A stretch of 53,738 nt of DNA, the filler included, from Sluysia triapertura (lineage: Eukaryota), in NCBI GenBank assembly GCA_046118255.1. It is 4 parts of 4 records of this genome, joined end to end, with 100 filler letters (N's around TTAATTAATTAA, not from the genome) between each part and the next. Parts side by side here need not be neighbours in the genome. Positions count along the whole stretch, not along the records: positions 16,043 to 27,241 come from JBJNIA010187457.1; 3 more parts are not named here. One strand, written 5' to 3'. The notes under the pieces are model-generated. The model made no database searches. It worked only from the letters and a program-made list of their open reading frames with translations, and had not been told where the DNA came from. Below are positions 1 through 53,738 of this stretch, one piece after another. Within the stretch, counting starts at the first letter, position 1. Every line of letters starts with the position of its first letter. The position numbers were made by a program, and so were the translations under genes.

Positions 1-756
1 ATGAATTAAAATTTTATACAATTTAAGTTATAATACAAAATAAGGTTAACAGAATAGAAAGAAAAGTAAAATTTATTATTAAAACTTTTAGAAGGCTTTA
101 ATAATTAATAATTATTAGTTTAGAGTAGATTTTACCCCTCAATATATCGGGGAACCTTAGAAATAAATTAAACTAAAGGTTATTTTAATTGGAGTTTATG
201 ATATTTGCTTTCTTAGACAAAACAAATATCAATCTTAATAGAAACTAACTACTTGTTGCATGGAATAAAAAACAGTCTTAGCTGAATATTTCGGATGTGT
301 CTTGATAGTTTGAATCCACGTAGAAAGAATAACGAATTATATCCGTTTGATAGAAATTGTGTCTGTTGAAAAGATGTAAAAAATACTGTTGATAATACTG
401 CAACTCATTTTACAAATAACTAGTTATTACAAAATGGCGGTATTGCAAATGGCGATTTTCATTGTGTTGATGCTAGTTTATATACTAGTCATCATCCAAT
501 TAAAATCGGCGGAATGTTCTAGAATGTTCTAGAACATTCTAGAAGCTTCTATGCTATTTGTAGAAACTAGTTTTCTTTTTTAAAAAATTAAATTCTTTTT
601 GGAAAATAAATTTTCTTTTTTGGAAATTAAATGTTTTTTAATTAATGTTAATTGATTTTATAATATTTTTTATGATTTTAAATAATTTTAGATAATTTTA
701 AGGCGTTATTATGTCGACTTAGAATTATTTTGTAGGGTTGTGATGGCAGCCTAACA
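1..756 (-). mobile_element. Solo-LTR-like interspersed repeat, family C, copy 1 (distal end may lie outside the window)
   Basis: Collinear similarity to 47460-48055, sharing blocks TTTACCC(C)TCAATATA, GATGCTAGTTTATATAC, CTAGAACATTCTAGAAGCTT and TGATGRCARCCTAACA. Similarity stops at the same base in both copies, reading TGTTAGG on the minus strand (LTR-type TG start). Minus-strand order is HSE array, CCAAT, TATATAAA, then AATAAA, as in a U3-R layout. No TSD confirmed. Confidence 0.6.
477..550 (-). promoter_or_regulatory. Promoter module: perfect heat-shock element array (511-550), CCAAT box (496-500), TATATAAA (477-484, minus)
   Basis: 511-550 = gGAAt gTTCt aGAAt gTTCt aGAAc aTTCt aGAAg cTTCt, i.e. 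8 alternating nGAAn pentamers matching the HSF consensus. Function is inferred. Confidence 0.65.
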
Positions 757-846
757 AAAATAAACAACAACTTCTTCGTCTCTCATGTTTCTTAGCCAGT
801 ATTTATAAAAATGTGATTCCCGAGAACACTTAAATTTTGACTCAAT

Positions 847-1149
847 TTATTTCAGATATGGATTAGTGGTCGACTTTTTTGCACGGTTATCGCCTCTAAA
901 ATTACAGTTATTAAACTTATAGTAAAATGGCACTTCTCCATAAGTTGAGAGTGCTAAAGATGATTGCGATGTGTAAGAATCACATGCATAATCTGGATTC
1001 TTCATATCAAATTTCGGAAAATAATGATTAGTAAGAATAAAATCTAATCTAATAAAAGCTTTCAGATTTATTTCATAAAAATTCATCACAATATCACTTT
1101 TACCCATAGAATTTATCTTATCTGTAGGAGAATCGTCTAAACAGTTCAA
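847..1149 (-). pseudogene. Orphan ORF fragment (100 aa), no recognisable family
   Basis: Protein-like composition and higher GC than flanks. Non-ATG start in the ORF track, no motif recognised. Confidence 0.25.
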
Positions 1150-1410
1150 ACTTGGTTTTTGTTGTCACAATTTTAACAGGTAATGCTTTTAAAATTCGTT
1201 ATTTGAATAATTCTATTATTTAAACAAAAAATTTTTGCTTCGACTTTTCAGAAAATAATAATAGTATTAAACAAATAAAATAATAATAAAAAATTAAAAA
1301 TATTAATAAAAGTAATAATGTTGGGGTAAAAGGCCTAAGCATCAAGAAAAGAAAAAAGAAAACAAACGGCTATCGACAGTAAACTGATTCCAGTACAATA
1401 AAAATAATTA

Positions 1411-2807
1411 GTGAAAACAGGCAGCAAACGAACTATGAGTGATAGAATTACCGAGTCAAATTTTCCAATCAAGACAGATTATGATTGCGAAAAATCTATG
1501 CAAGCTGGTAATAATATAATCCGTCAACGTGAACGAACAACATCAAAATTTAGTGATATTATGTTGCCATTAACAAATATAATTGTGGCTGTGTTCGAGG
1601 CTCTATTATTATGGGAAATGCGCTCTCTTATAACAAATCTATATGTTATCAAGAAATATTTCAACAAATTGTTCGATTATGTTAAAATTTTTGTGAAAGT
1701 AAACGGAACATCTCAAGTGAATAAAGAGTATCGTGTCAAGCACACTGAAATTAATGAAGTTATGAATGAAGTATGCCAGACCACGGATTTAGTAATTAAT
1801 TGGAATTATAAATACGCTACAAAATTTAAGAGAATCAAAACCAGAAGGTTACAACCAACATATGTAATTATGGTTCAAAAAATAACCGATTAGCATTATG
1901 TATTGGACAATGGCACCAATCATCTCTGGATCAAAACGTTATAACAAACAACAACTTGGAATTATTAAATCGAAATGCTAAAACCACAAGAGCAAAACTG
2001 AAGTCTGCTTATATTAAGATGAATGATATAAACAAAGATGATGAATTCAATTTGAATGAAGAACGAGGGGAATTGAAGAATGGGAATTACACAAGAAACT
2101 CATTGCTGGATGATTACAGTGGTCATGGTTATGGCAGATTCACCCGTCATTTCTCGAAGAAGGAAAAAGATTCGTGCAATGCTACGAAAGATCTACTCAA
2201 AATGAACAATTTAATCAATCATGGAGATATACAATGTAATGACTTTATAATTGATTTTATTAATGATCATTTTTACCGCCTTAAACATTTTTATATAATT
2301 TATTATAGGTTATGCAGCATGTGTGAACTTGAAGCTGGATCCAGAAATGAAAAGAAGCGGCTACCCACGAGAATAAAATACAGAAACAAAATTTTTAACT
2401 TTTTAGTAACTGTAAATAGATTTAGTTTTAAAAATGTTCTTGTCTTTAATGTGTATTTATTTTTTGTTAACAATAAATTATATTATCACGAAATAAACAA
2501 ATATAAACAAATAAGAAATATAAAAGGTGTAAATAAAGTTAATTTTAAAAATGAGTTTAGCATCCAGGTTACGGAGTCCCATGAACTTAGCGATATGATT
2601 AACCACTTAAAAAACAAAAAGATCTTTGACAATAACGACATCATCACCTTAGATAATCTTCAACAACAGGAGATTATTGAAGCTGTAACGCATACACAAA
2701 TCCATATTATTAAATCTAAACCTTTAAAGTTTGACTTTATCACAGTTATACTTGAAACTATAAGATTTAAGCTTTTTAATTGTCATCAGATTAAGTTTAA
2801 GCCCTAA
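1411..2807 (+). pseudogene. Probably one disrupted orphan gene (160-aa and 283-aa ORFs)
   Basis: A 283-codon ORF is unlikely by chance at this AT content. The first frame stays open for 16 codons after the TAG at 1891-1893 (HYVLDNGTNHLWIKTL) before the second ORF begins in another frame. A CxxC (CSMC) is present. No family recognised. Confidence 0.45.
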
Positions 2808-4323
2808 AACATAATAAAATTACGGTAACATTCGAACTTACCTCTATAATAATAATAAATAATAATATAATAATAATAAGGCTACAATAAAAGGCCTGCT
2901 CACAGAATTTTAAATGAAAATGTACTTGACTAATTCGGAGGTTTATTAATGTTATTTTCTCTATTATGTAAATAAATTCCACTTGTTTTTTAATAAATGT
3001 AACTCAACAATAATATTCTTATAATTTTCTCAACAAAATGTCTTACTGTTATACTTAAATATAATAAAACAATGATTGAGTTTGTACTTCTATTTAAAAT
3101 AATGGTTTCAAAAGCTAAATAAATATACTCCGCTTGTGAATGCTGGTCCCACTTGCGAAGGAGACCGAAAATCCATACGACCAGTTAAAAATAATACTTT
3201 GCTTAGTGGGCTCGAAGATTCAACCAATCCAATTCCCTTCCAAACATTGCTCCTGCCACTTCTCTTTCTCCTTATCTACTTCCTCAAACTGCTCCTGCTC
3301 GCTTCTGTCTATCTAATTCTACTCTTCCTAGACGATATTCCTTTGTTCTTCCATCCTCCGCTCCTCCATCTAAATCTTTTAAAATAACACCACCTCCTTC
3401 TACAAACTTATCTACACACTTACACTCTGCCCTTCCACCGGTCCGAAAATTACGCTCTGCTCTTCGGCAGAAATTCCTTCGTCGTATTCCTCCAGTTGAT
3501 GTTCCTCCTTCTTCTAATGATGTTCATTCCAATGTTCTTCCTCTTTGTGTTGTTCTTTCTTCTACTGATTCTCCTCCTTCCACTGATGTTGTTTGTATTG
3601 AAATCGCGTCCTCTTCTTCTACTTTCTCTGACAATGCTGAACGGGGATCTGTCGATCAGGATTTTTTAATGAATCTCTACATCTTCCTGTTGTAACTCTT
3701 CTCGTCCTTTTTCTATTGATTCAAAGACTTCCAAACTTAAGCGACCATATCTTTCCAGGAAAGTTAATCCTTCTGACATTTGCCATCCACAAAATCTTTT
3801 CTCTTCCGATGACATTATAACTTTTGTTGATAACCTCCACCTGTCTTCAGAGTTTCCCTTTGTATCTAATTTCTTGACCGAGTCTCTTTATCGCAACTCT
3901 CCAATCTATTCATACCTTTATTGATCATTCTAAAGTTCTTTCTGCTACCAAAATCTTTTTCTTTCTTGGTACCTTGTCTTTGCTGATAAATGCACTGGAA
4001 TTGCCGAACTTCTGGATCCTCTTTCTGTTGACCTTCATCCTTCTCAGACTGACAAGATCCTTATATCCTTTTTAGATTTTCTTCACTATAAAATCAAACT
4101 TCTTACTCAATCATCACCGCTTGTCCTCATTCTCTTTAAAGCAACTTTTTCGATTGTGGCCCTCTTCTTTGTGGATTTATCCAGCGACTCTTCTAAGAAA
4201 ACTTGTACTCGTCTTAACGCTACTTCTACTCGCCTCATTCCGAAAAACGATTGGTTGTAGCTGACAAACCTTCTTCCTCCTTTTCTTCTTATAATTCTAC
4301 TTCCGCCACTCTGTCTTTTATAT

Positions 4324-4497
4324 TGCCACATTAACCGTTGTGGCCAATCCTTCAACAACCAGCAACAACGTAATTCTCCATCTTGATTCGCATGACCTCA
4401 ATCCTTTAGATACATCTTTATTTTTCTCTCATTGTCTCTGTGTCAATTCCATCGATTCTCTGTTCCATCACTTCTAATCCATCTCCAACTTTTCATT
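4324..4497 (+). pseudogene. Two degenerate C2H2 zinc fingers of the retroelement ORF
   Basis: CHINRCGQSFNNQQQRNS(fs)HLDSH at 4324-4393, and C.(fs)CQFHRFSVPSLLIHLQL(fs)H at ~4433-4497. Confidence 0.65.
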
Positions 4498-4689
4498 TGA
4501 AATAGATTCTCTGGTTGACCTTTCAGTAAATACTGAGGACAAGTTATCATACCGACTATCTGAGACGCAGTTGAGGCTTTTCTTCGTGACTTTGAGGCTT
4601 TGACACTTCTATTAGAATCATAAAACCCACCTGTTCGATCTTTCTTCTTGCTGGTAACTTGAATGGATTTTATAGGAATTTTTCCCTTT

Positions 4690-4960
4690 CATACTTGGCT
4701 CACTGGAAGATTATTTTCTGGCCGATTCTTTGGCAGAAAAATCACTGGCTTCTTTTTATTGCTGATCGTTTCACAAGTTCTTCTTACTTTTACGATCCTC
4801 TTGGTTCCAGTGATTTGTCTCAACTGCATACCACTTTGAACTGTATCTTGAATAAGTCCTGAGGATTTCTCACTTACAATCACCATGCATCTTATACATA
4901 AAGCTACTACCCAAGCACCTGACACCACTTTCTGCGGCTTCTTCATTCTTCACTTTTCTC
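4690..4960 (+). pseudogene. Ulp1/SENP-like (peptidase C48) cysteine protease domain of the retroelement
   Basis: IFWPILWQKNHWLLFIAD...YFYDPLG (His 4743-4745, Asp 4794-4796), then after a frameshift QAPDTTFCGFFIL (Gln 4912-4914, Cys 4933-4935). This is the H-D-Q-C order of clan CE proteases. Confidence 0.8.
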
Positions 4961-7900
4961 TAATATGCAAAATTCGGTATTCAGTGTTACAGTCTTCCTT
5001 TTGACTTGAACGGAATTAAATCTCTTCTTGCTTCAACCATTGACAAAGTGCTGGAGCTTCGTTCTTCTCAGAAACTATCTAAACCAACTACTCATCCCTT
5101 CTGCTTCACGTTATCCAACTTCTCTTTTCCGGCTGTATCAATTTCACCACTGCGCTTGACATAGCACATCACACTGCTCCAGAGAACTCTTTGGCAAAGA
5201 AAAAGACCACTTCTCCATCTGATTTTCGTATGGGCAAGAAGTTTCTGGCAAAGCCAAAGGAACCTTTTCCTCTTCCTTTCTGCTGCGTAAAACTGCGACA
5301 AGACTCCTTCCGTAGTTATTCAAAAACGTCTTAGTGAAGAAACCTCAGGTACTCAATTTCCAACGATAAATTTCATCCTGTCTCACTTTTGTCCTGATGA
5401 ATTTCCAACTTTCACCGAATCCGACCTGCTTTCAATTCCGGACTTTGAAGATTTCTTGACAGATTTTCCTTTTTCTCTTGAAGAAATTAAAGCAGCTTTC
5501 TCTACTTGTGACAAATCTTCATCTCCTGGCCCCTGACAAATCTTTTCTTAACTGGAAGCAAGTCGATCCTGAGTTTTCCTTTCTTCTATTTCTTTTCAAT
5601 TTTATTCATATTACTACTGACATTCTTCAACAATGGCGACACTTTCACTCTCATCTTATTCTGAAACCGGGTAAATCTTCTGAATCAACTTTTCCTTCTT
5701 CTTGGCGTCCTATTGCTACTGTTAATACCTCTTATAGGCTTTACACCGAAATGCTCAATGCTAGACTTCTTGATTAGATCAAGCAGGTAGACTTATCTGT
5801 CCTATCCAGAAAGCTCTTATCCATCCAGATGCCTGTCTTGAGCATATTCAATCTTTGCAAACTTTACTTCACACTAGTACAACTCATTCTCCCAAATCAC
5901 CTTTGTTTGTCTGTTGGCTCGACTTTTCTAATGCTTTCGGTTCAGTTCCGCATAGTTATCTCTTCCGGTTGCTTGAAAGATAAGGTCTTCAAAAATCCAC
6001 TATTACTTTTCTTAAGAATCTTTAGAAGGACAACTTTTGTATTTACTCTCTCGGCCCTTATACATCTGTTCCTGTTCCGGTCCAGGTTGGTGTCAAGCAG
6101 GGTTGTCCCCTGTTTATGACGCTCTTTTGTCTTTCCATTGAACCACTTCTTCGTTTCGTATCTTCCAATCTTTCTCCTTTTCCCTATCTTGGTTTTGACT
6201 TCAGTTGTCTTGCTTATGCTGACGATATCATGCTTGTTTCCAATTCTTTCTCTTCTCTTCAACTTACTCTTGACAAACTCTCATAACTCTTCTTTCATCA
6301 ATCTTAAATTCCGTCCTGATAAATGCGGCTTTCTCAATACTGTTCGTTCTACTTCTTCTTCTCTTATTATTTATTAGAGTCATTTGTCTATTATCGACTC
6401 TAATTCTCGCTAAACTTATCTCGGCTCCAAGATTGGTTTTCTAAACATCTATCCATCGAAACTTTGTTTCGCACCGCCTTGTCTGATTGTTCAAAAATTC
6501 TATATACTCCTTTGCCTCCAATCCAGAAAATCAGGGCTATAAAAATCTTTATTCTTTCTCGATTTCCTAACCGTTTCAGGGCCATCAAGATCTTACGTAC
6601 TCAATTCGGCAAAGATCGGATGAATCCTAGTGACGATGATGATGACTCTCCAGCTTTTAATCATAGTTTCTCTAATCTTCTCCGTCTTGCTCTTCAAATT
6701 CACTATCAATCTACCTCTGTTGATCTTGAGAGACTTAGTTTTACTTCCTTACATTCTGAATACCTTATCCAAACCATTGTTCATTGTCTTCGAATTTTTA
6801 CTTCTTGTGACAACACTCTTCGCCGCAAACCTGATCTTATCTCTACTCTTAATTGGCTTTCCGGTTCTATCTATCATGATATGTTTCCCACTAAAGCAAC
6901 TCTTTGAGCTAATGTGAGAGACTGCTGCAAATCCATAAGAGCTAAGCATGACATTATGGTTCTTTTTGCTTTTGACAATGATTCATTTACTCTTAAACTT
7001 TCTTTGCAATCTTCTTCGTTTTCGTTTACCAATGATGAGAAGGACAATGTTACTCAAGCCTTCCATCAGTTGACTGGATTGTCCCATTTTTTAAATGACA
7101 ATCCCTGAAATGCCAGTCTGTCTTAACTCTTTCTCTGGTGCAATCTCATATGTCCAATAAACTTCTTCTTAGTTCTGAACTTCCTGACAAGACATCCTTC
7201 TTCTTACTCAAAGCTCTTAAACTCATCTCATCTTTCTTTAGGGACCATAGAAGTGACGTTGAACGCGACTCTGAATGTCAACTCTTCTCCAACCGTTCAG
7301 ATGTCCCAGACAAAGTCAAAAAACAAAGGCCGGACCTTTTCTTTCAATTAAATTCTTCTTTCTTCACTATTAATGTCAAAATTCCTTTTGATAAACTTGA
7401 ATCTTTCCCTGGCATCCACAAGGAAAACTCTCTTAAATATCTTCCTTTTTCTCAACATCTTTCTAGAATCTCTCGCTCTAAAATTATTATCTACACCTTA
7501 ATCTTTCCTTCTCTTGGCACTACTTATTCTGAAAACTTTACTGTTCTTAAATCTTTCAAATTCCTCTCCTCACAAGTCATCAAAGTAATATTCGACACTG
7601 CTTTTGGAATGATCCAATTTTCACACCGATTCTTTCCAAATCACGTCTTGTCCCGGTATCCGAATGTCACAGCAATTGGTAAAATGAAACCGAAAAAATA
7701 ACACTTCATCGAACTGATACTTTCATTAACATTTTTATCAATTTTTTTATCATGTGTGCAAATCATTTATGTTATTGCCCTCTGGCAAAGATTTATTAGT
7801 GTAAATAATAAAAGCTAGGTATTATAACAAAATAGCAAATCGAAAGTAATTTTTATAAAATATATTTTGGGATTTAGTATATTCACTGAGAAGTAACATG

Positions 7901-9795
7901 AAAGAAATATCAGTTTAAATATTTAAAAGATGGATCTTTAAATAGATTTTACTTGCATATTTAAAATTGCTGTTGCAAAATCTAAAGCTATTTTTGAGTA
8001 ATATATACTTGGTTGTTATTTAAAATATACCAAAACTTAACATAAAATAAACTAAAAATTATCAACTCAAATATAAAAACAATTTGTGTACGTCGCGTTA
8101 ATCTATAATGCGAAATCTATATGTAAATTGTATTAAGAACAAAACTGAGAATATCCTAATTATTATTATGAAATTTCGAGCGACTATTTTCTATTGAAAG
8201 ATTGTTTGACAGTAGAATTTAATTTATTTTAAAATCTTTTGCTAAGAAATCGTTTGTTGGAAATCTTTCTACTTTATTGATGAAATTGTTTATAATTTTT
8301 AGTATGAAATTGTACCTGACGCTTTAAATGTTGCTTCTTTTTAAATGCTACTTTCTATATTATATTATTATACAAAATATTTTTTTAAATTTTATTCTAA
8401 ATTTGATATTGATAATACGCTACATAGAGTTTATAAAAATAATTTATTCCGATACTCAAATCACTATTCGCAACATTATCATTTCTTCGAAAGCATATCC
8501 TAATTATCATAAATGCTAACATGTTTAAATAAATGTCAAATAATAAAAATTATGTCTTTGCATTAAAAATAAAAATTAAGTTAATTATTTACAATAATGA
8601 AAATAATCTAGGCTTTATAAAAATTATTAAAATAAGATTAATGCTTCAAAAAATAAATAACTAAATAAATAAAATAAAATTCAGATTTTACATTTTTCAT
8701 GATAATAATTAAAATCTTAATAAATTGTTGAATTTTTAATTATAGGAAAACCCATTATTAAGATTAATAAGAGTTTTAATTACTTATTGATTTTTAAAAA
8801 TTCATACACAATATTATTGAATTGAAATAACCACCTTAAATTTTGATTTATGATAAATAGAATTTAAATAATATACAAATATTAATTGATATTTTTTGTA
8901 TTCGAAAATAAAATATTGATTGGTTTTAGTTTATGGATATGTAGAAAGTGTGTGTAAGTTCAGAAATTAATAATTTATAAGTATCATTTACAGATGTCGA
9001 GTTCATTATAGAATTTTCATCAATGATAGATTGATTTCTGGTCATAATCAATTTTATTATTAATATTATCATTATTATTATTATTATTAATATTATTATT
9101 AAATTGTTTATATAGTTATGAATTTAATTTTATTAATTTTTAGAATAAAAGTCAAAATCATTGACAGATATTGAATCTTACTATTTAGCTAAATAATGCG
9201 TCCAACTGTGACGTGTAAATCTCCAACTTTAACTTATAACTTGTGACTTGAAATTCAAGTCAAATTTCTGATACGTATAAACCGTTTTTCCTTATTCAGA
9301 ATTTGTAACCAATAACTATTCATTTTTCACCACTTAAGATCCTTTTTACCAAAATAGTTTTCCTCTCATGAAATACTTATATTAGTGCCCAACTGTGGAT
9401 CAGAGAGATGAGTAAGAAACATAGAACTATAAAATGAAGGAAGAATTGATACAAAATATTGAATAAAAACAATAAAATATTGTTGGATTAAGAATGATGA
9501 AGTTGGAAATAATTGTGGTTGTGTTGAGAGCTGAAGAATACTTCTGAGTTGCAAAGACCTATATAAGGTGTTGAGACCTTGAGAAAGCTTGAGTTGGACT
9601 TGGAAAACCTTTAAAGGCATTAGAGAACCTTTGAACTTGTAAACCTTGAGATCATTTGAGACTTTATGAACCTTTAAGTATTCTTGATACCTTGATAAGC
9701 ATCTGAGATCTTCAAATAACCTTATAAAGTATTTAAAATCTTTAAAAATATTTGAGAAATAAAGTCATTGTTAATGGTATTACGAATAAATCTAA

Positions 9796-11837
9796 TGTTG
9801 GGATTGCCCAACTATGTATCAGAAAATGCCAGAGAAACATGTAGAACTATAAAATGTAGAAAAAAGTGATACCAAGTGATGGGTTGAACATTACAAGCAG
9901 TGTTGAAATAAGAATCATAAAAATAAAAATATTTATAATAATGTTAACAGCTGAAGAATACCTTAGAGTTTCAAAGACCTATATGGGATGTTGAGACCTG
10001 TAGAAGCTTGAAATAGACTTGAAAGTCCTTAGAAGATATTAGAGTACCTTTGAGCTTGTGAACGTTGGGATCATCTGAGACCTTATTAACCTTTAAGTAT
10101 TCCTGAAATCTTGATAGTCATCTAAGATCTTCGAGTAATCTTATAAAGTGTTTAAAAACTTTAAAAAATTTGAGAAATAAAATCGTTTTTCAAAATAATA
10201 AAGATAAGTTTAATGTGGTAATAATTAACATGAAGATGTAGAAAAAGGAATCAGAGAAGTGAAGTTGAAATTATCTAGAGCCTTTTGAATGCCTTATGAA
10301 CTACTAAATAACTATATAGCCTCAATGAAACCTTTAAACATAAAGTCTAAAAATAGATTAAATAGCTCTTAACTAGCCGCTAAAAATTCTTTATCGACTG
10401 TTTGATGGCAACACAAACAAAGTTATTCTGTCAAAAACGTACTACTACGTTAGCGGCTTCTGGATTTCGAATAAAAAATGACGTATTACCACGTCAACGG
10501 CCAGTAATGAGTTAATTAAAATCCTAATTAATTTAATTAATTAAGTACTTTTTGTGAATAACTTTTGAATACGGAATGCTATGTTGAATTTAAAACTGTC
10601 TATATATTTGTTTCGAAAAGACCTTTCAATGAAAGTATGGTTTGATCGAGTTCATGCAAGAAAAGCCTTAATATTGAGCAAAAAAATTTTAATTAATTTT
10701 AATTATGGAATGTTGAATTTTTAATTCTTAGAATGATACAAATGTGATGAATTCGAAATGTTTGTAGAATGGTTCGTTGGAAAATAAAAACCTTAAAACA
10801 TTTTTCATTAGAAAATTTGGTGTGAAAAATCGAAAATTAATTAAATAATAGAAAGTGAAATTAAATTCATTATTTTTATGTTTGTTAACAGTATTACTGA
10901 TTGTTATTTTAATGTGAGAGGTAATTTAAATAAAAATAGATTCAATAGAGTAAAAAGAAGTGATAGTTGATAATAGATTAGATTTCTATGTTTTGTACCT
11001 AACGAGGTATGACAAATCGTACCATGTAAATGTCAAAGTTGTTATTGTAGGTCTGTTGCTCAAAGAGGTTTGAACGATTTGTGTGAGAGAGTGTTTCGTT
11101 GTGATTGATTGGATGATGAGAGAGTATAAAAAAATTTTAAATTTTACATTCACATATTCCTGCCAAATTTGAAGATTCATGCATATGGTAATCTTTTATT
11201 TAGTTTTAGTTTTATTATTTAAAATACAATTAAAATAGAATAAATAGATAATTTATATTGGGTGAAAATATTTAATTGATAGTTTTTAAGCCATTTTTAA
11301 AAGTCATTTTAAGTTATTTTTAATAGGTTTTGGGTTACTATTTTGAAATATATTTAATTATTATCTTAATTTTAATTCATAATTTTTCTTCATTCATTAA
11401 TAAATTTGATTTTTGGGAGGATCCCTGCCCAAAATTTTTATATGTAATTTTTAACCGATATTAAGTTAGGTTAAGATTATTTGGAAATAATTAAACAATA
11501 TTATTATTATTTTTAACTTTCCAGATTGATATTTTTACTGTCTGTTGCGTCACTCCTAGTTTCTTTAGTTATATTGTAGTGTCCTTAATATCATTATAAA
11601 CGTTATTATTAATCTTTAATAATAAAATGCTATTATTAGTCAGTTTTAATAATGTTTAGTGGAGATTCATAATAATAATAAATTGTATTTTGATTTTTGT
11701 TTGACAGTAAGTTATTGTGTTATTAATTTGATTTCAAAGGGCTTAATTTTGGGATAAATAATTATTCATATTAAATAAGAGAATTTTTTAAAAACTTATA
11801 GTAATTTATAGTAATTGATAATTTGTAAAGACACAAC
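9796..11837 (+). mobile_element. Solo-LTR-like family A, inner copy (~2.0 kb)
   Basis: Starts TGTTGGGATTGCCCAACT, contains ATTGGATGATGAGAGAGTATAAAA (11108-11131) and ends AAAGACACAAC. No internal ORF. Confidence 0.72.
10366..10511. mobile_element. Small TTAA-site (piggyBac-like) MITE inside family A
   Basis: Absent from the other family A copies that span this point. Imperfect 14-bp TIR, CTCTTAACTAGCCG versus CGGCCAGTAATGAG (11/14 match). TTAA at 10358-10361 and 10512-10515. Confidence 0.6.
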
Positions 11838-13329
11838 TATGAACATGAAGAAGTAGAAAAAGGAATCAGAGAGGTGAAGGTTAAAACATATAGAGCCTCC
11901 TGAATGCCTTATAAATTAATAAACAGCTTTGGAACCTTAATAAAACCTTTAAACATAAAATAAGATTAAGTCTAAAATAGATTAATTTATTAAAAATTTA
12001 ATTAACTTAATTGAGAAAAAGTACGTTTTTGTGAATAACTTTTGAATGTGGAATGTTATGTTAAATTTAAATTTTGAATTTTTTATACTTAGAATGATGT
12101 GAATATAATTACTTGAATATGAGGTGATTGCTACTAAAGAGGAAAATCTAGAAGTGAGTTTGAAATGTTTGCGAAATGGTTTGTTTGAGAATACGAACCT
12201 TAAACATTTTTCATTAGAAAATTGAGTATAAAAAATTAAAAATTAATTAAATTCTAAAAAGTGAAATTAAATTAATTATTTTTATGTATGTTAAGAATAT
12301 AGTTGATTGTTATTTTAATGTGAGAAGTTATTTAAGTAAAAATAGATTGAGTAGAGTGAAAGAAAATGATGGTTAATAATAAATCAAATTTTTGTGTTTT
12401 GCACCTACTGAAGTTTGATAGACCGTACCATGTAATTTCGAAATTGTTATTGTCGGTATAATTCTCCAAGAGGTTTTGATGATTTGTATGAGTGAGTGTT
12501 TGTTTGTGAGATTTGGGATTTATTGGATGATGAGAGGGTATAAAATGAAAAACTTTAAAACTTCACAACACAATCATACAGCTACAGTATCAAAATCAAT
12601 GTTTGGGTGAGTTTTAATTTATTTTTGTTTATTATTATATTAATTTTGTTAGTGTTATTGGGATAAATTACATTTTTGTGGGAAATTTTAAGTTTTTTAG
12701 GTATTAACAAATATATTTTTGGGGACTCCCTGCCCAAATAATTTTAAAATACTTAAAGCTAATTATTTATTATTATTTTATCTTTGATTTTAAGCTGTTG
12801 ATTAACCTATTTTTGGTAGGATCCCGGCGCAATTTATCTTATAGTTTTTTTGTTATAGAGTTAGAATAGAATAGAATTATTTTGAAAGTATAAAGTTATT
12901 ATCATTTTTCAAATTTTAATTTTGGTTCCGTCTCCCCTTACCTTTTTTGGAAAAATTATTGTATGCTTAACATTTTTATTGATTTTCTTTTAATTTTAGT
13001 CATTTTTAGATAATTTAGATAATTGTTAAAGCAGAGATTCATCATAGTAAATCGTATTTGATTTGGTATTTATTATAACAGTGAGTTTTTGTTATTAATT
13101 TGAATTGAGGAACATAACTTCCGTTGGAATTGAAGAAATACCATTATTAAATTAATGTAATTTTTATTTAATTTAGTGAGTATTGAAAATATTAAGATTC
13201 CGTTTAAGTAAATTAAACTGATACTGATTTACTGTTATTAATAATTTCAAAGACGCAACATTATGGCTGCACAGCTAGTACATACTATCAATTTACTAAT
13301 ACATTTTCACTACGTATTATAATTCTGAC

Positions 13330-14100
13330 TATGTACTTTATTCAATTATATATGCCTTGATAGTTTATCTCTGTTCACCTTTTAGCGTATTTTTCATGTT
13401 TTATTGATATCTGCGTTTTATCCGTAATTTTTTGTGGAGAATATTTTAGTGCGAATGAATGTGCTTTAATTTTCTTGTTTATTGATAAATTTTCTACTTC
13501 TGAGTACTTTTTCATGTTTCTGAAAATATTTATTGAGAATTTCTGCATTGGACTCATTAACTTTTAGGCATATTGACTGAATAATGATAAACTTTGTTTT
13601 ATCTTACTTCTGATACCTGTATGGAGTTCGTGCCATCGCGACAAATACAAAACAATATGAATCAGAGTTACTAGAGATTTTCTAACGTGAATCGTTATCA
13701 CGCAATCCCACTTTAAGCGCAATCATCTTTATATTCAATGAATTTGAAAACAAATTCCAACAAAAGTCTGCCTATATCATCGTTAAATGTTACAAACATT
13801 TGTTACCTGGAATTGCTTACTGATCCCAATGACTTATTTTTCGCAATATAATCTGGTCAGGATCACATGACGATTTTTCCATTCAGCCTCTATAACCTTT
13901 TCTAAGTTCATACAAATTTATTGAATATTGTTCTAATATCACAAAAATTGAACCATTTGTGGCAAGTATGCTTGTCCGTCCACGATCCTTTAACTAAGAG
14001 ATTATCAAGTTACATGCGAAAAGTTTGACGTAACAATCGTCTATGTCAGTAATTTTCGTACTCATTGTTAAATATCTTGGAATTTTCTAAACAATCCATT
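13330..14100 (-). pseudogene. Possible decayed coding tract of unknown identity
   Basis: Higher GC and sequence complexity than flanks, with moderately long minus-strand frames broken by stops. No motif recognised. Confidence 0.2.
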
Positions 14101-15867
14101 AAAAATATAATAATTCTATTATACATAGACAGAATTAATAATTAATAATTCATACATATTAAATAAACTAAATTCCAATTGGCTATTCAAATATAAAATG
14201 TAAATATAAAATAAATCATAATATATCTCGACAACAATCGAAACATCGAACATTTTGAAATTATTTATAAGGATAATAAAACAAATTTGTGATTTCTATC
14301 CATATCCAATGAGTAACATTGAGACATTATGTAAAACGTAGTACGCATGAAAATAGACAATAATTCTACATTGCATTAAATAATTTAACTTGAAAATATC
14401 GCGGATTGATTTCAGGTTTGGAAAGACGAATGCTGGTTTATGAGTAATTACTGTCACATTTCATTGATTTAATTATCAGACTTAATTAATAAGAGAAAGC
14501 TTAATATTGACGTACAAATTAAATTATTTATTTAAAAAAAAGAAAACTAAATAATATATAAAATAGTTAATTTTATTTAAAATCATTCTATCGTAATTTC
14601 ACCGTATTTTTATAATAAGAATATAAAATTATAAATTAAAATAATTTAACAATTATCAAGTAAAAACAGAAATATTTAGAAAAATGCATTTAAATTAAGG
14701 AAATAAAATAATAAGAATATGTAACGGAATTCTTAACACTTACTTAGCAAATAGAAAAGATACGGATTAAACGGAAGCAACTCAGAAATAAAAAGCAATT
14801 AATTTCATTAAAATTGAAATGAAAAAATGAATACGAACTAATTAATTAATTAATTATATACGTACATTAAAATCATTTATGATTATGAATCAGCCATATA
14901 AGAGTAATTAATTGTAGGACAGTTTTAACTACAGAAATGCTGTTGAATAAAATTTAAATTATTGGCCATAATAAAGTAACAATAAAATGGAATGTACAAA
15001 AATAAAAATAGATATTTTTATTGACAAAATATATAATTTTATTGGCATTCGTTAAGATAGTATCAGTTTATAAAATTCTAATATAATTTGAGAAAATAAT
15101 CAATGAAATTAGTCAGTTATTAATATGAAACAAATTAACATTTTTGAATAAAAATTTTAAATTATTAATAATGTCATTGTGACATATTTATCTATATAGT
15201 TTGTGATTTTATTGGATAAATATACTATAACTTATATCCGGGGTTATAAGTTGAAATTGATCAATTTAAAACTGAGTGACCATGAAAAACCTCAATTATT
15301 TGCTTCATTGTCATTAATTAATTAATCAATTAATTAATTAATTAATTAGTCGTTATGGTATGAAAGTTATTAATTAAGATATAAAATAACCTACTTGTCA
15401 TTGTCTTCCTATGACGTTATGTAAGCTCATTAAGTCACTATTGTAGCAATTTAATAGTAATTTAATAACTTATCTATTTCACAAATTTTTTCGCTAAATA
15501 CATATATTCCTAACGTGAAATATGATATATTATATGATAATATAACAAAGAGAAATCCAAAAAATTTCTTTTTTCTAAAATATCAAATAAAACCTAAGGC
15601 AAAACAATTAATATAGTATGATGTACTAGTTCCGAACATGCGCATAAGAAGTGCCAATAGGCTCTATGTCTTAGATAACTTGTATCGCAAACGTGTAAAA
15701 ACGCGAGGGCTTGTGGTTAATTGTAATCTTAATGTGAACAAATTTTAGAAATATATCATTTAAAATTTTAACTTTAAATTATGCAATTTAATAAATAATT
15801 TAGTAACAAGAACTTTAACGATTAAAAATCTAAAACAAAATAGTTAAACAATTTGATTGAAATTTTA

Positions 15868-15942
15868 TTAACTCGTTCGCTACCAGCCGGCACATATGTG
15901 TGCCACTGTAATTCGTTACCAGAGACCAGCGGCACATATATG
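15868..15942 (+). mobile_element. piggyBac-like element end running into an assembly gap
   Basis: TTAA followed by CTCGTTCGCTACC, then a subterminal direct repeat ACCAGC(C)GGCACATAT x2. GC-rich and abuts the gap. Confidence 0.5.
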
Positions 15943-16042
15943 NNNNNNNNNNNNNNNNNNNNNNNNNNNNNNNNNNNNNNNNNNNNTTAATTAATTAANN
16001 NNNNNNNNNNNNNNNNNNNNNNNNNNNNNNNNNNNNNNNNNN
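15943..16042. other. Assembly gap with artificial TTAATTAATTAA linker
   Basis: 100-nt N block with a central six-frame-stop spacer. The same design occurs at 27242-27341 and 38100-38199. Confidence 0.97.
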
Positions 16043-18840
16043 AAATACATTAGAGTGAGATTTAATATAAACATTATATAATTAAAATTTATCAACAATT
16101 TTAGATAAAAACAATGATAGTATGTGCCACTTATACATTACTACTTATTACTTATAAATTACTTATTATTGCAAAAAAATTTCAGACAGAAAACAATAAT
16201 TATTATGTGTTATTACTTATAAATTATTTAGTATTATTATTAACAATTTCAGACAAAAAGTATAGTTACTACTTGTTAATTATTACTATTAAATGATACT
16301 TTGTAGATTATATTACTAATTTTATTACTTCTATACAGAATTTAATAAATTTTCGTCATATAAAAATAGTATAAATAGACAATTTGATTTTCAACCCACA
16401 TATAATTTTACAGAATTTCATACAAGATTTTACTTAAGTTGACAGAGTATTTAACAGTATTACGTAGTATTTGGAATAGTACTTGGCACAATATTTGATA
16501 CAGAATTTGGCACACTATTTCACACAGATTTTGGACAGTACAAATTATTATTAGTGGAATTCGTTCGAGTATCCTGAACTCTATTGGAACAATTTAAGAA
16601 ATATTTAATCACTAACTGGATCAAACATTGAACGTAACGGTAATTATTATTGCTTTTTTGTCTGAAAAAATTAAAATATTGTACTTTATTGACATTAAAA
16701 TTTGTCATTATTTGTCATTTTATATTTTGTTATGAAGTGTTTAAATCTTTGTTGAATAAAGATTTATTGCCTTATTAATTAATTGTTAGATAGAAAGAGA
16801 GAGCCCCAAATGAAGGATAAAACAAAATAGAATAAAATAAAATAAAGCGAGATAAAATAATATTTATTCATACAACAATCAAAGTCAAAGTCGAGCATCC
16901 TCGCAAATAAAACAAAGTAAAATAAAACAAAAAAACTTACTTCCGGTCAACGGAACGAGTATCCGAACTCAGAATAAACAAAAATTAATTGAATAGTAAA
17001 ACGATAGAAAGTTTAAGTTGTTGCTGACGAACAATAATTTATATAAGTGAAGATATTAAAAGTATTATTGAGGACTAAAGTGTGTATTGACTAAAGTTGA
17101 GAATCAATTATAAAGTAACTTAAAGATATTGAGGAATAGTAACGTTTTACAGAATTTGTATTAAAAGCCTAATCGTTTACATTTATTATAAGTATATATT
17201 AATTTATTGACAAAAGAAAGTATTCAGAATCGTTTGAAGATGAAATCTAAGAATTGAATTTAATTATTAAATATTATTAAGCTTGAATTTTTTTAAATTC
17301 AACAAATTTATCTTTAATTATAATTTTAATTTTTTATATTAATTAGATATAAAAATTAAAAATTGAAATGGAAATATATTTTCCTTCAACTATTAAAATT
17401 TATGTTTCACTGATTTTATTAGAGTGCTGGTAGCCAAATCCAGGTGGAAAAGAAACACAATTATAATTTGTGCAAAACAATAAAATACGCCTATTAGTAC
17501 TACGTTATTATTAGCTAATTGTTTTAAGCTAAAGATGTGAAACATTATTTTTATAATCTTATTTTATTCAGAATAAAAATTTATTTATTTAATAAATTAT
17601 TTTAAGAAATGAAAATAATTAATAACATTATTTATTACTTAAAAAATAAATATTACTTATTTATTATTTTAAAATATGATAATTAATTGTATTTTTATTT
17701 TTATAGTTTTATTTTATTTAGAATAAAAATTTATTTATTAATTAAAATTATTTTAAAAAATGATAATTAATAATATTATTTTATAACTGCTTTTTTATCC
17801 TACACTCCATGAAAGTCCATTGAATGCATAAAATAACAAAGTTTAAACCAACCATATGAATAAGCACTGTATAAAAAGTTAGAAAGTCAAAACAATTTTT
17901 ATGTAACATATAACTAGAAAATAACTAGTAAAATTTACACTCAGATCCACTAGACCCGACTGATAGGCAGAAGGTTACGTTATCACGCTTATATAACGTA
18001 TTTTTTTAATTCTTTATTCAGTTTTCTTCAGACGGAGCTCACATTTGAAACGTAGAGACGTTTTATTGAGATATCTCAATTTTAACAAAAATATTGATGA
18101 AATTATATCAATTATCTACTAAAAATTAATACATTCGATAAATAAAAGTTGAAATAAAAGTAATTAAAATCGAAATATTAAGTGCAACGCAATTTAAAGT
18201 TTCATTTAATTTGTTTCGCTTTTTGTATTGCTGAAAAATATTTTCGAAAATTTATTTTTTATTTTTAACTTATTGATAAATCATTTGATGATTTAAGAAA
18301 CGGATTCTTTATCAATTATACAATTTTAAAGGACTTTTCAATAAAACTATTATATATTTAATAAATTATGTACAAATACATTTTATAAATTTCTTTAAAA
18401 ATTTCGATAGTTTTCGATACCATTGGTCTATTTAATCTTAAATAGATATAATAAATTTCGTTCCTGATTTTAAATATTAAATTATTTATGAAAAGATATC
18501 GTTAAAAATAAAAATAAATAATATTTTAAATAAAGTCTACAAACTTTAGATATTATATCCAAATTGAAAATAATAATTTTATTTAATTAAGTTATATTAA
18601 TATTTTTTCAAGTAAAAAGACTCATAAAATATAAATATTACTTCAAACATTATATAAAGCAAAATTTTTCAAAAATTCATTAGTCTGAAATAGCTAAAAT
18701 TAGTCTAAAATAGAATTATTTTATCCACAAACAAAACTAATTAAACAAAGCGCTTTTTTTTCTTAGTGACAAAACTAATTCAATGCAAAATAATAAAAAA
18801 ATGGCAATTTCATTTTGAATTGTGATACAATCTATTCTTA

Positions 18841-18886
18841 TTTTATTATTATTATCATTATTATTATTTATTATTATTATTTATTA

Positions 18887-18931
<45 letters not shown>
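18841..18931. repeat. (TTA)n microsatellite, imperfect
   Basis: Direct reading. It accounts for the poly-I/Y/L ORF 18815-19051. Confidence 0.95.
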
Positions 18932-18932
<1 letters not shown>

Positions 18933-19295
18933 CGTGTTTTCCCGAAAATAAGACAAGGCTTAAATTAATTTTCACTTCACAATATGACACTAGGGTTTAT
19001 TTTTGGAGTGTATCTTATTTTCATCTATCGAAAAACAAAGTTACAAAGTAGAGAATTATGAAATTTCTGAATACATAAGAAACATGAAAACATTTACTAA
19101 TGAATAACAAGTTTTATTTTTAAAAACCATTAATTATAAATCATTTAAAAATAACCTCATCGTCGTCATCCTATGAAATGTCATCCTAGTTACTGAATTC
19201 CAAAATTTCATTACTTTAAGTCATTCTCTCAAGGACATTGTGCGGCAAAGGAGAAATGCTTTGATAGTTGCTAATAAAATCTTACTTGAAGTTTA
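18932..19295 (-). mobile_element. 3' end of a pogo/Tigger-like (Tc1-mariner superfamily) DNA transposon
   Basis: TA followed by (T)CGTGTTTTCCCGAAAATAAGACA, which resembles pogo-type TIRs. About 350 bp is similar, in inverted orientation, to 44286-44624. Minus frame TIKAFLLC resembles the I.KSF..C motif near pogo transposase C-termini. Confidence 0.65.
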
Positions 19296-19299
19296 GGGT

Positions 19300-20630
19300 T
19301 TTGTGGTGTAGGAATAATGTATATAAATGATTATTATACCTGTTTTGTATCACAATTTTCGAATTCCCCAGTGTAAATTCATGATTCAATTCATCGAGGG
19401 CGACATAAAATACAAAATTCTTTTTGGTTACGAAATATTCAAAAAGTTTTTTATTAACTAAACTTTTAGTAATTAAAGATTTAAGAAAAACACGTAAACT
19501 ATGATTATTTAATATATTTTGAATTCCAAAAAAAAACGTTAATAAATTTTGATACCATATAAATGATTTTGTTGTTCATCAACATCTCTGAATTCTCATC
19601 ATCGTACGACATGTTGGACCAAAAGATCGAGCATTTCTCTAAAAGGTTTAAATAATAATTACAATAAAATTTTACTAGTAATATTTTCTGAATGTTACTG
19701 TTTTCTTCTCGATCTTGATCTCCAAGTGTTATAAGGACCAAAATTCCCTTCTTACCGATTTGATGCTGCTGTTGAATAACTTTAATAACTGCTCTCATTA
19801 ATTTGTTTAATATGATGCGGTCATACTTTTGGGTCGCATACAAAATGCATTTTGCCACATTAATAGTCGATTTATGTAATTCTATACGGATTGGTTTAAT
19901 CTTATAAATCTAAGACAAGTTTATCTGTTTTTATATTCAATCGGTTGATTATATGCATATCTTTAACCGGTTTGTGTGGTTCTAATTTCATTAACCTAAT
20001 TTTATATACATCTTTCATAGGTTTGTCTACTTATAAATCCATCAATCTAATTTTATATACATCTTTAACAGGTTTTTTGAGTCGCGTGACTCATATTACA
20101 CTTATTGAGTGGAAAACGAACAATATTGTCATGGTAATACTTCATAACTTTATTCGGAAAATCATTCATGATTAATTCACGTGGTTTACTAACGATCATA
20201 CCTAACAGTCTTCGCAAATTCTAAAATAGTATCAATCGAATAACGAATACTATGATTTTGCTTTTCTTCTCTCACAATTTTATTAATCATCTTCTTCAAT
20301 TGCTTATAAAATGACGTATTGGGCAATAATAATATTTGAGGTACTAATCGATACGAATTTTTATTCCAGCCAAAAGAATAAACTAAAAACATAGGTGTTT
20401 AAACATTTTCTTGATATCAATATCGCTGTGCATCAAGATTACTGTCTGATAAACCAATTTTTCTTTTGTTTCGTTTGGTCCGAAGCACAACAAATCTCTC
20501 CCAGTTTTATAAATGTATCTCATGGTAATACCAAAAAAATTTTTTCTAGAAAATTTTACCACGAGAAGCCTCTGTGCGTTTTTTTGTAACTGATGATTTG
20601 AAAACGCCACTCAAATTATTCGTCATGCTG
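19300..20630 (-). pseudogene. Disrupted orphan gene with a 51-bp (17-aa) internal repeat
   Basis: Successive minus-strand ORF pieces (75, 67 and 117 aa, plus an open run SLRVFLKSLITK...NNHLY). Repeat unit KP(V/M)KDVYKIRLM occurs about three times at ~19930-20080. Confidence 0.4.
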
Positions 20631-20734
20631 TATAAAGTATATTTCCTTTTTTTAATTTTTTTACTAAAATCTCCTTTTAATTATTTTTGTAATTTTATTT
20701 TTTAGATGCTTTAAATAACAGCGTTATTATTGGT

Positions 20735-21178
20735 CATCCAATCAGGCCTTTAATAATGTTAGTTGAGAATAATAAGTCCTGATTGGATGCTATTTTGGCA
20801 GTAAAATTATTGATCTGATGATTGACCATCATCAGTGTTGGCACTCTAATAAGAATTGTGATACATAGTGTAAACACTGATGATGGTAGCAACCAGTTTA
20901 ACGGCATTGATTGAAATGAAAAAATTAAAATTTTGACTAAAATAATTCAATAATTGGTAATAATAATAACAACAATAACAATATTGTTATTATTATTATC
21001 AAGAATTAAAAAAAATCGCATAAATTTCTCTTAAAATTACACTTTACACGATCTTTTCTTTTAATCTTGATTTACTTCTGACATAAAATGATTTAAAAAA
21101 TGAAATAACAGTTTGATATTGTATGAAGGAGCAACGATAACGGGGTATACGATGCTCGAGTTATTGTTGCTGCTTCAT
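20735..21178. other. Cluster of 55-63-nt inverted-repeat hairpins
   Basis: CATCCAATCAGG/CCTGATTGGATG (20735-20789). ACCATCATCAGTGTT/AACACTGATGATGGT (20825-20887). ATGAAGGAGCAACGATAAC/GTTATTGTTGCTGCTTCAT (21123-21178). A low-complexity hairpin lies at ~20958-20998. Confidence 0.8.
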
Positions 21179-21179
21179 T

Positions 21180-21950
21180 GTATAAAATTGAATTCTTTAA
21201 ACTGTATTAGATTTTAGTAATCTTGTTATTGAATTTTAACATATTGAAATAACTTAATTGTGTTTGAAACTAAATTTCTGAGTAATGATTATTTTGAAAG
21301 AATTGTTAAGTATGCTTAATCTTTGAATGTATAATATTTGATATGAGTCTTGAAGTGAATTGAAGAGTGTTGGAATAAATTCTTCGATGTTGATTGCAGT
21401 TTTTATGTTTGACAAGTTTTATGTATTGAAATATAATGGATAAAGGTTTATTGAGAAGATTGTAATTTGTTGAATTTAAAAGGGCAATTACAAAATAACT
21501 CTTGTATATTTAAGGTGTTGTTATACAATGTTGATGACGATTATATGTAGATGAATAGTGAGTTTGGAATATTGTAATTGATTCAAGGTGTGAAATAGGT
21601 ATGTTATGCGTCTCAAATAAGTATACCAGTGCTGTGGAATGGTATTAAATGCAATTGTGATTTATATATTGTAATTTTGTGATTGTGGTTCGATTTAAGC
21701 GAATAAACTATTAAATGAATGTTAGCGAATGTTAGATATTAATTTCCAAAATGTAGTGTAAAATGGAGGGTTTGAAAGTATTAGATGGATTATTTCGAAT
21801 GATTTTGTTGATGGATTATTGTGAATGTCGAGTAATGTTTTTTTGTGAGTTAGTGATGTAATTCGGTAGTATTAAATATGATTGTGATTTAGATGTTGTG
21901 AAATTTAAATAAATATTTAGTGGTTGTGAGTGTTGGCCACCACATTCTTT
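21180..21950 (-). mobile_element. Possible highly decayed 3' end of a LINE
   Basis: Strong C/A skew on the minus strand. FIPTLFNSLQD...SFK resembles the P.L(W/F)NSLP...FK motif at the end of CR1/L2-group ORF2. No RT core seen. Confidence 0.3.
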
Positions 21951-22199
21951 AACTTGTACTAAGTTTTAAGATAATTTTATAAAAATTGCACAACTCAAGT
22001 GAAGCTTCAATTCATATTAAATGTTAATTATAACTTTTTACTCCAAAAGTACTTGGTGCTATAAGTATAATTAACGAATCATTAGCTTAATGATTAAAAA
22101 ATATTTTAGTTTTGTGGCCGGCTTACTTCTGTACTCTTATATTGACATGTCAGGATCATCAAGAAATAGTGATTGTAAGGTATCTCAACTCGAATATAA

Positions 22200-23330
22200 A
22201 GGTATCAATATTTTCTAAAGTTTTACAAAAAAATTCATAAGTATATTTATTAATTATGCTATGGTTTTTCCTAACCTTACAGAATAAAGCAACCTTATAC
22301 GTGAGTCCACCAACGTACTAGGCTTACCGGTTAGGGCTAGCCGTTGGATTTTAAGTAAAAGAGTTTTATTTGAATATTAAAACTTCTCAATTCTTACTTG
22401 TTTAATCCTAAAGCATTTTCTGGCTTTTAGCTTAATGATGAAATGAAATCTGGAGGTTATACAATTTTATAATTTTATTATAGGTTAACTATGGTATTTT
22501 ACGAGAATCCTATGAGAAGGATTTATATAAATTGATTTTTCGAAGCAGAATGAAATTCTGATAAAACTTTTATGCGTGGGCTATTTTAGGATTTTGAAAC
22601 TGTAGAAATTTTAGAATACTCAAAAATTTGTTAACTTTATATTAAAAAAAGAAACGAGTAACACAAGATAAAAGTTAATGGCAAGAATTTAGTAATAATA
22701 ATAATAGATAGTTAATTTACAAAAATTAACTGTTAGTTAATTTAATTAACAAAAAATGTTTAAAGAGTAAGTTTACGTTTAAGTGTAAGTTCAAAATATT
22801 ATTATAAATTGATTTTACCTGTATTTTTCGGATGATACTTACAAGTATCGACCTTACACAAATAAACTAACGTTGAAATCAAAAATTTTGTTTAGCAAAA
22901 TAGGTGAGTAGTTGTTTGGTTTTAAGTGTTTGATATCTATGCGGCGATGAAAAACTGTGTCCAGAGAGATCGAAATAAAAATTGTGAGTTGTGTTCAGAA
23001 TTGTAAGAATATTTATAGGTCTTTTTGTTGACCTTGAATGTGCAAAACAAAAATTTTTTGATTTCAAAATTTCTTGTTTTCAAAAATTATAATTATTAAT
23101 TATTTTATAAAATTAATTATAAAAATTAATGAAAACTATTTACCTTTTAAATAATAAAATTCCACAATAAAATATAAAAACTAGTAAAATTCCACAATTA
23201 ATATTTTTACAAAAATCAATCTTTAAAATCAATATATTTACAGTATTGTGTTAATATGGAATCAATAATTAATAATGCGTGTGGACACAAATCAATAATA
23301 AATTAATGCTATTACAATTAATTTAATTAA
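22200..23330 (+). repeat. Interspersed repeat family B, copy 1 (boundaries approximate)
   Basis: 52-nt core at 22299-22350, plus AGAATAAAG, CTGGAGGT, ATTGATTTTTCGAA and GATTTTGAAACT blocks shared with 49650-50780. Confidence 0.7.
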
Positions 23331-24429
23331 AATTGTTTAAAAATAATTTTTGATCAATAACTTTACGTATGATGTTTGCATTGGAAGTTGTATCACACAT
23401 TAAAGTACAATTATGAAATTTATCAATGTTACGAACACTGAGAGTGAGAAACATGTCAACGTAGATAACTTAAAAATCATCAATTTTAATTAATTTTATA
23501 AAGTTAAATTTCTATGTATTTACTAGTGTACATAGTAAAAGTATAATACTCATCAAGAGATCATTTAATATGCTGCTGAAATTGACGTGCGACTTAATGT
23601 TAACATATTGTGCATTGTATCAAAAGTAATTATTGAAAATAATTTTTATATTTGATTAGATTTATATTTGATGTATTATTGCATTAATAAGTATTGTTAT
23701 AACTATTATATTAAATTTTAATTTTTTTATTTTGAAGAGTTTGTTTGCCACAAACTTATTATCTCATTATCATTGTCGCCACAAAATTCATTGGTATTGC
23801 TAGGTAATACTCAGATGTAAATTAATATTCAAATGTGATTAAAATTGGTGACCACAAAACCAACTCTACTAAATAGGCGTATGTTGTCGACATACATAAT
23901 AATTAAGTCGAATTCCCGACTTCCCAGCAATTATCTAAACACAACCATATTTTTGTTAATTTGAATAAACCAATCAATTTGAATGAACTGACCTTTGAAA
24001 TTGTATTATTTAAAATGGTCTTTACGATTAAATTTCTAATTTGAATTTTATAACTTTATATATTATTTTTAATATTGGAACGTTTATATTGTTTGAATTT
24101 TATTTTTGGAAATAAATCTTGTTAAAGTAAGAAATTATCTATTGTTAATTAAAAAATTACATATTGTTAATTAAAAAATTGTTAAACTAACGTAATAAAT
24201 AAATTTTAATACTTTGTTTTAATAAATTAAATTTTAATGTTTTGTTTTAATCTGAAGGTCAGATTGAAAACAATTATAAAGAGACTCGAATTTTGTAAAA
24301 GAAGACACAATCTTTTTAACATAACTTTTTATTGCATTTTGTAAAATCATTCAATCTTTTTAACACCATTTTTATTCGTGATCTGCGGTTCGGAACCAGT
24401 TCACTGTTTAACTCCAAATAAATTTTTCT

Positions 24430-38026: not shown

Positions 38027-38099
38027 TTAACCCTTTGAGTGCCAACATGATTTTTAGAGAATTATCTAAAAGTGCCAGGATGCTACACAAAAATGAAAA
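38027..38099 (+). mobile_element. piggyBac-like element end running into an assembly gap
   Basis: TTAA followed by CCCTTTGAGTGCC (piggyBac-type CCCT terminus). AGTGCCA recurs subterminally. Confidence 0.6.
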
Positions 38100-38199
38100 N
38101 NNNNNNNNNNNNNNNNNNNNNNNNNNNNNNNNNNNNNNNNNNNTTAATTAATTAANNNNNNNNNNNNNNNNNNNNNNNNNNNNNNNNNNNNNNNNNNNN
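38100..38199. other. Assembly gap with artificial TTAATTAATTAA linker
   Basis: 100-nt N block with linker. Confidence 0.97.
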
Positions 38200-38570
38200 A
38201 CGTTCTAATCATAGTAAAGCTTATTTTTATGTATTCTGGCGTAATAAACGCATTGTTTTATTTGATACATTGTTAAAAGTGTTTAAGATGAATCCTGATG
38301 ATATCATTGAATCTTCTAGACGTTCTAATCATAGTAAAGCTTATTTTTATGTATTCTGGCGTAATAAACGCATTGTTTCATTTGTTACATTGATAAGAGT
38401 ATTTAAAACGAATCTTGATGATAATAAGATTGATAAAAATAAAGACTGTACAAATAACGAAATAATATTTGTGTTAGGGCATGAATTAGGACATTCTAAA
38501 GTAAATTATGCATTACAAATGATTGTTTTATATCTAGCCAATTTATTTTTATTGTTTTTTCCGTTTTGCA
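38200..38570 (+). pseudogene. STE24: CAAX prenyl protease 1 (Ste24/ZMPSTE24, peptidase M48) fragment with a 120-bp tandem duplication
   Basis: [28 protein letters not shown] corresponds to the family motif S.RS.[33 protein letters not shown] carries the HExxH motif (38480-38494). Repeat units start at 38201 and 38321. Similarity is lost after ~38570 and the 5' part is in the gap. Confidence 0.85.
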
Positions 38571-40492
38571 ATCAAAGAATAAAATTTTGTGTAATTTATA
38601 TTTGTAAACTACGTGTTTTTGTTAACTTAATATACAGCGTTTGTTGTTATTTTTTTTCACAGTTTTTATTAAAAGTTAATTCGGGCCTTAAGCCCTTTTT
38701 GTTAACATTAGAATTTATAAGAAATTATAATTTAAGTACTATAAAATATAAGGCCTTTAAGAATCCAAGAAATTTCCCCACCGCTCTTCATTTTTATTAT
38801 AAATTTGTGTACTTTGTGCACTACTGCACATTCATTGAGCTATTTATAATCAATTTTAAGCATTGTGAAAAACCTATATGTTTTTTACAGGATTTTTCAT
38901 ATATAATTTAATCCTCTTGTCAAATAATTTAAGAATTTTGTTATTTAACTATATCTTTTTAGAAATTAATTAGAATAATGTAGTTATAATGCTTATATAT
39001 TATTCAGTAAAATAAAAATTCCAAAATAAGCGAACATTCACACTTTTTAATAAAATTAGAATGAAAGATATTTATTTAAAATGGCTCATTGTCAATTGCT
39101 CTGATTAGATATTCGCGCATATACCTAAAATATGAGTTACAATCTCCTCTACTGATCTTCTCTTATTATTCTTATTAATATTATTATTATCATTATTATT
39201 ATTATTATTATTTTAATGAATAAATTTAAAATCATTATATTATTATTATAGTATTATTAATAATATTATTATTGTTGCTGGTGTTTCCTTGCTTATGAAC
39301 ACGGGCAACATAAATTACTTATAGATTCGGCCGCAACCCATAATTTAGAACGTACAGTAGGTGATTCTGTAATGATTATACAATATAAAGGTTTATATCT
39401 TAACATTAACGACAAGGTTTATTAACTCTGCAAAAAAACTGTACTAAATTAATGACAAATAAAAGACAGGAAATAGATCTTAAATTAAAAGCACAAAAAA
39501 TTAATAGCTTCTTTGTTTTATTAATAAAAATTAAATAAAATTTATTTTTCCCCAAACAATTATCAAAATGTTTGTAGTAATACAGATGTTAACTTTAAAT
39601 ATTACAAAAACATAATAGTGAACATAACATCAATAATAATAAACAATATTTATTTATAATTATATTCCAATGAAAAGAAAATAAAAGTACAACTTTAATA
39701 ATAAAAGGTCAACGCAGAATACGCCGAAAATCTAATATAAATACAGGCTAAAAAATTAATAATATGTGACAGAAAGATTAGAATTTTCCAGAAAAGTTAA
39801 ATTTAAAAAATTAATTGCCAAACTCAGAATAAGTTTAGTATTGTTTAATAGAACAAATTAATTCTTTGAATTCCAAATCCACAATAAAGTTTAAAATGAA
39901 TTTAATTTACCAAGAAGACTTAAAATTCACTTAAAATCAGTGAATTAATAAAATTTGAATATATTAAGGGAAAGCTAAAAAATAATATTGTTTTATTTAT
40001 ATTATCAACCTGTTTATTTTGAATTTTTAAAATAGTGAAGGATTTAGAAGTTGCACATTTAATAAGAAAAAGTAAACATTTCCATATAAATTTTAAAATA
40101 TGATTAGTTTGACGCCCACTTTACGTCATAAATCGTAAATTACATTTCAGGCCTGTACTAAAACTTTCTCAAATCCAAAAATTGAAAAAAGTGAAGGTTA
40201 AATATAGTTAAATATATCCTTCTTTAATTAACAACAAGGTTTCAATCAGAAGCATTTGATAATAAATCTTCTAAAAATTCTATTTCTATATTTTTTATAC
40301 ACAATATTAAAAATAAACCCTTTAAAGAATTAATTCTTAATTTTGAATTTGAAATAGACATAAAACAACTATTAAAGACAGATTTTTACTGTATTTAAGA
40401 TAATAAAAATAGCATAATAATAATATTATTATTATTTTTAATATGAACAATTTAACTATAAAAACAAATATTCCAATAAAGAAACAATGAAA

Positions 40493-40493
40493 C

Positions 40494-40564
<71 letters not shown>

Positions 40565-40565
40565 G
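40493..40565. repeat. (TAA)n(TTA)n palindromic microsatellite
   Basis: Head-to-head arrays centred at 40530/40531, with about 34-bp perfect arms. Confidence 0.95.
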
Positions 40566-43500
40566 CAATGACTACTACCACGACTTCCCTCCTTAAATTA
40601 CTTTACTTTTATTACAGTTAGTTGAATATTATGCACTTTTGAAATTGATACTTCAATATATTCTCCGTAGAACAATAATTACCTTATCCAACTTTTGATT
40701 ACTAGGTCTAATGTTTCTTTAAACTATTTCTAACTTAACAATAAAATTCATTTAAATAATTTAGAAATTTTGTTTAAATACTGCTATTTATTTGGTTATT
40801 CTATGCAAAAAAATGCACTAAAATCATTAATTAATTTAACATTTTAATATTTTAAATATGTTACATTGAACTGACTATTAAAATTACAGTTGCTTACAAT
40901 TTTATATACGATAATAACAAATAATGTAAAAGTTACAATAAATATTTAAATTAATTAGTTCGATTAATTGATTAATTAATGATATTTAATGGTAATAATA
41001 AAGATAATTATGATAATTGTAATCATTATCGGAACTGATAACCAAAACAAAAAATTGAAAAATTGAAAACGATGAAATATGATATTGCTATAATGAAGAA
41101 TATTATTATTATTATTATTACGGTGATATTGATGACTGTAATAGTGATTATAATGATAAACAGTTTAGCTAAATTTGAATTGATTAATAAATGATTGTTA
41201 TTGCCATTTTAATATGGAAGAAATTACTTTAAATTATTCGGAATAGATTTTACTTTTGTTTCTTTATGATAAATGGTTTTATTTTAAAATAAGATGTGTA
41301 ACATTTATCTTGTACAAATTCTGTCAATAAAATAGGTTTAATATTAATTGTGAACTGATTTCCGATGATATATGCATATAAAACGTTTAATACACTAAAG
41401 ATTATAATGATTTTACTATTTTAATTAATTTTAATAAAATGTAATAGAAATAGAAATAATTTTTTATGCATGTATTATCGTGATAATATGGTCAATTTAT
41501 TTTCTTGGCTTTATTATATTCTTTTAGTGGTTTGTATTACTTTGTCTTTGTTGGTATTAATTTTTTATTGGTATTAATTTTTTATTGGTATTAATTTTAA
41601 TAAAATCATATTTTTTGCTTTTTCTAATACTCTCTCTGATGTGTAACTTTCTCTATTTGCTGATTACGTCTGATAAGTTCCAATTCTCTCCTATTAAGAG
41701 AATTTTGAGAAATATTCGTTTAGATATTTTATTAATGAAGTTTTACGATTATATTTTTGTGAAATTAAATAATCAAATTAATCTAAATCTCAAACTAAAT
41801 AATACATATTAAAAATTAAGAAAGATTTAATGAATCAATTAAATTTATAAAGCAAAATAATGCTTTTACAAGTTTATAAAATAAAACAAAGCAAAACACA
41901 TCTGAGACATTTAAATAAACAAATTAGTAAAAAAACCGGTATGAAAATAATAATGATAAGAATCTCTGAATAAAATGTGAGTTGTTGATGAAAAACAATG
42001 CAGATTTAAATAAATAAATTATATGGCCATATTTATATTACATTATGAAACAAAAGTAACTATTATGTAGAAGAAATTTGACATATAATCACAAAAATAC
42101 ATATATTAAGTTCATATGTGTATTGTGGAATGAAATTGTAATTAGCTATTTTATTATGAACGTTATCATAGTTGGTTAGCAAGTGTTTATCTTCTGAAAT
42201 TTTTTATCAGTTAAATCACGTTAAAAATAATTTGCTGAATTGTGATTAGTAGAAATGTGAATGATAAGTTTTACATAATTAGAACTTCACTGATTAAATA
42301 TATTTTATTGAATATCTTTTATTACAATTTATAAAAATAACTTGCAATATACAAATTTATAACACTTCACGATAATTTGTTCAATCAAATATTTTTGTAT
42401 TTTTTCGTAATTTTTTGTTTTATCTTAATTTAGATTTTATTTATTTTACTTTTATTATTTTTCATTTAGTTACTGTACTCACGCGTGTAAAACGTTAATA
42501 CCAAAGAAAATACCAATCTAAATAATTTGTCTTTGTTTACTTATAACAAATAATTTTAATGTTTTGATTTGTGCTGAGTTTAATACTCTAGTATCTAGTT
42601 AATATTTCCATACAGTTAATTCTATTTTATGTTCCAATTCATTCCATAGTTGTTTGTATCTATCTGATCTTATTAAACGTATTTTTGTGACTGTGCCGCC
42701 AATTTTTATTTATTTTGGTATTGTAGTAGTCCTACATGTAAGTAAAATGAATGCTCTCATAATAAATGAATGTTTTATTGTAAAATAATGTTCATAATTT
42801 TATAATATTCGAACTCATTTTTGTTTTAAAATAAATTTAAAATCACTTATTTGTATTTTTAAAATTATTAAAATTAAGATCATAATTCTTTTATATTAAA
42901 TTGAGATTACATGGCGATAATAAAATTCAAAATTTAATAACAAATAAGAATCTATTTTAAATTGAAATTGTGTAAATGATCATTGTAAAATAAGATTCAA
43001 TAATGACAACGTGAAATTAAAATTAAAAACATCAAACCATACTATTATAGTCAATAAAATTTTTTAATATAAGAATTAGTAACAATAATATAAAATCAAA
43101 CTTTAAGAGCATTATAATAGGGTAAAATAATCGTAAACTATGATTAAATAAAAATAATATCAAAGTAAAATATAATAATACAAAATTCAGACTGGAAAAA
43201 AGTAAACAATGCATTACTTGTAATTATGATAATCACATATTTTTAATATTAACTTTTATGTATTCATAATGTTTAATATTACTTGTAATTACAGTAACTA
43301 CATTCTAATATTCATCGAGTTACTATTGGTGTATTACTATTTGAAATAAATTGTGTATTGATTTAACTGCATAACATATTTTATTTGGTAACTTCGATTA
43401 TTTTCACTACTATAATATAATAATTATTTATAATAAACTGATAGTACAAATAGAGTTGTGTAGAACATTAAAGTTTTGGATATTTGCCGAAAAATGTAAC

Positions 43501-44285
43501 ATTTGATTATTTCTGTAATAAACAGACATCTTTTTTCGAAAGCCAAATAAACTGTCAAACCTTACTCGACGAAAATAACTATAACAAAATTTGAATAGAA
43601 AGAACGCAGATTCTTTGGTAAGGTTGGTCTGAATAAACATACATATAAACATATATATAATAGATAAATGGATCGTTTTAATTGAGTTATACATAGTATT
43701 AATATTATACTTTGATAGAAGTATATTGTATATAATTTTGTCTTATTTTTTGAATAATGAGGATTGGGGATTGCGCTACCAAGCAGGAGTCCAATATATA
43801 GAATAAACATTTATCATCACCGGTAAAATAAAATCTTATAAATTAGGTTCTGACAAAACATGATTATATGAAATTAATCAAGAAATATTTAGAATATAAA
43901 AAGAGTATAATTAAAAATAATTCAAAAGAATAATTTAGTAGATAAGCACTTCTGTCATGATAACTGGGACCAGTATTTGAATTGACGCTTCCAGATAAAA
44001 TAAATAAAATACATAGAGTATAGAATAAATTAATAAAAGAAGTTTATACCAATAATAAATTATACTTTCAGATAAATTAAGATTAATAGAAAACATAGGT
44101 ATTATAAAAGTAGCTTACATTAACAATAATAATTTAGATTCTAGAATCTTTATTTGCACTTCTTAGACAAAACTTTAGAGTTTAAATCATTCTGTATTTA
44201 AATTACAATGTATTTCATTGTAGAAGCATTCTGGTTTACTTTCTGACTCTGACTATAACAAGATTCTGATTTCACTTTCAGACAA

Positions 44286-44624
44286 TCTTCCAAGTAAGAC
44301 TTTATTAGCAATTATCAAAGCATTTCTCCTTTGCCACACAATATCCATGAGAATGAATTAAAATAACGAAATTCAGTTAAATAAATACTCTGCCGAAACT
44401 TTGGAATCAAGTGACATGCAAGACATTCCAGAGGACAACGATGTGGCCTAAACATAAAACGTGTTATCCATTAGTAAATGTAGATCGGTTTTCATGTGTT
44501 TTGTAAATTTAGAAATTTCATAATTATTTACTTTGTAACTTTGTTTTGCGATATATGAAAATAGGACACCCCTGAAAAAAGCCCTGGTGTCATATTTTGG
44601 AGTGAAAATTAATATAAGCCCTGT
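44286..44624 (+). mobile_element. Second copy of the pogo-like transposon 3' end
   Basis: Reverse complement of 18950-19295, e.g. TATCAAAGCATTTCTCCTTTGCC and GTGTCATATT.TG.AGTGAAAATTAAT.TAAGCC. Confidence 0.65.
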
Positions 44625-45019
44625 ACATCGAATTCATTTTTATATATCTGTCATTTCATGTTTTACTATTGTTGTAATTATCTAAGAAGTTCTGGCTTAT
44701 CTTATTTTCAGAACAGTTATCGGATACATTCACATGAGACTGGAATCTAAATTACACAGATATGTTGCGTCTTCGTTACTTTTATTTTAAATTATCAAAT
44801 TATAAGCCAATAACTAAACAAATTCGGAATCTCAATATATTCTTTAAACTGTTTATTAACAATAACATACCTTCAATGTGTAATTTTATTATCAAATTCA
44901 AAGTTATATATCTTTAATTACAAAACTCTAACTATTCAAAAAAAAAATTGAAATTTGTAAATGTTGACGACCGTATTAACAAAATAAAGTAACACAAGTT
45001 ACTAAATTCCCTATTGCGT

Positions 45020-45385
45020 AATTTAATCAACTGCTAAAGAATAAGCTTCATTCTTATTTGTTTTCCACAAATGGATTGAGGTAGCGTCCCTAAAGCTTAA
45101 TCAGTCCTTGACTAAATAATTTTCGCCTCTCTATATTTTTCTTATCATCTTTCTTTCTGTGTTTCTAATTTTTCTACAAAGTATGACTTCTTATACAGCA
45201 ATTTGAGAGTCATTTAGGAGATTGGAAATTGGACAAGACAGAAATTAAACTATCCATTCTTTTTAGTCGGTCATACGCCGACCCATTTAAGTGATTAAAT
45301 TCCAAGAGTAATTTCGCCTGTGTCCAATTTTTTTAATTACCACATGATAATGAGATTGTGATAAACAATCCATTTATCATTTCAA
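45020..45385 (-). mobile_element. Ty3/Gypsy-like Gag remnant
   Basis: Minus frame DKWIVYHNLIIMW*LKNWTQAKLLLEFNHLNGSAYD fits the W...W....K......L.G.A retrotransposon Gag pattern. Short and interrupted. Confidence 0.4.
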
Positions 45386-47459
45386 TATCATTAAATCAAA
45401 ATTTAATGTCGTTATTGCACGACTATTTTGTCATTAATGCAATTTATTAACTTAAATAATAAAATAATAAATTTATTTTTCATAGAAATCTTTTTTATAA
45501 TACGTTATACATCAACCGTACGCCGCAAGTCGATTTCAAAAAGATATTGGATTTGGTATCTTCATAAGAATCAATTTAATATATACTTTAAACATCACAA
45601 CATATGTAAATTTAATTTTTGATTATAAAAACTAACTAAGATAACTAATTTTTACTTTATCTAAGTTGACGTGCTTCGCAACACTTCATCATTAAAAATA
45701 TTAATAAAACTCATCATTATAGACTAAATATAATATTATTTTATCATGATCACACAATTTTTATTAAGTAATCAAATTAAACAAATTTTGATTAAATTAA
45801 CAAATGTACTTTAACATTTTAACAAATAAAACCTTGCACCTTCTGTCTTGATTCATATATTTATTTTTATTGCATTCATCACAATATTCTATCTTCATTT
45901 TCAGTTATGTTTATTTCGCTTCTAAATCACGACTTACAACCTTATGTTTCTCCTTATCCTTAACTAATCACGGCACATGTACTATCAACCAATTAAATAT
46001 CGTAAGGAAATATTAAATATTAAAATAATGTCGGTTTTTATTTTGAATAATTTTATTTCTCATCAAAAAATTATATAAAATAAGTAGGAAGCAAATAAAA
46101 CTTTTAATATTAACATTTTAAATAAGATTTGAATAAGTTATGAAATTGAAATTTTAATATTATCAAAATTAATAATATTATTGTACGATTATTATTTTAG
46201 AAATTATGTTAGACCTTTCATAGACAAATCTAAATATATTATTTACATTGATTATATTTGATATATACGATAAACAGCAGTCAAACATTTTTACAAATTG
46301 TATGTGTTTTTGCTAAATAAATAACTTAGAATTATTTTATTTATCCATGTTTACGTTTTTTGTTTCTCACATACTTAAAAAATTAATTTAGTTTCAAACA
46401 TATTAAAACAGAAACATACCAAAATTATATGGTTTGCTTTCTAAGGAAAACTTCAAACAATCGATAAAGACATGGTTTTATAATTACGAAAATGATTGGA
46501 TTTCATTTTTAAGAAATTATATTTTTGTATGTTTTCGTCGTTTTAATTTCTAAGATAAACTTTTCTTATTGCATCTTTCTCCATATACTGAATTGCTTTT
46601 ATATTTAAATGATTGGATTTTAGTTTCACATAATTTAAACGAAAAACAATGCATTTAGTTGGAAATATACGAAAAGCATTTTTAAAAAATTAAATTTTTA
46701 TGTATTTATTTAATTGAAAACGTAAATATTTATTTATTTGCTTGTTTAGGTTTACTTCATTTATTTGTGATGTTTGCGTAATTTCAGAGAAATATAACTT
46801 TAATTTACGTACTTTACGAGAAATATAACGTTAATAATAATAATAATAATAATGATAATAATATAATGCTAACATGTACTATAAATAAATACTCAAAATT
46901 ATTTAGATCATATCATTTGTCATAATATTTCTGAAATATAAAGAATTTTGACTTACTTTTAAATACTTCATAACCTTCCCCAAAGTATAGACATAATAAT
47001 AAAAAAAATTAGTAATAATAATTAAATAAAATAATTAGTAATAATAATATTTAAAATAATAAATAATAATATTAACAACTTATAAAATTAATTAAGTTAG
47101 GAATTGACGCCCACAATTCAAAATATGTTATTTCTTAAGGTGTGATACCTATAAATTATATGTCATGTATTATTAGGCCATAGTAATATATAAGGCAATT
47201 CAAAACGCTGTAATATATACAGACGTACTGGTGTGGTTTTCTTAATGTTAAACATAAAAATGTTAAAATAAAAATTGAGCAGGGTCCGGTTACAGTAAGC
47301 GCCTTACAACTAGTAGTTGGCACCTCTGTAACTAATAAATTGAAAATCTTATTACAATTACTTAAAATATGACGTTTAGAGGGTCTTAAACTTAAAATAT
47401 TACAATGAATAAAAACTCAATTAATTTTTTAAGTATATTAAATTAAATACACACGTAGA

Positions 47460-48055
47460 GTAGATTATAAAACAGAATAAAATATAACAAAATAAAATGT
47501 GATTAATATGCTAAGATCTAAATCCTTTTGGGATATTCGATCTGATGGTTTTTAAAGTTTAAGTATAAAATTTACCCTCAATATAACGGGTTCCTTACTA
47601 AAAAATTGATTTTAGTGCATATTAAGATTTTGATTTATTGAAATCAAAATCACCTTAATAATAGAATAAGTGAACCTTGCATGGAACATAAAATCCTTCG
47701 ATAAAAATTTGACTATAATCCAATCTGGGCTGTATAAAGAAAATTCCTATACCAAATGGCGCTGAAAATTTAGATTGACTGAAATTTTTCAAAATGGCTG
47801 AATAATTAATCATTAAACTGATGCTAGTTTATATACTTGTCATCTACCAATGAAAATTGATTGAATGCTCTAGAACATTCTAGAAGCTTTTATTCTATTT
47901 ATAGATGCAAATTTTCTTTTTTAGAAATTTTCTTTTCTTTTTTGTAAAATAAATTTCTTTTTGGAAAATTAATATTTTTTAGGTGTTTTATGATATTTGT
48001 AAATAATTTTAAAGCATTTTGTGTGATTTTAAAAGGTCGTGATGACAACCTAACA
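47460..48055 (-). mobile_element. Solo-LTR-like family C, copy 2 (left boundary approximate)
   Basis: Collinear with 1-756. Has a degenerate HSE (47862-47891), CCAAT (47847-47851) and TATA (47828-47835). Confidence 0.6.
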
Positions 48056-48157
48056 GTACTATATAGGCAAAATAGAATTTGTAGTTGAATTGATGAGTTA
48101 ACAAAAATTTTAAATCGAATCAGCAAAAAGAAATTAAAACTAAACTATGATTTCTCG

Positions 48158-48212
<55 letters not shown>
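48158..48212. repeat. (ATT)n microsatellite
   Basis: Direct reading. Confidence 0.95.
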
Positions 48213-48213
<1 letters not shown>

Positions 48214-49649
48214 CTATATCATGAACCACAGTATTACATAAATTTCGACAATGTTAAAATTCATTGCCAATTGTATTTGTGGACATTGCAATTCTGTTTT
48301 CGTTTGTTGTGGGTCGTTACGCCATAGTAAAATAATAGTAATAATAATTATTATTATTAAAATAATTCCATAATAATAAAATAATTATGATAATAATGGT
48401 TATAAAATAAATTTGTTGTAACGCCTTAAAACTTTAAAAAATATTTTTCTTTCAATAAGGGTACTACAGGCATTTGAAAATAATATAAATTAGTCATAAC
48501 TCAACTTAACACAATAAGTTAAAACAAAAGAAGAGATTAATTTGAAAAAATAATATGTGCAGCCTTACGATTCTTGTTTTCGACAATTTATATTAGTTGG
48601 TAACTATAAATTTTGGCTTAACACTTTGATAACTTGCATAAAGCATACATCATCTCGAGAATATTGTCAAAGTGTTCCAGAAAATGACTTTATTTCAATC
48701 AATTATACAATTGTAATAGAATCGTCAGTTAATTATGATTAAGGCATTTTTCTTATACAAGATAAGGATCAAAATCATCCACTAAAAATCATTTATATCT
48801 TTCCATAAAAATAAATGTGGTGCTAAAATCAATTATAAAAGTTACTTTATCATAATAAGAGAAATCTTAATTTTTAATATTGTATTAACATTAATGTAGT
48901 TACTGCACCATATTTCGTAAAGAATATTTAATAATGCATTATTTGGTTTCAAATACATACACTGTTGTTATTATTATTCATTGTTTTATAGATTATTTAG
49001 AGTTGAAATAATTGTTTAATAATAAAATATGCGAAGTTCAGGTGGTGATACTATTTTTAAAATGAGTAAAGAATAAAGTTTTTAAATCATAAACCTCGTT
49101 TGGTTATAACATAAGTAGACATAAAAGTGATAATTCTGTAAGACTTAAGTAAATCTAAAAAGTAAGTTTGTAAAAGAAATGTATTGAATTCAAAGATAAA
49201 AGGAATACATAATATCATAATAACATAAAAGTAGTTAGCTAAATACATGTAATTTAAAAAATTATACGTCTTTTCAGAAGACATAAACCGTTAGTTGTAA
49301 GTAAACTCAGCAAAAACACATTCTTAATACTAACTCAACATTCCAAAATCGTAAGTTTTAGTAATATAAGATATTCCTAGGAATAAATGCATACTTAATT
49401 TATAAAGAATTTTTAATGTAGTTTAAAACTATCTTCAAACTATAATCGAAAATCGAAAAACCAAAGTATCAAAATCTTAATACTATAAAGTATTATTATT
49501 GATATTATTTTCATTGTGATTTTAATAATTATTGGTATAAATTGAGTGTGCAATTCCAAATTTTGTAAAATAATTATCTTTCATGGTTTCACTTGTATTT
49601 AGTTTTATTCAAATATTTAGTAATTGTTTTTTTGACAATGAATATAGAC

Positions 49650-50780
49650 TTAACGTTTTTATTTATTTTTACTAAAAAGAATGCATATATTTGTGAGATT
49701 TTTTGTTTATAGAATAAAGTAAAGCCTATACGTGAATTCACCAATGTACTAGGCTTACCGGTTAGGGATAGCTATTGGATTTATAAAAGAATTTCAATTG
49801 AAGATTGGAATAACTTCCTCAGGTTCACCAGATTCTATCTAAAGCGTTTATTAATTTTGATGAATTATAAACTGGAAGTTTTCAAAATTTTATATTGGAA
49901 TATTTAGCTGGCCAAAAAATTAACAATTTAAATTTTATATTATTATGATAGCTTGCGAAAATCGTATGAAAAGGTTTTATATCAATTGATTTTTCGAAAA
50001 TCAGAATTAAATTCTGATAAAGCTTTAATGCAGTAGCAAGTTTACGATTTTGAAACTATAAAAATTATTAATATTCAAAATAATAACTGGTTTTTTAATG
50101 ATATATTAACAAAATTTATAATATCCATAAGGGTTATAAGAATTATAATACAAATAAAATTGTTGCACTGATTAACTGTTATCGAGTTAATTATTCAAAT
50201 AATAACAAATTTAAATATATGTTACGTAAGAACCGACAAAAGGTTCCCAATTTTTTTATAGAAATGGAATTTAAGTATATTTTGCGTGGGATACCTTCAG
50301 GTATCAAAACCTTAACAAAATAAACTAAAGTAATCTATTTTTGAAAATCGACAAGATCTTGGTCAAGGATAAATTTTAATCGGTTAATCGTCTTCTTGGT
50401 TGTATAAGAGTTGTGAAAATTTTGATTAAAAATTCGTAGAAACCGTGAAAAATTTATCGTGTAGACAAAGTAAACTGTACCGAAATATAAAAAATTGTGT
50501 TGTTTTATGTTATTGTATGTTATTTATATGCATATTTTATGTTGGCCTTGGCCTTTTATTAAAACAAAAAAAGTTTTATTTTATAATACAATGTTTTGAA
50601 AATATTTTAATAATATTAAAAATACTTACGTTAGTTTAATTTTTAAAACTTCAAAATTCATAATTTTCAAAATAATTAATTCCAAAATAAAATTTTTAAC
50701 AAAATAATTAATCCAAATAATAAATCAATAAAGTTATAAATACTTACCAATGTTTGTTTGTATCCAATAACAATATTGTT
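49650..50780 (+). repeat. Interspersed repeat family B, copy 4 (boundaries approximate)
   Basis: Core at 49730-49781. Collinear with copy 1 over about 1 kb. Confidence 0.7.
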
Positions 50781-51723
50781 CGTATTTAATAACTTATAAA
50801 TATTCACACACTAATCATTATTTTTGATATTTAACATATTATTAAAGATTTTGATAACGTTGAATTGTGCCATTATTAGTACAGAACGTATAAATTATTA
50901 AATAAAAATTTGCAATCATTAGTATTAGTATTAAGAGGATAATTAGTATATTATTAATTAAATATTTGATAACATTAAACTGTATAAAAAGAAAAAATCG
51001 AAATAAAATAAAATTAAAAATTAAACGAAATAATTAAATAAATAAGAGAAATTAAGCACTGATTCAATTAGCAAAATTAAGATCCTTAGTAATAAAAAAT
51101 ATCAATTAATTTAACGAAAGGCCATTGGAAACTGTAGTTTTAGAAAATAATAGATAATTCTTGAAAATCGTAAACGGTTAACAAAAGCAAACCTACCATC
51201 AGAATTAGGTAGACATTTTGACAGTTAAATTTCTATGAAGATGTCTTCCAGAAGGATATAAGACGGTTACTATAGACGAACAGTCTATATATAAAAATAT
51301 TTTCAAGTCTCTAATATTGAGTTTTAAATTTTTGAAACATAAACGTATAATTTTTATACAATGTTATGTCTTGAAGACGTACTTATTCTAATATTTCCTT
51401 TTTTATTGAATTTTTAATATAATTAATTGATTAAATAAACATTTTACTTTTAATTTATTGAATAAATTTACTATTTTTGATTTTAAATAGTAACATAAAT
51501 AAATTAATTTTTATCATTTATCTTTGTTAATTTTGAAAACGAATTTTATTCAACTCGAAAAAATTATTCTTAATACAAATTAACATATTTTTATTAAGTA
51601 TCTTATTTTAGATTGCCTTTTTACTTTTTAAGCTCTATTATTTTTATCTAATTCATTATTTACATTAAATGCTTTAGTCCTTTTATCTTTTATATAAAAT
51701 TATATAACAAATTATTATTATAT

Positions 51724-51733
51724 TAACAACAAC

Positions 51734-51782
<49 letters not shown>
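51724..51782. repeat. (AAC)n(AAT)n microsatellite
   Basis: Direct reading. Confidence 0.95.
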
Positions 51783-52691
51783 TAAAAATCACAATTAATA
51801 CTATTATTATAATTGTAATTAATATTTGTAGATATAAATAAACACAATATTGTTTTTTTTTCATTTATCAGAAATATTTAAATTATATTTTTTGTTTTAT
51901 TTTTAGCTGTCTAATTAAACTATTTATTTTTACAATTTTAATGAATATTTACATAAATTATAATTCATACATTATTTCTTCTAATTTTTCAATTTAGGTT
52001 TTGCTTTTAATAATTTATTGAAAAATGATTTTCGTATTTTTTTAAAAAATAATTCGTTAGTTTTAAAATCTGATTCATTATTCTATTATTTTATTAACTT
52101 ATTGTGATAAATACTTCATCATAATTCATTAAAATAATAAATTAAGTAACCATTGAAACATTATTAATTTATCATAAGGAAATTTTATAATTGGATAAAA
52201 TATAAAACTATTATGATAATAATAAAAAAATATAATATGAAAATTTTATACTAAATCAGAGACACAACTGCTTGCAATGGAAATATATAAGAAATAAATA
52301 GTCTAATAATCGAAAATAACTGAAGAATCACACATTAATAGAAAATAATTGAAAAAATAATAATCGACAAACCATTTGAAGAAGTTACCATATTAGGGCT
52401 ACTTGTTTTAAATATTTTTAACTACAAGTTGTTACTGTAATATTTCAGTATTTTTAGTAATTTTAAAACAATATTTTGTTGAATTTTAATAAACATAAAA
52501 TTAAAATTATTTTTATGACAAATGTAATTCATTTAATTGTCATTGTTGTAGTAATACAATTTACTATTGTGAGCATGTTACCTTTTACTTCCATCCTAGC
52601 ATCAGGACAGACGGTTTAAATTTTAGTCTTCAAAATTTGGATTCTATTACCACTTATATCATTAATTTTTTCAATCTTAATAACGTACTAC

Positions 52692-52693
<2 letters not shown>

Positions 52694-52757
<64 letters not shown>
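52694..52757. repeat. (AAT)n microsatellite
   Basis: Direct reading. Confidence 0.95.
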
Positions 52758-53738
52758 TATCTTCATTTTTATAAACATTTTGTAAGTTTACGTACATTTT
52801 CTGTTTTTATTTCAAATATCAACCAATTCAACAATAAACAATAATAATTTTTATTAGTTTTAATTATTGTTATTATTTTAATTATTATTTTTTATTGTTA
52901 CTACTTTTATTAACTATTATATTTATTGAATTTATTGTGATTCAATATTAAAACTTCGAAGTGAAGTAAATGACAAGAAAAGCCAAAATTGAAATAAGTT
53001 TAACTTTAATTATAATAATTATAATACTTTAATTACGAGAATAAATTATAAAATTACTTAAAGAATCTTTATCGATGAAAATTTTAACGTTAAAAATAAA
53101 CAATTTAATAATAATGCTTCATTTTAGGTTACTTTTAAAGTACGTAAACATAGTATCTTTTTTATTGAAACATTTCAAATGATCATTGCTTCAAAAAAGT
53201 GTTTTTTGCAATAAAGTAGTTTCTTTTTGATGTATCAAAAGTTAGAAATAGCCGACAAAGAGTTTAGAGAAAGTGAATTGTGCGATGGAAGAAAACACAG
53301 TAAAGATTACATTTTAAATTATATCTGTCAATATCTATTTCCATTACATAGGAATTATAACTTTAATGGATAAAACTAAAGATTTAAAATATTAAATTAT
53401 TATTAATTATATTTTATTATCGTTATTATAACTTATTATCATTATTATGTATGGTATAATCAGTGGTGAGCTACGAAATTTTTAACAAGAAGCTCGTTCT
53501 TTTTTCTCGAGAATCGTATGAACTAGTTCTTTAGAAATGTGTCACTGCGACTGACATATGAAAACAAAATAATGTTAATTAAATCGTTTATTTTAGACAA
53601 AAACAATACAATAGAACAAAATAAAGAAAAAATGTGCCATTTGTAAAAAAGTAACTTGAAGTTGTTAGATTTTTCCTTATTCCTAACAAATTATCTGTAG
53701 GGTCAGTTCGCTTAGTATATACGCTTTATACCAAACTT

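What the first reader, a model, noticed from the sequence alone, without database searches (positions are those of the whole stretch)
22299..22350. 52-nt gap-free core conserved in four diverged repeat copies, with compensatory base changes
Seen at 22299-22350(+), 24925-24976(-), 35697-35748(-) and 49730-49781(+). Consensus ACGTGAGTTCA CCAAYG TA CTRG G CTTA CCGGT TAGG G CYAG C CGTTGG ATT, with no indels although the flanks are heavily diverged. It folds into a bulged hairpin. One pair is C-G (copies 1, 3), U-G (copy 2) and U-A (copy 4). CUAG/CUAG in copy 1 becomes CUGG/CCAG in copy 2. Copies 3 and 4 also have some mismatches. Inference: a selected cis-acting RNA or ssDNA structure (packaging, priming, replication or ribozyme-like) of an unclassified ~1-kb element. 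I recognise no known RNA family. This is the best candidate for an undescribed system in the window.
Basis: partly seen in the sequence, partly recalled or inferred. Interest (0 to 1): 0.75.

Follow-up and report, generated by a model that had tools for sequence, protein, structure and literature searches.

The report
Conserved hairpin core of abundant repeat
The 53-base GC-rich stretch is real and is the best-kept part of a very abundant, roughly 1.1-kb non-coding mobile element in an AT-rich eukaryotic genome; this fits a signal the element needs in order to be copied, an ordinary kind of feature rather than a new system.

Summary
They are 53 nt long with no gaps and 5 differences. One pair changes on both sides (A-U to G-C) and one changes from C-G to U-G. 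Copies 3 and 4 lie outside my piece.

The core sits inside two collinear but about 60% identical AT-rich elements. These are 22257-23315(+) and 23943-25080(-), each nested in other repeats. They have candidate 5- and 6-bp target-site duplications, no terminal inverted or direct repeats, and no ORF.

In contigs of the run that holds the most of this stretch, summed depth on the core is about 1.8x10^5, against about 10-20 for single-copy contigs. That implies roughly 10^4 copies. Similarity breaks off sharply at 22301 and 22351/2.

Rfam, ARAGORN, Pfam, three sequence collections and the paper library all gave no match.

My reading is that this is a module kept by selection on diverged master copies of a non-autonomous element. 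It is probably a strand-specific stem-loop with an 11-nt leader. The evidence for structure is thin: simulation p is about 0.015, and the RNA fold z-score is only -1.3. Nothing supports a ribozyme. The closest analogues are the highly conserved domains of SINEs and the 3' stem-loops of LINEs. Interest is modest.

The parts
22299..22351 (+). Core copy 1: an 11-nt unpaired leader, then a bulged hairpin of 6+4+4 bp with a 5-nt loop, then ATTT.
   Evidence: Contig similarity breaks off at 22301 (196 contigs) and at 22351/22352 (167 and 166 contigs).
24924..24976 (-). Core copy 2, with 5 differences from copy 1. Most contigs carry the copy-1 letter at 24945 and 24961.
   Evidence: table 3: at 24945 G>C in 175985 of 182277 depth; at 24961 A>G in 167580 of 174515.
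22257..23315 (+). Element 1, 1059 nt, AT-rich, without an ORF. The core starts 43 nt from its left end. It is inserted into another high-copy repeat.
   Evidence: Empty-site joint 22251->23316 with 5 letters that fit either side; an alternative joint is 22230->23316. Collinear homology with element 2.
22252..22256 (.). Candidate target-site duplication AATTA, left copy for element 1.
   Evidence: Sequence read; 'both=5' in the joints table.
23316..23320 (.). Candidate target-site duplication AATTA, right copy for element 1.
23943..25080 (-). Element 2, 1138 nt, in the opposite orientation. The core starts 105 nt from its core-proximal end.
   Evidence: Joints 23922/23939/23942->25081 (few contigs, short sides). 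Flanking direct repeat seen.
23937..23942 (.). Candidate target-site duplication AAACAC for element 2.
   Evidence: Read directly from the sequence.
25081..25086 (.). Candidate target-site duplication AAACAC for element 2, second copy.
   Evidence: Read directly from the sequence.
22863..22873 (+). Second conserved patch, 11 nt identical (TAAACTAACGT), 512 nt beyond the core in element 1.
   Evidence: Alignment A2. The block 301-600 nt beyond the core has a local-alignment z of 9.0.
24435..24445 (-). The same 11-nt patch in element 2, 479 nt beyond its core and collinear with element 1.

Best explanation
The core is the most constrained module of a very abundant (order 10^4 copies), roughly 1.1-kb, AT-rich, non-coding interspersed repeat. 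Two old copies lie here in opposite orientation, each inserted into other repeats.

Inserted copies decay neutrally. A core at 91% identity beside flanks at about 60% therefore means the copies descend from master lineages that diverged everywhere except in the core, because propagation required it. This step is inference.

It would have the unpaired leader GUGAGUYCA in front and a short U/T run behind. The machinery that copies the element would read it, either a reverse transcriptase or Rep-like enzyme supplied in trans, or the transcription apparatus.

Shown: the conservation, the copy number, the sharp edges, the nesting, the short flanking direct repeats, and a pair-preserving pattern of substitution. 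Inferred: selection on master copies, that the fold matters, and which enzyme reads it. The transcribed strand remains unresolved.
For: - Two gap-free 53-nt copies at 91% identity, within about 60% identical collinear elements. Homology beyond the core is significant for 600 nt (z 5.2 and 9.0).
- Summed contig depth on the core bins is 124545 and 83085, and about 1.8x10^5 at single positions. Single-copy contigs have depth 8-21, and flanking bins 34-6000. Hundreds of contigs lose similarity exactly at 22301 and 22351/2.
- Joints that skip each element, together with the 5- and 6-bp flanking direct repeats, show both are insertions.
- All 5 differences keep the hairpin: one double change, one C-G to U-G, two unpaired. 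Simulation p is 0.015.
- The fold is strand-specific.
- Other GC-richer patches of the elements are not conserved.
- The core is present with the same majority letters in the contigs of another organism's run, X2.
Against: - Only two copies could be examined, so covariation rests on one event that may mark a subfamily. A third partial copy, in table 5c, also has CTGG.
- RNA hairpin stability is ordinary (z -1.3).
- In a longer context copy 1 prefers another fold.
- Unpaired positions are as conserved as paired ones.
- The element has no recognisable hallmarks: no TIR, LTR, poly(A) or tRNA head. Its class and mobilising enzyme are therefore unknown.
- Other short patches nearby are also very deep, for example 110000 at 23470. 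The core is the extreme case of a common pattern in this genome, not unique.
Confidence: 0.6

Rival explanations
1. The core is a double-stranded DNA site, such as an internal promoter or a binding site for a transposase or host factor, read by its sequence. The palindrome reflects a dimeric binder or is incidental, and no hairpin forms.
For: The 11-nt leader and the loop are as conserved as the stems. Hairpin stability is ordinary as RNA. Copy 1 refolds in a longer context.
Against: The A-U to G-C double change and the asymmetric wobble pairs are not expected for a protein-read duplex site. Only one end of the element carries the core, which does not suit a cut-and-paste transposase.
Confidence: 0.2
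2. The core is a small RNA gene or its retroposed copies: a roughly 51-nt transcript made of a leader, a hairpin and a U-run, in the style of pol III. It spread by retroposition, and the 1.1-kb similarity around it is secondary.
For: The edges at 22301 and 22351/2 are sharp. The flanks are A-rich in the loose-end consensus, and some copies have a T-run right after the core. The core ends in ATTT(T).
Against: Sequence beyond the core is collinear and significantly similar for 600 nt in the two copies. The insertion boundaries lie 43-105 nt and about 960 nt away from the core. There is no Rfam or tRNA match. Neither local copy has a poly(A) tail.
Confidence: 0.08
3. The core is an independent GC-rich palindromic mini-element that inserted separately into older AT-rich repeats. 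This would resemble the GC clusters of yeast mitochondria or bacterial REP/RPE elements.
For: Copy number on the core is 20-50 times that on the flanks, and the flanks are unrelated in most contigs (loose-end agreement about 0.5).
Against: Both local cores lie at collinear positions of homologous elements, with weakly conserved A-rich motifs on both sides. No target-site duplication hugs the core.
Confidence: 0.07
4. The core is kept alike by ectopic, GC-biased gene conversion among dispersed copies, not by any function.
For: It is the GC-richest patch (53% GC in about 24% GC DNA). Its copy number is very high.
Against: Other GC-richer patches of the same elements are not homogenised. The edges are sharp to the base in hundreds of contigs. 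Conversion would not produce pair-preserving substitutions.
Confidence: 0.03
5. The core is a short protein-coding exon of a multicopy gene.
For: One frame on each strand is open across the core, and 3 of the 5 differences share a codon phase.
Against: Three of 5 in one phase is expected 63% of the time by chance (my calculation). In copy 2 the open frames are only 19-29 aa, and two of the three are closed by stops right at the core's edges. There is no Pfam hit and no protein sharing words with the minus-frame peptide. Only 51 nt is deep in the contigs.
Confidence: 0.02

Closest known systems
Highly conserved domains (HCDs) of SINE superfamilies: CORE, V, Deu, Ceph, Nin-DC and Meta (PMC4824008, PMC4758252, PMC5804259; abstracts only)
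   Same: A short central stretch stays almost unchanged while the rest of the element diverges beyond easy alignment. Copy number is very high. The function of the domain is unknown.
   Different: Those elements are SINEs, with heads derived from small RNAs and tails derived from LINEs (PMC5786205 abstract), and typically only a few hundred nt long (my own knowledge). Here the element is 1.06-1.14 kb with no tRNA-like or Rfam-recognisable head, and the core lies 43-105 nt from one end. I could not compare the sequence with HCD consensus sequences. No paper in the library holds 16-mers of the core, and none holds two or more of six 10-11-mers taken from it.
3' stem-loops of stringent-type LINEs and their partner SINEs, for example eel UnaL2/UnaSINE1 and CR1/L2 tails (own knowledge)
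   Same: A conserved hairpin near one end is needed in cis for recognition by the reverse transcriptase. Target-site duplications are variable and short. If the element is read on the opposite strand, the core lies near the 3' end. The core-proximal end is the one with a shared terminal dinucleotide (CA on that strand).
   Different: On that strand the hairpin has a conserved C.A mismatch. The 43-105 nt beyond the core are not simple tail repeats, and the two copies differ there by 60 nt. No partner LINE was seen.
Subterminal hairpins of rolling-circle or single-strand transposons: the Helitron 3' hairpin and IS200/IS605 ends (own knowledge)
   Same: An asymmetric element with a strand-specific hairpin near one end only and no terminal inverted repeats. 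The DNA fold is more unusual than the RNA fold.
   Different: The element lacks 5'-TC and 3'-CTRR ends. The hairpin is not 10-12 nt from an end. Flanking direct repeats are present, whereas Helitrons make none.
GC-rich palindromic elements in AT-rich genomes: yeast mitochondrial GC clusters, Rickettsia RPEs and bacterial REPs (own knowledge)
   Same: A GC-rich imperfect palindrome scattered in thousands of copies through AT-rich DNA.
   Different: Here the palindrome is part of a longer homologous element. It lies in what appears to be nuclear eukaryotic DNA, where single-copy depth is about 10-20 and 11 kb holds no long ORF.

Membership tests
SINE with highly conserved domain | Short domain conserved among otherwise diverged copies or subfamilies | tested here: met
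   Core at 91% identity against about 60% for the elements overall. Core depth is 20-50 times that of the flanks.
SINE with highly conserved domain | Head derived from tRNA, 5S or 7SL with a pol III promoter | tested here: not met
   ARAGORN finds no tRNA. Rfam shows nothing on or upstream of the core even with lax filters.
SINE with highly conserved domain | Short length (under about 600 nt) and a LINE-type or poly(A) tail | tested here: not met
   The elements are 1059 and 1138 nt between the insertion joints. There is no poly(A) and no shared tail.
LINE/SINE 3' stem-loop (stringent recognition) | Hairpin at the extreme 3' end, followed by short tandem repeats | tested here: inconclusive
   The core is 43-105 nt from one end. 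Element 2 carries a roughly 28-nt duplication there. The transcribed strand is not established.
LINE/SINE 3' stem-loop (stringent recognition) | The same sequence at the 3' end of an autonomous, RT-encoding partner | not testable with these tools
MITE / cut-and-paste DNA transposon | Terminal inverted repeats and a target-site duplication of fixed length | tested here: not met
   The first 80 nt against the reverse complement of the last 80 nt scores no better than shuffles for either element. The candidate duplications are 5 and 6 bp.
LTR element / TRIM | Terminal direct repeats with TG..CA ends, and a PBS next to the 5' LTR | tested here: not met
   There are no terminal direct repeats. The TGG-led stretch on the minus strand is not placed next to any LTR.
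Helitron | 5'-TC and 3'-CTRR ends, a hairpin 10-12 nt from the 3' end, insertion between A and T without duplication | tested here: not met
   The ends read do not fit on either strand, and flanking direct repeats are present.
Known structured RNA or self-cleaving ribozyme (Rfam 15) | A match to a covariance model | tested here: not met
   No hit covers the core as a whole at E up to 10, in the 11-kb scan or in the 230- and 266-nt scans. The only overlap is a far-sub-threshold TD-2 row (15.6 bits against a gathering score of 48.7, E 6.7) that starts in the core's 3' half at 22327.

The most novel reading that the evidence does not exclude
The 51-nt unit (GUGAGUYCA leader, bulged hairpin, U-run) is a free-standing structured small RNA or single-strand DNA signal of a kind not yet described. 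It could be the recognition module of an unknown mobilisation system, shared by many unrelated carrier elements. It burst to about 10^4 copies in this lineage, while related organisms appear to keep far fewer: roughly tens in X2 by depth ratio, and few or none detectable in X3 and X4.
Probability: 0.08. Interest if true: 0.7.

Novelty: new member of a known kind. Interest (0 to 1): 0.33.

Why it matters
Conserved domains inside otherwise fast-evolving non-autonomous elements are common, but their function is largely unknown. This one is short and sharply bounded. It is extremely abundant in one lineage and scarce in relatives, and it comes with a testable strand-specific fold. A full harvest of copies could therefore give a clean test of whether such a domain acts as a structure. 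Beyond that, it is mainly an annotation: this stretch is repeat DNA, not a gene or a new cellular system.

Tried and rejected
**Searches for more copies, all blank**
- Exact-pattern scans of viral contigs, metagenome contigs and genome contigs.
- A word search with the minus-frame peptide, done to catch ORFs called over other copies.
- Full-text paper searches with 16-mers and with 10-11-mers of the core.
- A covariance-model search of the piece with filters off.

**Ideas considered and dropped**
- Coding exon: see the rival explanations.
- Spliced-leader RNA gene. GTGAGT follows a short stretch and an Sm-like AUUUGUG follows the hairpin in copy 2, but the would-be leader exon is not conserved between copies.
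- tRNA-derived head or primer-binding site. The leader ends in ...CCACCA, but no tRNA fold exists and the geometry is wrong for a primer-binding site.
- 5S box-C likeness (GGTTAG...TTGGAT). There is no Rfam 5S hit at E up to 10.
- Hammerhead or other ribozymes. The conserved motifs are absent and Rfam has no hit.
- Introner. The element ends carry no AG acceptor.
- miRNA precursor. The stem is only 14 bp.

**Organism**
The organism could not be named, because run names are coded. An MRG15-like pseudogene with the motif GWNKN hints at an animal, which is inference only. One atlas look-up of a neighbouring ORF gave only generic eukaryotic ARM-like neighbours.

Full report
**Setting**

The piece (16043-27241) has about 24% GC. 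It has no ORF longer than 117 aa apart from reading frames that run through a tandem repeat and N. It has no tRNA and no Rfam match near gathering score. It reads as non-coding eukaryotic DNA packed with repeats. A frameshifted MRG15/MSL3-chromodomain-like pseudogene lies at about 19500-20610(-).

**Observation**

Two copies of the core lie in the piece, at 22299-22351(+) and 24924-24976(-). They are 53 nt long, gap-free and 91% identical, and 2572 nt separate them. Chance does not give this. The 17-nt centre with up to 3 mismatches occurs twice, against 0.00 expected. A covariance model of the core scores 85 bits on both copies and at most 12 bits elsewhere.

The five differences fall at core positions 9, 16, 22, 32 and 40.
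- Positions 22 and 40 are partners and change together, A-U to G-C.
- Position 16 turns C-G into U-G.
- Positions 9 and 32 are unpaired.

Both copies fold into the same hairpin of 6+4+4 bp with two bulges and a 5-nt loop, at -16 kcal/mol. Copies 3 and 4 of the finding lie outside my piece.

**How good is the case for a structure?**

The case is modest.
- With two sequences the column-shuffle control cannot discriminate (282 of 500).
- In my simulation, five random, transition-biased substitutions give at least one compensatory double change with no broken pair in 1.5% of trials.
- The fold is strand-specific. The opposite strand has 1-2 C.A mismatches.
- As RNA the hairpin is not unusually stable (z -1.3).
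- In a 144-nt context, copy 1 prefers to pair an upstream CCUAACC with the core's GGUUAGG. Copy 2 keeps the hairpin.
- The unpaired leader and loop are as conserved as the stems.

**What the core belongs to**

The DNA beyond the core, on the side away from the nearer element end, is collinear and significantly similar between the copies. Local-alignment z is 5.2 for nt 1-300 and 9.0 for nt 301-600, against shuffles. On the other side z stays below 2. Overall identity is about 60%. A second small island, TAAACTAACGT, lies about 500 nt from the core in both copies.

I laid the contigs of four public runs on 21800-25500. X1 holds 53% of the stretch's sampled words and is probably this organism or the window's own source. 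In X1, several contigs join 22230-22251 directly to 23316, and a few join 23922-23942 to 25081. Both elements are therefore insertions into other repeats.
- The 22251->23316 joint has 5 letters that fit either side. These correspond to AATTA at 22252-22256 and 23316-23320.
- Element 2 is flanked by AAACAC at 23937-23942 and 25081-25086.

This gives elements of 1059 nt (22257-23315, +) and 1138 nt (23943-25080, -). Their cores start 43 and 105 nt from the core-proximal end.

Neither element has terminal inverted repeats, terminal direct repeats, a poly(A) tail or a shared distal end. Both start with TG at the core-proximal end. The element class is therefore open. Duplications of unequal length and one variable end lean towards a retroposon, but the transcribed strand is unresolved. 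The defined end, and a weak fall of depth away from the core in element 1, favour the opposite strand.

**Abundance**

In X1, single-copy contigs have depth 8-21. The bins holding the cores sum to 124545 and 83085, and single core positions reach about 1.8x10^5. Neighbouring bins have 34-6000. The tool warns that summed depth is not a copy number, so I read this only as an order of magnitude: about 10^4 copies.

Similarity to copy 1 ends at 22301 in 196 contigs and at 22351/22352 in 167 and 166 contigs. The loose letters beyond agree only about 50% and are A-rich. Most copies therefore share only the core at 80% likeness or better.

Most contigs carry the copy-1 letter at the two listed positions where copy 2 differs, 24945 and 24961. 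Copy 2's U-G pair is therefore a derived single change.

Runs of other organisms hold the core far more thinly:
- X2: depth of about 120-155 at core positions, with the same majority letters.
- X4: about 8.
- X3: none listed.

Another repeat at 23470 differs much less between runs. This suggests a lineage-specific burst.

The core is not alone in being deep. Patches at 23470 (110000), 23894 (39000) and 25357-25378 (22000-32000) show that short, well-kept islands in decayed AT-rich repeats are common here.

**Interpretation**

After insertion all positions decay alike. A 91% core beside about 60% flanks therefore means the two copies come from master lineages that diverged everywhere but in the core, so the core was needed for propagation. 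GC-richness alone does not explain it, since other GC-richer patches of the same elements are not kept. I take the core to be a cis-acting module of a non-autonomous element, probably read as a single-stranded stem-loop with its leader. A duplex promoter or binding site is the main rival.

Other readings fared as follows.
- A coding exon is very unlikely. Open frames in copy 2 are only 19-29 aa, Pfam is blank, and no protein shares words with the minus-frame peptide.
- No known RNA family fits.
- The core was not found in the viral, metagenome or prokaryote collections, or in the paper library.

**Limits**

I could not obtain further genomic copies. The N stretches near 26880-26985 were left alone.

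**Verdict**

It is best filed as the highly conserved domain of an abundant non-autonomous interspersed repeat, with suggestive but unproven hairpin constraint. It is a new member of a known kind and of modest interest.

Noticed in passing
window 19500-20610 (-): A frameshifted reading frame resembles an MRG15/MSL3 chromodomain protein. Two adjacent ORFs weakly hit PF22732 at profile positions 1-29 and 43-77, and the motif GWNKN is present. It is probably a pseudogene or retrocopy and hints at an animal genome.
   Followed up: partly
window 26556-27141: A tandem repeat of 162 nt, with copies 98% and 80% identical to the reference copy, interrupted by an N stretch. An open frame runs through the units.
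   Followed up: no
window 23440-23490, 23890-23930 and 25350-25380: Other short patches have very high summed contig depth in run X1 (about 110000, 39000 and 22000-32000). They are also present in the runs of related organisms. Short, well-kept islands of other repeat families therefore surround the finding.
   Followed up: no
window 20819-20895 (+): A strong hairpin with 14-nt perfectly complementary arms (CCATCATCAGTGTT / AACACTGATGATGG). It was picked up only as a sub-threshold miRNA-like Rfam match (23 bits, E 0.86).
   Followed up: no
window 18840-18935 and 25540-25700: Long (ATT)n and T-rich microsatellite-like runs.
   Followed up: no
window 24985-25045 (element 2, between the core and its near end): An apparent tandem duplication of about 28 nt. 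On the + strand the unit TTCTATYACTTWA occurs twice. It accounts for part of the length difference from element 1.
   Followed up: partly
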